From Ruminiclostridium sp. (GTDB lineage Bacteria; Bacillota; Clostridia; Oscillospirales; Oscillospiraceae): DNA of 64,000 nt. Below, piece by piece: positions 1 to 64,000 of this stretch (position 1 is its first letter; each line of letters begins with the position of its first letter). Below the pieces are notes generated by a model. That model made no database searches. It was not told where the DNA came from and saw only the letters and a program-made list of their open reading frames with translations. The stretch covers positions 2,257 to 66,256 of the forward strand of contig JAAWAE010000103.1 of NCBI GenBank assembly GCA_022792035.1. Direction: 5' to 3'. Both the position numbers and the translations under genes were made by a program.

Positions 1-586
1 AGCACCCGTTCTCTTTCCCGTTGAGAATACCCCATTGATGGAGCACCGCCACGCTGTCCCAGGCCCAGGGGGCGATGGCGCCTGAATCCGGGAAGGGCAT
101 GGACACTGCCTCCGGCAGCTCACCGCCTAAGGCTTCATAGGCTCGGGTAAGCATCACGGCGGCTTCCTCCCGGGTGAGGTTGGCCTCAGGGTCAAAGTGG
201 TTCGTATCGCGGCCCTGGACCAGTTTGAGGGAATAGGCGATGGTGCTTCCCCGGTCTGTGACGCGGGGTTGCTCATTGGGCAGGTCTTGGAAGATTAACT
301 TCATGTTTCCCTGCGCGTCCTTTTCCGATAAGTAATATTCCGCTAAATCCTCCAGCTTGTCCTGCTGCTCCTGGACGATGAGGTAACGCATGGCCAGCTT
401 GCGGAACTCGTCCCGGGTGGCCGGGACCTGGAGGTTTTCGTCGGAAAAGACGTCGTGCAAAAGGGTCAGCGCTTCGCTCTTCGCGACAGTCTCCACCGCC
501 CAGGGGGAGGTGGTAAAGTCCTGGGCCGCGGCGGCGGAGGGGATGAGCAGGGTACAGAGGAGCAGAATGGCTGTGATTCGTTTCAT
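1..586 (-). CDS. Secreted S-layer homology (SLH) domain protein, runs off the left edge
   Basis: Read manually: ATG at 586 after an AAGGAG RBS; signal peptide MKRITAILLLCTLLIPSAAAA; SLH-like motifs LVQGRDTNHFDPEANLTREEAAVML and FPDSGAIAPWA. Confidence 0.8.
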   Translation of the reverse strand, partial: MKRITAILLLCTLLIPSAAAAQDFTTSPWAVETVAKSEALTLLHDVFSDENLQVPATRDEFRKLAMRYLIVQEQQDKLEDLAEYYLSEKDAQGNMKLIFQDLPNEQPRVTDRGSTIAYSLKLVQGRDTNHFDPEANLTREEAAVMLTRAYEALGGELPEAVSMPFPDSGAIAPWAWDSVAVLHQWGILNGKENGC

Positions 587-653
587 GATAGGTAAAACTC
601 CTTTTTGGCTTCTATTTTGGGAACAGCTATCGTATCCTATAGCGTATCCTAAG

Positions 654-1619
654 TTACAGCATCCCGCAGAGCCGCTGGTGCATTTGATAAAACTCGTCCA
701 TCATGTCCCGGACGATCTGCCCGGCGCTCTTCACATCGTGGATGCGTCCCATGACCTGCCCCATGGCGATCTGCGCCGCCTGGGGGTCATCCTGCTCAAA
801 GGCGGCCCGGGTGACGGTGCCCCGGATCAGGGGATAGAGTTCCTCAAAGCTGGGCCCGCTCTTCTCGAACTCGATGATGTCCAAGGCCCCCTGGGTGCGC
901 AGGGAGCGCAGGGCGTTGCGGATGCTCTGCTGGGTGAGGACGGTGTCGGTCTCCTTGGAGTCCAGGACCAGCCGGCGCAGATTCGGGCCGATCTCCGTCT
1001 CTTCGGCCATGAGGAAGCGGGTGCCCACCATGACGCCGTCCAGCCCCAGGGCCAGGGCGGCGTACATACCGCGCCCGTCGCACACCCCGCCGGCCCCCAC
1101 CACGGGGATGCTGCACCGCTCTGTGGTCAGGGGCCACTGGACCATGGACCCCACCCCGGCCATGCCCGGGTGTCCGCCGCCCTCATAGCCCACGATGCAC
1201 ACCGCGTCGCAGCCCACCGCCTGGGCGGTCTTGGCAAAGCGGGAGTCGGGGACCTTGTGCATCACCACGCAGCCCGCCCCTTTCAGCGTATCCATGAAGG
1301 GTTTCGGGCTGCTGCCGGCGGTCTCCACGATGCGGACCTTCTCGTCCACGATGGCCTGCAGAAAACCTTTGATGGGTCCGTCGGGCTTGGTGTCCGGCAG
1401 GAGGGAGAGGTTGACGCAAAAAGGTTTGTCCGTGAGGGTTTTCAACCGCTGGATATCGGCCTGGAAGTCCTCCGGGTCCTCGTAGGTGGTCATATTGATG
1501 GTACCCAGGCCGCCGGCGTTGGACACCGCCGCCGCCAGCTTGGGTTTGGAAAGCCACTGCATGGCGCCTTGGATGATGGGATACTGGATGCCAAAAAGCT
1601 CCGTGATCCTGGTTTTCAT
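654..1619 (-). CDS. Nitronate monooxygenase / FabK-like FMN oxidoreductase
   Basis: MKTRITELFGIQYPIIQGAM, AAAVSNAGGLG, GYEGGGHPG, GVMVGTRF motifs. Confidence 0.85.
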   Translation of the reverse strand: MKTRITELFGIQYPIIQGAMQWLSKPKLAAAVSNAGGLGTINMTTYEDPEDFQADIQRLKTLTDKPFCVNLSLLPDTKPDGPIKGFLQAIVDEKVRIVETAGSSPKPFMDTLKGAGCVVMHKVPDSRFAKTAQAVGCDAVCIVGYEGGGHPGMAGVGSMVQWPLTTERCSIPVVGAGGVCDGRGMYAALALGLDGVMVGTRFLMAEETEIGPNLRRLVLDSKETDTVLTQQSIRNALRSLRTQGALDIIEFEKSGPSFEELYPLIRGTVTRAAFEQDDPQAAQIAMGQVMGRIHDVKSAGQIVRDMMDEFYQMHQRLCGML

Positions 1620-1725
1620 GGTCGATCCCTTCCTTTTCTGTCGGGGACTTACCCCGTTTTCTCATTTTATCTTAGCAGGCTTTTTCAGAAAGTCAATCCT
1701 TTGTGGAGAAAGAGCCGAAAAAGAG

Positions 1726-1754
1726 TTGACAAGCCCCGTGGCCGGTTGTATAAT
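1726..1754 (+). promoter_or_regulatory. sigmaA-type promoter for the GNAT gene
   Basis: TTGACA-17 bp-TATAAT perfect consensus. Confidence 0.85.
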
Positions 1755-1790
1755 TTCCCTATATTAAACCGAATCGGGAGGAAGGAATTT

Positions 1791-2222
1791 ATGGAATTCA
1801 AAACAGCCACGATGGCGGACTTTGACGCGGCCTTCGACTACATCGTCAAACTCTGGACCTACAACACCTACGACAAGGAGGAGACCCGGAAGGTCTACGA
1901 AAAGGTCCTGGCCGATGAGGACAGCTTTGCCTTCTTCCTCATGGACGGCGACGAGTACCACGGCTTCTGCCACGGGGCCTACTTCAACACCTTCTGGATG
2001 TGCGGCCCCACCTGCTACGTCTCCAGCATCATTTCCAACGAGGACGAGCGGGGCAAGGGCAACGGCGTCAAGCTCATGGACCACGCCAAGGAACTGGCCA
2101 AGGCCAGAGGGTGCAAGGCCCTGGTGCTGGACTCCGGGATGCCCCGGACCCAGGCCCACCGCTTCTATGAGATCTACGGCTTCGAGAAGAGCTGCTACGG
2201 GTTCGACTATTACATCAACTAA
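1791..2222 (+). CDS. GNAT family N-acetyltransferase
   Basis: C-terminal part of ORF 390..2222; RBS GGAGGAAGGA before ATG 1791; ERGKGNG acetyl-CoA motif and AHRFYEIYGF. Confidence 0.9.
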   Translation: MEFKTATMADFDAAFDYIVKLWTYNTYDKEETRKVYEKVLADEDSFAFFLMDGDEYHGFCHGAYFNTFWMCGPTCYVSSIISNEDERGKGNGVKLMDHAKELAKARGCKALVLDSGMPRTQAHRFYEIYGFEKSCYGFDYYIN

Positions 2223-2240
2223 GCGTAAAATCCGCCCCCA

Positions 2241-2268
2241 CACAAGCCCCCGCCCCTGGGGGCTTGTG
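2241..2268 (+). terminator. Hairpin after the GNAT gene
   Basis: CACAAGCCCC...GGGGCTTGTG inverted repeat; no clear U-tract. Confidence 0.55.
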
Positions 2269-2321
2269 CTGTATCAGCTGGAGAGAAGCTGATAGGAGAG
2301 AATTGAGAGGAGAACGAAAGT

Positions 2322-3788
2322 ATGAAACGCGGATGGTTGTCTCTGGCCCTTTGTCTGGCCATGATGAGTACCTTGTTTGTGATCCCCGCCCAGGCCGCCG
2401 GCCCTATGGAGGAGGTGCTGGGGGTCTATGAGGGCTACTACTACGCCCAGCAGGGGCAGACCGGCGTCACCCTGACGGTCTATCAGGAGGGCGGAGCGGT
2501 CAAGGCCCTCTTTGACTTTTATAACCTGCCCAACCGCACCAACGCCAAGGACGGCAAATTTTATATGGATGTCAGCTACGACAACGGCATCTATACCTTC
2601 GATGCCACGCAGTGGATCGACAGGCCCAGCGGTTACGAAACGGTAGACCTCTACCTGACCCTGAGCGGCTACGTCCTCTCCGGGAAGGTGAACGCCAGGG
2701 GTTCCCAATTCAACTTCTACGCCGAGAAGCCCAACGACGCCTACGAGCAGATCCAGGAGAGCGTTTTCAACGACCACCGCTATGAGCGCGTGGACCAGGG
2801 CATGACCTGGACCCAGGCCCGGGACTACGCCAAGGAGAAGGGCGGCTATCTGGCGGTGATCACCTCCGCCGAGGAGCAGGCATTCATTGAGCGCCTGATC
2901 TCCAAGGGCAGCCAGAACCAGTATTGGATCGGCGGACACCGGGAGGGCAGCGGCTTTGCCTGGGTCACTGGCGAAGCCCTCTCCTACACCAACTGGGATT
3001 CCATCGAGCCCAACAACAACCGGGGCGTGGAGGATTCCATGCAGATCCTTCGCCTGCCCAACCCCGCGGTCCCCGGGAGCCGGGCGATGCAGTGGAACGA
3101 CGCCCCCAACGACAACACCATCCCCGGTGAGGAGGATTTCTTCTCCCTGTCCAAGGTGGGCTTTATCATCGAGTACGGCGCCTGGAGCGATTCCTCCGAC
3201 TGGGCCACCCCCGAGCTGAAGGAGGCCCTGGAGAACGATCTGATCCCTGACGTGCTCATCGGGCGGGATCTGAAGGGGCAGATCACCCGGGGCGAGTTCG
3301 CCGCCGTGGCGGTGAAGCTCTACGAGGCCATGAGCGGCAAGCGCACCATCATCGCCATGGACGCGCCCTTCCGGGACATCGACTGTGCCGAGCGGCTGTA
3401 TATCCTCAAGGCGTACAATTACGCCATTGTCAACGGCACCGGCCCCACCACCTACGCCCCCAACGACCTGCTCAGCCGGGAGCAGATGGCGGCGATGCTC
3501 ACCCGGGCGGTACAGAAGTCCATGCACCCGGATTACACCATCGACACCGACCGTCTCTATCCCCTGGATTACAGCGGGGTGACCCCCTTCGCCGATGACA
3601 AGGATATCTCGGCCTATGCCTATCCCTCGGTGTACTTCATGGCCAAGCATGGGATCATCAACGGCTTAGGCGGGAATCGGTTCGCGCCGAAGAATACCAC
3701 CAGCGCCCAGGCGGCGGCGCATTATGCCAACGCTACCAGGGAACAGGCGCTGTTGATCTCGGTGCGCAGTTTGAATCAGTTGAGCTGA
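2322..3788 (+). CDS. Secreted protein: N-terminal beta domain + C-type lectin domain + SLH-like anchor
   Basis: Signal peptide; TWTQAR...GGYLAVITSAEEQ...YWIGG...YTNW..EPN...WND lectin motifs; C-terminal ITRGEFAA, LSREQMAAML, ATREQAL SLH-like repeats. Confidence 0.8.
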   Translation: MKRGWLSLALCLAMMSTLFVIPAQAAGPMEEVLGVYEGYYYAQQGQTGVTLTVYQEGGAVKALFDFYNLPNRTNAKDGKFYMDVSYDNGIYTFDATQWIDRPSGYETVDLYLTLSGYVLSGKVNARGSQFNFYAEKPNDAYEQIQESVFNDHRYERVDQGMTWTQARDYAKEKGGYLAVITSAEEQAFIERLISKGSQNQYWIGGHREGSGFAWVTGEALSYTNWDSIEPNNNRGVEDSMQILRLPNPAVPGSRAMQWNDAPNDNTIPGEEDFFSLSKVGFIIEYGAWSDSSDWATPELKEALENDLIPDVLIGRDLKGQITRGEFAAVAVKLYEAMSGKRTIIAMDAPFRDIDCAERLYILKAYNYAIVNGTGPTTYAPNDLLSREQMAAMLTRAVQKSMHPDYTIDTDRLYPLDYSGVTPFADDKDISAYAYPSVYFMAKHGIINGLGGNRFAPKNTTSAQAAAHYANATREQALLISVRSLNQLS

Positions 3789-3799
3789 AAAGAGAGCAA

Positions 3800-3913
3800 A
3801 ACGGACGCCCTGCCGGATGGCGGGGCGTCCGTTCAATCTGTCAAAAACCCCACCCTTGGCGAGGCTTTTTGACAGGCTGAAACAGCGCCTGCCAATCGGC
3901 AGGCGCTGTTTCA
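3800..3913. repeat. Three consecutive inverted repeats between convergent genes (terminators / REP-like)
   Basis: Hairpins 3800-3833, 3838-3875 (CTGTCAAAAA...TTTTTGACAG) and 3878-3913 (perfect 16-bp stem). Confidence 0.7.
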
Positions 3914-4471
3914 CATCGGTTTCAAATTCTGCTCCAGCCGTCCCACCATCCAGGCGAACCGCTTTTCCCGTCCCGCCTCGGTTTTGGCGTCGAGATAGGC
4001 CCGGGTATAAGTCTTCTGCACGGAGGGGGACATGGCTTGAAAATGGGTGTAAGCGGGCTCGTGGCCTTCCAGCAGCGCGGCAACGCGGGCGATCTCCGCC
4101 GGCGTGATTGCCGGGGCCTTGGGGGCGTCCCACTGACCATTGTCCCGGGCGATCTGCACCTTCTCCCGGCCGGATTCGGTCATGAGGCCCCGTTCCTCCA
4201 GGCTCTGGACCAGAGCCTTATTTTTCTCGGACCACTTGCTGTTCTCCCGGCGGGGAGAGAAATATTTCCGATAGCATTTGTCGTCGATGCGCTGCATCTG
4301 TCCGTCGATCCAGCCGAAGCAGAGGGCTTCCTCCAAAGCCTCGCTGGCTTTCAGGGTCTTTGGACCGCCGGCCTTGCCCAGCAGCAACCAGACCCCGCCG
4401 CTGGTCTGGCCGTGTTCCTCAAGCCAGTCCCGGAAGGCGGCTCGGTTGGGGAACGTCATTGGGGTATCCAT
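3911..4471 (-). CDS. YdeI/OmpD-associated family protein
   Basis: AFRDWLEEH, EEALCFGWIDG, FSPRRENSKWSEKNK, AKTEAGREKR motifs. Confidence 0.85.
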   Translation of the reverse strand: MDTPMTFPNRAAFRDWLEEHGQTSGGVWLLLGKAGGPKTLKASEALEEALCFGWIDGQMQRIDDKCYRKYFSPRRENSKWSEKNKALVQSLEERGLMTESGREKVQIARDNGQWDAPKAPAITPAEIARVAALLEGHEPAYTHFQAMSPSVQKTYTRAYLDAKTEAGREKRFAWMVGRLEQNLKPM

Positions 4472-4483
4472 GAAAAACCTCCT

Positions 4484-5119
4484 TTACGGCGTGCAGGCTT
4501 TTACGTCCGCCAAAAACTGCGCCCAAGCCGCCTCATCCTCTACGAAGTGGAGGGGGCAGAGCTTCCCGGTGACGTCGTAGTGCCGGATGACCCGGCTGCG
4601 GTCCAGGTTGAAGTGGTCGCACAGCCAGGCGGTGAGGCGCACCAGGGAATCGTAACTCTCCTGGGTAAAGACCCCGGTCTCATCTGGGTGGCAGACCTCG
4701 ATGGAGATGGTATCCCGGTTGCGCTCGTTGGTGGCGGAGGACTTCTCCTTCAGGGGCACGCACTGGATGATCTCTCCCTTGAGCCCAATGACGAAGTGAG
4801 AGCTGACCTGGGTGTCCGGATTGTTATAAAAATCCCGGTTCTGCTGGGCGGTGGTGCCGGGGTTGCCGACGTAGTGGATGGCGATGTCGTGAATGGGCCC
4901 GATGGCCTCCCCCCGGCGTCCGCTGCCGTTGACGCGGACCAGCTGCACATCCACCCAGGAGGGGACCTCCGAGCGCAGGCGCAGGGCAATGCCGATGGCG
5001 GTGATCAGAATAACGGCGGCCAGGATCAGGGGCAGGAAGCGGCGCAGGGGAGAGGGGCGCTTCACCCGTCTTCCCTGGGGAGGACGGCGGTGGGGGCGGT
5101 TGGTGGTGACAGTGGGCAT
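4484..5119 (-). CDS. Membrane-anchored N-acetylmuramoyl-L-alanine amidase (Amidase_2)
   Basis: Basic N-terminus + TM helix; IAIHY, SSHFVIG, SIEVCH, IRHYDVTGKLCP zinc motifs. Confidence 0.88.
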   Translation of the reverse strand: MPTVTTNRPHRRPPQGRRVKRPSPLRRFLPLILAAVILITAIGIALRLRSEVPSWVDVQLVRVNGSGRRGEAIGPIHDIAIHYVGNPGTTAQQNRDFYNNPDTQVSSHFVIGLKGEIIQCVPLKEKSSATNERNRDTISIEVCHPDETGVFTQESYDSLVRLTAWLCDHFNLDRSRVIRHYDVTGKLCPLHFVEDEAAWAQFLADVKACTP

Positions 5120-5152
5120 AATGGGTCTCCTTCTCTCTGTGGCGGCAGGAAC

Positions 5153-6937
5153 TCAGGGGAGGGGGGCGGTGGCCTGTGCTAGCCACGCGGCTTCCTCCGG
5201 GGACAGATGGGGGGTCAGGGCGGCGCGGACGGCGGCGTGGTAGGCGTTGAGCTGGGCTTTCTCGTGGGGTTGGAGCTGCTCCGGGTCCACGGCGTCCAGG
5301 TCAAAGGGGGTGAGGGTGAGGGTCTCGAAGGCCAGGAAGCGGCCGAAGGGGGTGGTCTGCGCCTCCACGCACAGCAGGAGGTTTTCCAGGCGGATGCCGT
5401 ACTGGCCGTCCAGGTACAGCCCCGGCTCGTCAGAGGTGATCATCCCGGCCTCCAAAACGGCCTCCCGGCGGCTCCCCGCCAGGGGTCGGGCCCGGATGCC
5501 CTGGGGTCCCTCATGGACGCTGAGCAGGTGCCCCACCCCGTGGCCGGTGCCGTGGTTGAAATCTAAGCCCAAGGCCCAGAGGGGGGCGCGGGCCAGATAG
5601 TCCAGGTTCAGCCCCGCCGCACCGTGCTTGAAGCGGGCGGCGGCCAGGGCCAGATTGCCCCGGAGGACGGCGGTGTAGTGGGTTTTCTGCTCCGCCGTCA
5701 GGGGACCTAGGGCGTAGGTCCGGGTACAGTCGGTGGTGCCGGTGCGGTAGTGTCCCCCGGTGTCGGCCAGAAGGAATCCCTCGGCCTGAATGGCAGCGTC
5801 GCTGTCTTGGGTGGCGCTGTAGTGGACGATGGCCCCATGGGGACCGTAGGCCAAGATCGGGTCAAAGGAGGGCTGCAAGTAATCCGGGTCCTCCTTCCGA
5901 AGGGCCTCCAGCTTGGCGGCGGCGGAGCGCTCCGTGATGGGCTGTTTCCCCGCCTGGGTCTTGATCCAGTACATGAAACGAGTCAGGGCGATGCCGTCGG
6001 AGTGGTGGGCCTTGCGGGCGTTGGCCTGCTCCACGGGGTTCTTCACCGCCTTCATGGCGATGGTGGGGTTGGGCCTGTCCACGACTTTTAGGGAGGGGGG
6101 GATGCTGGTGAGCAGAGTCGTGTTCACCCGCCGGGTGTCCAGCAGGACCCGCTGGTCCTGGGGCAGACGGCCTAAGTAGGGATAAAAACTCTCATAGGGC
6201 CGCAGGAAGACCTCGTCCTCCTCCAGCGCCTCCAGGACTTCTGCCGGGAAGGCGCCGGTCTGGGCGAAGAGGGTGCAGCTGTTCTGCCCCACCGCCAGAT
6301 AGGCCAGGAACACCGGCGTACAGGCCAGGTCTCCGCCCCGCAGGTTCAGGACCCAGGCGATGTCCTCCAAGGTGGAGAGGAGGAAGAGGCCGGCTTTCTG
6401 CCGGGCCATGGCCTCTCGGACCCGGGCCAGCTTGTCCCGCCGGGATTCTCCGGCCTGCGGCAGCGCCCACACCGGTTCGCAGGACCGGGGGGGACGATCT
6501 GTCCAGAGCTCGCCCACCAGGTCCAGCTGGCTGTCCAGCTTTGCCCCCAGCTGCTTGCAGAGTTTGTAGTAGCGCCGCCCGGTATGGGCGTCCACACAGC
6601 GTCCGTCAAAGCCCAGGGTCTGCTCCGGCCGGAGGCTTTTTTTCAAAAAGGCTTCCAGGGTGGGCACCCCGGCCTCGCCGGATTTCATCAGGCGGATGCC
6701 GCTGTCTTGCAGCTGCTGCTCGGCCTGGAGGAAGTAGCGCCCGTCGGTCCACAGTCCCGCCCAGTTGGGAAAGACCAAAAGGGTCCCGGCGGAGCCGGTG
6801 AAGCCGGAGATGTATTCCCGGCAGGCGAAGTGCCCGCCTACATATTCGCTGCCGTGGGGGTCTGCGGTGGGGATCAGGTAGGCTTGCAGGTCATGTTCCG
6901 CCATCCGGTCCCGGAGGGCTTGGAGCTGCTTGCGCAT
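5153..6937 (-). CDS. Xaa-Pro aminopeptidase P (M24B)
   Basis: DPHGSEY, SGFTGSAG, WTDGRYFLQA, HGTGHGVG, SDEPGLY, GIRLEN; ATG 6937 follows an AAGGAG RBS. Confidence 0.92.
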   Translation of the reverse strand: MRKQLQALRDRMAEHDLQAYLIPTADPHGSEYVGGHFACREYISGFTGSAGTLLVFPNWAGLWTDGRYFLQAEQQLQDSGIRLMKSGEAGVPTLEAFLKKSLRPEQTLGFDGRCVDAHTGRRYYKLCKQLGAKLDSQLDLVGELWTDRPPRSCEPVWALPQAGESRRDKLARVREAMARQKAGLFLLSTLEDIAWVLNLRGGDLACTPVFLAYLAVGQNSCTLFAQTGAFPAEVLEALEEDEVFLRPYESFYPYLGRLPQDQRVLLDTRRVNTTLLTSIPPSLKVVDRPNPTIAMKAVKNPVEQANARKAHHSDGIALTRFMYWIKTQAGKQPITERSAAAKLEALRKEDPDYLQPSFDPILAYGPHGAIVHYSATQDSDAAIQAEGFLLADTGGHYRTGTTDCTRTYALGPLTAEQKTHYTAVLRGNLALAAARFKHGAAGLNLDYLARAPLWALGLDFNHGTGHGVGHLLSVHEGPQGIRARPLAGSRREAVLEAGMITSDEPGLYLDGQYGIRLENLLLCVEAQTTPFGRFLAFETLTLTPFDLDAVDPEQLQPHEKAQLNAYHAAVRAALTPHLSPEEAAWLAQATAPLP

Positions 6938-7103
6938 GGTGAGGACTCCTTTTCTCTCCCTATCTCGAATCACGTCCCGCCGGGGGACTTGGATAGGATC
7001 AGTATAAAAATAGTTTGCGGCCGTTTCCTTAACAAATCATAAAGATTTTCTTAAATTGAGGGGGAAAATCGGTTTTTTTCTGGAAATGGGTCGTTTTGCT
7101 CCC

Positions 7104-8324
7104 TCAAGCCACCTGGAAGAGCAAAAATTTCAAGTATTCCGTCTCCGGCACCCCCCACAAAATGGGGTGGTCCGGGGCCTGCCGGCGCTCCTCGATCTGC
7201 CGCAGGCGCACCCCGGCGTCGGCGGCGGCCTCCCGGAGCATCTGCAGAAACAGCCCCGCCGTCATGAAGTGGGAGCAGGAGCAGGTGGCCAGATACCCGC
7301 CCCGGGGCAGGAGCTTCATGGCCCGGTAATTGATCTGCTTATAGCCCCGGTAGGCGTTCTTCACCGTGGAACTGCTCTTGGTGAAGGCGGGCGGGTCCAG
7401 GATGATGTAGTCATAGGGGTGCCCGCCCTTCTGGGCCAGGTCCGTGAGGAGCTGAAAAACGTCCGCCTGCCGGGTCTCCAGGGGGAGGCCGTTCAAGGCG
7501 GCGTTGCGCTGGGCCTGGGTCAACGCCTCTTGGGAGATGTCCACGGCGGTTACGGCTTGCGCCCCCGCCATGGCGCAGTTCAGGGCGAAGGCGCCGGTGT
7601 GGGTGAAGCAGTCCAGCACCCGACGACCTTGGGCCAGGCGGGCGGCGGCTTTCCGGTTGTACTTCTGGTCCAGGAAAAACCCGGTTTTCTGCCCGTGGAT
7701 GTAGTCCACGTCATAGAGCACCCCGTTTTCCCGGATGGTCACATGACCGTCCAAGTCTGCCGCCAGCCCCGGCAGGGGATAGAACCCGGTCACCGTCTCC
7801 ATCCCCTCCTTGGCCCGGAGGGGGGACTCGCTGCGCTCGTAGATCGCGGCCACGGTAACGCCATACCCGGCCAGCAGGTCCACCAAGTGGCGGTAAATCT
7901 GCTCCCGCCGCTGCTCCATGCCCAGGGACAGCACCTCTGTGACAAGGATGTTCTCAAAAAGGTCCACGGTGAGGCCGGGGAAGTGGTCGGCCTCGCCGAA
8001 GATCAGACGGCAGCAGGAAAAATCCTGGCCCATGACGGTCTTTCGATAGTCCAGGGCGTGCTGGACCCGCCGCCGCCAGAAGGCGTCATCAAACCGGTCG
8101 TTGGTGTTCCGGGATAGGATGCGCACGCGGATCTTAGAGTGGTCGTTGATCAAGCCGGTGCCCAGCCAGCGCCCTTTTTTCGACAGGACATCCACCAAAT
8201 CCCCGTCCTGGCAGGGCTGTTCCGGCCCGGTGGTCTCCGCGCCGTAGACCCAGGGGTGGCCGGCACGCAGGGCGCGGGCCGCTTTCTCGTTGACCGTTAT
8301 CGTAGGGTAGGGACGTAGGGCCAT
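7104..8324 (-). CDS. RlmI-like SAM-dependent rRNA methyltransferase (PUA domain)
   Basis: GHPWVY, GQKTGFFLDQK, IILDPPAF, TCSCS, PETEYLK; start 8324 after AAGGAGG. Confidence 0.88.
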   Translation of the reverse strand: MALRPYPTITVNEKAARALRAGHPWVYGAETTGPEQPCQDGDLVDVLSKKGRWLGTGLINDHSKIRVRILSRNTNDRFDDAFWRRRVQHALDYRKTVMGQDFSCCRLIFGEADHFPGLTVDLFENILVTEVLSLGMEQRREQIYRHLVDLLAGYGVTVAAIYERSESPLRAKEGMETVTGFYPLPGLAADLDGHVTIRENGVLYDVDYIHGQKTGFFLDQKYNRKAAARLAQGRRVLDCFTHTGAFALNCAMAGAQAVTAVDISQEALTQAQRNAALNGLPLETRQADVFQLLTDLAQKGGHPYDYIILDPPAFTKSSSTVKNAYRGYKQINYRAMKLLPRGGYLATCSCSHFMTAGLFLQMLREAAADAGVRLRQIEERRQAPDHPILWGVPETEYLKFLLFQVA

Positions 8325-8349
8325 AGGGGCCTCCTTTTTTTGTAGATTT

Positions 8350-9210
8350 TTATAGGATCGTATGTTCCAAAACGCCGATGCCTTCGATCTCACAGCGGAC
8401 GGTATCGCCTGCTTTCAGGAACTTCGGCGGAGTAAAGCCCATCCCCACCCCGGCGGGGGTCCCTGTGGCGATGATGGTCCCCGCCAGCAGGGTCATCCCT
8501 TGGGAGAGCTCATGGATGATGTGGGGGATCGAGAAAATCAGCTGGTCCGTCACGGCATCCTGCCGCGCTTCCCCGTTGACCCAAGTCCGGATGGGCAGGG
8601 CGGGGGGTTGCGCGAAGGCGTCCTTCGTCACCAGGCAGGGACCCATGGGGGCGAAGCCGTCTAAACCCTTGCCGAAGGTCCACTGCTTGTGGCCGGTCTG
8701 TAAGTTTCGGGCGGAGATGTCATTGACGATGGTATAGCCGAAGACGTAGTCGAAGGCGTCCGCCTCGGCGACGTTTTTTGCGTCCCGGCCCAGTACCACC
8801 GCCAGCTCGGTCTCATAGTCCAGGCTGTCTACCAGGTCAAAGTGGCCGGGGATGGAGGCCCCGGGGCCGGGGCAATGGCTGGCCCGCTTGGAGAAGTACA
8901 CGGCCTTCCCCTTCTGGCGGGTGAAGGCTTCGGCGTCGAAGTCCTCGGCCTCGCTCTTGTGGGCCTGGTAGTTCATCCCTAAACAAATGATATCCTGCCG
9001 GGGCTGGGGGATGGGGGCCAGGACCTCCACGGCGCCCAGGGTCAGGGTCCCCAGGCTCTGGGCGGCTCGCTCCAGCACGGCGTCCCGGCTCTCCGGCTCA
9101 TCCATGAGGAGGTGGTTCATGCTCTGATAGGGCAGGGGGACCAGGGTCCCTCCCTGGGTTTCCAGGCAGACCAGGGTCCTGCCCTGGTGTACGACGGTAT
9201 AGAGCTTCAT
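8350..9210 (-). CDS. Fumarylacetoacetate hydrolase family protein
   Basis: IICLGMNY, LDYETELAVV, GYTIVNDISAR, ATGTPAGVG. Confidence 0.9.
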   Translation of the reverse strand: MKLYTVVHQGRTLVCLETQGGTLVPLPYQSMNHLLMDEPESRDAVLERAAQSLGTLTLGAVEVLAPIPQPRQDIICLGMNYQAHKSEAEDFDAEAFTRQKGKAVYFSKRASHCPGPGASIPGHFDLVDSLDYETELAVVLGRDAKNVAEADAFDYVFGYTIVNDISARNLQTGHKQWTFGKGLDGFAPMGPCLVTKDAFAQPPALPIRTWVNGEARQDAVTDQLIFSIPHIIHELSQGMTLLAGTIIATGTPAGVGMGFTPPKFLKAGDTVRCEIEGIGVLEHTIL

Positions 9211-9396
9211 CAGCGTTTCCTTCCTTTGCGATTGTTGTGGCTCTATTGTACCAGCACCAAGGAAGAGATGCAAGCGGGGAGAAGCCGTCCAAACAAAAAG
9301 GTGGCAGCTTTCGCATACGCGAAAGCTGCCGTTTTCAAGATAAGGTCCTCCGCGGCAGGACGAATTGTCCCCGCGCCGGAGCCGGTGCTTTATTCA

Positions 9397-9948
9397 TCAG
9401 ACGATGGATTTGCCGAGTTCGTAAGCGGCGGATACCTCGGGCTTTCCCTCGATATCCCCAACGTTCTCGTTTCCGCCGGCGAGAATATGACCGAGATTCT
9501 CCCACGCCAAATGCTCCATCAAATGGTTGTAGTAAAGGAGAGCATCTTCAAAGCCGGAGCCTTCTGCGGCCATCAGCAGAGCGGAAGCCCTGCCGTGTCC
9601 CCGCAGGAGATTTCCGTCCCCCTCCTCCAAAGCAAACAGACGGTCCAGAGCCGTTTTGATTTGTCCGCTCATAGTCCAATAATAGAGCGGACTGGCCAGC
9701 ACGATCACATCACACGTCCGCACCGCTGGATAGATTTCCTTCATATCGTCCCGCTGGACACAGGGACACGCTCTGCTGCTCTGGCCGCCAAAGCAGCCCT
9801 TGCAGCCGTGGATCTTCATGCCGTCCAGGAAAAATTCAGTTACAGTATGTCCGGCGCTCTCGGCACCCTGGGCAAATGCCTGGACCAGCGCGGAAGTGTT
9901 GCCCTTTTTGCGGGGACTGCCATTGAGAATGACGATTTTTTTGCTCAT
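9397..9948 (-). CDS. Iron-sulfur flavoprotein / flavodoxin-family NADPH-dependent FMN reductase
   Basis: NGSPRKKGNT FMN loop, CKGC...CPCVQRDDM Cys cluster, ASPLYY. Confidence 0.88.
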   Translation of the reverse strand: MSKKIVILNGSPRKKGNTSALVQAFAQGAESAGHTVTEFFLDGMKIHGCKGCFGGQSSRACPCVQRDDMKEIYPAVRTCDVIVLASPLYYWTMSGQIKTALDRLFALEEGDGNLLRGHGRASALLMAAEGSGFEDALLYYNHLMEHLAWENLGHILAGGNENVGDIEGKPEVSAAYELGKSIV

Positions 9949-10027
9949 GTAAGCGACCTCCCTGACCCGCGGGCTTGACCTTGCCCGCGTCTGATGGTAT
10001 CATTGTAGCAGGAACTAGAATGAAATC

Positions 10028-10054
10028 AAGTACGCACATATAAGTGCGGTACTT
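10028..10054. promoter_or_regulatory. Putative HxlR-family operator
   Basis: Imperfect palindrome AAGTACGCAC-ATATAA-GTGCGGTACTT between the divergent flavoprotein and regulator genes. Confidence 0.55.
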
Positions 10055-10073
10055 ACCCGGAGGGAAGTATACT

Positions 10074-10406
10074 ATGAAGGAACGCTGTATTTCCCAGGAG
10101 TGCCTGAACGAAACGGGGTTCAGCTATACCCTGTCTTTGATTAACGGCAAGTACAAAATGACGATCCTTTATGCTTTGATGGAGTTTAAAGTCGTGCGGT
10201 TCAATGAAATGAAACGATATATTGGGGGGATTTCCTATAAGACGCTGAGTTCCACGCTGAAGGAGTTAGAAGCAGACCAGCTGGTACACAGAGAGGAATA
10301 CCCTCAAATCCCACCCAAAGTTGAGTACAGCCTAACAGAGCGGGGCAAATCCTTGATGCCGATTTTGGACGGGATGTGCGAATGGGGGGAACAGAACCGG
10401 CTTTGA
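10074..10406 (+). CDS. HxlR-family winged-helix transcriptional regulator
   Basis: LSLINGKYK, RFNEMKR, LKELE, YPQIPPKVEYSLTERG. Confidence 0.9.
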   Translation: MKERCISQECLNETGFSYTLSLINGKYKMTILYALMEFKVVRFNEMKRYIGGISYKTLSSTLKELEADQLVHREEYPQIPPKVEYSLTERGKSLMPILDGMCEWGEQNRL

Positions 10407-10484
10407 TTTGTAGATGTAGATAAGGAGCAGCGGGCAGCGGAGATGTTGACGATCTCCGCTGCCCGCTTGCACGGTAAAGGCGCG

Positions 10485-11438
10485 TCAGGGCAACCCCTCC
10501 TGTAAAAACCGCCAGGCGTTGCGCCAGCAGACGGCTTCGATCTCCCGGGGGGTAAAACCGGCGCGCTCCATGGCCTGCACCAGCTGGGGCATCCCCCCGG
10601 CAGCGCCTAGGTCCAGGGGGGTGTCGATGCCGTCGAAATCCGAACCCAGGGCGGCGCTCTCCAACCCGCCCACGTTGATGACGTGGCGCAGATGGTCCAG
10701 GATGGCTTGGGTGGGGGTCCGGGAACCGCCGGTCAAAAATCCGGCGTAAAAGTTCACCCCCACCAGCCCCCCGCGCTGCGCCATGGCCCGGATCATCTCG
10801 TCGCTGAGATTCCGCCGGTGAGGATACAGGGCCCGGCAGCTGGAGTGGGAGGCCAGAAAGGGACGGGACGCGCAGCGGCAGAGATCCCAAAACCCGTCGT
10901 CGCTGAGGTGGGATACGTCCACCAGCATATGAAGGCGTTCCATCTCCGCCACGAAGGCGAAGCCGGTTTCAGTTAGTCCCCCGGCCTGCCCGTTGGGATG
11001 GCCCAGTTCATTCTCGTAGTTCCAAGTCAGGGTCACCAGACGCACCCCAAGGCGGTGCAGCTGCCGCAGTTTTTTCAGGGAACCCTGGCACACGCCGCCC
11101 TCCTCCACAGTGAGCAGCGCCCCCAGCTTCCCCTCCCGCTGCGCGCGGGTCAGATCCTCGGCGCGGAGGAGGGGGTGTAAAACATCGCGGTTTTCTTCCA
11201 GCTCCCGCTGCCAGCAGGCCGCCAGGGCCTGGACCTCCTCCCAGGGACTGGTCTTTTGGACTGCCTGGGAATGTAAGTCCACGAACAGCGCAAAGCATTG
11301 GGCCAGGTACCCGCTGCGGCGCAGCTGGTCCAGATCCACGTCCAGCCCCGGCCCCCGGCCCAGGCTGACGGATTGGCCCTCCCGCCGCAGGGATAGAATG
11401 CGGGAAATGGTGTCACAGTGCAGGTCAACGAAAGGCAT
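10485..11438 (-). CDS. Membrane dipeptidase (peptidase M19)
   Basis: DLHCD, LTWNYEN, DVSHLSD, ASHS, RNLSD, GSDFDG. Confidence 0.9.
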   Translation of the reverse strand: MPFVDLHCDTISRILSLRREGQSVSLGRGPGLDVDLDQLRRSGYLAQCFALFVDLHSQAVQKTSPWEEVQALAACWQRELEENRDVLHPLLRAEDLTRAQREGKLGALLTVEEGGVCQGSLKKLRQLHRLGVRLVTLTWNYENELGHPNGQAGGLTETGFAFVAEMERLHMLVDVSHLSDDGFWDLCRCASRPFLASHSSCRALYPHRRNLSDEMIRAMAQRGGLVGVNFYAGFLTGGSRTPTQAILDHLRHVINVGGLESAALGSDFDGIDTPLDLGAAGGMPQLVQAMERAGFTPREIEAVCWRNAWRFLQEGLP

Positions 11439-11444
11439 AGTACA

Positions 11445-12404
11445 TCACCCCTGTAATGGAAAATGACAGGCCGCCTGCTGCCCATCCCCCAAGTCTGCCA
11501 GCGGCGGAACCGCCTGGGCGCACAATGCTTGGGCGTAGGGACAGCGGGTCCGGAAGCGGCAGCCGGAGGGGGGGTTCCCCGGGTCCGGGACTTCCCCGGA
11601 GAGCTGGCCCAGCGCGTCCCGCCGCCGGGGGTCCGGCTTGGGGATGGCGTCCAGCAGAAAGCGGGTGTAGGGATGGCGGGGGCGGCGGAATAGGGCCTCC
11701 CGGGGGCCGATCTCACACAGACGCCCCAGGAACATCACCGCCACCCGGCTGGCGCTGTGGCGCACCACCCCCAGGTCATGGGAGATGAATAAGTACGTCA
11801 GCCCCTGTTCCCGCTGCAGCTGGGCCAGCAGGTTCAGCATCTGCGCCTGGACCGAGACGTCCAGGGCAGACACCGGCTCGTCGCACACCAGCAGTCTGGG
11901 GCCCAAGGCCAAGGCCCGGGCCAGGACCACCCGCTGGCGCTGTCCGCCGGAGAGCTGGTGGGGATAGCGCTCCAGCAGTTCCGGCGAAAGCCCCACCCGC
12001 TCCAGCAGCCGCGCCGCCCGCTGGGGCAGCTCCCCCCGGGGGCAGAGCTTATGGATGCGCAAAGGCTCCGCCACCAAAGCCCCCACCCGCTGGCGGGGCT
12101 GCAGGGACCCGGCGGCATCTTGAAAAACAGGCTGGAACTGCCGCCGCAGCGTCCGCAGGGCCTTGGGGGACAGGGCGGCCAAGTCCTGCCCGTCAAAGAG
12201 GACCTGGCCTTCGGTGGGGGGCAGCAGGCCCAGCAGCAGCCGGGCCAGGGTGGATTTCCCGCAGCCGGATTCCCCCACCAGGGCCAGGGTCTCCCCCTGG
12301 TACAGGCGCAGGTCCACCTGGGACACCGCCTCCAGGGGCCGTCCGCCCCGCTTTGACCGGTGGACCTTGACCAGTCCCCGGCCCTCACAGAGTATGTTAT
12401 GCAA
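11445..12404 (-). CDS. Oligopeptide/dipeptide ABC ATPase (OppF/DppF-like)
   Basis: [43 protein letters not shown]; TTG start after GAGGAGG. Confidence 0.9.
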   Translation of the reverse strand: MHNILCEGRGLVKVHRSKRGGRPLEAVSQVDLRLYQGETLALVGESGCGKSTLARLLLGLLPPTEGQVLFDGQDLAALSPKALRTLRRQFQPVFQDAAGSLQPRQRVGALVAEPLRIHKLCPRGELPQRAARLLERVGLSPELLERYPHQLSGGQRQRVVLARALALGPRLLVCDEPVSALDVSVQAQMLNLLAQLQREQGLTYLFISHDLGVVRHSASRVAVMFLGRLCEIGPREALFRRPRHPYTRFLLDAIPKPDPRRRDALGQLSGEVPDPGNPPSGCRFRTRCPYAQALCAQAVPPLADLGDGQQAACHFPLQG

Positions 12405-12428
12405 GTGTGTGCCTCCTCTTGGCAGCCC

Positions 12429-13400
12429 TCATGGGCCCTCGTCCCCTAAGATACAGCGCAGGCGATGCCCGGGGACAGCTTCCCGAAGGGGGGGATGTAC
12501 CCTCCGGCAGGCAGGCCCCGCCTGGTCACAGCGGCTGGAAAAACGGCAGCCCTCCGGAACCTGTCCCAGCTTCGGTACGGTGCCGGGGATGGCGTACAGG
12601 GACGCCTGCTCCGCCTCCAGGGAGGGGATGGCCCGCAGGAGCCCCTGGGTATAGGGGTGCCGGGGATGGTCGAACAGGGAGAAGGTCTCGGCCTGCTCCA
12701 CGATCTCCCCGGCATACATCACATATACCATGTCACACAGCTGGGCTACCACCCCCATGTTATGGGTGATGAGCAGGATGGCGGTCCCGGCCTCCCGGCT
12801 CAGCCGGGCCATCAGGCGGAGGATCTGGGCTTGGATGGTCACGTCTAAGGCGGTGGTGGGCTCGTCGGCCAGGAGCACCGCCGGACGGCAGGCCATGGCC
12901 ATGGCGATCATCACCCGCTGGCACAGGCCCCCGGAGAGTTCCCGGGGGTAGGCGCTCCAGCGCCGTTCCGGGTCCGGGACCCCCACTTCGCCAAACAGGG
13001 CCAGGGTCCGGGCCTTGGCCTCCCGGCGGCGCAGGTGCTGATGCAGGCGCAGCCCCTCCGCCACCTGCTCCCCCACGGGGAGGACGGGGTTCAGGGCGCT
13101 CATGGGGTCCTGGAAGATCATAGAGATGCGCTCCCCCCGCAGCTGCCGCAGCTGCCGCTCCGGCAGGGTACACAGGTCCTGGCCCTGAAAGCGGATGGAC
13201 CCGGCGGTGACCGCCCCCCCCTGGGGCAGAAGGCCCAGGATGGACAGGGCGGTCATGCTCTTGCCGCAGCCGGATTCCCCCACCAAGCCGACGATCTTCC
13301 CCGCCGGGATGGACAGATCCACCCCGTCCACGGCGGCCAGACCGCCTGGGAAGCAGACCTGCAGGCCCTGGATGTCCAGGGCAGTGTTCTCCTGGCTCAT
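12429..13400 (-). CDS. Oligopeptide/dipeptide ABC ATPase (OppD/DppD-like)
   Basis: [40 protein letters not shown]. Confidence 0.9.
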
Positions 13401-13978
13401 CCGCGGCAGCTGTGGAAGAAGCCCTGCTTGTCGTACTGGTACTCCAAAGCCTCCCCCATGCGCTCGGCCAGGTAGAGGAAGCGGGCAAAGCTCTTGCGGG
13501 GGTCGATGCTCAGCCGGTTGGCGTTGAAGGTCCCCAGGGGGATGTGATAGACGCCCGCCTCGTCGGGGCTGTGTCTGGTGAGGAAGGCGTCGGTGGAGGG
13601 GAGGAAGAGGCTTTTGACAAACAAGCTCCCGTCCTCCTTCTGGGCATAGCCCAGGATGGCGGCGAAATCAAAGTCCACATGGGAGAAGCTGTTGACGCTG
13701 TCCTCGTCGAACAGCCGCTTCATCTGGGGCAGGTAGAAGGGGCGGATCACGGCGGTCTGGTCCTTCAGATGGGCCAGCTTTTGATCCGAAGCCTCCCCGC
13801 TCTGGGCGAAGGGGACGGCGTCGGGCCGGGTGAGTTTGGCCAGGATGCGCGGGGCCTCTGACGCGGGGTCCAGGGAGAAGGCGGCTTGGTAGGTCGAGGA
13901 GAAGTGCTCGTAGCGTTTCAGGATCTCCACCGCCTCCTTGGCAAGGGAGAGACGGTGGGGGTTTTGGGGCAGGGACAT
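13397..13978 (-). CDS. Hypothetical soluble protein (193 aa), stop overlaps the OppD-like start
   Basis: Strong RBS AAAGGAGG before ATG 13978; host-like codon usage; no family recognised. Confidence 0.7.
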   Translation of the reverse strand: MSLPQNPHRLSLAKEAVEILKRYEHFSSTYQAAFSLDPASEAPRILAKLTRPDAVPFAQSGEASDQKLAHLKDQTAVIRPFYLPQMKRLFDEDSVNSFSHVDFDFAAILGYAQKEDGSLFVKSLFLPSTDAFLTRHSPDEAGVYHIPLGTFNANRLSIDPRKSFARFLYLAERMGEALEYQYDKQGFFHSCRG

Positions 13979-14060
13979 AGGGGTTCCTCCTTTTGAGATT
14001 GCGTGATGGGACAGGGGACACCGCCCCTGCGGGTGAATGGTCGTATGCGAGCGGGGGGGC

Positions 14061-15998
14061 TCACTCCTCCAGCTCTGCGTCCACGGCGGTGAAGCTGTCA
14101 TAGACCATGGCTTTTTCCAGGGCGGCGTAGGCCTCCTGGACCTGCCGCTGCTGGGGGGTGGGGGAATAGCTGGGCGCGCCTTCCTGGTCCACGAAGAGCC
14201 GTCCCCGCACCTGGAGCATCGAGGGGGTGATGTTCTGGGACAGCCAGGTGAAGTAGCTGCCCAGGGGCACCCCGGCCCGTTCCAGGACGTGCAGGCCCAG
14301 GAAGGTACAGCTCTCGTCCCGGTCCGGCGCCGGCTCGGTTTCGTAATTGCTCCAGATGAGGTAATTGGTGGAGAGGATCTCCTTCAAGGTCTCCGCGTCC
14401 CAGTCGGCCGCGTTGTCGGTGGGACTGCAGCGCAGATGGGTATAGAGGGAGACCCCATCGTTGAGGTTGATGGAGGGCAGGTGGTCTCCCACGAAGACCA
14501 GCAGGACGGGGCGGTCCACTTGGGAGAAGTAGTCGGTCAGGAGTTTTAGGGATTCGTCGGCGCCGTGAAGGCCGTGGACCAGGGCGTCCACAATGGCCAG
14601 GTCCTCTTGGGACATCCCGGCGCAGGCGGCGGGATAGCCGGAGGGGGTGTCGTATTTCCCGGCCTCATAGGCCTGATGGTTTTCCATGGACATCCCGTAG
14701 AGGAAGCAGGGCGCGGAGGGGTCCCGGGCCTCGTAGCGGGCGATGAGTTCTTGGGCGAAGGAGACGTCGGAGATGTAGGCCCCGTCGATCACAGGCTGGG
14801 TGAGGAAGTCATCCTGAAAAACCAGCTGGTCAAAGCCGATGGCGGGGTAATTGCTTCGGCGGCCATAGAGCTCGTCGGTGTAGGAGTGAACGGAAATGGT
14901 TTGATAGCCCGCTTTCTTCAGGGTCCGCACGGTGGAGGGGACGTCCCGATAGAAGGCGGAGTCCAGGGTGCATAAACTGTCCCCTTCCAGGAGGAAGTTT
15001 TTGGACAGGGCGGTGAACATCTCCATCTCCACGTTGCCGGTGCCGCCGCCGTAGTTGTTGCTCAGGAAGGCGCCGCTGGTCCCCTGCTCCGCCAGGGCGT
15101 GGTAGGTGGGCAGGGGGTCGTCGGCGAAGTAGAGCCCCGAGAGACGGGTGATGTCGAAAAAGCTCTCCGAGGTGACGAACACGATGTCCGGGGCCTGGTC
15201 CAGGGGCAGGGCCTCCCCCGGGGCGCGGCTCTCCTCCCGGAAACGCTGGGCCAGACCCAGGTAGTAGCCGTCGCTCTCCCCCCGGGCCTCGGCCTGCCGC
15301 TGGGCCCAGGCGGTATAAAGGCCCAGGACCACCCCGGAGCGCTCGCTGCGCTCGATCTGGTCCATGCAGTCCTGGTCCAGGGCCACGGCGGCGCTTTGCA
15401 GGGGGCCGGGGAAGAAGGCGCAGGCGCACACCGCCCCGCTCACCAGCCCCAGGACCAGACCGGGCTTCCAGCCTGGCTTCCAGGTCTCTTTCCGGCGGAG
15501 GGTCTCCGTGAGGATCGCCGCCACCACCACGCCCAGCACCGTCATCACCGGGGGGATCAGCTGCTTGGCGGCAAAGCTGGTCACTTCCCCCAGGTTTTCA
15601 ATGAGGGTGAAGTCGCTGAGCTGGATGGGCATCCCATTGATGTCGAACTTATAGCGGCTGGACACCGCCACCCCCATGAACAGCCCGACTTCGGGGATGA
15701 AGGCGGGGAAGAGGCGGCGGATAAAGCCGTAAAGGGTCAGGCTGACGCTGGAGAAGAGCAGCCAGAACAGCCCCACCGCAGGCAGGTGGAGGACCATCCA
15801 GGGAAAGGGTTTCCACAGGCTCTGGAGCCACACCACCTGGGTGGCGTACAGGGTCACCAGGGGGCCCAGCAGGAGGCTGAGCAGGACGAAGAGCCGGGGA
15901 TGGGCGGGTTTGGCGCACAGCCGTGCCCAGAGGGCCTTCCACCAGGGGAGGGAGGGCGCTTCGGGTTCGCTGGCGGGCAGGGTGGTGAAGGGGGCCAT
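14061..15998 (-). CDS. LTA synthase family protein (membrane sulfatase/phosphotransferase)
   Basis: About five N-terminal TM helices, SESFFD, GGGTGNVEME (catalytic Thr), SMENH, GDHLP; alternative start at 16019. Confidence 0.85.
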   Translation of the reverse strand: MAPFTTLPASEPEAPSLPWWKALWARLCAKPAHPRLFVLLSLLLGPLVTLYATQVVWLQSLWKPFPWMVLHLPAVGLFWLLFSSVSLTLYGFIRRLFPAFIPEVGLFMGVAVSSRYKFDINGMPIQLSDFTLIENLGEVTSFAAKQLIPPVMTVLGVVVAAILTETLRRKETWKPGWKPGLVLGLVSGAVCACAFFPGPLQSAAVALDQDCMDQIERSERSGVVLGLYTAWAQRQAEARGESDGYYLGLAQRFREESRAPGEALPLDQAPDIVFVTSESFFDITRLSGLYFADDPLPTYHALAEQGTSGAFLSNNYGGGTGNVEMEMFTALSKNFLLEGDSLCTLDSAFYRDVPSTVRTLKKAGYQTISVHSYTDELYGRRSNYPAIGFDQLVFQDDFLTQPVIDGAYISDVSFAQELIARYEARDPSAPCFLYGMSMENHQAYEAGKYDTPSGYPAACAGMSQEDLAIVDALVHGLHGADESLKLLTDYFSQVDRPVLLVFVGDHLPSINLNDGVSLYTHLRCSPTDNAADWDAETLKEILSTNYLIWSNYETEPAPDRDESCTFLGLHVLERAGVPLGSYFTWLSQNITPSMLQVRGRLFVDQEGAPSYSPTPQQRQVQEAYAALEKAMVYDSFTAVDAELEE

Positions 15999-16031
15999 AG
16001 CAGGTGTTCCTCGTTTCATACATAAAATAGG

Positions 16032-16967
16032 TCAACGATGTCTATTATACTCGAAATCACAGGGAGATGCAACGGGTGGTTTTTGGGGGTGGAGGCAGGC
16101 GTCCAGGAAGGCTTCGATCCCGTCTTTGGTGTACGCGCCGTTGCGCCAGGCGATGCGGATGGGGTAGGAGAAGGGCAGCGGCAGGCAGAGCAGCTGGTCC
16201 CGGAAGGCTGTGAAGAAGTCCACATAGAGGTCGGGGCAGAGATACAGGCCAAAGCCGTCCCGGCACAGCCGCAGGCAGGTCTCGGCGCTGTCGGAGAGGA
16301 CGGAGACCTTGGGCACGACCCCGGCCTTCTCCAGCAGGACGGCGCCGTAGCGTCCGGCGATGTCGTTCTGGGTGTTCATCACAAAGGGGTAGGCCCCCAG
16401 GCCGCTGAGGTCCCCGCTGTGCCGGAGGGCGTCCAGAGCCTCGGGGGAGAGCATCCCCTGGGGCGCGGCCAGGAGGAGGGATTCCCGATAGTATGGCCGG
16501 GTGCAGAATTCCGGCCGGTCTTCGGAGACATCGGCCACCACCACGTCCAGCTCGCCCTTTTCCAGGCGCTGGATCAGCTCCTCGTTGGTCTGCTCACACA
16601 GGCGGACCTGGAGCTGGGGATGGCTCTCCCGGAGGCGGGTGAGCACCGGGGGCATGAGGATCAGGCTCCGAGTCTGGGAGATACCCACCCGGAGCTGGCC
16701 GCTGCCGGCCAGGGCCAGATCCCGGAACTCGGCCTCCATGGCGGTCTGGAGGCGCTGGAACTGAAGGCAGTAGTGATAAAACCGCTCCCCCGCCCAGGTG
16801 AGGCGGAAGGCGGGGCGGCGGGTGAAGAGCTGTACCCCCAGCTCCCGCTCCAAGGCGGCGATGTGGGCGCTGAGGGTCTGCTGGGTGATGAAGAGCGATG
16901 CCGCCGCCCGGGAGATGCTCTGGGCCTGGACCACGGCGATGTAGTAGTGCATGGGGAGCAGATTCAT
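16032..16967 (-). CDS. LysR-family transcriptional regulator
   Basis: SISRAAASLFITQQTLSAHIAALERELGVQLF HTH; RBS AAGGAGG; divergent from the NhaC-like gene. Confidence 0.9.
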   Translation of the reverse strand: MNLLPMHYYIAVVQAQSISRAAASLFITQQTLSAHIAALERELGVQLFTRRPAFRLTWAGERFYHYCLQFQRLQTAMEAEFRDLALAGSGQLRVGISQTRSLILMPPVLTRLRESHPQLQVRLCEQTNEELIQRLEKGELDVVVADVSEDRPEFCTRPYYRESLLLAAPQGMLSPEALDALRHSGDLSGLGAYPFVMNTQNDIAGRYGAVLLEKAGVVPKVSVLSDSAETCLRLCRDGFGLYLCPDLYVDFFTAFRDQLLCLPLPFSYPIRIAWRNGAYTKDGIEAFLDACLHPQKPPVASPCDFEYNRHR

Positions 16968-17082
16968 AGGATCGACCTCCTTCACAGGTTTTCCCCTGTA
17001 TTATAGCCAGAAAAAATACAGTTTGCAAGCTGTTATAGAAAGGCGTATGCTGGAGCAAAGAGGAGAAGGAGACGTGAGAACC

Positions 17083-18435
17083 ATGGAATTGCTTTTGCTG
17101 CTGCTGCTCACCGCGGCACTGATGCTCTGTACCGCCGCGGGACAGAGTTTTTTGCTGGCCCTGGTCTTCGGCCTGCTGCTGTTTCTGGCCTACGGCCTGC
17201 GCAAGGGACACCGCCTGCCGGCCCTGCTCCGGGCGGCTTGGTCCGGGGCGGGGGAGGTCCGGGGGGTGTTGGTGAGCCTGCTGCTCATCGGCCTGCTCTC
17301 CGCCGCCTGGCGGGCAGGGGGGACCATCGCCTATCTGGTGTCCCTGGCGGACCGCCTGTGTACGCCCCAGACCACCCTGGCGCTGTGCTTTCTGCTGTGC
17401 TGCCTGGTCTCGTTTTTGACCGGCTCCGCCTTTGCCAGCTCCGCCACCATGGGGGTGGTGTCCATGGCCCTGGCCCAGCGGATGGGCCTGCCGGTGTGGC
17501 TGGCGGCAGGGGCGGTACTGGGGGGCGTGTACTTCGGGGACCGCTGCTCCCCCATCTCCGGCAGCGCCCTGTTGGTGGCGGAGGTGACCCGGAGCAGCAT
17601 CCATGGGAATATCAAGTCGATGCTCCGCCGCGGCTGGGTCCCCTTCCTGCTGTCCCTGGGGCTGTACGCGGTCCTGGGCTGTGTTCTGGGCCAAGGCGGC
17701 GGGGACGGCGGGAGTATGTGGACGGGGTTTGTGCTCCACCCCTTGGCCCTGGTGCCGGGAGGGCTGATTTTGCTGTGCACCCTGCTGCGGGTGAACAGCC
17801 GGTGGACCCTGCTCAGCGGCATCGCCTCCGCCTTGGTTTTGGCGGTGGTGCAGCAGGGCTGTACCCTGGCCCAGCTGCCGGGGCTGCTTCTGTGGGGGAG
17901 CCAGAGGGGCGGCGGACTGTTCCAGGGGGGCGGGGTGGCCTCCATGGTCCCGGCGCTTTTGTCGGTGGCGCTGTCGGCGGCGTATACGGGGATCTTCCGC
18001 CTGACGGGCTTTCTGGAGCCGCTGCGTCGGGCCTGCGCAAAGCTCCGGGGCGGGACGGCGTTTCGCTACAGCTGCGTGTCGCTGCTCACCGGCATGACCG
18101 CCTGCAACCAGACCTTGACCATCCTGCTTACCAAGCAGCTGCTGGAGGGGGAGGAGCAGGGAGCGGCGCAGGCCCTGCGCCTGGAGGACAGCGCCGTGCT
18201 CCTCCCGGCGGTGATCCCCTGGTCCACCGCCTTCACCGTACCGGCGGCGGCGATGGGCGTGGGGGCGGCGTGCCTGCCGGGGGCGTTCTTCCTGTATCTG
18301 GTCCCGGTTTGGGATGTGGTGCGGGAGCATCTGCCGGTCTGCGGGACGCGTCGGGCGGGCGGCCCTTCCAGGAGGGCGAGGAACACAGGCGCGAAAACCC
18401 TCTTGACACCTGGGCCGAACTGTGCTAAACTTTGA
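17083..18435 (+). CDS. NhaC-family Na+/H+ antiporter / amino-acid transporter
   Basis: Polytopic; SFLTGSAF, GVYFGDRCSPIS, ACNQTL, LEDSAV..PAVIPW motifs. Confidence 0.82.
   Translation: MELLLLLLLTAALMLCTAAGQSFLLALVFGLLLFLAYGLRKGHRLPALLRAAWSGAGEVRGVLVSLLLIGLLSAAWRAGGTIAYLVSLADRLCTPQTTLALCFLLCCLVSFLTGSAFASSATMGVVSMALAQRMGLPVWLAAGAVLGGVYFGDRCSPISGSALLVAEVTRSSIHGNIKSMLRRGWVPFLLSLGLYAVLGCVLGQGGGDGGSMWTGFVLHPLALVPGGLILLCTLLRVNSRWTLLSGIASALVLAVVQQGCTLAQLPGLLLWGSQRGGGLFQGGGVASMVPALLSVALSAAYTGIFRLTGFLEPLRRACAKLRGGTAFRYSCVSLLTGMTACNQTLTILLTKQLLEGEEQGAAQALRLEDSAVLLPAVIPWSTAFTVPAAAMGVGAACLPGAFFLYLVPVWDVVREHLPVCGTRRAGGPSRRARNTGAKTLLTPGPNCAKL
18403..18431 (+). promoter_or_regulatory. sigmaA-type promoter of the aro operon, inside the last codons of the NhaC-like gene
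   Basis: TTGACA-17 bp-TAAACT with extended TG. Confidence 0.75.
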
Positions 18436-18464
18436 CCGAGTAAATGGAAAGGATGGGACACAGC

Positions 18465-18539
18465 ATGAAGCAGCCGGCTTTGAACATGATCCGCTTCTTC
18501 TCCTACCGTTACTTTATGCCCCACAAGGGAATAGAGTAA
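18465..18539 (+). CDS. Phe/Tyr-rich attenuator leader peptide MKQPALNMIRFFSYRYFMPHKGIE
   Basis: RBS GAAAGGA; 5 Phe/Tyr codons within 7 positions; lies between the promoter and a terminator upstream of the DAHP synthase gene. Confidence 0.8.
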   Translation: MKQPALNMIRFFSYRYFMPHKGIE

Positions 18540-18590
18540 GGGTGATTTGTGCTGGATAAAATCTTTCTTTTCCATCAAAAGAAATGCAGG

Positions 18591-18626
18591 CGCCACGCAG
18601 ACTACCGTTCTGTGTGGCGTTTTTTT
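18591..18626 (+). terminator. Intrinsic attenuator terminator upstream of aroF
   Basis: CGCCACGCAGA-loop-TCTGTGTGGCG followed by a T run. Confidence 0.85.
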
Positions 18627-18679
18627 ATGGTTCCTGCCGCGCGGGACGGCGGGCGTCCAATCGAAAGGAGTCTTACCTT

Positions 18680-19687
18680 ATGATCGCAGTACTGAAAGCA
18701 GGCGCGTCCCCGGAGCGCACCGAGCACCTCATCCACTGGCTCAAGGAGCAGGGCTTGGGGGTCCACGTCTCCCAGGGGGAGTTCCAGACGGTCCTGGGCC
18801 TCATCGGCAACACCGCCAAGGTGGATATGGACATGATTCAGAGCCTGGACATCGTGGAGAGCGTCACCCGGGTCTCCGACCCCTTCAAGGCCGTGAACCG
18901 CCAGTTCCACCCCGACAGCTCCGAGATCCGCGCCGGCGCCGCCGCCATCGGCCGGGGCAGTTTTGCCCTCATCGCCGGGCCCTGCTCCGTGGAGACCGAG
19001 GAGCAGATCGTCTATGTGGCCCAGCAGGTGAAGGCCGCCGGGGCGCACTTCCTCCGGGGCGGGGCTTTTAAGCCGCGTACGTCCCCCTATGACTTCCAGG
19101 GCCTGGGAGAGGAGGGCATCCGCCTTCTCCTGGAGGCCAAAAAGGCCACGGGCCTGCCCATCGTCACCGAGCTGATGGACATCCGCAACCTGGACCTCTT
19201 TGCGGAGGTGGATGTGATCCAGGTGGGGGCCCGGAACACCCAGAATTTTGATATGCTCAAGGAGCTGGGCAAGACGAAAAAGCCCATCCTCTTAAAGCGC
19301 GGTCTGGCGGGTACCATCAAGGAACTGCTCATGAGCGCGGAGTATATCATGGCCAACGGCAACGAGGACGTGATCCTCTGCGAGCGGGGCATCCGCACCT
19401 ATGAATCCACCTACACCCGCAACACCCTGGACCTCTCCGCGGTGCCGGTGCTGAAAAAGCTCACCCACCTGCCGGTGGTGGTGGACCCCAGCCACGCCAC
19501 CGGTCACGCCGACCTGGTGGAACCCATGGCCATGGCCGCCGTGGCCGCCGGGGCGGACGGTTTGATGATCGAGGTCCACAATGACCCGCCCCGCGCCCTG
19601 TGCGACGGGGCCCAGTCCCTGACCCCGGAAGCCTTCGCCGCCACGGCGAAAAAGCTCTTCCGCATCCGGGAGGCGATGGAGGGATGA
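18680..19687 (+). CDS. aroF: 3-deoxy-7-phosphoheptulonate (DAHP) synthase, type Ibeta
   Basis: [37 protein letters not shown]. Confidence 0.95.
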
Positions 19688-20520
19688 GAGTCGGCATCAT
19701 CGGCTTGGGGCTCATCGGCGGCTCCCTGGCCAAAGCCTACCGCCGGGACGAGGGCGTCACCGTCCTGGGCTGGGATACGGACGCTTCCATCACCGAGTTT
19801 GCCCAGCTGGCCCAGGCGATTCACGGCCCCCTCCGGGATGAGGACCTGCCGGGGCTGGACCTTCTGCTCCTGGCCACCTATCCGGAGGCGGTGGTGGCCC
19901 ACATGAAGCGCCTGGCTCCCCTGCTGGACAAGCAGACCATGGTCATTGACTGCGCGGGGACCAAGGAAAAAGTCTGCCGGGAGGTGTTCCCCCTGGCGGC
20001 GGAATACGGCCTCACCTTCCTGGGGGGCCACCCCATGGCGGGGACCCATTACTCCGGCTTCAAGTACAGTCAGGCGGACCTGTTTGACGGGGCCCCCATG
20101 GTCCTGGTGCCGCCGGTCTTTGATGACATTCGTCTGCTGGACCGGGCAAAGAAATGTCTGGCCCCGGTGGGTTTCGGGCACATCTCCATCACCACCGCCC
20201 AGGAGCACGACGCCCGCATCGCCTTCACCTCCCAGATGGCCCATGTGATCTCCAACGCCTATATCAAAAGCCCCACGGCCCGCAGCCACGACGGCTTCTC
20301 CGCCGGCAGCTACCGGGACCTGACCCGGGTGGCCTGGCTCAACCCCGCCATGTGGGCGGAGCTGTTTTTGGAGAACAAGGACAACCTCCTCTTTGAGCTG
20401 GACACCCTCACCGCCAGCCTGCGGCAATACCGGGAGGCCATCCAGAACGAGGATTTCGACACCCTCCGCGCCCTCTTAGACCAGGGACGGCGGATCAAGG
20501 AGGAGGTGGACGGCGTATGA
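19684..20520 (+). CDS. tyrA: Prephenate dehydrogenase
   Basis: GLGLIGGS, GGHPMAG, EHD..IAFTSQMAH, GSYRDLTRVA; ATGA overlap. Confidence 0.92.
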   Translation: MRVGIIGLGLIGGSLAKAYRRDEGVTVLGWDTDASITEFAQLAQAIHGPLRDEDLPGLDLLLLATYPEAVVAHMKRLAPLLDKQTMVIDCAGTKEKVCREVFPLAAEYGLTFLGGHPMAGTHYSGFKYSQADLFDGAPMVLVPPVFDDIRLLDRAKKCLAPVGFGHISITTAQEHDARIAFTSQMAHVISNAYIKSPTARSHDGFSAGSYRDLTRVAWLNPAMWAELFLENKDNLLFELDTLTASLRQYREAIQNEDFDTLRALLDQGRRIKEEVDGV

Positions 20521-21581
20521 CCTCGGTCAAGATCCAGACCGCCGCCCCCTACGCCGTGGAGGTAGGCGCCGGCCTGCTGGAGCGGGCAGGGGAGACGGCC
20601 CGAAGCTGCTGGAAGGGTCCCGCTGCCGCCGTGGTCACGGACTCCAACGTGGCCCCCCTCTACCTGGAACGCTGCCTGGACAGCCTGAAGGAGGCGGGGC
20701 TGCGGGCGGTCTCCTTCGTCTTCCTGGCGGGGGAGGCGTCCAAGAACGGGAAAACCTACCTGGAACTGTTGGAATTCCTGGCCCAGAACCAGATCACCCG
20801 GGCCGACGGTCTCATTGCCCTGGGCGGCGGGGTGGTGGGGGATCTGACGGGCTTTGCCGCCGCCACCTTCCTCCGGGGCATCCCCTTCCTCCAGCTGCCC
20901 ACCACGCTGCTGGCGGCGGTGGACGCCTCTGTGGGGGGCAAGACCGCCATCGACTTAGAGCATGGCAAGAATCTGGCGGGTGCTTTTTATCAGCCCCGGG
21001 CGGTGCTGTGCGATCTGGACTGCCTGAAAACCCTCCCCGCCGAGGTCTTTTCCGACGGCTGCGCCGAGGTCATCAAGTACGGCATGATCGGCGACGAAGC
21101 CCTCTTATCCCTCCTGAACGCCCCTGGGGAGCCGGACTGGGAGGATATCATCGCCCGCTGCGTGGCCCAGAAGGGCCGTCTGGTGGAGGAGGACGAGTTC
21201 GACACCGGGGCGCGCCAGCTGCTGAACCTGGGCCACACCATCGGCCACGGCATCGAGGCGTGCAGCGGGTACCAGATCTCCCACGGGAAGGCGGTGGCCA
21301 TCGGCATGGTCCTCATCACCCGGGCGGCGGCGTCCTATGGCCTCTGTCCGCCGGAGGTCCTGCCGGGGCTGTTGTCCCTATTGAACAAATACGGCCTGCC
21401 GGAGCGCACCGATTACGACGCACAAGCCCTCTACCAGCGCACCCTTTCCGACAAGAAGCGCAGCGGGGACCACATCCAGCTGGTCGTCCCCGCCGCCTGG
21501 GGGAAGAGCGTCCTGCACAGCCTCCCGGTGGGAGAGCTGGAAACCTGGATCGAAAGGGGGTTGTCCTGCCGTGCCCAGTGA
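20517..21581 (+). CDS. aroB: 3-dehydroquinate synthase
   Basis: ALGGGVVGDLTGF, PTTLLAAVDASVGGKT, LNLGHTIGH. Confidence 0.95.
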   Translation: MTSVKIQTAAPYAVEVGAGLLERAGETARSCWKGPAAAVVTDSNVAPLYLERCLDSLKEAGLRAVSFVFLAGEASKNGKTYLELLEFLAQNQITRADGLIALGGGVVGDLTGFAAATFLRGIPFLQLPTTLLAAVDASVGGKTAIDLEHGKNLAGAFYQPRAVLCDLDCLKTLPAEVFSDGCAEVIKYGMIGDEALLSLLNAPGEPDWEDIIARCVAQKGRLVEEDEFDTGARQLLNLGHTIGHGIEACSGYQISHGKAVAIGMVLITRAAASYGLCPPEVLPGLLSLLNKYGLPERTDYDAQALYQRTLSDKKRSGDHIQLVVPAAWGKSVLHSLPVGELETWIERGLSCRAQ

Positions 21582-22857
21582 AAGCTATGACGTGACCATG
21601 GCCCAGCTCCAGCCGGGGACGGCCAGCGGGGCGCTGGAGGTCATCCCCTCCAAATCCTCGGCCCACCGTCTCCTGATCTGCGCCGCCCTGGCCCAGGGGG
21701 AGACGGAGGTCGCCTGTCCCCAGAGTTCCCAGGACATTGACGCCACCGTGGCCTGCCTGGAGGGTCTAGGGGCCCTGATCCACCACGATCACCGGGGCTT
21801 TCAGGTCACCCCCCTGGGCAAGGCCCCCAGGGGAGAGGCCTGCCTGCTGCCCTGCCGGGAGAGCGGGTCCACCCTGCGCTTCCTCCTGCCGGTGGCGGGG
21901 GCTTTGGGGGCCTTGGCCACCTTCCCCCTGGAAGGACGCCTGGGCCAGCGGCCCATGGAGCCTTTGGTGGAGCAGCTGGCCCGCCATGGCTGCACCATCC
22001 GCCAAGAACCGGACCGGGTGACCATCTCCGGCCAGCTCCGCCCCGGGCACTACGTTCTGCCGGGGGATGTGTCCTCCCAGTTCATCTCCGGCCTGCTCAT
22101 GGCCCTGCCCCTGCTGGAGGGGCCTAGTACCTTGGAGGTCACCGGGGAGGTCCAGTCTGTGGGCTACATCCAGATGACCCTTCGGGCCCTGGCGGCCTTT
22201 GGGGTCCGGCCCCACCAGCAGGGGTGGACGTTCACCATCCCCGCCCAGGGCTACCGCAGCCCCGGCGCGGCCCTGGCGGAAGGGGACTGGTCCAACGCCG
22301 CCCCCTGGCTGTGCATGGGGGCTTTGGGAGGCACCGGCATCTTCCTCAGGGGCCTGGACCCCAACTCCCTGCAAGGAGACCGGGAGGTCTGCGAGATTTT
22401 AAGCCGCATGGGGGCGCGCATCCACTGGGACGGGGACCTGCTCACCGTCCGTCCGGGGCAGCTGCAAGCTGCTACCATCGACGCCCGGAACGTCCCGGAC
22501 CTGGTCCCGGTGCTCTCCGCCGTGGCGGCCCTGACCCCGGGGGAGACCCGGATCATCCACGCCGAGCGCCTGCGCCTGAAAGAATCCAACCGCCTCCAGA
22601 CCACCGCCCAGGTCCTGAACGCCCTGGGGGGCGACGTGACGGAGACCTTCGACGGCCTGCGCATCCGGGGCCGGGAGACCTTGGCCGGGGGCGTGGTGGA
22701 CTCCCACCTGGACCACCGCATCGCCATGGCGGCGGCGGTGGCCTCCACCGGCTGTGAAGGGCCGGTGGTGGTGCGCATGGCCGACGCGGTGAAGAAATCT
22801 TACCCCGCCTTCTGGCTGCATATGGAACAGCTGGGGCGGCAGGTGAAGATGATTTGA
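21571..22857 (+). CDS. aroA: EPSP synthase
   Basis: PSKSSAHR, ESGSTLRF, SSQFISGLL, LKESNRL, DHRIAM, KSYPAF. Confidence 0.95.
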   Translation: MPSESYDVTMAQLQPGTASGALEVIPSKSSAHRLLICAALAQGETEVACPQSSQDIDATVACLEGLGALIHHDHRGFQVTPLGKAPRGEACLLPCRESGSTLRFLLPVAGALGALATFPLEGRLGQRPMEPLVEQLARHGCTIRQEPDRVTISGQLRPGHYVLPGDVSSQFISGLLMALPLLEGPSTLEVTGEVQSVGYIQMTLRALAAFGVRPHQQGWTFTIPAQGYRSPGAALAEGDWSNAAPWLCMGALGGTGIFLRGLDPNSLQGDREVCEILSRMGARIHWDGDLLTVRPGQLQAATIDARNVPDLVPVLSAVAALTPGETRIIHAERLRLKESNRLQTTAQVLNALGGDVTETFDGLRIRGRETLAGGVVDSHLDHRIAMAAAVASTGCEGPVVVRMADAVKKSYPAFWLHMEQLGRQVKMI

Positions 22858-22866
22858 ACAAGGGCC

Positions 22867-22895
22867 TTGACGCGGAAGGCTTTATCCGATATCAT
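22867..22895 (+). promoter_or_regulatory. Internal promoter before aroC
   Basis: TTGACG-17 bp-TATCAT in the only sizeable gap of the operon. Confidence 0.6.
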
Positions 22896-22951
22896 ATAAA
22901 GTGAAATTTTAGAGTTTGGGAGCCCCTTGCGGCTCCCCTAGTGAGGAAAGT

Positions 22952-24049
22952 ATGAGCAGCACGTTCCACGGTCAGCTGACCGTTTCCATCTTTGGCCAGT
23001 CCCACGGCAGCGCCATCGGCGTGACCATCGACGGCCTGCCCCCCGGGGAGGCCGTGGACTTGGAGGCGTTGCAGGACTTCCTGAACCGTCGGGCCCCCGG
23101 GGGCAACGCCTGGTCCACCAGCCGGAAGGAGGAGGACGCCCCGGAGATCCTCTCCGGCCTTCTGGAGGGGTACACCTGTGGAGCCCCCCTCACCGCCATC
23201 ATCCGCAATAAAAACACCCGCTCCGGGGACTACGCCAATTTGAAGGACCTGCCCCGGCCCGGCCACGCGGACTACACCGCCCAGATCAAGTACGGCGGCT
23301 TCCAGGACAGCGCGGGCGGCGGACACTTTTCCGGGCGGCTCACCGCCCCGCTGTGCATCGCCGGGGGCATCTGTATGCAGGTGCTGGCCCGGAGAGGGAT
23401 CACCATCGGGGCCCACATCGCCGCCATCGGCGGCATCCCCGACGAACCCTTCGACCCCGTCCATCTCACCCGGGAGGACTTGCTGGCCCCGGGATATAAA
23501 CCCTTCCCCGTCCGCTCGGACGCCCAGGGGGAGGCCATGCAGGCGCGCATCGCCCAGGTGAAGGCGGAAGGGGACTCTGTGGGCGGGCTCATCCAATGCG
23601 CCGTCCTGGGCCTGCCCCCCGGCCTGGGGGACCCCATGCTGGACGGCTTAGAAAACCGGATCGCCCGTCTGGTCTTTGCCATTCCGGCGGTGAAGGGCAT
23701 CGAGTTTGGCGCGGGCTTTGCCGCGGCGGGGATGCGGGGCAGCGAGAACAACGATCCCTTCTGCTTGGAGGATGGGCAGGTGCGCACCGCGACTAACCAC
23801 GCCGGCGGCATTTTGGGCGGCATCAGCAATGGGATGCCCCTGCTCTTTCAGGCGGCGGTGAAGCCCACCCCGTCCATCGCCCAGCGCCAGCGCAGCGTCA
23901 GCCTGTCCCGGCGGGAGGAGGCCGGGTTGGAGATCCAGGGCCGGCATGACCCCTGCATCGTCCCCCGGGCCGTGCCCTGTGTGGAGGCCGCCGCCGCCCT
24001 GGCAGTCTGCGACGCATTTCTGGAACAGGAAGTGAGGAGAGTACTATGA
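22952..24049 (+). CDS. aroC: Chorismate synthase
   Basis: FGQSHG, PRPGHAD, GGGHFSGR, GGILGGIS, KPTPSI, GRHDPC. Confidence 0.95.
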   Translation: MSSTFHGQLTVSIFGQSHGSAIGVTIDGLPPGEAVDLEALQDFLNRRAPGGNAWSTSRKEEDAPEILSGLLEGYTCGAPLTAIIRNKNTRSGDYANLKDLPRPGHADYTAQIKYGGFQDSAGGGHFSGRLTAPLCIAGGICMQVLARRGITIGAHIAAIGGIPDEPFDPVHLTREDLLAPGYKPFPVRSDAQGEAMQARIAQVKAEGDSVGGLIQCAVLGLPPGLGDPMLDGLENRIARLVFAIPAVKGIEFGAGFAAAGMRGSENNDPFCLEDGQVRTATNHAGGILGGISNGMPLLFQAAVKPTPSIAQRQRSVSLSRREEAGLEIQGRHDPCIVPRAVPCVEAAAALAVCDAFLEQEVRRVL

Positions 24050-25191
24050 GTTTAGAAGCATTGAGAAAAGAAATCGACGCCATCGACGACAAGCTGCTCC
24101 AGGCGTTTCAGGAGCGCATGGCCGTGGTGGCCCAGGTGAGCCAGGCCAAGCGGGCCGGTGACCTGCCGGTGCTGGACGCCGCCCGGGAGCGCTCCAAGCT
24201 GGAGGACATCGCCTCCAAGCTGCCGGAAGAGCTGCAGCAGTACGGCTACTTCCTCTGGTCCATGCTCTTTGAGATCAGCCGCAGCCACCAAAGCGCCCTG
24301 GACCCCCAGCCCTCCCCCCTGCGCCGGGAGATCGAGGCGGCCATGACCCAGACCCCCAACCTCTTCCCGCCCCGGGCCACCGTGGCCTGCCAGGGAGTAG
24401 AGGGGGCGTATTCCCAGCTGGCCTGCGAAAAACTCTTCAAGCACCCCCAGGTGATGTTCTTCGGCAGCTTCGAGAGCGTCTTTTCCGCCATCGAGAACGG
24501 CTTTTGCGACTACGGCGTGCTGCCGTTGGAGAACAGCACCGCCGGGTCTGTCAAGCAGGTCTATGACCTGATGCTCAGCCGGAATTTTAAGATCGTCCGC
24601 TCCACCCGGCTGAAGGTGGACCACAATCTTCTGGCGAAGAAGGGCACGAAGCTGGAGGATGTGAAGGAGGTCTTCTCCCATCCCCAGGCCATCAGCCAGT
24701 GCAGCGCCTTTTTGGAAAAAATGGGCAAGAGCGTGAAGATCACCCCCTGCGAAAACACCGCCGCCGCCGCCGAGGCCGTGGCCAAGTCCGAGCGCCGGGA
24801 CGTAGCCGCCATCTGCTCCCACAGCTGCATTGCCCTCTACGCCCTGGACTGTCTGGCGGCGGATGTGCAGGACCGGGGCGACAATTATACCCGCTTCATC
24901 TGCATCTCCAAACAGCTCCAGATCTTCCCCGGCGCGGACAAGACCAGCCTCATGGTCTCCCTGCCCCACCGGCCCGGGTCCCTCTATCAGATCCTGGCCC
25001 GGTTCTACACCCTGGGGCTCAACCTCATCAAGCTGGAGAGCCGCCCCATCCCCGGCCGGGACTTTGAGTTCATGTTCTATTTCGACCTGGAGACTTCCGT
25101 GTATTCCGAAGAGTTCATCCGCATGGTAGACGACCTGTCCACCATCTGTGAGGAGTTCCAATATTTAGGCAGCTACAGCGAGGTGGTTTGA
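24046..25191 (+). CDS. pheA: Bifunctional chorismate mutase / prephenate dehydratase
   Basis: LRKEIDAID CM domain; QGVEGAYS, PLENS, SHPQA, NYTRF, KLESRP ACT domain. Confidence 0.93.
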   Translation: MSLEALRKEIDAIDDKLLQAFQERMAVVAQVSQAKRAGDLPVLDAARERSKLEDIASKLPEELQQYGYFLWSMLFEISRSHQSALDPQPSPLRREIEAAMTQTPNLFPPRATVACQGVEGAYSQLACEKLFKHPQVMFFGSFESVFSAIENGFCDYGVLPLENSTAGSVKQVYDLMLSRNFKIVRSTRLKVDHNLLAKKGTKLEDVKEVFSHPQAISQCSAFLEKMGKSVKITPCENTAAAAEAVAKSERRDVAAICSHSCIALYALDCLAADVQDRGDNYTRFICISKQLQIFPGADKTSLMVSLPHRPGSLYQILARFYTLGLNLIKLESRPIPGRDFEFMFYFDLETSVYSEEFIRMVDDLSTICEEFQYLGSYSEVV

Positions 25192-26423
25192 TGCAGTACG
25201 GATTGTTGGGAGAAAAGCTGAGCCACAGTTATTCTCCAGAGCTTCACGCCATGTTCGGCGACTATCCCTACGAGCTCTACGAGATCTCACCCGAGGCCCT
25301 GGGGGACTTCCTCCGGGCCCGGGATTTCCAGGGCTTGAATGTGACCATCCCCTACAAGACCACGGTGATGGCGGTGTGCGACCATCTCACCGAGGCCGCC
25401 GAGGCCATCGGCAGCGTGAACACCGTGGTCCGGGAACCCGGCGGCGGGCTGCTGGGGGACAACACCGACGCCGCCGGCTTTGAGGGGATGCTGTGGAAGA
25501 GCGAGATCCCGGTCCGGGGGAAGAAGTGCCTGGTTTTGGGCTCCGGGGGCGCCAGTTTGGCGGTGCAGTATGTCCTGGACAAGCAGGGCGCCGGGGAGGT
25601 GGTGGTGATCTCCCGCAGCGGCAAAGACAGCTATGACAACATCCACCGCCACAAGGACGCCCAGGTCATCATCAACGCCACCCCTGTGGGGATGTATCCC
25701 AACACTGCCGCGTCGCCTGTGGATCTGCGGGAATTCCCCGCCTGCGAGGGGGTGCTGGATCTGATCTACAACCCCTCCCGCACCGCCCTGATCCAGCAGG
25801 CGGAGGCCCTGCGCATCCCGCGCATGGGGGGGCTGTATATGCTGGTGGAGCAGGCCCGCTTCTCCGCCCAGATTTTTACCAAAAAGACCTTTTCCGTCAT
25901 CCGCACCGTGGACGCCTTCCAGACCCTGCGCCGCCGGAAGGAAAACCGGGTCCTCATCGGGATGCCCGGCTGCGGGAAGACCACGGTGGGTTATGCCCTG
26001 GCCCAGTTTTTGGACCGTCCCTTCGTGGACTGTGACCAGAAGCTGGAGGAGAGCTTTGGAGTGTCCTGCGAGGATTTCATCAACCGCAACGGCGAGGACG
26101 CCTTCCGGGACCACGAGACCGCCCTGCTGGCCAAGCTGGGGAAGGAGTCGGGGCTGGTGATCTCCACCGGCGGCGGCTGCGTCACCCGGGCGGAGAACTA
26201 TCCCCACCTGCACCAGAACGGGGCCATCATCTTCCTGGAGCGGGAGTTATCCAAACTGCCCCGGAAGGGCCGGCCTCTGTCCCTGCGGGGGAACCTGCAG
26301 GATATGTACACCATCCGCCTGCCCATGTACCGCAGGTTTGCCGACCTCATCGTGGCCAACAACGCCGAGCCGGAGCGCGTGGCCCGGAACGTGGAGGTTT
26401 TATATGACCGTTTTAATTCTTAA
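25191..26423 (+). CDS. Fused shikimate dehydrogenase (AroE) - shikimate kinase (AroK)
   Basis: HSYSP, NVTIPYK, NTD, GSGGA, then LIGMPGCGKTT P-loop and STGGG, RPL. Confidence 0.92.
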   Translation: MQYGLLGEKLSHSYSPELHAMFGDYPYELYEISPEALGDFLRARDFQGLNVTIPYKTTVMAVCDHLTEAAEAIGSVNTVVREPGGGLLGDNTDAAGFEGMLWKSEIPVRGKKCLVLGSGGASLAVQYVLDKQGAGEVVVISRSGKDSYDNIHRHKDAQVIINATPVGMYPNTAASPVDLREFPACEGVLDLIYNPSRTALIQQAEALRIPRMGGLYMLVEQARFSAQIFTKKTFSVIRTVDAFQTLRRRKENRVLIGMPGCGKTTVGYALAQFLDRPFVDCDQKLEESFGVSCEDFINRNGEDAFRDHETALLAKLGKESGLVISTGGGCVTRAENYPHLHQNGAIIFLERELSKLPRKGRPLSLRGNLQDMYTIRLPMYRRFADLIVANNAEPERVARNVEVLYDRFNS

Positions 26424-26844
26424 TGGCCCAAATCTGAACCTGCTGGGCGTCCGGGAGCCGGAGCTGTACGGACGGCAGGATTACGCTGCCCTTACCGCCC
26501 TGGTGGAGGAGACCTGCCGGACGGAGGGGATCGAGATGGAGATGGTCCAGTCCAACCACGAGGGGGTTTTGGTGGATACCATCCAGCAGGCCCTGGGCCG
26601 CTTTGACGGCATCGTCATCAATCCCGCCGCGTACACCCATACCAGCGTGGCGATTTTGGACGCCTTGAAGGCGGTGGCCCTGCCGGCGGTGGAGGTGCAT
26701 ATCTCCGACGTGTCCCAGCGGGAGGCCTTTCGGCAGATCTCCTATGCCGGGCAGGCCTGCGTCAAAACCTTTATGGGCTTAGGTCTGGAGGGCTACCGTC
26801 AGGCCATTTTGTACTTAAAAGAGTATCTGAACGAGAAGAGATGA
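26404..26844 (+). CDS. aroQ: Type II 3-dehydroquinate dehydratase
   Basis: LNGPNLNLLGVREPELYG, QSNHEG, INPAAYTHTS, EVHIS. Confidence 0.95.
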   Translation: MTVLILNGPNLNLLGVREPELYGRQDYAALTALVEETCRTEGIEMEMVQSNHEGVLVDTIQQALGRFDGIVINPAAYTHTSVAILDALKAVALPAVEVHISDVSQREAFRQISYAGQACVKTFMGLGLEGYRQAILYLKEYLNEKR

Positions 26845-26852
26845 AAAAGAGA

Positions 26853-26888
26853 GCCGGAGGTGTGATGCCTCCGGCCCTGCGTTTTTCT
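26853..26888. terminator. Probable bidirectional terminator after aroQ
   Basis: GCCGGAGG-loop-CCTCCGGC with A-rich and T-rich flanks. Confidence 0.65.
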
Positions 26889-26900
26889 CTGCCCTGCTGG

Positions 26901-27047
26901 TCACTCCTGCCCCTTGGCAAGGGCGATCTTGTCCAGCAGTTCCGCGATCTCATCGGTGGTGTATTGTTTCTTCTCTCCACTTGTAAAGATCAATCTCAAC
27001 TCATAAATGGCTGCTTGCTGGATGATTTTGATTTCCTTCTCGGGCAT
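26901..27047 (-). CDS. Small hypothetical protein, 48 aa (MPEKEIKIIQQAAIYELRLIFTSGEKKQYTTDEIAELLDKIALAKGQE)
   Basis: RBS AAAGGAG; own promoter TTGCAT-17-TATGCT (27120-27092); below the ORF track cutoff. Confidence 0.75.
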   Translation of the reverse strand: MPEKEIKIIQQAAIYELRLIFTSGEKKQYTTDEIAELLDKIALAKGQE

Positions 27048-27166
27048 ATTGCACATCTCCTTTCTTTTTTCAGGGCCTGCATTCTTCTAATAGCATACCA
27101 AATATGACAGCATGATGCAACGACCGATCTTCCGCAAACAGCCCCGCGCAGGGGCCCCTTGGAAAT

Positions 27167-27221
27167 TTAATGAAATCTTAATCATTCCTGCATTTTTTCT
27201 TTAGGACCCGTGTGCTATACT
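27167..27221 (+). promoter_or_regulatory. Putative OmpR-type activated promoter
   Basis: TTAAT direct repeat with 11-bp period (27167, 27178), no -35, extended -10 TGcTATACT. Confidence 0.55.
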
Positions 27222-27291
27222 GAGTGTGTCAAAGGGAATGCACTCCGCATTTGATGTACGATAACGAAGAATGAACAAGGAGGAATCTGTG

Positions 27292-28443
27292 ATGAAGAAG
27301 CGTAAATTAGTGGCCTGCCTGATGGCGGGGGTCCTGGTCCTGGCGGTGTCCGCCGGCGCCGCCTTCGAGAGCGTCAACGGCTATGCCGCCTACAAAAACG
27401 GCGTCAAGGCCCTCCTGCTCCAGACCAATAACGTCACCCTGGAAGGGAAGTTCGCTGTGACCGTGGACGGCAAGACCGTCACCAAGGCCAACGGTACCGT
27501 CGCCACCGACGGCAAGAACTACTCTTCTGATCTCTGGGCTGAGGGCAGCGACGGCAGCAAGGAGGAGAGCCATGAGGTCTACCTCGACGGCGTGAACACC
27601 TGGTACAGCGGGGAGAACGCCGCGAATAAAAGCTATTACTCCAACGAGTACGACCAGGAATGGAATTCCCGGCCCAATCTCCTGGGCTATCACGAAGACG
27701 ACGAGATGGAGAGCCGCATGATCACCTTCCTGGAGCTGGCCGCGGACAGCGTGGTGGGCGATCTGAAGAACAACTTCGTCTCCCTGGGCAGCGAGGACGG
27801 CCTGAACAAGTATCAGGTGGAAGTCTCCAAGCAGCAGGTTCCCGCCCTGGTGAACGCCGGGCTGTCCCTGATGGCATATTCTCAGTTCAGCTACACCGGC
27901 TACAACACCTACCATCAGGATTACCAGGCCACCTTCAAAGCCTACTATGAAAAGACCACCGGCCAGCCCTTCCCCCAGGAGATTTGGGACAACTACTATG
28001 AGGAATGGAACGACGAGTGGGTGGAGGCCAACCAGGACGCCATCGACAAGTTCGAGGAAATCCAGTCCGACTTCTCCGACATCGGCTATGACGTTCTGGA
28101 AAAGAAGGGCGGCGGCGTGGCCTACGTCAAGAAAGACCTCAGCGTGGATTACTATGCCACCCAGCTGGACTTCTACAATGCCCACCCCGAGGAGTGCGGC
28201 GACGACTGGAGCCTCTTCATCGGCAAGGACCTGTCCCTGGAGAGCGTGAAGTGCGGCTTCGCCCTGGACGACAAGGGCCGTCTGGCAGAGAACAGCATCA
28301 GCGCCGTCTTCGCCACCACCGACGCCAAGGGTGAGCGCCACACCTTGACCCTGGAAGGCAGTTTCCAGGCCAGCAACTTCGACAGCACCCAGATCAAGCC
28401 CCTGGACGTCACCGGCTGGACTAACCTGTCCGAGGAGGATTGA
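27292..28443 (+). CDS. Secreted hypothetical protein, paralog 1
   Basis: RBS AAGGAGG; signal peptide ending SAGA; acidic and aromatic-rich; paralogous to the next gene. Confidence 0.85.
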   Translation: MKKRKLVACLMAGVLVLAVSAGAAFESVNGYAAYKNGVKALLLQTNNVTLEGKFAVTVDGKTVTKANGTVATDGKNYSSDLWAEGSDGSKEESHEVYLDGVNTWYSGENAANKSYYSNEYDQEWNSRPNLLGYHEDDEMESRMITFLELAADSVVGDLKNNFVSLGSEDGLNKYQVEVSKQQVPALVNAGLSLMAYSQFSYTGYNTYHQDYQATFKAYYEKTTGQPFPQEIWDNYYEEWNDEWVEANQDAIDKFEEIQSDFSDIGYDVLEKKGGGVAYVKKDLSVDYYATQLDFYNAHPEECGDDWSLFIGKDLSLESVKCGFALDDKGRLAENSISAVFATTDAKGERHTLTLEGSFQASNFDSTQIKPLDVTGWTNLSEED

Positions 28444-28471
28444 CCCGCCCCCTGTGTAAGGAGGAAGTGAC

Positions 28472-29659
28472 ATGATGAAACGAAAAGTGACCGTCTGCCT
28501 GCTGGCGGGTGTGCTGGTGCTGGCGGTGTCCGCCGGAGCCGCCTTCGACAGCATCAACGGCTACGCCGCCCTGAAGCGGGGCGTGAAGACGCTGCTCCTG
28601 GAAAGCAGCAACGTCACCCTGGAGGGCAGCTACGGCGTCCGGGTAGATGGCAAGGACCTGCGCAGCAACACCGTGAAAGCAGCCTCTGACGGAAAAAACT
28701 ACACGGAGTATACGAAAGACCAATCCGGGACGAAGGTCTACGAGAGCTGGCGCAGCCAGTATAATGACTACCAGATCTTCTATGACAAAGAGATGAAGGC
28801 CCAAAAGCACTACCAGGGCTGGGACGCCCCCGCTTCCGAGCGGTTAAACCTCATGAGCATTGACACCGACGAGGAGCTGGCCCAGCGGATGCTTACCTTC
28901 TTCGAGCTGGCCGCTGACACCGCCATGGGAGATTTGAAGAACACCTTCGTCTCCCTGGGCAAGGAGGACGGGGAGACCCGCTATCAGGTGGAGATCTCCG
29001 CCAGCCAGGTGCCCGCTGTGGTTAATGCGGGTTTGTCCCTGATGTCTTATTCTGTGACCCAGGACGATTACTTCCTGTCCGGGAACGTGGAGTATGAGGA
29101 CTTCGACGCCAGCTTCTGCGCCTACTTCACCCAGGAGACGGGACAGAGCCTTACCCAGGAGGCGTATACGCGCTTCTGGAATGAGATGGCCCCGGAGACC
29201 TGGACGGAGGAAGAAAAAGCCCTCTCGGAGCAGATCACCCAGCTTCACCTGCAATACCAAGAGGAGAACGAAGCCCAGCGAAAACAGAAGGGAGACAAAG
29301 GCGTGCTGCTGGTTCATGCGGACAACAGCCAGACCTATTACAAAAACGGTCAGGATTACTATGAAGCCGTGGAATCGGACCGTCTCATCCGCTTTGTGGG
29401 ACCCGATGCCGCGTTGGATAAGGTCCACTGTATCTTTGGCGTGGACAGCGAGGGGCATTTGACCGAGCTGACCCTCAAAGCCTCCTTCTCTTCTACAGAC
29501 ATGAACGGGAAGGCCCACAGCCTGGAGGCCACCGCCAGCTTCACCGCCAGCGATTACGGGACCACTACGGTCCAACCCCTGGACGTGACCGGCTGGAGCA
29601 ACGACTATGCCTACCTCCCGGACGCCAAGGCGACGGAATCCGCAGAAGTTTTCAACTAA
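28472..29659 (+). CDS. Secreted hypothetical protein, paralog 2
   Basis: Shares AF.S.NGYAA.K.GVK.LLL, ELAAD...GDLKN.FVSLG.EDG, VPA.VNAGLSLM.YS, PLDVTGW.N with the previous gene. Confidence 0.85.
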   Translation: MMKRKVTVCLLAGVLVLAVSAGAAFDSINGYAALKRGVKTLLLESSNVTLEGSYGVRVDGKDLRSNTVKAASDGKNYTEYTKDQSGTKVYESWRSQYNDYQIFYDKEMKAQKHYQGWDAPASERLNLMSIDTDEELAQRMLTFFELAADTAMGDLKNTFVSLGKEDGETRYQVEISASQVPAVVNAGLSLMSYSVTQDDYFLSGNVEYEDFDASFCAYFTQETGQSLTQEAYTRFWNEMAPETWTEEEKALSEQITQLHLQYQEENEAQRKQKGDKGVLLVHADNSQTYYKNGQDYYEAVESDRLIRFVGPDAALDKVHCIFGVDSEGHLTELTLKASFSSTDMNGKAHSLEATASFTASDYGTTTVQPLDVTGWSNDYAYLPDAKATESAEVFN

Positions 29660-29731
29660 AATACCCCAGGAATGGGACCCGAGGATGGGAAACTGTCCTC
29701 GGGCCTTCCTGCGCGAAAGGAGTTTTGCAGC

Positions 29732-30466
29732 TTGGAGACCATTTTGACACTGGACCATTTCTCCAAAGTCTACCGCAACGGCCGGGGCGCCAAGAACATC
29801 ACCTTCTCCGTGGAGCGGGGGGAGGTGGTGGGCCTGCTGGGCCCCAACGGCTCCGGCAAGACCACCATCATGAAGGCCATCACCGGCCTGACCCAACCCA
29901 CCGACGGTCTGGTGGAGATTTTCGGCGCGGAGGTCAGCACCCGCCGGGAGCAGGCCCTATCTAAAGTGGGGGCCCTCATCGAGCAGCCGGCCCTGTACGA
30001 AAGCCTCTCCGCCTGGGACCACCTTTCCATGGCGGCGCGGTACTATCCCCAGGTGGACAAGGCCCGCATGGAGCACGTCTTGACCCTGGTGGGGCTGGCC
30101 CCCTACGCCAAGGAACGCTGCGGGAAATTCTCCCTGGGCATGAAGCAGCGCCTGGGCTTAGCCTTGGCCCTGCTTTCAGAGCCGGAGCTTTTGGTCCTGG
30201 ACGAGCCCACCAACGGCTTAGACATTGAGGCCACCGTGGAGATCCGGGAGATCATCATCGCCTTGGCCAAGGAAAAGGGGGTCACGTTTTTGGTGGCCAG
30301 CCATCTGGCTTCGGAGATCGAAAAGATGTGTTCCAAGGTCCTGGTCCTCTATGAAGGGGAGACCCTGGCCTGGGAGACCAAGGAGGAGGCTCTGCGCCTG
30401 CACCCCTCCCTGGAGGACTATTTCTTAGACAAGGTCCGGGAGAAAAAAGGTCCCGTGGTCCTGTGA
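29732..30466 (+). CDS. ABC transporter ATP-binding protein (BcrA/LanF-like)
   Basis: GPNGSGKTT, FSLGMKQRLGLA, LDEPTNGLD; TTG start after AAAGGAG. Confidence 0.9.
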   Translation: METILTLDHFSKVYRNGRGAKNITFSVERGEVVGLLGPNGSGKTTIMKAITGLTQPTDGLVEIFGAEVSTRREQALSKVGALIEQPALYESLSAWDHLSMAARYYPQVDKARMEHVLTLVGLAPYAKERCGKFSLGMKQRLGLALALLSEPELLVLDEPTNGLDIEATVEIREIIIALAKEKGVTFLVASHLASEIEKMCSKVLVLYEGETLAWETKEEALRLHPSLEDYFLDKVREKKGPVVL

Positions 30467-31236
30467 GGAGGAAGATGCAAATGTTTATGGCGAACCTCAA
30501 GAATGAACTCTTCAAGCTGCGCCGCAGGAAAAAATACTGGGTGCTGCTGATCATCGGCTGTGCCATCTCTATGGCCAGCGCCCTGCGGCTGCTGATCGCC
30601 AACTTCATCACCGACGGGAACGTGGCCGCGGAGGCCCGGGAAGTCCTGCTGGGGGGCTTGATGAACTCCAACCTGCTGTTTATCCTGCTGCTGTTCCTGC
30701 CGCTGATGGCGGTGATGGCCGTCAGCGACCTCTATGTGGGGGAGGAGGCGGACCACACCATCCGCTTCGCCCTGATGCGCCCGGTGGCCAAGGAAAAACT
30801 GTTTTTCTCCAAAGCCCTGGCGGTGTTTCTGCTCTGCGCCTTTGATCTGGCGGTGCTCTATCTGGTTACCACCCTGACCCAGGTGGTGCTGGGGGGCGGG
30901 ACCCGGGGGATCGGCTCCAGCCTGGGAGCCTGCCTGCTGGACCTGGTGCCGCTGGCGGTGCTGATCCTCTTTTTTGCCCTGGTCAACCAGTTGGTAAAGG
31001 GGAGCAGTTTGGCGGTGCTGCTGTGCGTGGTGCTGTACTTAGGGCTGCTGGCCCTGGGGACCTATATGCCGTCCATCGGCGGCCTGGTCTTTGTGGGGTA
31101 TATGCGCTGGCATAACCTGTGGATCGGGACCACCCTGCCCTTCCTGGCCATGCTCACTCGCATCGGCCTGCTGGCGGGTTACGGTCTGGTCTTTGCCTGC
31201 GGCGGCTACCTGCTCTTCGAGCGCAAGGAAGCGTAA
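30463..31236 (+). CDS. ABC-2 type permease
   Basis: KNELFKLRRRKK then about six TM helices; E...TIRFALMRPV motif. Confidence 0.85.
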   Translation: MRRKMQMFMANLKNELFKLRRRKKYWVLLIIGCAISMASALRLLIANFITDGNVAAEAREVLLGGLMNSNLLFILLLFLPLMAVMAVSDLYVGEEADHTIRFALMRPVAKEKLFFSKALAVFLLCAFDLAVLYLVTTLTQVVLGGGTRGIGSSLGACLLDLVPLAVLILFFALVNQLVKGSSLAVLLCVVLYLGLLALGTYMPSIGGLVFVGYMRWHNLWIGTTLPFLAMLTRIGLLAGYGLVFACGGYLLFERKEA

Positions 31237-31243
31237 GGGCCCC

Positions 31244-32392
31244 ATGGAGAAGGAAACCACCCTCCAGGGCCGTTTCCTGCAGGCGGGGGCGCTGATGCTC
31301 CTGCTGAGTTTGGTAATCGGCCTGGTGCTGGGGTTTGTGATGCTGATGCTCTTCACTGCAAATGATCCCAGCGGGAAGGAATTCCTGTTAAGTCTGGTCT
31401 CTCTGTTCAAGGGACAGCTGGGAGGACCCGGGGGGATGCTGCCCTATGTGATCTTAGGGCTGGTGCTGGTGTGTCTGGCGGTGGCGGTGGTGTGCGTGGT
31501 GATCACGTCCCACCTGGCCGGGCGCATTTCCCGGAGCTTGAAACTGCTGCGGCGGACGGTGGATGCCCTGCGGGAGGGAGACCTGTCCGTGGAGGTGCTC
31601 ACCAGCCCCGAGCGGGAGGTGGATGAGTTATGCCAGTCCCTGGAGAGCGTGCGCCAGCAGCTTCGCGCCGCGGCCCGGCGGCAGGAGCGGATGGACCAGG
31701 AGCGGGGCCTGCTGATGGCCAACCTCTCCCACGATCTGCGCACCCCCATCACCGTCATCAAAGGCTATGTGGAGGGCATCCGGGACGGCATCGCCGCCAC
31801 GGAGGAGAAGCGGCGGCACTATCTCTCCACCATCTACAACAAGACCCTGGCCCTGGAGCAGCTGGTTGCGGATATGCGGGATTTTTCCGAGTACGAACTG
31901 GGCCGGATGCAGTACCACTTTGAGCGGGTGGACCTCACCGCCCTGCTGAAGGATCTGGTCCAGGAGTACCGTATGGACGTGGAGGGTTCCGGGATGAGCC
32001 TGGAGGCCCAGCTGCCGGAGCAGGCCCTGTGGACCACGGCGGACCGGCGCAAGCTCAAGCGAGTGCTGGACAATCTGGTGTCCAACGCCGTGAAGTACGG
32101 CCGCGCCGGGGGAGAGGTGTCCCTGACGGGGCAGGCGTACCAGGGGGGGATCATCGTCCAGGTATCGGACAACGGCCGGGGGATCAGCCCCCAGGCCATG
32201 GGCCACATTTTTGACAGCTTCTACCGCGAGGACACCGCCCGCAGCAGTACGGTGCCGGGGAGCGGTCTGGGATTGGCCATTTGTAAGAGCATCATGGAGA
32301 GCCACCATGGAAAGATCTGGCTCACCAGCCGGGAGGGAGAGGGCACCGACGCCTATCTCTACCTGCCCTTGACGAAGGAGGTCGGCGAATGA
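31244..32392 (+). CDS. Sensor histidine kinase (2 TM, HAMP, HisKA, HATPase)
   Basis: SHDLRTP, NLVSNAVKY, DNGRGI, GSGLGLAI; short loop between the TM helices. Confidence 0.92.
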   Translation: MEKETTLQGRFLQAGALMLLLSLVIGLVLGFVMLMLFTANDPSGKEFLLSLVSLFKGQLGGPGGMLPYVILGLVLVCLAVAVVCVVITSHLAGRISRSLKLLRRTVDALREGDLSVEVLTSPEREVDELCQSLESVRQQLRAAARRQERMDQERGLLMANLSHDLRTPITVIKGYVEGIRDGIAATEEKRRHYLSTIYNKTLALEQLVADMRDFSEYELGRMQYHFERVDLTALLKDLVQEYRMDVEGSGMSLEAQLPEQALWTTADRRKLKRVLDNLVSNAVKYGRAGGEVSLTGQAYQGGIIVQVSDNGRGISPQAMGHIFDSFYREDTARSSTVPGSGLGLAICKSIMESHHGKIWLTSREGEGTDAYLYLPLTKEVGE

Positions 32393-33082
32393 ATATTTTG
32401 ATCATTGAAGACGACGAGAGCGTGGGAGAACTGGAACGGGACTATTTGGAGATGAGCGGCGGCTTTCACTGCACGCTGTGCAATGACGGGGTGCTGGGAT
32501 TGCAGCAGGCCCTCAGCGGGGACTGGTCCCTGGTGATCATCGACGTGATGCTGCCGGGGCTCAGCGGCTTTGAGATCTGCCGCCGCCTGCGGGAGGAGCG
32601 GGATGTGCCGGTGATCATCATCTCCGCCCTGGCGGATGACATCGACAAGGTCCGGGGCTTAGGATTGGGCGCGGATGATTATATCACGAAACCCTTTAGT
32701 CCCAGTGAGCTGGTGGCCCGGGTGAAGGGGCACATCCAGCGGTATGAGCGTCTGGTGGGTGGCCGGGAAAAGCCCCGGGCGGAGGTCTTGCAGATCCGGG
32801 GCCTGGAGATCGACCGGGCGGCCCGGCGGGTCTGGGTCAACGGGAAGGAGCAGACCATGACGGGGACCGAGTATGAGCTGCTGCTGTTTCTGGCCGAGCA
32901 CCCGGACACGGTTTTCTCAAAGGACCGGCTGTTCAACAAGGTCTGGGGGACGGATGCCTGCGGGGACCCCTCTACCGTGACCGTGCATATTAAGCATATC
33001 CGGGATAAGATCGAGTCGGACCCGGAGCATATCCAGTATATTGAGACGGTTTGGGGGCGTGGGGTACCGCTTCCGGGGATAA
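32389..33082 (+). CDS. OmpR-family response regulator with an apparent +1 frameshift near the C-terminus
   Basis: IIEDD, DVMLPG, GADDYITKPF, TVTVHI; the conserved ending VWGVGYRF(RG*) is restored by removing one G from the G5 run at 33053-33057. Confidence 0.85.
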
Positions 33083-33084
33083 AG

Positions 33085-33118
33085 AAAAAGGAGACAGGCG
33101 TTGGGCTGTCTCCTTTTT
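33085..33118. terminator. Bidirectional intrinsic terminator
   Basis: AAAAAGGAGACAG-loop-CTGTCTCCTTTTT. Confidence 0.8.
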
Positions 33119-33127
33119 GTATGGGGC

Positions 33128-33156
33128 TTGACATAGGGGTCAGGAATGGATATAAT
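33128..33156 (+). promoter_or_regulatory. sigmaA-type promoter of a putative antitoxin sRNA
   Basis: TTGACA-17 bp-TATAAT with no plausible downstream + strand gene. Confidence 0.85.
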
Positions 33157-33161
33157 AAAAA

Positions 33162-33255
33162 CAGAAGGGTTGCCGGTCCGCGGCTTAGCCCTTTAAGTGA
33201 AAAGTTTCAAGAATTAAAGAAACCGTCACCGTGCAGGGTGGCGGTTTCTGCTTAT
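33162..33255 (+). ncRNA. Putative antisense antitoxin sRNA (about 90 nt)
   Basis: Consensus promoter; terminator AGAAACCGTCACC-GTGCAG-GGTGGCGGTTTCT (33218-33249); overlaps the 3' end of the small minus-strand ORF. Confidence 0.65.
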
Positions 33256-33306
33256 CCGTATACTCACGGTAAATCCACAAATGTGGAACGTGATGGATAT
33301 TGGCAT
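33226..33306 (-). CDS. Putative type I toxin peptide MPISITFHICGFTVSIRISRNRHPAR (26 aa)
   Basis: Strong SD GGAGGTG held in the hairpin CCTCC-GAGA-GGAGG; own promoter; hydrophobic N-terminus and cationic tail. Confidence 0.7.
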   Translation of the reverse strand: MPISITFHICGFTVSIRISRNRHPAR

Positions 33307-33394
33307 ACGCCTCACCTCCTCTCGGAGGATGTAGCTAAGCCGCCTACCGTAGTGGCAATACCCTTCTGACCAGTCCTTGCGAACCGGCAAAATC

Positions 33395-33423
33395 AGGATA
33401 CCATAGCTTGCGGAGTTTGTCAA
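33395..33423 (-). promoter_or_regulatory. sigmaA-type promoter of the putative toxin mRNA
   Basis: TTGACA-17 bp-TATCCT with extended TG on the minus strand. Confidence 0.75.
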
Positions 33424-33448
33424 TTCCTGCGGATATGTCTGATTGGAT

Positions 33449-35014
33449 TTACTGCCCAAACCGGGAGAACACGAACTGCCCCGACTGCGTCAGAGCCTCC
33501 TGAGACCAAACCCCGTTGGGCGAGGTCCCGGGTTTCAGGGCCGCAGAGGTCTCCCCCTTATCGCACAGCGACCAGTTGCACCAGCTGATCCCCCGCTGCG
33601 CCAGAAAATCTAACCACTGGGCGGACTCCGCCAGGAACACGCCGCCGCTGCCGTCCGCCCGACTGGTGCCCCACTCGGAGACGAACACGGGCAGGCCTTT
33701 GGCTCGAACGGCGTCGATCCGGTCCCGCAGTTCCTGGCCGTGGGTCCCGGCGTAAAAATGCAGGGTGTACATCAAATTCTCCCCGGCCACCGGGTCCGCC
33801 GCCGCCTGATGGATGTCCTGGCTCCAGGTGGGGCTGCCGATGAGGATCACCGCCTTGGGGGCCTGGGCCCGGATGGCCTGGACCACTTTTTCCGCATAGG
33901 GTTTTACGTTCCCGCTCCAGCTGATGTTCCCGTTGGGCTCGTTGCAGATCTCATAGAGCACGGCGGGGGAATCCTTGTACCGCTTTGCCATTTCGGTGAA
34001 AAAGGCCACCGCCTCTTCGGTATGGGCGCTGGGGTCCCCGTCGGAGAGGATGTGCCAGTCCAGGATCACATACAGGTCCTGGGCGATGGCGGCATCTGCC
34101 GCGGCGATCAGTGTTTGCTTCATGGCCTCCGGCTGGGAGAGATACCCGCCCTCTCCGGTATACATGGCCAGACGGAACACGTTGGCCCCATGCTGGGCGG
34201 TGTTCCGGATGCTCTGGGCGTTGGCGAAGGAGCCGTACCATTGCAGGCCGTGGGTGCTCATCCCCCGCAGGACCACCGGCTCCCCGGCCTGATTGCACAG
34301 CTGGGTGCCCTTCACCTGCAGGGCACCGTTCTCTGTCACGCCGCCCTGGACGGTGACGACAGGGGACGGCGGCGTTTCCGGCGTGGTTCCCGGGTCCGGC
34401 GCGGGGGCAGTGCTCCCTCCGGCGGCCTGCTTCGCCCGCTGGATTAAGATACAGGCTTCCGCCCGGCTCAGGCCGCTGTGGGGACGGAAGGTGCCGCTGC
34501 TGTCCCCTTTGACCACCCCGGCGGCGTAGGCAGCCAGGACGGCTTCATAATACCGCCCGTCCAGCTGGGAGAAGTCCGAGATCTTTGCGCGCTCTGTGTT
34601 GTAATCTCCCCGGCGCTCCGGCAGGAGGGCCCGCATCAGCACCTTCACCGCCAGCTGCCGGGGGATGGGCTGATCGAATTTCTCCCCGGTGGGGGGCAGC
34701 TCATCCCAGTCATACCAACCCTTCTCCAGGGCGGTTTGCAGGTACCCTGCGGCCCAGTGGGCCGTCTGTCCCTGGCTTGGCGCCGCGCCGGCGGTGCGGG
34801 CGGTGATGGTGACGAATTCCGCCGCCGAGATGGTCTGCCCGGGACGGAAGCTCCCGTCGGGGTAGCCGCTGAGCAGACCCGAGGCGGTCATTTCCTCCAC
34901 GGCGTCGCGGTACCAGCTCCCCGCTTCCACGTCGGGGAAGGCCGCCGCCGCGCCGCTCCACCCCAGCAGCAGGCAGAGCAGGCAGGAAAGCAGGACTTTT
35001 GGGATTGGACGCAT
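33449..35014 (-). CDS. SLH-anchored glycoside hydrolase family 5 (endoglucanase-like)
   Basis: Signal peptide, SLH repeats (GYPDGSFRPG..ISAAEF), Pro/Thr linker, LRGMSTHG, LDWH, ICNEP, HFYAGTH, VSEWG; start 35014 after GGAGG. Confidence 0.9.
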   Translation of the reverse strand: MRPIPKVLLSCLLCLLLGWSGAAAAFPDVEAGSWYRDAVEEMTASGLLSGYPDGSFRPGQTISAAEFVTITARTAGAAPSQGQTAHWAAGYLQTALEKGWYDWDELPPTGEKFDQPIPRQLAVKVLMRALLPERRGDYNTERAKISDFSQLDGRYYEAVLAAYAAGVVKGDSSGTFRPHSGLSRAEACILIQRAKQAAGGSTAPAPDPGTTPETPPSPVVTVQGGVTENGALQVKGTQLCNQAGEPVVLRGMSTHGLQWYGSFANAQSIRNTAQHGANVFRLAMYTGEGGYLSQPEAMKQTLIAAADAAIAQDLYVILDWHILSDGDPSAHTEEAVAFFTEMAKRYKDSPAVLYEICNEPNGNISWSGNVKPYAEKVVQAIRAQAPKAVILIGSPTWSQDIHQAAADPVAGENLMYTLHFYAGTHGQELRDRIDAVRAKGLPVFVSEWGTSRADGSGGVFLAESAQWLDFLAQRGISWCNWSLCDKGETSAALKPGTSPNGVWSQEALTQSGQFVFSRFGQ

Positions 35015-35111
35015 GATAAAAACCTCCAATGCAGGCCGGGTGATCCCGGCCGTTTTTTCTATTGTAGCAGACCAAGGGCGAGATGGGAAGTCCCTGGATG
35101 GGTTAAATGGC

Positions 35112-35140
35112 TTGACGTTTGGTGGTTTATGGCCTATAAT
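35112..35140 (+). promoter_or_regulatory. sigmaA-type promoter upstream of the V-ATPase operon
   Basis: TTGACG-17 bp-TATAAT; a second extended -10 TGcTATAAT lies at 35242-35250. Confidence 0.65.
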
Positions 35141-35354
35141 GAGATGATGGGGGAAATATTCTTCTCTAGGAAAGATGATACAGGATACCGAAGAAAAGGA
35201 TGTTGTCTCGGGGCGTTCTGCGGACTTTCCCCATAGGGCTGTGCTATAATGACCACAGCTGCGCCCCCGAGGCCGTGAAGCGGCCTTGCGGTGGAGCGCA
35301 TCGTCAAGACACTTTGACCGATTACCCCATACATGAGAAAAGGAGGGTGGAGCC

Positions 35355-35670
35355 ATGTCGCTGGAAGCCATTGAGCAGGTGACCCGAGCGGAAGAAGAGA
35401 GTCTACGCCAAAAGACCCAGGCGGAGGCGGAGGCCAAACAGTTGGTTGCCGACGCCCAGCGGGCAGGCAGGCAGGCCCTGGAACAGCTTCGCAGTCAGGC
35501 CCAGGAGCAGGCCCGGGAGCGGATGCGCCAGGCGGAGCGCCGGGCGGGGGAACGCAGTGCCCAGTCCGCGTCCCAGAGCCGGAAAAACTGTGACAACCTG
35601 CGAAAGGCGGCCCAGGAACGCCTGGATGCCGCCGCGAATGAGATCGTAAAGCGGGTCATGGAGGGAAACT

Positions 35671-35684
<14 letters not shown>
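35355..35684 (+). CDS. V-type ATPase subunit H/G (peripheral stalk)
   Basis: Helical Ala/Glu/Arg-rich 109 aa at the head of the operon. Confidence 0.8.
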
Positions 35685-38093
<2,409 letters not shown>

Positions 38094-38111
38094 CCCTTTG
38101 GGGAGACATAA

Positions 38112-38600
<489 letters not shown>

Positions 38601-38609
38601 GGAGCGGGT

Positions 38610-39197
38610 ATGAACGGGATCGATAAAATCAAGCAGCGCATCGCCCAGGACCTGCAGCAGCAGTCCGACGCGATCCGCCAAAAAGCGGAGGAGGAGGCCC
38701 GGGACATCCTGGCCCGCTACGCCCAGCAGGCCCAAACGGTGGAGGAGGAGATCCTCCGCCGGGGGGAGCGGGACGCCCGGGAGCTGGAGGAACGTCTGGC
38801 AGGCGCTGCCCACATGGAGGATGGCAAGGCCCGTCTGGCGGTGAAGCAGGAGATGCTGGATCAGGCCTTCGCCCTGGCCCTGGATAAACTCTGCGCCTTG
38901 GAGGGCGAGGACAAGCTGACCCTCCTCACCCGCCTGACCCTGGAGGCGGCCCGGACCGGACGGGAGCAGGTGTACCTCTCCCCGGCGGACCGGGAGACTG
39001 TCGGAGAGGCTCTGGTTCAGCGGGCCAACGCCCAGCTGGACCAGGGGGCTTTGACCCTGGCGTCAGAGAGCCGTCCCATCCGAGGGGGCGTGATCCTCAG
39101 CGACGGGGCGGTGGAGAGCAACAACAGCTTTGAGAGCATCCTGCGTCTGGCCCGGGAGGGCATGGCGGGGGACATCGTCAAGCGCCTGTTCCCGTAA
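38610..39197 (+). CDS. ntpE: V-type ATPase subunit E
   Basis: MNGIDKIKQRI, IRGGVIL, NNSFE; operon position. Confidence 0.9.
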   Translation: MNGIDKIKQRIAQDLQQQSDAIRQKAEEEARDILARYAQQAQTVEEEILRRGERDARELEERLAGAAHMEDGKARLAVKQEMLDQAFALALDKLCALEGEDKLTLLTRLTLEAARTGREQVYLSPADRETVGEALVQRANAQLDQGALTLASESRPIRGGVILSDGAVESNNSFESILRLAREGMAGDIVKRLFP

Positions 39198-39212
39198 GGA
39201 GGGGGAGGCACG

Positions 39213-40205
39213 ATGGGAAAAACGAAACCCTTTGACTACCTCTTCCTTGCCACCCGGGTCAAGTCCCTGGAAGGCCGTCTGCTGAACCGGGGACGCATGG
39301 AGCGGATGCTGGAGGCAGGCAGTCACCAGGCGGCCCTGGAGGTTTTGCTGGAGTGCGGCTATCCCGCCGTTCCGGACCCTGTTCTGGGGGCGATTGAGGA
39401 GAGTTTGGCCCAGCAGCGCCGGGAGGTGCTGGAGGACCTTGCGGCCTTCGCCCCGGACCCGGCGGTGGTGGACCTGTTCCGCCTGCGTTTTGATTATCAC
39501 AACTTGAAAGTCCTGCTCAAGGCGCAGGCGCTGGGGACGGACCCGGCGCTGCTGCTCCTGCCGGGAGGCCGGGTCCCGCCGGACCAGCTCCGGGAGTGTC
39601 TGCGCGCGGGAGAGCTGGCCCAGCTTCCCTATCTCTACCGGGAGGCAGTGGAGCAGGGGCGGCAGGCTTTGTCCGCTACGGGGGACCCCCAGCGGATGGA
39701 GTTCGTGCTGGACCGGGCTTATTTTCAGGAGATGTCCGCCCTGGCCCAGGACAGCGGCAGCGAATTTCTCCAGGGCTATGTGCGCCTGAGCATCGACGCG
39801 GCCAACCTCCGCGCCCTGCTGCGCTGTCTGCGCATGGGCAAGGGGGAGGCGTTCCTGCGGGAGGTCCTGGTCCCCGGCGGGGAGGTGGAGCCTTCCCGGC
39901 TGCTTGTCCTGTCCGGCAGCGGACGGCTGGCGGAGGGGTATGCCGGATTCTTGGCCCATGCGGCGCAGGAGGCGGACGACATCCGGCAGGGCGGCGCGAT
40001 GACGCGCTTTGAAAAGGCCTGCGACGATGCGGTCACGGCCTATCTGTCCCAGGCCAAGTACATTGCCTTCGGGGACGCGCCGGTGGCGGCCTATCTGGCG
40101 GCCAAGGAGAACGAGTGGACGGCCATTCGGGTCATCATGAGCGGCCGTCTGGCGGGGCTGTCCAAGGAAACCATCCGGGAAAGGCTGCGTGAGGCGTATG
40201 TCTAA
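39213..40205 (+). CDS. ntpC: V-type ATPase subunit C
   Basis: DYHNLKVLLK, IDAANLR, AKENE, IRERLREAYV. Confidence 0.9.
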   Translation: MGKTKPFDYLFLATRVKSLEGRLLNRGRMERMLEAGSHQAALEVLLECGYPAVPDPVLGAIEESLAQQRREVLEDLAAFAPDPAVVDLFRLRFDYHNLKVLLKAQALGTDPALLLLPGGRVPPDQLRECLRAGELAQLPYLYREAVEQGRQALSATGDPQRMEFVLDRAYFQEMSALAQDSGSEFLQGYVRLSIDAANLRALLRCLRMGKGEAFLREVLVPGGEVEPSRLLVLSGSGRLAEGYAGFLAHAAQEADDIRQGGAMTRFEKACDDAVTAYLSQAKYIAFGDAPVAAYLAAKENEWTAIRVIMSGRLAGLSKETIRERLREAYV

Positions 40206-40512
40206 GTACAAGATCGGCGTCCTGGGGGACCGGGAGAGCGTGCTGGGCTTCAAGGCCCTGGGGCTGGAGGTATTTCCGGTCCAGGAGCCGGGGCAGGCCC
40301 GGGCGCTTTTGCACCGGCTGGCCCGGGAGGAGTATGCCATATTATACATCACCGAGACCTTGGCGGCGCAGCTGCCCGAGGAGATGGCGCGCTATCGCAA
40401 GGCGCTCACGCCGGCGGTGATTTTGATTCCGGGGAAAGAGGGGTCCCGGGGGTTGGGGATGGACAATGTCAGAGCGGCGATCGAACAGGCCGTTGGAGCG
40501 GATATTTTGTGA
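40198..40512 (+). CDS. ntpG: V-type ATPase subunit F
   Basis: KIGVLGDRESVLGFKALG, PAVILIP, AVGADIL (subunit F; NtpG in Enterococcus nomenclature). Confidence 0.9.
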   Translation: MSKYKIGVLGDRESVLGFKALGLEVFPVQEPGQARALLHRLAREEYAILYITETLAAQLPEEMARYRKALTPAVILIPGKEGSRGLGMDNVRAAIEQAVGADIL

Positions 40513-40542
40513 CAGTCTGCTTGGGCTGCGGTCTGAACCTGC

Positions 40543-40623
40543 CAAGGGGCGCTGCCCCTTGACTCCGGCAGGGGCGCTGCCCCTGCACCCCGGCACCTTT
40601 TGAAAAAGGTGCACGAAAACTTT
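40543..40623. repeat. REP-like palindromic element inside the V-ATPase operon
   Basis: Two AGGGGC-GCT-GCCCCT hairpins, then GCACCTTT-TGAA-AAAGGTGC and CGAAAACTTT. Confidence 0.6.
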
Positions 40624-40653
40624 GATCGCCCCATTTTGGGAGGAAGATAGCCT

Positions 40654-42429
40654 ATGGGAAAGATAGTAAAAGTTTCCGGGCCTCTGGTGGTTGCCACAGG
40701 CATGGAAGACGCCAGCATGGCGGACGTGGTCCGCGTAGGAGAACAGCGGCTGATCGGCGAAGTACTCACCATGAATGGGGGGACGGCTTCCATTCAGGTC
40801 TATGAGGAGACTTCCGGCCTGGGGCCGGGGGCAGAGGTGGTGACCACGGGCGCGCCTATGTCTGTGGAGCTGGGGCCGGGAATGATCGAGAATATTTACG
40901 ACGGGATTCAGCGTCCGCTGGGTGAGATCATGCGCAAGGCAGGCGGCAGCAGTCTGCCCCGAGGCGTGGAGGTCCCTTCGCTGGACCGGGAAAAGAAGTG
41001 GGGCTTTGTGGCCACCATCAAGCCCGGGACGGAGGTTTCCGGCGGGGATATCATCGGCACCGTTCAGGAGACGCCGGTGGTTCAGCACAAGATCATGGTG
41101 CCGCCGAAGCTCAAGGGCACCATTCAGGAGATCCATTCCGGGGATTACACGGTTTTGGAGACGGTTGCCACCCTGGTGGATCAGGATGGGAAGCGTCATG
41201 CGCTGACCCTCATGCAGAAGTGGCCGGTCCGGGTGGGACGGCCTTATCAGCATAAGTATCCGCCCAAAACGCCGCTTCTCTCTGGGCAGCGGATCGTGGA
41301 TACCATGTTCCCTGTGGCCAAGGGGGGGACTGCGGCCATTCCTGGCCCCTTTGGCTCCGGGAAGACGGTGATGCAGCACGCCTTGGCGAAATGGGCGGAT
41401 GTGGATATCGTGGTTTACATCGGCTGCGGGGAACGGGGCAATGAGATGACGGACGTGCTCCGGGAGTTCCCGGAGCTGGTGGACCCCCGGACGGGGGAGT
41501 CTCTGATGAAGCGGACGGTCCTCATTGCCAACACCTCAGATATGCCGGTGGCGGCTCGGGAGGCTTCCATTTATACGGGCATCACCATTGCGGAGTATTT
41601 CCGGGATATGGGGATGGACGTGGCGGTCATCGGGGACTCCACTTCCCGTTGGGCGGAGGCCCTGCGGGAGATGTCCGGCCGTTTGGAGGAGATGCCCGGG
41701 GAAGAGGGGTATCCGGCTTATCTGTCGTCCCGGCTGGCGCAGTTCTATGAACGGGCGGGGATGGTGGAGTGCCTGGGCAGCCGGGAGGAGCGGCGAGGCT
41801 CCTTGACGGCGGTGGGCGCGGTGTCCCCGCCGGGCGGCGACTTGTCCGAGCCGGTGAGTCAGGCCACCATGCGCATCGTGAAGGTTTTCTGGGCCTTGGA
41901 TTCCTCTCTGGCTTACCGGCGGCATTTCCCGGCCATCAACTGGCTCAACTCCTATTCCCTGTATCTGGATGGTTTGAAGCCCTGGTATGACGAGAATTTG
42001 GGGCCGCAGTTCATGGAGAAGCGGGACAAGGCCATGTCCATCCTCCAGGAGGAGGCCAGTTTGAACGAGATCGTTCAGCTGGTGGGCAAGGACTCCCTCT
42101 CCCCCGGGGACCAGCTGACCCTGGAGACCGCCAAGATGATCCGGGAGGATTTTCTCCAGCAGAACGGGTTTATGGAAGTGGATTGGTATTCCAGCTATCA
42201 GCGCCAGGACGGCATGATGGGGATGATCCTGGACTATGACCGGCTCTGCCGCGCCGCCATCGAGAAGGGGGCGGAGACGGCGGACCTGTTTGCCCTGCCG
42301 GTGCGTGAGCGGATCGGCCGGGCCAAGAGCGTCCCGGAGGAGGAATATCCCGCCGTATTCCGGGACATCGCCCGGGAGATGGAGGAGCAGATCGACGCGG
42401 CGGCGGCCAAGGGAGGCGAGGACCTATGA
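40654..42429 (+). CDS. ntpA: V-type ATPase subunit A
   Basis: [27 protein letters not shown]. Confidence 0.97.
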
Positions 42430-43808
42430 TAAAAGAATATCGCACCATACAGGAGATCAACGGACCGCTGATGGTGGTCCGGCAGGTGGACGGGGTCACT
42501 TACGACGAGCTGGCGGAGATTGAGCTGCCCGACGGCTCCACCCGCCGCTGCAAGGTCCTGGAGGTCAACGGAGACACCGCCGTGGTGCAGCTCTTTGAGG
42601 CATCGGCGGGGATCAATCTGGCGGCGTCCAAGATCCGGTTTTTGGGGCATCCCCTGGAGCTGGGGGTTTCCAAGGATATGCTGGGGCGGGTCTTCAACGG
42701 CATGGGCCGTCCCATCGACGGCGGGCCGGAGATCTTGGCGGAGGAATACCGGGACATCAACGGTCTGCCCATGAACCCCGCCGCCCGGGATTATCCCAAC
42801 GAGTTCATTCAGACGGGGATCTCCACCATCGACGGCTTGAATACCCTGGTCCGGGGGCAGAAGCTGCCCATCTTCTCCGGCTCCGGCCTGCCCCACAACA
42901 ATCTGGCGGCGCAGATCGCCCGGCAGGCCAAGGTCCTGGAGGACGAGGGGGCCAACTTCGCGGTGGTCTTTGCGGCCATCGGCATCACCTTTGAGGAGTC
43001 GGATTTCTTCGTTCAGGAGTTCAAGCGGACGGGGGCCATGGAGCGCACGGTATTGTTCACGAACCTGGCCAACGACCCGGCGGTAGAGCGCATCGCCACG
43101 CCCCGCATGGCCTTGACGGCGGCGGAATATCTGGCCTTTGAGCAGGATATGCACGTTTTGGTGATCCTCACGGATATCACCAACTACGCCGAAGCCCTTC
43201 GGGAGGTCTCGGCGGCGAAGAAGGAGGTCCCGGGACGCCGGGGCTATCCGGGGTATCTCTATACGGACCTGGCCACCATGTACGAACGGGCGGGACGGCA
43301 GACGGGCAAGCGGGGCTCTATCACCATGATCCCCATCCTGACCATGCCGGAGGATGACAAGACCCATCCCATTCCGGACCTGACGGGGTACATCACCGAG
43401 GGACAGATCATCCTCTCCCGGGAGCTTTACCGCAAGGGGGCCATTCCGCCGGTGGACGTCATGCCCTCCCTGTCCCGCTTGAAGGACAAGGGGGTGGGCC
43501 CCGGCAAGACCCGGGAGGACCACGCCGGGACCATGAATCAGCTCTTTGCGGCCTACTCCACCGGAAAGGAGAACAAGGAGCTGATGTCCATCCTGGGGGA
43601 GGCGGCCTTGAGTCCTACGGACCTGCTCTACGCCCAGTTTGCCGACGAGTTTGAGAAGCGGTATGTGACCCAGGGGCCTGACGAGAACCGGTCCATCCAG
43701 GAGACCTTGGACCTGGGTTGGGACTTGCTGTCCATCCTGCCCCGGGCGGAGCTCAAGCGCATCAAGCCGGAGATGATCGACCGGTATCTGCCAAAGAAGG
43801 AGGCGTGA
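42426..43808 (+). CDS. ntpB: V-type ATPase subunit B
   Basis: [42 protein letters not shown]. Confidence 0.97.
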
Positions 43809-43811
43809 GCC

Positions 43812-44516
43812 ATGCCGTCCATCCATGTGAACCCCACCCGGCAGGAGCTGACCCGGCTCAAGACGAGACTGCGCACGTCCATCCGGGGCCATAAGCTCCT
43901 CAAGGACAAGCGGGACGAGCTGATGAAGCAGTTCATGGACACGGTCCGGGAGAACCGGGCCCTCCGGGCCAAGGTAGAGGAGGGACTGACCCGGGCTCAC
44001 GGGGCCTTCACGGTGGCGTCGGCGCTGATGTCTCCGGAGGCCATGGAGCAGGCTTTGCTGTATCCGAAGCAGTCGGTGGAGCTGGAGCTGAGTTTTCGCA
44101 ACGTGATGTCGGTGAACGTCCCCGAGTACCACTTCCAGACCAAGAACGACGACCCGGGGGAGGTCTATCCCTATGGGTTCGCGGCCACGTCCGGGGAGCT
44201 GGACACGGCGGTGGACGCTCTGGCCCAGGTGTTTGAGGATATGCTCCGGCTGGCACAGATGGAGAAGAGCGCCCAGCTGCTGTCGGAGGAGATCCAAAAA
44301 ACCCGCCGCCGGGTGAATGCCCTGGAATATGTCAAAATCCCTCAGATGGAAGAGGCGATCAAGTACATCACCATGAAGCTGGATGAGAACGAGCGCGCGG
44401 CGACCATCCGGCTGATGAAGGTGAAGGATATGCTCCTGGAGCAGGCGATCCGGGAGAAGCGGGCGGCGGATCAGCGGGCGGTGGAGACCTTTGGTCAGGA
44501 CGCGTCTGCGCTTTGA
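43812..44516 (+). CDS. ntpD: V-type ATPase subunit D
   Basis: NPTRQEL, RGHKLLKDKRDEL, TRRRVNALE. Confidence 0.95.
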   Translation: MPSIHVNPTRQELTRLKTRLRTSIRGHKLLKDKRDELMKQFMDTVRENRALRAKVEEGLTRAHGAFTVASALMSPEAMEQALLYPKQSVELELSFRNVMSVNVPEYHFQTKNDDPGEVYPYGFAATSGELDTAVDALAQVFEDMLRLAQMEKSAQLLSEEIQKTRRRVNALEYVKIPQMEEAIKYITMKLDENERAATIRLMKVKDMLLEQAIREKRAADQRAVETFGQDASAL

Positions 44517-44537
44517 AATTCGTGTTATAAAGATGGA

Positions 44538-44572
44538 AAACCCCGGAGGCGGAGCTGCCTTCGGGGCTTTTT
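44538..44572 (+). terminator. Terminator of the V-ATPase operon
   Basis: CCCCGGAGGC-loop-GCCTTCGGGG followed by CTTTTT. Confidence 0.75.
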
Positions 44573-44607
44573 CATAGTATTTTTGCGGAGGGACCTTGCA
44601 GGATGTA

Positions 44608-44626
44608 CTAAAATATGATATTTTAG
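44608..44626. promoter_or_regulatory. Putative HigA operator overlapping the -10 region
   Basis: Perfect palindrome CTAAAATAT-G-ATATTTTAG downstream of TTGCAG. Confidence 0.6.
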
Positions 44627-44669
44627 AGGAACAGGAAGTATCGTTTCGGCAAGGATGGCGGTGTAGGAT

Positions 44670-45017
44670 TTGCGGATTAAATATGAGAATAATAAAGTGC
44701 AGCGATATTTTGGCAGTTATGATCTTATGGCTAAAAAAGTAGGCATGGAGATAACGAGAGCCATTAAAAAGCATATGGATAGATTGAATGCGGTAGAATC
44801 ATTTCAGAGCTTTTTGACCTTGGGCTTAGGCAAACCGCATATGTTAAGCGGAAACCTTGCAGGCTGTTATGCGGTTTCAGTAAGCGGCAATATGCGTCTG
44901 ATCTTAAAGCCGGACAGCGATGACCACAGTGCAGGAGCATTGAAGCAATGTAAGGTAGTTATGGTGAAAGGACTAGGTGATTACCATGGAGGAAAAATTG
45001 ACTGGTTTATCCCCTGA
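44670..45017 (+). CDS. higB: HigB-like (RelE/ParE) toxin
   Basis: GKPHMLSGNLAGCYAVSVSGNMRLI and DYH; toxin-first order; AT-rich. Confidence 0.82.
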   Translation: MRIKYENNKVQRYFGSYDLMAKKVGMEITRAIKKHMDRLNAVESFQSFLTLGLGKPHMLSGNLAGCYAVSVSGNMRLILKPDSDDHSAGALKQCKVVMVKGLGDYHGGKIDWFIP

Positions 45018-45258
45018 GCTGCTCATTCACCCAGGTGAGACACTCCAGGAGCTCCTGGAGGACAGAGGGATGGAACAAAGCGTCCTGTCCAAGAGGACGG
45101 GATTTTCGGAAAAGCACATTGGCCAGGTGATGGCAGGGAACGCGCCGGTTACGGAGAGTTTTGCCCGGGCACTGGAAGTGGTGTTTGGAGTGGAGGCCAG
45201 CTTTTGGTTGAATCTGCAATCGAATTATGAGATGGAACTCCTTCACACTTACCAGTGA
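44986..45258 (+). CDS. higA: HigA-family antitoxin (XRE HTH)
   Basis: IHPGETLQELLEDRGM and ASFWLNLQSNY. Confidence 0.85.
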   Translation: MEEKLTGLSPELLIHPGETLQELLEDRGMEQSVLSKRTGFSEKHIGQVMAGNAPVTESFARALEVVFGVEASFWLNLQSNYEMELLHTYQ

Positions 45259-45306
45259 GGCCATCAAGAACAAAAAGCCCGGAGACAGCACGTCCCCGGG
45301 CTTTCT

Positions 45307-45858
45307 TCAACACTCCACGACTAAACCTTCCAACCCCTCTCCCCGCGCCCAGCGGCGGCAATAACTCTCGGTACAGCCCCGATACACGGCAAAACACTGC
45401 CGGGCGGCCTGCTCGTCACCGTAAACCTTCCAGCAGCCGCTTAGCTTACAGGCGCGTCCGCGATGCTGAATGAACCCCTGCACATCTTCCGGAGGATAGC
45501 CCAGAAAGAGACCAATCTCATGGGGGAAGTCCGCCCCGGATGTCAAACGCCGGTTCAGCTCCCGCAGGCACAGAGCCGGACGGCAGCCAGGATACCCCGC
45601 CTGCCGCAGCAGCCGCCGGGCCTCTGGTTCGGCTAGGTCCCGCGCCAGCAGGGCGGGGCGGAAGAGGTACAGCAGGGCATCACTCTCCCCCGAGCGCAGG
45701 GGCAGCAGCCGCAGTCCCCGGGGGGTCAGGATGCGGTTGAGACGACGCAGCTGTGCGGTCAGCTCTGCCCTTCCGGGAAAGGTACAGGGGAATAAATTCC
45801 CGGTTTTCAGGCCCGCCAGGGTCGGGGCGCCGTGGCGGACCACCACTTCGGGACTCAT
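45307..45858 (-). CDS. DUF3793 family protein
   Basis: APTLAGLKTGNLF, FPHEIGLFLGYPPEDV.GF, GCWKVY. Confidence 0.85.
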   Translation of the reverse strand: MSPEVVVRHGAPTLAGLKTGNLFPCTFPGRAELTAQLRRLNRILTPRGLRLLPLRSGESDALLYLFRPALLARDLAEPEARRLLRQAGYPGCRPALCLRELNRRLTSGADFPHEIGLFLGYPPEDVQGFIQHRGRACKLSGCWKVYGDEQAARQCFAVYRGCTESYCRRWARGEGLEGLVVEC

Positions 45859-46139
45859 ACAGCTGCGTGCTGCCGCAGCACGTCCCGCAGGGCGGACATG
45901 GAACTGGTGCGGCAGCGGACGATGGTGGAGTTTCCGCCGCGGGTTTCGTTGAGAGCGTTTTGGACCATTTTGTGGGAGATGGTGTCGGTGAAGAGCACCA
46001 GCAGGTCTGGACTGCCCAGGCGTCCTTTGAGACTGCCGCCCAGCTTGGGGAATACTTTGGCGGAACAGTCGAAGCTCTGACACAGGCTCTTGTACTGGCG
46101 GACCATACACTCATTTCCGCCTAAAATTACGACGCTCAT
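45855..46139 (-). CDS. DUF2325 family protein
   Basis: MSVVILGGNECM, PDLLVLFTDTISHKMV, SSMSAL. Confidence 0.85.
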   Translation of the reverse strand: MSVVILGGNECMVRQYKSLCQSFDCSAKVFPKLGGSLKGRLGSPDLLVLFTDTISHKMVQNALNETRGGNSTIVRCRTSSMSALRDVLRQHAAV

Positions 46140-46293
46140 GGAAGCGCCTCCTCTCTTTTTGCGAATTAGCCTTCGCTAACTCGCTGTTATTTTTTACGTC
46201 CCCGCTTGGGGGACGATTTTTATAGAGATAGTGTGTCCGGCTGGCAGCGGCTTTTGCAGGGAATTGCTGGAGACCACGCCAGACGATCTAAGG

Positions 46294-46325
46294 GTTAGCA
46301 TACACTAACTCCGAAAAAAAGTCAA
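46294..46325 (-). promoter_or_regulatory. Promoter with an overlapping GTTAG-N6-CTAAC box (putative DtxR-type metal repressor site)
   Basis: TTGACT-17-TATGCT; palindrome at 46294-46309; related copy at 46165-46180. Confidence 0.6.
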
Positions 46326-46344
46326 GTGCTTTTCTCGGATTTTG

Positions 46345-46373
46345 TTGACAGCGGACTGTGGGTCTGCTATACT
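46345..46373 (+). promoter_or_regulatory. sigmaA-type promoter
   Basis: TTGACA-17 bp-TATACT with extended TG. Confidence 0.8.
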
Positions 46374-46443
46374 AAGGGCAGGTAATATATTTTGCAGCAA
46401 CTATATTTTTCTCAGTAGATTTCAACAGTAGAGGAGGATTCTC

Positions 46444-47271
46444 ATGAAGCGAAGCTATTTTGACACCCTCACCCGAGCTGCCCGCTGGCATCTGCCCCCC
46501 GATGAGGCCCAGGAGGTCTTGGAGGATTACGCCGCTCTGCTGGCGGAGCCTCCCCGCTCCGAGGAGGCCCTGCGAGAGGAGGTGGGCGACCCCGTGGCGG
46601 CGGTGCGGGCCTTGGTGGAGCCGAACCATTACCGCCGCTGGCTGCTGGTCTTCGGCGTGCTGACAGCTTGGATTATGCTGCCGGCGCTGAGTATACTGTG
46701 GGTGCCGGGTGGGCTGCCGCTGTTCTCGGTCCTGGACGATTTTCTTCAAGGCTTATCCCGCCTCCTGCCCTTCCCGGTGATGCCGCTGCTGGGACTGACG
46801 GTGGGGGTCTTACTGGCTTTGCTGTGGTTCCGGCGGCAGGGGGCTAAGATGGGACCCCGGCCCCGGGGCCTGCTGCCCCTGCTGCTGCTCCCCCTGGCGG
46901 GGATGGCCCTGGTCTGGTGGGTGGCCGGGATGCTGATGTTGGACACAATCCGTCAGGAGAGTTGGTACATCTTTTCTTCCATTCCCCCGGACATTGTCGG
47001 ACTGCTGGTTTCCGGCGTGTTGGGCTGGAGCGGTTTGGCGATTGCCCTTTTGGGGCTGTGGGCCCTGGTCCAGGCCAGGGTGGCGGACCGCCGCTGGGCG
47101 GCGCTGTTCATCCTGTGTCTGGCGGAGGTGGCCCTGGCGATGGCTGTGCTGTCCTTGCTGCACAGCCTGAATTTGGACGGCATCTCCACTGGTTGGTGGA
47201 ATCCCTTCATAGGGGAATACTTGACCATCACCCTCCTGGGCCTCATCGGAACGGGGGTGGCCCTGTGCTGA
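46444..47271 (+). CDS. Membrane protein with an N-terminal HAAS/DUF1700-like domain
   Basis: EAQEVLEDY...EEVGDP pattern followed by 6-7 TM helices; coupled to a PadR gene. Confidence 0.7.
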   Translation: MKRSYFDTLTRAARWHLPPDEAQEVLEDYAALLAEPPRSEEALREEVGDPVAAVRALVEPNHYRRWLLVFGVLTAWIMLPALSILWVPGGLPLFSVLDDFLQGLSRLLPFPVMPLLGLTVGVLLALLWFRRQGAKMGPRPRGLLPLLLLPLAGMALVWWVAGMLMLDTIRQESWYIFSSIPPDIVGLLVSGVLGWSGLAIALLGLWALVQARVADRRWAALFILCLAEVALAMAVLSLLHSLNLDGISTGWWNPFIGEYLTITLLGLIGTGVALC

Positions 47272-47567
47272 AAAAGGACATCCTGGCCCTGTGCCTGCTC
47301 CACCTGCTCACCCAGGGGGACCGCTACGGCTATGACCTGCTGCGTCAGCTCCGGGCTGGGTTTCCCGACACCCAGGAGAGCACGCTCTACGCCCTGCTGC
47401 GGGCTTTGTGCCGGGAGGGCTATACCCAGCAGTATCAGGGCGCGGTGTCCGAAGGGCCAGTACGGAAGTATTACCGCCTCACCCCGGAGGGACAAGCACG
47501 CTATACCGCACTGCTGGAGACCTGGCGGGCGCTGCGGGAGACGGTGGCAGGGCTGGGGGTGGAGTGA
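47265..47567 (+). CDS. PadR-family regulator
   Basis: GTG start; DRYGYDL, ESTLYALLR, GPVRKYYRLTPEG. Confidence 0.85.
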   Translation: MLKKDILALCLLHLLTQGDRYGYDLLRQLRAGFPDTQESTLYALLRALCREGYTQQYQGAVSEGPVRKYYRLTPEGQARYTALLETWRALRETVAGLGVE

Positions 47568-47635
47568 CCCCTGCCGCCAAAGCATCAAGACAAGCCCAAA
47601 AACGGACCGTTTTTTTCGCGGACCGTTTTTTCTGC

Positions 47636-47697
47636 TTGACATCCTCGATCATCGAGAATATAATAGGGATGAAAGATATTCTCGATATTCGAGAATA
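47636..47697 (+). promoter_or_regulatory. sigmaA-type promoter with two putative PadR operators
   Basis: TTGACA-17-TATAAT; palindromes CTCGAT-C-ATCGAG (47644-47656) and TATTCTCGA-TAT-TCGAGAATA (47677-47697). Confidence 0.8.
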
Positions 47698-47716
47698 CAG
47701 GAGAGGGGGCCCAGCC

Positions 47717-48037
47717 ATGCCGCGGGGAAAATTCCAGACCCTGACCGAGCAGATGTTTTACGTCCTGCTGTGCCTGCGCACCGAATGCTACGGCATGGAT
47801 ATCCTGGACCGGGTCCCCAACATGACCGGCGGACGGGTCAGCGTAGGCTCCGGGACCCTTTATAACCTCCTGGAGCAGTTCGCCCAGGCGGGGATGATCC
47901 GGGAGACCAAGGTGGAAGGCCGCCGCCGCAGCTATCTGCTCACCGACAAAGGCCGCGCCGCCCTGGAGCGGGAATATCAGCGCATCTGCGCCCAAGCCCA
48001 AGACTACCGAAACGCCATGGAGGAGGGAGAGCTATGA
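47717..48037 (+). CDS. PadR-family regulator
   Basis: LTEQMFYVLLCL, YGMDI, GSGTLYNLL, RRRSYLLTDKG. Confidence 0.88.
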   Translation: MPRGKFQTLTEQMFYVLLCLRTECYGMDILDRVPNMTGGRVSVGSGTLYNLLEQFAQAGMIRETKVEGRRRSYLLTDKGRAALEREYQRICAQAQDYRNAMEEGEL

Positions 48038-49400
48038 ACACGAAATGGAGATGGGAGAGTTTTTCCTTTTACGACCGCAGCGGCATCGTCCGCCGCCTGG
48101 AGGCCATGGCCGCCCAGGGCTGGATGCTGGAGGACATCACCCCCGTGGTCTGGAAGTACCGCCGCTGTCCGCCCCGGCGCCTGCGCTTCGCGGTGACATA
48201 TTACCCAAAGGCCACCATCTACGACCCCGCCCCCTCCCAGGAACAGGAATTTTTCTACGAGCTCTGCGCCCACGACGGCTGGGAGCTGGCCGCTTCCTCC
48301 GGGGAGATGCAGATCTTTTGCAACGACTATCCCGCCCCCACCCCCATCGAGACAGACCCGGGGCTGGAGGTGGAGACCATCCATAAACTGGCGTGGAGAC
48401 GGCTGCTCCTGCCTTGGGGACTGCTGCTGATCGTCTCCCTGTGCGCCGTCATCAAGACCGGTTTCTCTTTTTGGAACGAGCCCCTGGATATCCTTGCCAG
48501 CGGCGGGAGCTTGACGGCCTTTTGCGCCGGACTTTTATGCCTGCCCCTGAGCGCGGCGGAGCTGTGGCGTTACCTCAACTGGGAGTCCCAGGCCCGTCAG
48601 GCGGCCCAGCGGGGGGTGTTTCTGGAGACGAAAAGCCGCTGGCGGCTGCAAGCCTTCGTGCTCCTGGCCCTGCTGGCCTGCCTGATCAGCTGGATGCTCA
48701 CCAGTCCCCGTCGGAGTGGTATCTGGTGCTGGGGGTCCTCCTGGCGGTGCTGCTGGCCGCGGTCCTGCGGGTGTTCATGAAGTGGCGGGGGGTGGACGCG
48801 GAGATGAGCCAGGGGGCGGTGTACTCCGTCCTGATGGGGACGGTTTGGTTGGTGGTCACGTTCTCCCCCCTCCTGCCCCTGGAGCGCCAGACCGGCGTCT
48901 GGGAATGGGAGCAAAACGCGCCCTTGTCCACGGTGGAGATGATGGGACATGAGGAAGGTCCCAGGTTTTTCTGTCAAGGCCAGAAGTCCGTTTTGATGGA
49001 GCGGTTTTGGTACACCGAACCTGCGTTCTACGGGGAGTATTATTCCTTTTCCGTCAAAGAACTGTCCTATACCGTCAACATCCCCCGCTTTGCCCCTCTT
49101 TACGAGTTCGGTCGGATCGTCCTGCTTTGGGAATGGGGGGATGGGGTGCGCAAGCACAGCGAGAGTATGGACCCCGGGCCCTGGGGGGCAAAGGAGGCCT
49201 ATCAGTGCTTCGACCTCTATGAGCGCGAGTATGTCCAATACCATTATTTGCTCTTTTACGACCAGGTTTTAGTGGAGCTGGATTTACGCAGGGAAGTTAC
49301 CCCGGAGCAGATGGCTGTAGTGGCAGCGTGTTTTCAGGATTTAGACCTAGAACAAAAAGCCCTGTTTGGAAAAACCTTCGGAGAGGAGGCAGAGCGATGA
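48034..49400 (+). pseudogene. DUF2812-domain membrane protein split by an apparent frameshift near 48706-48709
   Basis: N-half (LEAMAAQGWML, DGWEL, PIETDP) is in one frame and the C-half (SEWYLVLG... to 49400) in another; one extra C joins them; may be a sequencing error. Confidence 0.65.
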
Positions 49401-50254
49401 ACGAGACCAAGCGCACCCTGGAGACCCTTTCCATCTACGACCCGGAAGCGGTGGTCCGCCGGCTGGAGACCATGGCCCAGCGGGGCTGGCTCATCCAGAG
49501 GATGGATTATCTGGGCTGGCACTATCAGCGCATCGAACCCCAGGTCATCCGCTTTGCGGTGACCTATGACCCCAAGGTCCGCCCCGCCGCCGGGGAGGAG
49601 GCGGAGGGGGACAACGTGGTGGATTTCTGCGCCCGGAACGGTTGGACGCGGGTGCTCACCTGGGAACAGCTGGTGGTCTACCGCCACGAGGACGCGGACC
49701 CGCCTCCCCTGGAGGTAGACCCCGCCCAAGCCCTGGAAGCCCTGGAGACAGCGGACAGCAAGGAACGCGTCCTGGTCTGGACCCTGCTGCTGCTGGCGGG
49801 CCTGCTCTTTACGGGGATGCTTTTCGCGGCCTGGTACGGCGGCGGGCGGCATCTGCTCTACAACCGGGATTTCCTCCTCCACCCCATCGAAGGCTGTCTT
49901 TACCTGCTGCTGGCGGTGGTGGAGCTGGGCTGGTGTGTTCGGGGCCTGCGGGGCGGGGATGAAGCCTATCAGCGGTTTCTGCACTCCCCCTTCCGGCGCT
50001 GGCTGCGGCGGGGGGTACTGGCGGCGCTGGCGGTGTGTATGGGCTATAAAGTCCTGACCATCCCCCTGACGGAGTGGATCGGGTTTTGGGACCTGATGGT
50101 GGACATGGCCGTGCTGTACTTCGGCTCCCAGGGGGAGCGGCAGGGGCGGATGATGGGCCTGGGGACCACGCTGATCCAGATCCTCTGTTTCATGGGGCTC
50201 TTCCTGGTGCTGCTGGTGGTGGCGATGGTTTGGAATATGCGGGTGATGGCGTGA
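49397..50254 (+). CDS. DUF2812-domain membrane protein, second copy
   Basis: RRLETMAQRGWL, RFAVTY, NGW, PLEVDP; ATGA overlap with the previous gene. Confidence 0.8.
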   Translation: MNETKRTLETLSIYDPEAVVRRLETMAQRGWLIQRMDYLGWHYQRIEPQVIRFAVTYDPKVRPAAGEEAEGDNVVDFCARNGWTRVLTWEQLVVYRHEDADPPPLEVDPAQALEALETADSKERVLVWTLLLLAGLLFTGMLFAAWYGGGRHLLYNRDFLLHPIEGCLYLLLAVVELGWCVRGLRGGDEAYQRFLHSPFRRWLRRGVLAALAVCMGYKVLTIPLTEWIGFWDLMVDMAVLYFGSQGERQGRMMGLGTTLIQILCFMGLFLVLLVVAMVWNMRVMA

Positions 50255-50414
50255 GCGGTCGCCTGGACCCTGCGGAGACGTGACGGCCCCGACTGGCCGG
50301 GGGAGGGGATGAACGCCTTTTGCCCCCGTCCATGAGAGAAAACCCTTGCCTTTCCCGCAAAAATGCGGTACCATCGTTTTATTGAGCGCCCATGGCGCGC
50401 TGGGAGGTAGGAGC

Positions 50415-50801
50415 ATGGAAAAGGGTCCCGCAAAATCCACAACATTCTGGCTGGCCGTGGTCCTGGGGATCGCGGCGGCGGCAGCGGCGGCGATGGTCCT
50501 GCTGTCCCTGGGCCGGGAGGAGGGCGCTTTGGTCCAGGTGAGCCAGAACGGGCAGGTGGTGGACACCTTCCCCCTGGAAGAGCCCCGCTCCAAGGTCTAC
50601 CTGGGGCCGGAGGGGAGACGGAACGTGGTGGTCATTGAACAGGGACAGGTGTCCGTGACCGAAGCGGACTGTCCGGATCAGGTTTGTGTCCGGCACGCGC
50701 CCACCAAGGCCGCGGGGGACCCTATCGTGTGTCTGCCCAACCGACTGGTGGTGGAAGTTGTGACGGAGCCGTCGCCGTCAAGTGTGGATGGAGTGTCCTG
50801 A
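50415..50801 (+). CDS. NusG domain II-containing (DUF1312) protein
   Basis: N-terminal TM; EADCPDQVCV and IVCLPNRLVV. Confidence 0.88.
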   Translation: MEKGPAKSTTFWLAVVLGIAAAAAAAMVLLSLGREEGALVQVSQNGQVVDTFPLEEPRSKVYLGPEGRRNVVVIEQGQVSVTEADCPDQVCVRHAPTKAAGDPIVCLPNRLVVEVVTEPSPSSVDGVS

Positions 50802-51298
50802 TGAAGACGAAAAAACTGACCACCATGGCCATGCTCACCGCCGTATCCATGATTATTTTCCTGGTGGAGGCGCAGATCCCCCTGCCCGTCCCGGTGCCCG
50901 GGGTGAAGCTGGGGGTGGCCAATGTGATCACCCTCTTCGCCCTGTGGACCCTGGGGGCCCGGGAGGCCGGAGCGATTTTGCTGATCCGGGTGGTGCTGGG
51001 GAACATTGTGGCGGGGAGTTTCAGCGCCATGCTCTTCAGTCTGGCGGGAGGCGGGCTGTGCTGGGTGGTGATGAGCCTGATGAAGCCGCTGTTTTCCCTG
51101 CGGCAGCTCTGGGTGCTGAGCATTTTCGGGGCTTTGGGGCACAACGCCGGGCAGCTGGCCGTGGCCATTGGCATCTCCGGGACCGTCAGCGTGGCGGTGT
51201 ATGCGCCGGTGCTGGTGATCGCCGGGATCGTGACGGGGTGCTTCACCGGGAAGTGTGCGCAGCTGGTGCTGGAACATATGGAAAAATTAAAGCGGTAA
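50801..51298 (+). CDS. Gx transporter family protein (heptaprenyl diphosphate synthase component I-like)
   Basis: E..IP.PVPVPGVKLGVAN, FSLAGG, HNAGQL. Confidence 0.88.
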   Translation: MKTKKLTTMAMLTAVSMIIFLVEAQIPLPVPVPGVKLGVANVITLFALWTLGAREAGAILLIRVVLGNIVAGSFSAMLFSLAGGGLCWVVMSLMKPLFSLRQLWVLSIFGALGHNAGQLAVAIGISGTVSVAVYAPVLVIAGIVTGCFTGKCAQLVLEHMEKLKR

Positions 51299-51323
51299 CG
51301 TGCCTTAGGCCGGATCAAACGAC

Positions 51324-51372
51324 GCCCCCGACACAGGGTTATCCTGTGCCGGGGGCGCTGCGTTTTCTCTTA
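51324..51372. terminator. Terminator between convergent genes
   Basis: CGCCCCCGACACAGG-loop-CCTGTGCCGGGGGCG followed by a T-rich tract. Confidence 0.65.
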
Positions 51373-51379
51373 TTTTCTT

Positions 51380-52204
51380 TTATACCAGGCCCTTCCGGCC
51401 CAGCACCGCGATGACCTCATCCCGGCGCATGGCCCGCTCCGGGGCCGTGCCGTCCACAAGGCCGGCCTGCGTGGCCCGCTGCCAGTGGCCCTCCTTCCGG
51501 CTCCAGGCCGGTTCCGGCAGGTCCTTGCTGTGCAGCTGCGCTTTTTGGGACAGACGGTACGCCTGTTCCGGGGTCATTTTCTGGATCATCTCCTCGATGG
51601 TCATGTCAAGCTGGTCCTCCTCCCTAAGCTGTGCCGCGACATCCGCGCGGAAATCGTCCATGGATTTCCCGTGTTTGGGGAACCAATGCAGTACATCCCC
51701 GTGGTTGGAGGCGATGCCCCGCTGAGCGCCCTCGGCGTGGCAGAGGACCACCCCGTCCCTGCGCGGGTCCAGGTGGTAGAGGCCGCACAAATAGGCGCTC
51801 AGCTCCACGGCTTCCTGGTAGACTTTGTTGAAATAGGTCCGGTCCGCCAGGGAGTCCTCGCAGATCTCAAAGCCGAGATAGCCCATGTTGTTGGCCGAAC
51901 CGTTGCGTCCCGCGCCGGAGTGCCAGCCCCGGTAGGTCCAGGGCAGGGTCTGGTAGGTGGCGATGGCGCCGTTTTCCAGTTTGCCGATGAAGGCATGGAC
52001 GCAGACCTTTTTTCCGTCGGGATAGGGTTGGTTCCAATGGTTGCCGTTGGGATTTTTGCCCAGCAGGCCGTCGTCGGGCTGGACGTACCGCTTCAGATAA
52101 GGATTGTTGGCGCCGGTGGAGTGGACCATGATCCCCATAGGCTGGATGCGCACCGCCGCCTTGTAGCACTGGTTTTTCGTCAAGAGACAGGTTCGTAGGT
52201 TCAT
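51380..52204 (-). CDS. N-acetylmuramoyl-L-alanine amidase (Amidase_2), no signal peptide, SLH-like tail
   Basis: GIMVHSTG, CVHAFIG, RGWH, GFEICED, CHAEG..GIASNHGD; start 52204 after AGGAGGAG. Confidence 0.88.
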   Translation of the reverse strand: MNLRTCLLTKNQCYKAAVRIQPMGIMVHSTGANNPYLKRYVQPDDGLLGKNPNGNHWNQPYPDGKKVCVHAFIGKLENGAIATYQTLPWTYRGWHSGAGRNGSANNMGYLGFEICEDSLADRTYFNKVYQEAVELSAYLCGLYHLDPRRDGVVLCHAEGAQRGIASNHGDVLHWFPKHGKSMDDFRADVAAQLREEDQLDMTIEEMIQKMTPEQAYRLSQKAQLHSKDLPEPAWSRKEGHWQRATQAGLVDGTAPERAMRRDEVIAVLGRKGLV

Positions 52205-52310
52205 AGCTCCTCCTGGTCGTGTCTTCCTCTCCCCAGGGTATCCTATGCTGAGGATGGGGGATGTGGGAGTTTTGATCAGGAAGATGGGGGGAGGCCAGCG
52301 ACGGGCCTTG

Positions 52311-52661
52311 TCATTTCTGCCCGTTTTCCTGACAAGGCGGGCGCAGTTCGCCCAGGATCCGAATAAAAGCCAGAACGGCACGCACTTCCTTTTCCTCAAG
52401 CGTTTCCACTTGGGCAATGAGCTGCTTTTGTTCTTCAGAGAGGCGTCTTTTGTATTTAGGCGTCTGACCAGTCAAGACCCACTCGGTGGCGTATCCAAAC
52501 TTTTCTTCGATCAGCATGGCAGTTGAAGGGGAGAGGTTTTTGTTGCGCCCCTTCAGGATTCCAGACATATAGCCTTGGGATAATCCAAGCAGGGAGGATA
52601 GCTCTTTTTGATTTAAGTTCTGCTCTTTGAGGATGTCTGCCATTCGTGTTTCGAGTGCCAT
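52311..52661 (-). CDS. XRE-family HTH regulator
   Basis: LNQKELSSLLGLSQGYMSGILKG, EWVLTG; RBS AAAGGAGG. Confidence 0.85.
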   Translation of the reverse strand: MALETRMADILKEQNLNQKELSSLLGLSQGYMSGILKGRNKNLSPSTAMLIEEKFGYATEWVLTGQTPKYKRRLSEEQKQLIAQVETLEEKEVRAVLAFIRILGELRPPCQENGQK

Positions 52662-52800
52662 AGGATATACGCCTCCTTTTCGATAACGCCGGGAAAAGTT
52701 CTCTCAACTTACTTTTAGGCCCTTGATTTCAATGTGATAGCATGATATGATTGGTTCAGCGAATTTAAGACCGTGAAATCAAAGAAATGAGGGACTTGCT

Positions 52801-53061
52801 ATGATGAACCTGATCGAACTGCTTTACTTTAGAGACATGGTGCCAAAGGCGCAGGATAGTCAAGAGGTAAGAAGGATCCTTCGAAAGCTCTCAGACAATG
52901 AGGCGTTTTTGACACAGCGGCTGGAAGGAGAGGAGAAGCGGCGCTATCTGCAAGCCGTGGATGACTGGGACGAAGCCCTGGGTGCTGTCAGCGTAGATAG
53001 CTTTGTAGATGGCTTTCGCCTGGGCGCGCGCTTCACCTTAGAAACCTTTTGCAAGGACTAA
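52801..53061 (+). CDS. DUF6809-like small protein
   Basis: LIELLYF and SFVDGFRLGARF motif. Confidence 0.7.
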   Translation: MMNLIELLYFRDMVPKAQDSQEVRRILRKLSDNEAFLTQRLEGEEKRRYLQAVDDWDEALGAVSVDSFVDGFRLGARFTLETFCKD

Positions 53062-53067
53062 CAGGCG

Positions 53068-54315
53068 TTACAGCAGCCCCGTCAGCTTCCGCCGCACCAA
53101 ATCCAACCCCTGCTGGGCGCTCTGCCGCCGCACCCGCTCCCGGGCGACATTCCCGGCGCGAAACTCCTTGACATAGCAGCCGCCCTCCCAGGCCAGACCC
53201 AGATAGACTAAGCCCACAGGGTTGCCGCGCTCATCCGGCCCCGGGCCTGCCACGCCGGTGGCGGATACCGCCAGATCACAGCCCAAACTGTGCCGGGCGC
53301 CCTGGGCCATGGCCTGCGCCACCTGAGGGGACACCGCGCCGTGCTCCTCCAGCATCGCCCAGGGAACGCCTAACACATTGGCTTTTACCTCGTTGGTGTA
53401 GCTGACCACCCCGCCCCGGAACACCGCGGAGGACCCGGGCAGGTCCGTCATCAGCTTGGCCATGAAGCCGCCGGTACAGGACTCGGCGGTCCCCAAGGTC
53501 AGGCCCCGCTCCCGCAGCAGGGACAGCACCACTTCCGGAACGGAGCGGACGTCCACCCCGATCACATGTTCCCCCAGCAGGGCCTTCACTTCCTCCTCCA
53601 CCGGAGCGATCAGCGCCAGGGCTTGTGCCTGGGTTTGGGCCCGGGCGGTGATGCGCAGTTCGGTGCCGGTGGGCTTGGCGTAAGGGGCCAGGGTGGGGTT
53701 TTGCAGGCGGGTCATCAAGGGCCGCAGCACCGCCTCAGCGGCGCTCTCCCCGATGCCGAAGGTTTTGACCGTCCGGGAGACGATGACCCCTTCTACCAAA
53801 TCCTGGAGGAAGGGCACCGCCCGGTACCGGAACATATTCTCGCATTCCCAGGGGGGCCCCGGCAGGAGGATTACCCGGACCCCCTCTGCCGTAAAGGCCG
53901 CCCCGGGGGCGGTGCCCCAGTCGTTGTCCAGGACGGTGCAGCCCTCGGGCAGCATGGCCTGCTGCAAGTTATTTTCCGTCATCTCGTGGCCCATGGCGGC
54001 GAAGCGGTCCCGGATGCGCTGCTCGGAGGGGGCGTGGCGGACCAGTTTTTTCCCAAAACTCTCCGCCAGGGCCACCTTGGTCAGGTCATCGCAGGTGGGG
54101 CCCAGACCGCCGGTGGTGAGGATGATATCCGCCCGGGTCTTGGCGATGGCCACCGCCTGCCGCAGGCGCTCCGGGTTGTCGCCTACGACGGTGTGATAAA
54201 AGACGTTGATCCCCAGCTGGGACAGCCCCTGGGAGAGCATTTGGGCGTTGGTGTTGGCGATGTCCCCCAGGAGCAGCTCGGTGCCTACGGCGATGAGTTC
54301 GGCGGTGTGGCTCAT
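53068..54315 (-). CDS. cinA: Competence/damage-inducible protein A
   Basis: VGTELLLG, TGGLGPT.DDLT, AESCTGG, ATGVAGP. Confidence 0.95.
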   Translation of the reverse strand: MSHTAELIAVGTELLLGDIANTNAQMLSQGLSQLGINVFYHTVVGDNPERLRQAVAIAKTRADIILTTGGLGPTCDDLTKVALAESFGKKLVRHAPSEQRIRDRFAAMGHEMTENNLQQAMLPEGCTVLDNDWGTAPGAAFTAEGVRVILLPGPPWECENMFRYRAVPFLQDLVEGVIVSRTVKTFGIGESAAEAVLRPLMTRLQNPTLAPYAKPTGTELRITARAQTQAQALALIAPVEEEVKALLGEHVIGVDVRSVPEVVLSLLRERGLTLGTAESCTGGFMAKLMTDLPGSSAVFRGGVVSYTNEVKANVLGVPWAMLEEHGAVSPQVAQAMAQGARHSLGCDLAVSATGVAGPGPDERGNPVGLVYLGLAWEGGCYVKEFRAGNVARERVRRQSAQQGLDLVRRKLTGLL

Positions 54316-55511
54316 ACCTGCACCCTCTCGATCCCGTCCATGGCCTGGGCGATGAGGCCGTCGATGTCCAGATCGGTCTCCGCCGCCTGGATCTCCTCCA
54401 GGGTAGGCCGGGTCTTGGGATGCCGGGGGGTGAAGACGGTGCAGCAGTCCTCGTAGGGCAGGATGGAGGTCTCAAAGGTCCCGATCTTCCGGGCCACTTG
54501 GATGATCTCCTCCTTGTCCATGCCCACCACCGGACGGAAGACCGGCAGGGTCGTGGCTGCCTCGGTGACGGCCATGGCCTCCATGGTCTGGCTGGCCACC
54601 TGCCCCAGGGATTCCCCGGTGACTAAACCCTTGGCGCCCGCCCGCTGGGCCACCTGCTCCGCGATGCGCATCATGAAGCGGCGCATGAGCAGGGTGAACA
54701 GGGACTCGGGACAGCTGCGGCGCAGGGTCTCCTGGATCTCGGTGAAGGGGACCACGTGTACCACGAGGCTGCCGCACCAGGGGGTCAGCAGCTTGGCCAG
54801 GGTCAGGACCTTGTCCTTGGCCTCCGGGGAGGTGTACGGATAGCTGAAGAAGTGGACCATCTCCAGGGCCAGGCCCCGCTTGGCCATCATCCAGGAGGCC
54901 ACGGGGCTGTCGATGCCCCCGGAGAGCAGGGAGACCGCCCGGCCGCCGATCCCCACCGGCAGGCCGCCGGCGCCGGGGGTGGGGTCTGCGTGGACGAAGG
55001 CGGCGAAGTCCCGGACCTCCACGTGGACCGTCATTTCCGGGTGGCGCATATCCGCCGTCAGGTGGTTGAAGAGGTCGTTGAGTTCTCCGCCCACGTACTG
55101 GCTGAGCTGGATGGAGGACATAACAAAACTCTTGTCGGCGCGCTTGGACTCCACCTTGAAGGAGTGAGCCGCGTTGAGCTGGTCCCGCAGATAGGTCTTG
55201 GCGGCTTCCACGATGGATTCAGCGCGCTTGTCGCAGGCTTTCGCCCGGCACAGGCTCACCACACCGAAGAGGCAGCACAGCCGCTGGAAGGCGGCGTCCA
55301 TGTCGCAGTCCCGGCTCATAGGTTCGATGTAGGTGATGGACTGGCGGGAGTAGATGCGGAACGGGCCGCAGCCCTCCAGGCGGCGGCGGGCGTTGCCCAT
55401 CATCCGCTCTTCAAACCCCCGGCGATTGAGGCCCTTGAGGACCATTTCCCCCATTTTCAGCAGGATGAATTCTTTCCCGATGGGAGATGTTTCATGAATT
55501 TCATTGGACAC
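54312..55511 (-). CDS. thiI: tRNA 4-thiouridine synthase
   Basis: GEMVLKGLNR THUMP start, LLSGGIDSPVA, GESLGQVASQT, PYEDCC. Confidence 0.95.
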   Translation of the reverse strand: MSNEIHETSPIGKEFILLKMGEMVLKGLNRRGFEERMMGNARRRLEGCGPFRIYSRQSITYIEPMSRDCDMDAAFQRLCCLFGVVSLCRAKACDKRAESIVEAAKTYLRDQLNAAHSFKVESKRADKSFVMSSIQLSQYVGGELNDLFNHLTADMRHPEMTVHVEVRDFAAFVHADPTPGAGGLPVGIGGRAVSLLSGGIDSPVASWMMAKRGLALEMVHFFSYPYTSPEAKDKVLTLAKLLTPWCGSLVVHVVPFTEIQETLRRSCPESLFTLLMRRFMMRIAEQVAQRAGAKGLVTGESLGQVASQTMEAMAVTEAATTLPVFRPVVGMDKEEIIQVARKIGTFETSILPYEDCCTVFTPRHPKTRPTLEEIQAAETDLDIDGLIAQAMDGIERVQV

Positions 55512-55541
55512 GATGCTTTCTTCCTTTCACAATGCAACGCT

Positions 55542-57062
55542 TCAGCGTTGGAAATAATCGGATTCTCGGTATTGGATGGCTTCCGCCAGATGGGCGGCGT
55601 CGATGCGCTGCGCCCCGTCCAGGTCCGCGATGGTCCGCGCCACCCGGAGGATGCGGTCGTAGCTTCGAGCGGTGAGGCCCATGTGGGCGTAAGCCCCCTT
55701 CATCACCGCCTGACCGGCGGCGTCCAGGGCACAGTGCTGGCGCAGGGCCTCCTGGCCCATGTCCGCATTGCAGGCGGGGCCGTCGGGGCCGAAGCGGGCC
55801 TGCTGGCGGGCCCGGGCGGCCATCACTCTGGCCCGGATGGATTGAGAGGGTTCCCCGGGGCTGCGGTCGGAGAGGTTTTCAAACTCCAAGGGCGGGACCT
55901 CGGCAAAGAGGTCGATGCGGTCCAGCAGGGGGCCGGAGAGCTTGCCCAGGTATTTTTTCACCTCCCCTGGGGAGCAGCGGCAGCGGCCGGAGGGGTGGCC
56001 GTACCAGCCGCACTTGCAGGGGTTCATGGCGCACACCAGCATGAAGCGGCTGGGATAGGTCTCCGCCCCGGCGGAGCGGACCACGGAGATCTTCCCCTCC
56101 TCCATGGGCTGGCGCAGGACCTCCAGCACGTCCTTGTGAAACTCCGGCAGCTCGTCCAAAAAGAGGACCCCGTTGTGGGCCAGGGAGATCTCCCCCGGCC
56201 GGGGATAGGGGTTCCCGCCCCCGGCCATGCCCACGGAGGAGATGGTGTGATGGGGGGCTCGGAAGGGCCGGGCGGTGAGCAGGGGCTGCTGGGTGGAGGT
56301 CAGGCCCATGACGGAGTGGATCTTGGTGGCCTCCAGGGCCTCCCGCCGGGACAGGGGGGGCAGGATGGAGGGCAGACGCCGGGCCAGCATACTCTTCCCG
56401 GACCCGGGGGGACCGACCATGGCGGCGTTGTGTCCGCCGGCGGCGGCGATCTCCAGCACCCGCTTCACCTGCTCCTGGCCCCGGACCTCGGAAAAATCCG
56501 GGAGGGAGAGGGCCTCGGCGCTGCCCTCCCAGGGGGGCGCGGGGGCGATGGGGACATGGCCGGAGAGATGGGCCGAGAGCTGTTCCACGGTTTCCACCGG
56601 GTAGACCTCCAGACCCCCGGCGATGGTGGCCTCGGCGGCGCTGGGGGCGGGGACGAAGAGCCGGCGGATGCCGGCCTCCCGGGCGGCCAGGGCCATGGGG
56701 AGCATCCCCACCACCGGGCGCAGGGTGCCGCCCAGGGAGAGCTCGCCCACGAAGGCGCAGTCGGGGTCATCCCAGCCCAGCTGTCCGGCGGCGGAGAGGA
56801 TGCCCACCAGGATGGGCAGGTCGTACACGGTGCCGGATTTGCGCAGGTTGGCGGGGGCCAGGTTCACGGTGATGCGGCCCACGGGGAAGGAGAAGCCGCT
56901 GTTTTTGATGGCCGAGCGGACCCGTTCCCGGGCTTCCTTCACCGCTGTGTCGGGGAGGCCCACGATCTCGAAGTTGGGCAGTCCTCCCGACAGGTCGCAC
57001 TCGGCGGTGACCTCATAGCCGTTGATGCCCTGGAGACCCAGGGAGCGGACCTTGTGCAGCAT
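55542..57062 (-). CDS. YifB/ComM Mg-chelatase-like AAA ATPase
   Basis: VGLPD, NLAPA, GPPGSGKSMLA, PFRAPHH, LFLDELPEF, MNPCKCG. Confidence 0.93.
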   Translation of the reverse strand: MLHKVRSLGLQGINGYEVTAECDLSGGLPNFEIVGLPDTAVKEARERVRSAIKNSGFSFPVGRITVNLAPANLRKSGTVYDLPILVGILSAAGQLGWDDPDCAFVGELSLGGTLRPVVGMLPMALAAREAGIRRLFVPAPSAAEATIAGGLEVYPVETVEQLSAHLSGHVPIAPAPPWEGSAEALSLPDFSEVRGQEQVKRVLEIAAAGGHNAAMVGPPGSGKSMLARRLPSILPPLSRREALEATKIHSVMGLTSTQQPLLTARPFRAPHHTISSVGMAGGGNPYPRPGEISLAHNGVLFLDELPEFHKDVLEVLRQPMEEGKISVVRSAGAETYPSRFMLVCAMNPCKCGWYGHPSGRCRCSPGEVKKYLGKLSGPLLDRIDLFAEVPPLEFENLSDRSPGEPSQSIRARVMAARARQQARFGPDGPACNADMGQEALRQHCALDAAGQAVMKGAYAHMGLTARSYDRILRVARTIADLDGAQRIDAAHLAEAIQYRESDYFQR

Positions 57063-57164
57063 ATTACCACCCTCTCTTTCTTTTCTCTATATCATGCCAT
57101 AAAATCCCGCGTTGCACAAGGGGAAAGGAGAAGTTGAAAAAGTTCCAACTGGGAAAGCACCCCA

Positions 57165-57193
57165 TTGACAAGCCCCGGAAAGTATCCTATAAT
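57165..57193 (+). promoter_or_regulatory. sigmaA-type promoter of scfAB
   Basis: TTGACA-17 bp-TATAAT. Confidence 0.85.
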
Positions 57194-57233
57194 GAGGGAT
57201 GAATTTTGAATCTTCCGAAAGGAGCTGTGTCTC

Positions 57234-57380
57234 ATGAAGAGAATCCAGACCCTGGAGACCCGGGACCTGGCCAAGAGCCTGCACACCGGCGGCTGCGGCG
57301 AGTGCCAGACCTCTTGCCAGTCCGCCTGCAAGACCTCTTGCGGCCTTGCCAACCAGCAGTGCGAGAACCAGAACCGCTGA
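57234..57380 (+). CDS. scfA: SCIFF six-cysteine ranthipeptide precursor (48 aa)
   Basis: MKRIQTLETRDLAKSLHTGGCGECQTSCQSACKTSCGLANQQCENQNR; RBS GAAAGGAG; absent from the ORF track. Confidence 0.95.
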   Translation: MKRIQTLETRDLAKSLHTGGCGECQTSCQSACKTSCGLANQQCENQNR

Positions 57381-57464
57381 GCTGCTGTCCTGCGTGACCA
57401 GAAAGCTGCCGCACCTGTTTCGGGCGCGGCACTTTCATTTTATTTCAAAGAAAGAGACTACACT

Positions 57465-58841
57465 ATGATCCATCAGTACAAACTAAACGGGTACAACATC
57501 GTCCTGGATGTCTGCAGCGGCGCGGTCCATCTGGTGGACGAGGTGGCCTATGACCTCATCGCCGGCTTCGAGTCCACCCCCCGCGATGCCCTGCTGGCCC
57601 AGGTCCTGGAGAAGTACGGCCACCGAGAGGACGTGGACGAGGAAGAGCTGCGGGTCTGCCTGGAGGACATCCAGGGGCTGAAGGATGCCGGGAAACTCTT
57701 CTCCCAGGATTTGTGGCGGGAGAGCGAGCAGCGCGCCTTTGCCCGGACGAAGCCGGTGCTCAAGGCCCTGTGCCTCCACGTGGCCCACACCTGCAACCTC
57801 AACTGCCATTACTGCTTCGCCAGCCAGGGCAACTACCATGGCCAGCGGGCCCTGATGAGCTTTGACGTGGGGAAGCAGGCCCTGGACTTCCTGATCCAAA
57901 ACTCCGGGGAGCGGGTAAACCTGGAAGTGGATTTTTTCGGCGGTGAGCCGCTGATGAACTGGCAGGTGGTAAAGGACCTGGTGGCCTATGCCCGGAGCCA
58001 GGAGCCCATCCACCACAAAAACTTCCGCTTCACCCTGACCACCAACGGCCTGCTGCTGGACGACGAGGTGACGGCGTTCTGCAACCGGGAGATGCACAAT
58101 GTTGTCCTCAGCCTGGACGGCCGCAAGCAGGTCCACGACCGCCTGCGGAAGAACCTGGCCGGGGAGGGCAGCTATGACCGCATCGTGCCCAAGTTCCAGC
58201 GTTTCGTGGCCCAGCGTCAGGGCAGCTACTATATCCGGGGAACGTTTACCCACGATAACCTGGACTTCACCGAGGACATCCTCCACATGGCGGACTTGGG
58301 CTTTACGGAGCTGAGCATGGAGCCGGTGGTCTGCGCCCCCGGGGAGCCGTGGGCTCTGACGGAAGAGGATCTGCCGGTGCTCTTCCAGCAATACGAAACG
58401 CTGGCCGTGGAGATGCTCCGCCGGGAGGCGGAAGGCCGTCCCATCACCTTCTACCATTATATGCTGGATTTGGAGGGGGGGCCTTGCCTGCACAAGCGGA
58501 TGTCCGGCTGCGGCTCCGGGACGGAGTATCTGGCGGTGACCCCCTGGGGCGAGTTGTTCCCCTGCCACCAGTTCGTCAATGACCCGGACTACTCCATGGG
58601 CAATGTCTGGGACGGGGTGAAGAATCCGGAGCTGGGGGAGAAGTTCCATCGCTGCAGCGTGGCGGCCAATCCCGACTGCCGGGACTGCTGGGCGCGGCTG
58701 TACTGCGCCGGCGGCTGCGCCGCCAACGCCTACCACGCCAGCGGGGACATCAACGGGACCTATGAATACGGATGCGCGTTGTTCAAAAAACGTGTGGAGT
58801 GCGCCATTATGATGAAGGCCGCCCAGGCGCAGGCGGAGTGA
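57465..58841 (+). CDS. scfB: SCIFF radical SAM/SPASM maturase
   Basis: CNLNCHYC, DFFGGEP, SGCGSG, PCHQF, CRDCWARLYCAGGC. Confidence 0.95.
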   Translation: MIHQYKLNGYNIVLDVCSGAVHLVDEVAYDLIAGFESTPRDALLAQVLEKYGHREDVDEEELRVCLEDIQGLKDAGKLFSQDLWRESEQRAFARTKPVLKALCLHVAHTCNLNCHYCFASQGNYHGQRALMSFDVGKQALDFLIQNSGERVNLEVDFFGGEPLMNWQVVKDLVAYARSQEPIHHKNFRFTLTTNGLLLDDEVTAFCNREMHNVVLSLDGRKQVHDRLRKNLAGEGSYDRIVPKFQRFVAQRQGSYYIRGTFTHDNLDFTEDILHMADLGFTELSMEPVVCAPGEPWALTEEDLPVLFQQYETLAVEMLRREAEGRPITFYHYMLDLEGGPCLHKRMSGCGSGTEYLAVTPWGELFPCHQFVNDPDYSMGNVWDGVKNPELGEKFHRCSVAANPDCRDCWARLYCAGGCAANAYHASGDINGTYEYGCALFKKRVECAIMMKAAQAQAE

Positions 58842-58851
58842 GGAGGAACGG

Positions 58852-59052
58852 ATGGAACAGAAAAAAGTGACGTACAGCGGTGTGGATACCGAAGACGTGA
58901 CCCGCCAGCTGGAGCAGGGCAACGCGGCCCTCGCCCAAAAGGATTGGAAAGAATACCGGGTGGATATGCTCAGTTCTTCCACCGTCCGGGTGACCTATAT
59001 CCGAGGGGAGATCGACGAGGACGAGCTGGCAGAGATCGACGACGAGCTGTGA
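58852..59052 (+). CDS. Small acidic hypothetical protein (66 aa)
   Basis: RBS GAGGAGG, tight spacing after scfB, host-like codons. Confidence 0.7.
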   Translation: MEQKKVTYSGVDTEDVTRQLEQGNAALAQKDWKEYRVDMLSSSTVRVTYIRGEIDEDELAEIDDEL

Positions 59053-59065
59053 GCGCGGGGATGCC

Positions 59066-59713
59066 ATGAACTGGAAACGGATCGTGCTGGGCCTGTTCCT
59101 GCTGGCGGGGATGCTGGGGGTGCTGGCCCTGGGGCTGAGCGCCTATGTGGTGTCCAGCACCCGGGCGCGGGTCTTGGAGGCGGAGGCCCCGCCGCCGGAG
59201 GACCTGGACTGCATCCTGGTCCTGGGCTGCGGCGTGCGCCCGGACGGGTCCCCCTCCCATATGTTGGAAGACCGGATGAAGCGGGCCATCCAGCTCTATC
59301 AGGCCGGGTGGTCCGACGTGCTCCTTCTGTCCGGGGACAACCGGAAGGAGGATTACAACGAGGTGGGCGTGATGAAGGCTTATGCCATGGCCCGCGGGGT
59401 ACCGGAGGAGGCCATCGTGCTGGATCACGCCGGACTTTGTACTTACGACAGCCTGTACCGAGCCCGGGCGATCTTCGGCGCGGAGCGGGTGGTGGTGATC
59501 ACCCAGGCCTTCCACATCAGCCGCGCGTTGTACATCGGCCGGTCCCTGGGGGTGGAAGCCTGGGGGGTGACGGCGGATCTGCGGCCCTACCAGCATGAGC
59601 TGTTCAACCGCTGCCGGGAGATCTTGGCCCGGGATAAGGACGCCCTGTGGTGTCTGGTGAAGCCGGAGCCGAAGCATTTGGGCGAAAAGGTGCCCCTGCG
59701 CCCGGCGGGGTGA
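59066..59713 (+). CDS. SanA/YdcF (ElyC) family protein
   Basis: ILVLGCG, LEDR, SGDN, DHAGLCTYDS, TQAFHISRA, REILAR. Confidence 0.9.
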   Translation: MNWKRIVLGLFLLAGMLGVLALGLSAYVVSSTRARVLEAEAPPPEDLDCILVLGCGVRPDGSPSHMLEDRMKRAIQLYQAGWSDVLLLSGDNRKEDYNEVGVMKAYAMARGVPEEAIVLDHAGLCTYDSLYRARAIFGAERVVVITQAFHISRALYIGRSLGVEAWGVTADLRPYQHELFNRCREILARDKDALWCLVKPEPKHLGEKVPLRPAG

Positions 59714-59731
59714 GCGCGCCATATACAAAGC

Positions 59732-59766
59732 AAGACCCAGGAAGCGGATGCCTCCTGGGTCTTTTG
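59732..59766. terminator. Terminator between convergent genes
   Basis: AAGACCCAGGA-loop-TCCTGGGTCTTTT. Confidence 0.7.
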
Positions 59767-59780
59767 GCCGCGGCGCGTCT

Positions 59781-60314
59781 TTAATAGTTGTCCGCCTTGA
59801 CCTCGAAGTATGCCTGGGGATGTCCGCAGACGGGGCACACCTCGGGGGCTTCGTCGCCATACTCCAGATGTCCGCAGTTGCGGCAATACCAGACCTTCAC
59901 GGCTTCCTTCCGGAAGACCTCGTTGGCCTCTAAGTTCTCCACCAGCTTCAGGTAACGCTCATAGTGGGATTTCTCGATCTCTGCCACGCCGGCGAACATA
60001 TCCGCAATGCGGTGGAAGCCCTCTTCCCGGGCCTCTTTGGCCATGCGCTGGTACATGGAGGTCCACTCCTCGTGCTCGCCCTCGGCGGCGGCCATGAGGT
60101 TCTCGGCGGTGGTGCCGATGCCGCCCAGCTCCTGGAACCAGAGCTTGGCGTGCTCCTTCTCGTTGCCGGCGGTTTCTTCAAAGAAGGCGGCGATCTGCTC
60201 GTAGCCGTCCTTCCGGGCCTGGGCGGCGTAATAGGTATATTTGTTTCTGGCTTGGCTCTCTCCGGCAAAGGCTTCCCAGAGATTGGCCTCGGTCTTTGTG
60301 CCTTTTAATTCCAT
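59781..60314 (-). CDS. rbr: Rubrerythrin
   Basis: AFAGESQARNKY, EKEHA, C-terminal CRNCG and CPVC. Confidence 0.95.
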   Translation of the reverse strand: MELKGTKTEANLWEAFAGESQARNKYTYYAAQARKDGYEQIAAFFEETAGNEKEHAKLWFQELGGIGTTAENLMAAAEGEHEEWTSMYQRMAKEAREEGFHRIADMFAGVAEIEKSHYERYLKLVENLEANEVFRKEAVKVWYCRNCGHLEYGDEAPEVCPVCGHPQAYFEVKADNY

Positions 60315-60522
60315 GATCTTGGCTCCTTTATTTTCCAGGGCAGGGCTGCCCTGAGGGGATGAGGCGAAGTTGCCTCTCATTGGATGTATTATAACAGAAA
60401 CAGAAGGAACATACAAGGAAATGTTCTGGATAGAGCGGGTCCCGTCGCAGTGTTTTTTGCGGTCCTAACCGCCCCGAGGGGTGCATAGGCTTGTACCACA
60501 CGGACAAGAGGGAGGGAGCGCC

Positions 60523-61980
60523 ATGACATTGAACGGGGCACGGGCAGGGGAGCGATACCTTGTCCTGAAGGTCCGGGGCCGGGGGGCGCTGCGGCGGCGT
60601 CTGCTGGACATGGGCATTTTGAAGGATACGGTCCTCACGGTCACGGGGGCGGTGCCCCTGGGAGGGCCGCTGGAGCTGTCCCTGCGCAGCTACGTTCTGA
60701 CCCTGCGGCGGGAGGATGCCGCGCTGGTGGAGGTCCGGCCCCTGCCGGGGACGGGACCGGGGCGGCGGGGATGGGACAGGCTCCTGCTGCATCCGGTGCT
60801 GGCCCTGCCCATCCTGGCGCTGAGCCTGCTTTCCATGTTCTGGTTCTCCATCCATGTGGTGGGGGGCTGGACCGCCGGGGCGGGGGATGCCCTGCTGGTC
60901 CAGGGATGGGAGGTAGGGGGACACCGTGTCCCTGGTCTGGCTGTCCTGCTGGAGTGGAGGCTCCAGGGCTGTCCCGTCTGGTTCCGGGCCTTTTTGCTGG
61001 ACGGGGTGCTGGCCGGGGTGGGGACGGTGCTGGGGTTCCTGCCCCAGCTGGCGGCGCTCTTTCTCTGTCTGAGTTTTTTGGAGGGCTGCGGCTATCTCAC
61101 CCGGGGGGCCTGCCTCCTGGACCGCCTGCTGCGCCCCTTCGGCCTGTCCGGCCACTGCGCGGCCTCTTACGTCCTGGCCTGCGGGTGCGCGGTGCCGGGG
61201 GTGCTCTCCTGCCGGACCATCCCCCAGGAGAGCTGCCGGCGCCTGACCATCCTCACGGCCTCTTTCCTGCCCTGCGGGGCCAAGCTGCCGCTGATCGCCC
61301 TGGTGGGGGAGCTGGCTTTCCCGGGGTGCTGGTGGCTGGCGCCTGGGGCCTATCTTCTGGGCTTGGCCGCGGTTCTCTTCACCGCTTGGCTCCTCCACGG
61401 CACCCCGCTGTTTCCCCGGGAGGAGGTGCCCTTCCTGCTGGAACTGCCGCCGCTGCGTCTGCCGACCCTGGAGAATTTGTGGGCGGGGACCGGGGAGCGG
61501 CTGATGGAATTTTTGAAAAAGGCCGGGTCCCTGCTGGTGCTGGCCTCGGCGGCGGTTTGGGCGGCGGCGTCCTTCGGCTTCGGACCGGACGGGTTTGCCT
61601 ATTTGGGGCCGGAGGGGTTAGAATACAGCTTCCTGGCCGCCTTGGGCCGCGGCCTCTGGCCCCTCTTCGCCCTGGGGGGCTGGGGGGACTGGCGCAGTGT
61701 GGTGGCCGCCCTCTCGGGGCTGCTGGCCAAGGAGAGCGTGGTGGGGACGCTGGCCATCCTGGGGACCCCGGCGGCGCTGGGGCATCCCGCCGCGGCGCTG
61801 TCCTTTTTGCTCTTCAACCTCTTCTGTCCCCCCTGTGCCGCCGCCTGCGGGGCCATGAGGCAGGAGCTGGGCAGCGGGAGGGCCTTTGTTCTGGCCTTGG
61901 GCTATCAGACCCTCTTTGCCCTCCTCCTCTCGGCGGGGGTCTATCAGGGCGGGGCCCTCCTGGGACGGCTCCTGGCTTAG
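60523..61980 (+). CDS. FeoA domain fused to a FeoB-like membrane domain, GTPase domain absent
   Basis: RRRLLDMG..PLGGPLEL..LRREDA (FeoA) then directly DRLLLHP, GFLPQ, LEGCGY, FGLSG, GCAVP, PCGAKLP, LELP, AKESVV, PPCAAA (FeoB TM). Confidence 0.85.
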   Translation: MTLNGARAGERYLVLKVRGRGALRRRLLDMGILKDTVLTVTGAVPLGGPLELSLRSYVLTLRREDAALVEVRPLPGTGPGRRGWDRLLLHPVLALPILALSLLSMFWFSIHVVGGWTAGAGDALLVQGWEVGGHRVPGLAVLLEWRLQGCPVWFRAFLLDGVLAGVGTVLGFLPQLAALFLCLSFLEGCGYLTRGACLLDRLLRPFGLSGHCAASYVLACGCAVPGVLSCRTIPQESCRRLTILTASFLPCGAKLPLIALVGELAFPGCWWLAPGAYLLGLAAVLFTAWLLHGTPLFPREEVPFLLELPPLRLPTLENLWAGTGERLMEFLKKAGSLLVLASAAVWAAASFGFGPDGFAYLGPEGLEYSFLAALGRGLWPLFALGGWGDWRSVVAALSGLLAKESVVGTLAILGTPAALGHPAAALSFLLFNLFCPPCAAACGAMRQELGSGRAFVLALGYQTLFALLLSAGVYQGGALLGRLLA

Positions 61981-62159
61981 CGCCATTTTCACAAAAAATG
62001 GTGGAGCCGTCCGGCGAAAATCAGCAGGGCAGATAGGGGAAAGCCCATGACTTCCCCCGGATTCTGTGGTAAAATAAAAAGGGTATACGCACGCAGCTTC
62101 CAGGCTGTGACTCTGCCGGCGGGGACCGCCCGCCGCATTGAGAAAGGAACGGACCTGCC

Positions 62160-62993
62160 ATGAAAGAATTTAAGGGAAGCAGCAGCTATGTGGTTTCCGC
62201 AGATCTGCTGCGCATCGTCAACGTCGCCATTGCACTGGAAAAGCCCCTGCTCATCAAGGGCGAGCCGGGCACCGGCAAAACCATGCTGGCCCAGGCCATC
62301 AGCGAGGCTTTGGGCAAGAAGCTCATCATCTGGAACATCAAGTCCACCACCAAGGCCCAGGACGGCCTCTATGTCTACGATACCGTCCAGCGCCTCTACG
62401 ACAGCCAGTTCGGCGGCGAAGGGGTGGACGATATCCGCAAGTATATCAAGCTGGGCAAGCTGGGAGAAGCCTTCTCCGCCGACGAGCAGGTGATCCTCCT
62501 CATCGACGAGATCGACAAGGCCGACCTGGAGTTCCCCAACGACCTTTTGTGGGAGCTGGACAAGATGGAGTTCTATATCCCCGAGACCAAGCAGACCATC
62601 GCCGCCAAGCAGCGCCCCATCGTCATCATCACCTCCACCGCCGAAAAGGAACTGCCCGACGCCTTCCTGCGCCGGTGCATCTTCCACTATATCGCCTTCC
62701 CCGACCAGGACATGATGCGTGACATCGTCCACGCCCACTATCCTGACATCGAGGACAAGCTCCTGGAGCTGGCCATGCGGGGCTTCTATCAGGTCCGGGA
62801 CCTGCCCACTGTGGCCAAAAAGCCCTCCACCTCGGAGCTTTTGGACTGGCTCCAGGCTCTGAGCCTGGGCGGGGTAGACCCGAAGAAGATCGAGGAAGAA
62901 CTGCCCTACGCCGGCATTTTGCTGAAAAAGACCGAGGACCTCACCGCCGTGAAGAACGCCAGGAACCGGCCCAAGAACGGCTACCGCTGGTAA
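62160..62993 (+). CDS. MoxR-family AAA+ ATPase
   Basis: GEPGTGKT, LLIDEIDKAD.EFPNDLL, ELPDAFLRRC, KKPSTSEL. Confidence 0.92.
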   Translation: MKEFKGSSSYVVSADLLRIVNVAIALEKPLLIKGEPGTGKTMLAQAISEALGKKLIIWNIKSTTKAQDGLYVYDTVQRLYDSQFGGEGVDDIRKYIKLGKLGEAFSADEQVILLIDEIDKADLEFPNDLLWELDKMEFYIPETKQTIAAKQRPIVIITSTAEKELPDAFLRRCIFHYIAFPDQDMMRDIVHAHYPDIEDKLLELAMRGFYQVRDLPTVAKKPSTSELLDWLQALSLGGVDPKKIEEELPYAGILLKKTEDLTAVKNARNRPKNGYRW

Positions 62994-63011
62994 GGAAAGG
63001 CAGGTGCCCTC

Positions 63012-64000
63012 TTGTTCACGAAGCTATTTTATCTGCTGCGGGCCCGGGGGCTGATGGTCTCCATGAACGAGTGGCTGTCGCTGATGGAGGCCCTGGAACG
63101 GGGCCTGTGCCGCAACAGCTTGCTGGAGTTCTACTATGTGGCCCGGGCGATCTTGGTGAAGACGGAGGCGGACTTTGACAAGTTCGACGAGGTCTTCCTC
63201 CTCTACTTTGAGCACGTCCAGCACCTGGAGGAGATCCCCCAGGAGCTTATGGACTGGCTCCACGACCCCAAGAACATGAAGAAGTACGACAAGGACGAGG
63301 TGGACGCCCGCACCACCTTCGACTTGGAAAAGCTCCGGGAGATGCTGGAAGAGCGCTTGAAGGAGCAGCACGAGCGCCACGACGGCGGACAGTACTGGGT
63401 GGGCACCGGCGGCACCTCCGCCCTGGGCCACTCCGGCTACGCCGCCACGGGCATCCGGGTAGGAGGCGAGGGCCAGCACCGCCATGCCCTCCAAGTGGCC
63501 GGGGAGCGGAATTTCCGGGACTTCCGGGAGGACAGCACCCTGGACCAGCGCTCCTTCCAGCTGGCCTTCCGCCGGCTGCGCCAGCTGACCACCCGGCAGG
63601 ACGGTCCCATGGACGTTTTGAACCTGGACCGGACCATCGAGAAAACCTGCGACAACGCCGGCCAGCTCCAGCTGGAGTTCGACCGGCCCCGGACCAACGA
63701 CGTCAAGGTCATGCTCCTCTTCGACTCCGGCGGGTCCATGACGCCCTACGCCAAGCTGTGCAGCCAGCTCTTCCAGGCGGTGAACCGGGCCAACAATTTC
63801 AAGGACCTGCGGATCTACTACTTCCACAACTGCTGGTATTCCGACCTCTACACGGACCCGCGCTGTATGTACGGCGAGAGTGTCCAGACCCAGTGGGTCA
63901 TCAACAACCTCAGCCGGGAGTATAAGGTCATCGTGGTGGGGGATGCCTCCATGGCGCCCTCGGAGCTGACTTGGATCGGCGGCAGCAGTTTTTACAACCG
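63012..64000 (+). CDS. VWA-domain (CoxE-like) MoxR partner, runs off the right edge
   Basis: TTG start; ERHDGGQYWVGTGGTS..GHSG, MIDAS DSGGSM, YYFHNC, VGDASMAP. Confidence 0.88.
   Translation, partial: MFTKLFYLLRARGLMVSMNEWLSLMEALERGLCRNSLLEFYYVARAILVKTEADFDKFDEVFLLYFEHVQHLEEIPQELMDWLHDPKNMKKYDKDEVDARTTFDLEKLREMLEERLKEQHERHDGGQYWVGTGGTSALGHSGYAATGIRVGGEGQHRHALQVAGERNFRDFREDSTLDQRSFQLAFRRLRQLTTRQDGPMDVLNLDRTIEKTCDNAGQLQLEFDRPRTNDVKVMLLFDSGGSMTPYAKLCSQLFQAVNRANNFKDLRIYYFHNCWYSDLYTDPRCMYGESVQTQWVINNLSREYKVIVVGDASMAPSELTWIGGSSFYN

Follow-up and report, generated by a model that had tools for sequence, protein, structure and literature searches.

The window analysed here is a stretch of 64,000 nucleotides from Ruminiclostridium sp., and it carries at 33128-33423 a compact cassette in which a small peptide ORF faces a convergent, predicted antisense RNA. 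The cassette has a two-component operon on one side and an SLH/GH5 cellulase gene on the other. A sequence-only reading had described the locus by five features, i.e. a minus-strand TTGACA-17-TATCCT promoter, a leader with a GCAA-capped 5' hairpin and a hairpin sequestering the SD, a 26-aa ORF, two inverted-repeat pairs, and a convergent TTGACA-17-TATAAT promoter giving an ORF-less RNA whose terminator overlaps the last codons of the peptide. With both strands read, all five were located where it had placed them (Table 1). One pair of inverted arms (33162-33174 with 33354-33368) contains a 2-nt bulge and the other (33180-33189 with 33334-33343) is perfect.

Table 1. Coordinates of the cassette elements within the window
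Feature	Position	Strand	Details
Sigma-A-type promoter of the peptide mRNA	33395..33423	-	TTGACA 33423-33418, 17-nt spacer, TATCCT 33400-33395, extended -10 TG
GCAA-tetraloop 5' hairpin	33369..33388	-	Read from sequence and mRNA fold
5' leader arm, two segments	33334..33368	-	Predicted pairing with mRNA 3' arm; compensatory changes
SD-sequestering hairpin	33307..33333 (core 33328-33315)	-	Anti-SD 33328-33324, SD 33319-33315
26-aa peptide ORF (P0001)	33226..33306	-	Amphipathic beta-hairpin, residues 2-19 (predicted); basic tail overlaps RNA hairpin
Hairpin common to both RNAs	33218..33249	+	Predicted sRNA terminator, read through by mRNA; overlaps last codons of ORF
sRNA middle, AT-rich, hypervariable	33192..33217	+	Sequence comparison among copies
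mRNA 3' arm	33160..33191	-	Local terminator-like hairpin (-10.7 kcal/mol) and U-run; complement of sRNA 5' hairpin
Predicted antisense sRNA, ~93 nt	33163..33255	+	Full complementarity to mRNA 3' region
Sigma-A-type sRNA promoter, perfect	33128..33156	+	TTGACA 33128-33133, 17-nt spacer, TATAAT 33151-33156 (12/12)
Bidirectional terminator	33085..33118	.	Ends upstream response-regulator operon; insulates cassette; outside family core

The mRNA start is predicted near 33388 on the minus strand, and its leader arm is nearly identical in sequence to the 5' end of the sRNA. No start codon led by an SD was present in the sRNA interior scanned. Among the homologous copies described below, the promoter pattern of the peptide mRNA lies upstream in 92 of 112 and the sRNA promoter pattern in 102 of the 104 that have full flanks; predicted sRNA lengths range from 85 to 99 nt, and the GCAA 5' hairpin is missing or altered in many homologues. 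A promoter scan over 1.8 kb returned three promoter-like sites, versus 0.9 +/- 1.0 in shuffles.

A 326-aa ORF (32389-33369) spanning the cassette was considered as a rival gene and rejected as read-through from one extra base near 33053. Through it the response-regulator ORF (32389-33083, plus strand) continues into the cassette; a contig from an RNA library is without this base, which is likely an assembly error or a strain frameshift. Elsewhere in the window, ORF translations at 35355-42429 were judged to form an operon like that of a V/A-type ATPase, in which two proteolipid-like genes stand in tandem (37614-38093 and 38127-38600).

Distribution and genomic setting of the family

Scanning species genomes for the peptide gave 113 matching stretches, 96 of them confirmed; in viral contigs 27 of 38 matches were confirmed. 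A set of 137 loci yielded at least 112 distinct cassettes and at least 80 distinct peptides, a lower bound given that the search pattern would miss a shorter, 25-aa beta-type subgroup. Peptides of this subgroup, without the first strand residues, were observed at L188, L189, L191 and L194 and in flanks of L031-L137. Among the 80 matches listed, most belong to Oscillospiraceae and Ruminococcaceae-type genera, and four of those listed lie in Bacteroidales-labelled assemblies, where they are probably mis-binned. A class-wide search of 300 other genomes gave no convincing match, the two weak ones containing stops. Near-identical DNA is present in mouse-gut runs. One carrier available in culture is Evtepia gabavorous KLE1738 (locus L074). 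Presence in the genus is patchy (17 of 40 genomes, 9 of the 23 near-complete ones). As to copy number, which the sequence-only reading had named as a point to check, the 112 distinct copies and up to six matches per genus genome define a multicopy family.

The source genome (1.9 Mb, 85 % complete) holds three intact copies, one fused 5' half, four antisense halves without a peptide start, and two loci in which related arms surround a helical peptide (one of them read by eye). At C27:22644-23613 of this genome (G000), a membrane-protein ORF separates one intact cassette, a hairpin on its own and a 5' half, and it seems to have inserted into a second cassette copy.

Bacterial copies are neighboured by unrelated, mostly housekeeping genes. 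Of 151 flanking ORFs listed, 79 were scanned, and these included no conserved transporter, immunity or partner gene. In the five genus mates for which the end of the orthologous cellulase gene was read, no cassette follows it directly, and two of the five carry a copy with different arms ~2 kb beyond that gene. The family is unannotated in the single annotated record checked. Locus L030, on the Vescimonas fastidiosa replicon NZ_AP023416.1, has two tandem antisense units, unannotated, 3' of the rpmH-rnpA-yidC-jag operon; six places in that record match.

In 15 of the 27 viral loci the cassette lies downstream of a holin and upstream of an endolysin, and six more adjoin one of these genes. Three different holin families flank the viral copies, and 13 of the 27 loci share one upstream flank and so are dependent. 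At L111-L135 the cassette is situated inside phage lysis modules, its antisense promoter opposing late transcription.

The two halves of the cassette are not lost symmetrically. Every intact peptide with full flanks (104 of 104) retains an antisense arm that beats all 20 shuffles; retention was judged by shuffle rank, as a fixed threshold of -28 kcal/mol lets too many shuffles through (53 %). Halves that keep the antisense part but no SD-led ORF are common, in the source genome, as given above, and at 16 of 113 hits in flanks, and 8 of the 20 family-level hits of the sRNA model presented below are truncated or empty. The sole counter-example is C27:23449, where promoter, leader and codons 1-18 are joined to foreign sequence and the antisense half is missing; it counts against the reading that we favour. 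Such asymmetry of remnants would be expected for a harmful product, an argument for toxicity that is only indirect.

Coding evidence and predicted fold of the peptide

Coding potential was assessed by dN/dS, taken as pairwise averages over related sequences whose events are dependent. For codons 2-20 of 86 distinct 27-aa CDSs it was 0.137, against 1.37 and 3.12 in the shifted frames; restricting the set to the 14 copies that only a DNA search had recovered gave 0.143, and codons not covered by the search pattern gave 0.144 (n = 73). Start-to-hairpin distances vary by multiples of three only (n = 102), and eight columns are invariant in 11 aligned peptides. The frame is thus conserved as the sequence-only reading required, with an ORF under purifying selection (dN/dS ~0.14) and frame-preserving indels. 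The window peptide has 26 aa, compared with a family norm of 27 aa (96 of 112 copies).

Hydrophobic residues occupy positions 3, 5, 7, 9, 12, 14, 16 and 18, and polar ones positions 4, 6, 8, 13, 15 and 17; in a hairpin with a two-residue turn, this alternation brings all hydrophobic side chains to one face. An AlphaFold model of a 34-aa homologue, standing in for the window peptide, has strands at 2-9 and 12-19 (pLDDT 91-92), and the beta moment (2.8) exceeds the helix moment (0.6-0.9), with a best 19-residue hydropathy of 1.0-1.2. The predicted hairpin unit therefore comprises 19 residues in two strands, one face bearing eight hydrophobic residues and the opposite one Thr/His/Arg, in support of the beta-hairpin-like peptide proposed earlier. 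The proposal that it does not resemble single transmembrane-helix toxins is likewise upheld, both by this model and by the absence of any match to PF16935 (the TxpA model) among 39 peptides. A four-copy complex model of the 34-aa homologue scored 0.02 against a mark of 0.42.

The Arg-rich tail that had been pointed out is present, but needs qualifying: it is written by the invariant RNA hairpin, which codons 21-27 overlap, its dN/dS is 0.53 versus 0.14 for the core, and 7 of 112 copies stop ahead of it. In part it is a by-product of this RNA hairpin, and for the same reasons we take the beta-hairpin as the functional core.

P0001 had no match in Pfam or NCBIfam, and only weak unnamed hits in PHROGs (best E 0.003). 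In PDB there was no match by sequence and no fold match at E <= 0.001, arenicins being among the weak, non-significant fold hits. None of eight peptides was retrieved by exact look-up in the protein collection, which a gene-calling length limit may explain. No description of the beta-hairpin family was found in the literature searched, an anonymous entry in T1TAdb, Sberro or peptide/small-ORF catalogues being possible; none of three peptide motifs occurs in the Fozo 2010 supplements (all files but one), and the readable supplements of Fremin 2021, i.e. those other than the alignment archives, gave no match.

The closest likeness concerned SpyT/YrzI (PF09501, TIGR02413), hit by 6 of 39 members with a best E of 0.0046, below the cut-off of the family, whose profile spans ~45 aa; hhalign gave a borderline probability of 39 % over 12 columns, in which the N-terminal 12 residues of SpyT align with residues 6-17 here. 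The best SpyT-like sequence (9.0 bits) scored above all 200 alternation-preserving shuffles, and one of 14,089 decoy windows reached 8 bits. The YrzI/SpyT profile had no match in the source genome. Overexpressed SpyT is toxic to B. subtilis, and its antitoxin is a peptide (PMC12067863); its homologues differ from our peptide in having ~30 further residues, with the antitoxin in an operon and no antisense RNA described. Judged from these alignments, homology to SpyT is unlikely, though worth keeping in mind; otherwise, the two would be convergent hairpins.

RNA folding and a shared chassis

No Rfam family was hit by the whole window at the gathering score, nor by 32900-33700 at E <= 5, so that the RNAs match no Rfam family, a comparison on which the claimed novelty depended. 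Thirteen runs recorded as RNA contain part of the stretch. Metatranscriptome contigs from two studies cover 33222-33379, unstranded and with the flanks covered too, and a run of unknown kind breaks at places similar to these RNA contigs. The part specific to the sRNA was uncovered in four of four runs at 93 % identity and covered in two of three RNA runs at 85 %, the strand not being distinguishable.

The folding energy is -100.6 kcal/mol for the predicted mRNA of 229 nt (z -7.5) and -40.8 kcal/mol for the predicted sRNA of 93 nt (z -5.9), none of 200 shuffles being as low in either case. Family-wide folding used the 76 of 112 copies in which SD, hairpin and both promoters could be parsed, and excluded the remaining 36. 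Leader-tail duplexes reached -50.1 kcal/mol for cognate versus -35.1 kcal/mol for non-cognate partners (n = 76), the own tail ranking best in half of the copies and in the top tenth in 89 %, and double-sided changes were found in 15 of 32 consensus-fold pairs. The 5' and 3' arms therefore co-vary copy by copy, as anticipated for arms that pair.

The hairpin common to both RNAs always contains a G-U pair in the sRNA and a C-A mismatch in the mRNA, and its sRNA form is the stronger one in 76 of 76 copies (-21.1 versus -15.1 kcal/mol), a bias that fits an sRNA terminator through which the mRNA reads. On the mRNA strand, the 3' arm is associated with a U-run (>=5 T in 10) in 55 of 76 copies. In this region, L076 and L096 carry on the mRNA strand an SD-like AGAAAGGAGG stretch not seen in other copies.

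The SD is predicted to be paired in every state tested, which counts against the favoured reading; on release of the leader arm, an extension of the SD hairpin forms in the predicted fold. In hok/Sok and aapA/IsoA the antitoxin acts on the 5' region, and the mRNA becomes active once its 3' end is trimmed. The locus resembles these systems, as had been suggested, by its 5'-3' fold-back and sequestered SD, but here the antisense covers the 3' end and the analogy fails at its key step. Activation by 3' trimming was rejected: the SD is not freed, the opening cost of the RBS goes from 14.9 to 16.4 kcal/mol, and among the 76 copies the trimmed mRNA has an RBS more than 1 kcal/mol harder to open in 59 % and easier in 13 %, i.e. 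removal of the 3' end is predicted to tighten it slightly.

Like bsrG/SR4 of the B. subtilis phage SPbeta, in which SR4 obscures the bsrG RBS (PMC5848175), the cassette has a 3'-overlapping antitoxin, and in 63 of 76 copies a blocked 3' end is predicted to give a longer SD hairpin (9.0 pairs instead of 6.3). The opening cost of the RBS on co-folding, however, is flat across the family (15.2 versus 15.8 kcal/mol, p = 0.36), with a rise from 14.9 to 18.4 kcal/mol in the window copy. An SR4-like additional lock of the RBS by antisense binding would thus be only half supported by the models. BsrG further differs in being a 38-aa helix of Bacillus, the present family being found in Clostridia. In Fst/par (RNAI/RNAII), direct repeats give the antitoxin a 5' end that complements the toxin leader; here the repeats are inverted, and the sRNA 5' end resembles the leader instead of complementing it.

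The hypervariable sRNA middle (33192-33217) is likely a copy-specific recognition region. Over 33193-33215 of it, a contig from run X1 differs from the window by eight substitutions and three deletions in 23 nt, with one base different over 33060-33192 in the same contig. This divergence suggests diversifying selection or gene conversion of a putative specificity region, unless the contig is chimeric.

Within the order, Hol_Tox (PF16935) loci share the layout of the cassette, and their arms are related to those found here. An sRNA model built from beta-type copies alone matched six of eight Hol_Tox loci (two overlap; rough E <0.005). At the order level outside the source genome, helical ORFs lie at 8 of its 15 hits, and its 20 family-level hits consist of 7 intact beta-type, 3 truncated beta-type and 5 helical loci and 5 antisense halves only. 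Identity in the 3' arm between a TxpA-type and a beta-type locus is 27 of 28 nt. A second helical group, of 24-31 aa and ending in KAC, KAR or similar, is borne by the same chassis (G000 C72:14729-15018 and C13:~8150-8406; L006:1963-2034; L168; L199); the one member scanned had no Pfam match, and the group is possibly another undescribed type I toxin family. As far as sequence comparison goes, the chassis carries at least three payloads, i.e. TxpA-type helices, this second helical group and the beta-hairpin.

Fozo 2010 placed a Clostridial peptide of Hol_Tox type in the TxpA alignment and reported for EF3263 a ~110-nt 3'-overlapping RNA together with toxicity (PMC2887945). The likeness to TxpA-family loci (B. 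subtilis txpA/RatA, E. faecalis EF3263, Clostridial Hol_Tox; PMC2887945, PMC3531473) includes convergent genes, an antisense of ~100 nt over the mRNA 3' end, a small ORF, multiple copies and a prophage location, and in this order arms and hairpin are homologous. The difference lies in the payload, a transmembrane helix with a lysine tail in TxpA and a predicted beta-hairpin here. [quoted passage not shown] According to a review (PMC8309996), an alpha-helical transmembrane domain is common to all type I toxins associated with the membrane, a point against the reading that we favour. The earlier claim of an undescribed type I TA family consequently stands in part: the peptide is new, but the RNA layout is known and carries TxpA-family helices in the same bacteria. 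The chassis thus appears to be the known part of the cassette and the payload peptide its new part.

Proposed function, competing explanations and meaning

The convergent promoters, the ORF under purifying selection, the co-varying arms and the occurrence of the same arms around TxpA-family peptides lead us to consider the locus, with good though not full confidence, as a type I TA cassette of TxpA/BsrG layout with a swapped-in beta-hairpin toxin. In the mechanism that we propose, a ~230-nt mRNA would read through the hairpin at 33218-33249 and end at the 3' arm. It would fold back on its leader, with the SD held in a short hairpin, resulting in low translation. The ~93-nt RNA, made from the stronger promoter, would pair with the last 93 nt of the mRNA, and cutting of the duplex by RNase III would be the main control, by analogy with txpA/RatA, for which decay of the duplex via RNase III was described (Durand 2012, PMC3531473), and with bsrG/SR4. 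Once antisense supply stops (prophage or locus loss, stress), translation of the mRNA would proceed, and its peptide product would inhibit the producing cell. The action ranked most likely, with about an even chance, is insertion of the hydrophobic face into the membrane as a beta-sheet oligomer; addition of a beta-strand to an essential protein ranks next and is possible, if somewhat doubtful.

A second explanation, which we regard as improbable, is that a TA chassis was co-opted for an antisense-controlled, non-lethal peptide, be it regulatory, growth-slowing or an exported antimicrobial. Cationic amphipathic beta-hairpins are a common antimicrobial shape, the arenicins appear among the weak fold hits, and the eight invariant columns indicate strong conservation across genera. 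YhzE-2 moreover offers a precedent, as a toxin-like peptide with an antisense RNA that is nevertheless non-toxic (Fozo 2010, PMC2887945), so that layout alone does not prove killing. Against such a role, the peptide has no signal peptide, the flanking ORFs scanned hold no conserved transporter, immunity or partner gene, presence is patchy, and antisense halves outlasting the ORF fit selection for removing a harmful product.

The viral loci could instead reflect a device of phage lysis control, in which leaky transcription of lysis genes in the lysogen is damped by the antisense promoter and the hairpins, the peptide is a lysis accessory and the chromosomal copies are relics. The position between holin and endolysin, next to three holin families, agrees with it, but nearly half of the viral loci are dependent through their common flank, most bacterial copies lie between housekeeping genes with frames intact under selection, and type I TA systems are known as prophage-maintenance cargo, helping to maintain prophages in C. 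difficile (PMC7699646). We thus hold this explanation, as a substitute for a TA function, to be highly unlikely; the two roles are compatible, not exclusive.

Least credible of all is a selfish MITE-like short repeat with inverted ends, its arms being DNA recognition sites and its ORF incidental: it would account for multiple, patchy and tandem copies and for the absence after the orthologous cellulase gene in five genus mates, but no exact empty site was found, dN/dS and indels preserve the frame, the arms are internal to the two promoters and pair with bulges and G-U as RNA would, and the hairpin wobble favours one strand in all 76 copies.

We see a fair, roughly even prospect that a beta-hairpin is here, for the first time, the basis of a type I toxin family, which would act by forming a beta-sheet pore or jamming an essential protein. 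Its chassis, with at least three unrelated payloads and in phages placed between holin and endolysin genes, would be modular, and SpyT may have the same hairpin. The carriers are gut Oscillospiraceae and their phages. The peptide, if toxic, would be with its 20-27 residues a minimal beta-type inhibitor that is genetically encoded and acts in a new way, and the family may offer a handle on the mechanism of SpyT. It would further mean that a type I TA RNA chassis can exchange unrelated toxins, and such swapping suggests that toxins may be discovered by their RNA scaffold rather than by peptide shape.
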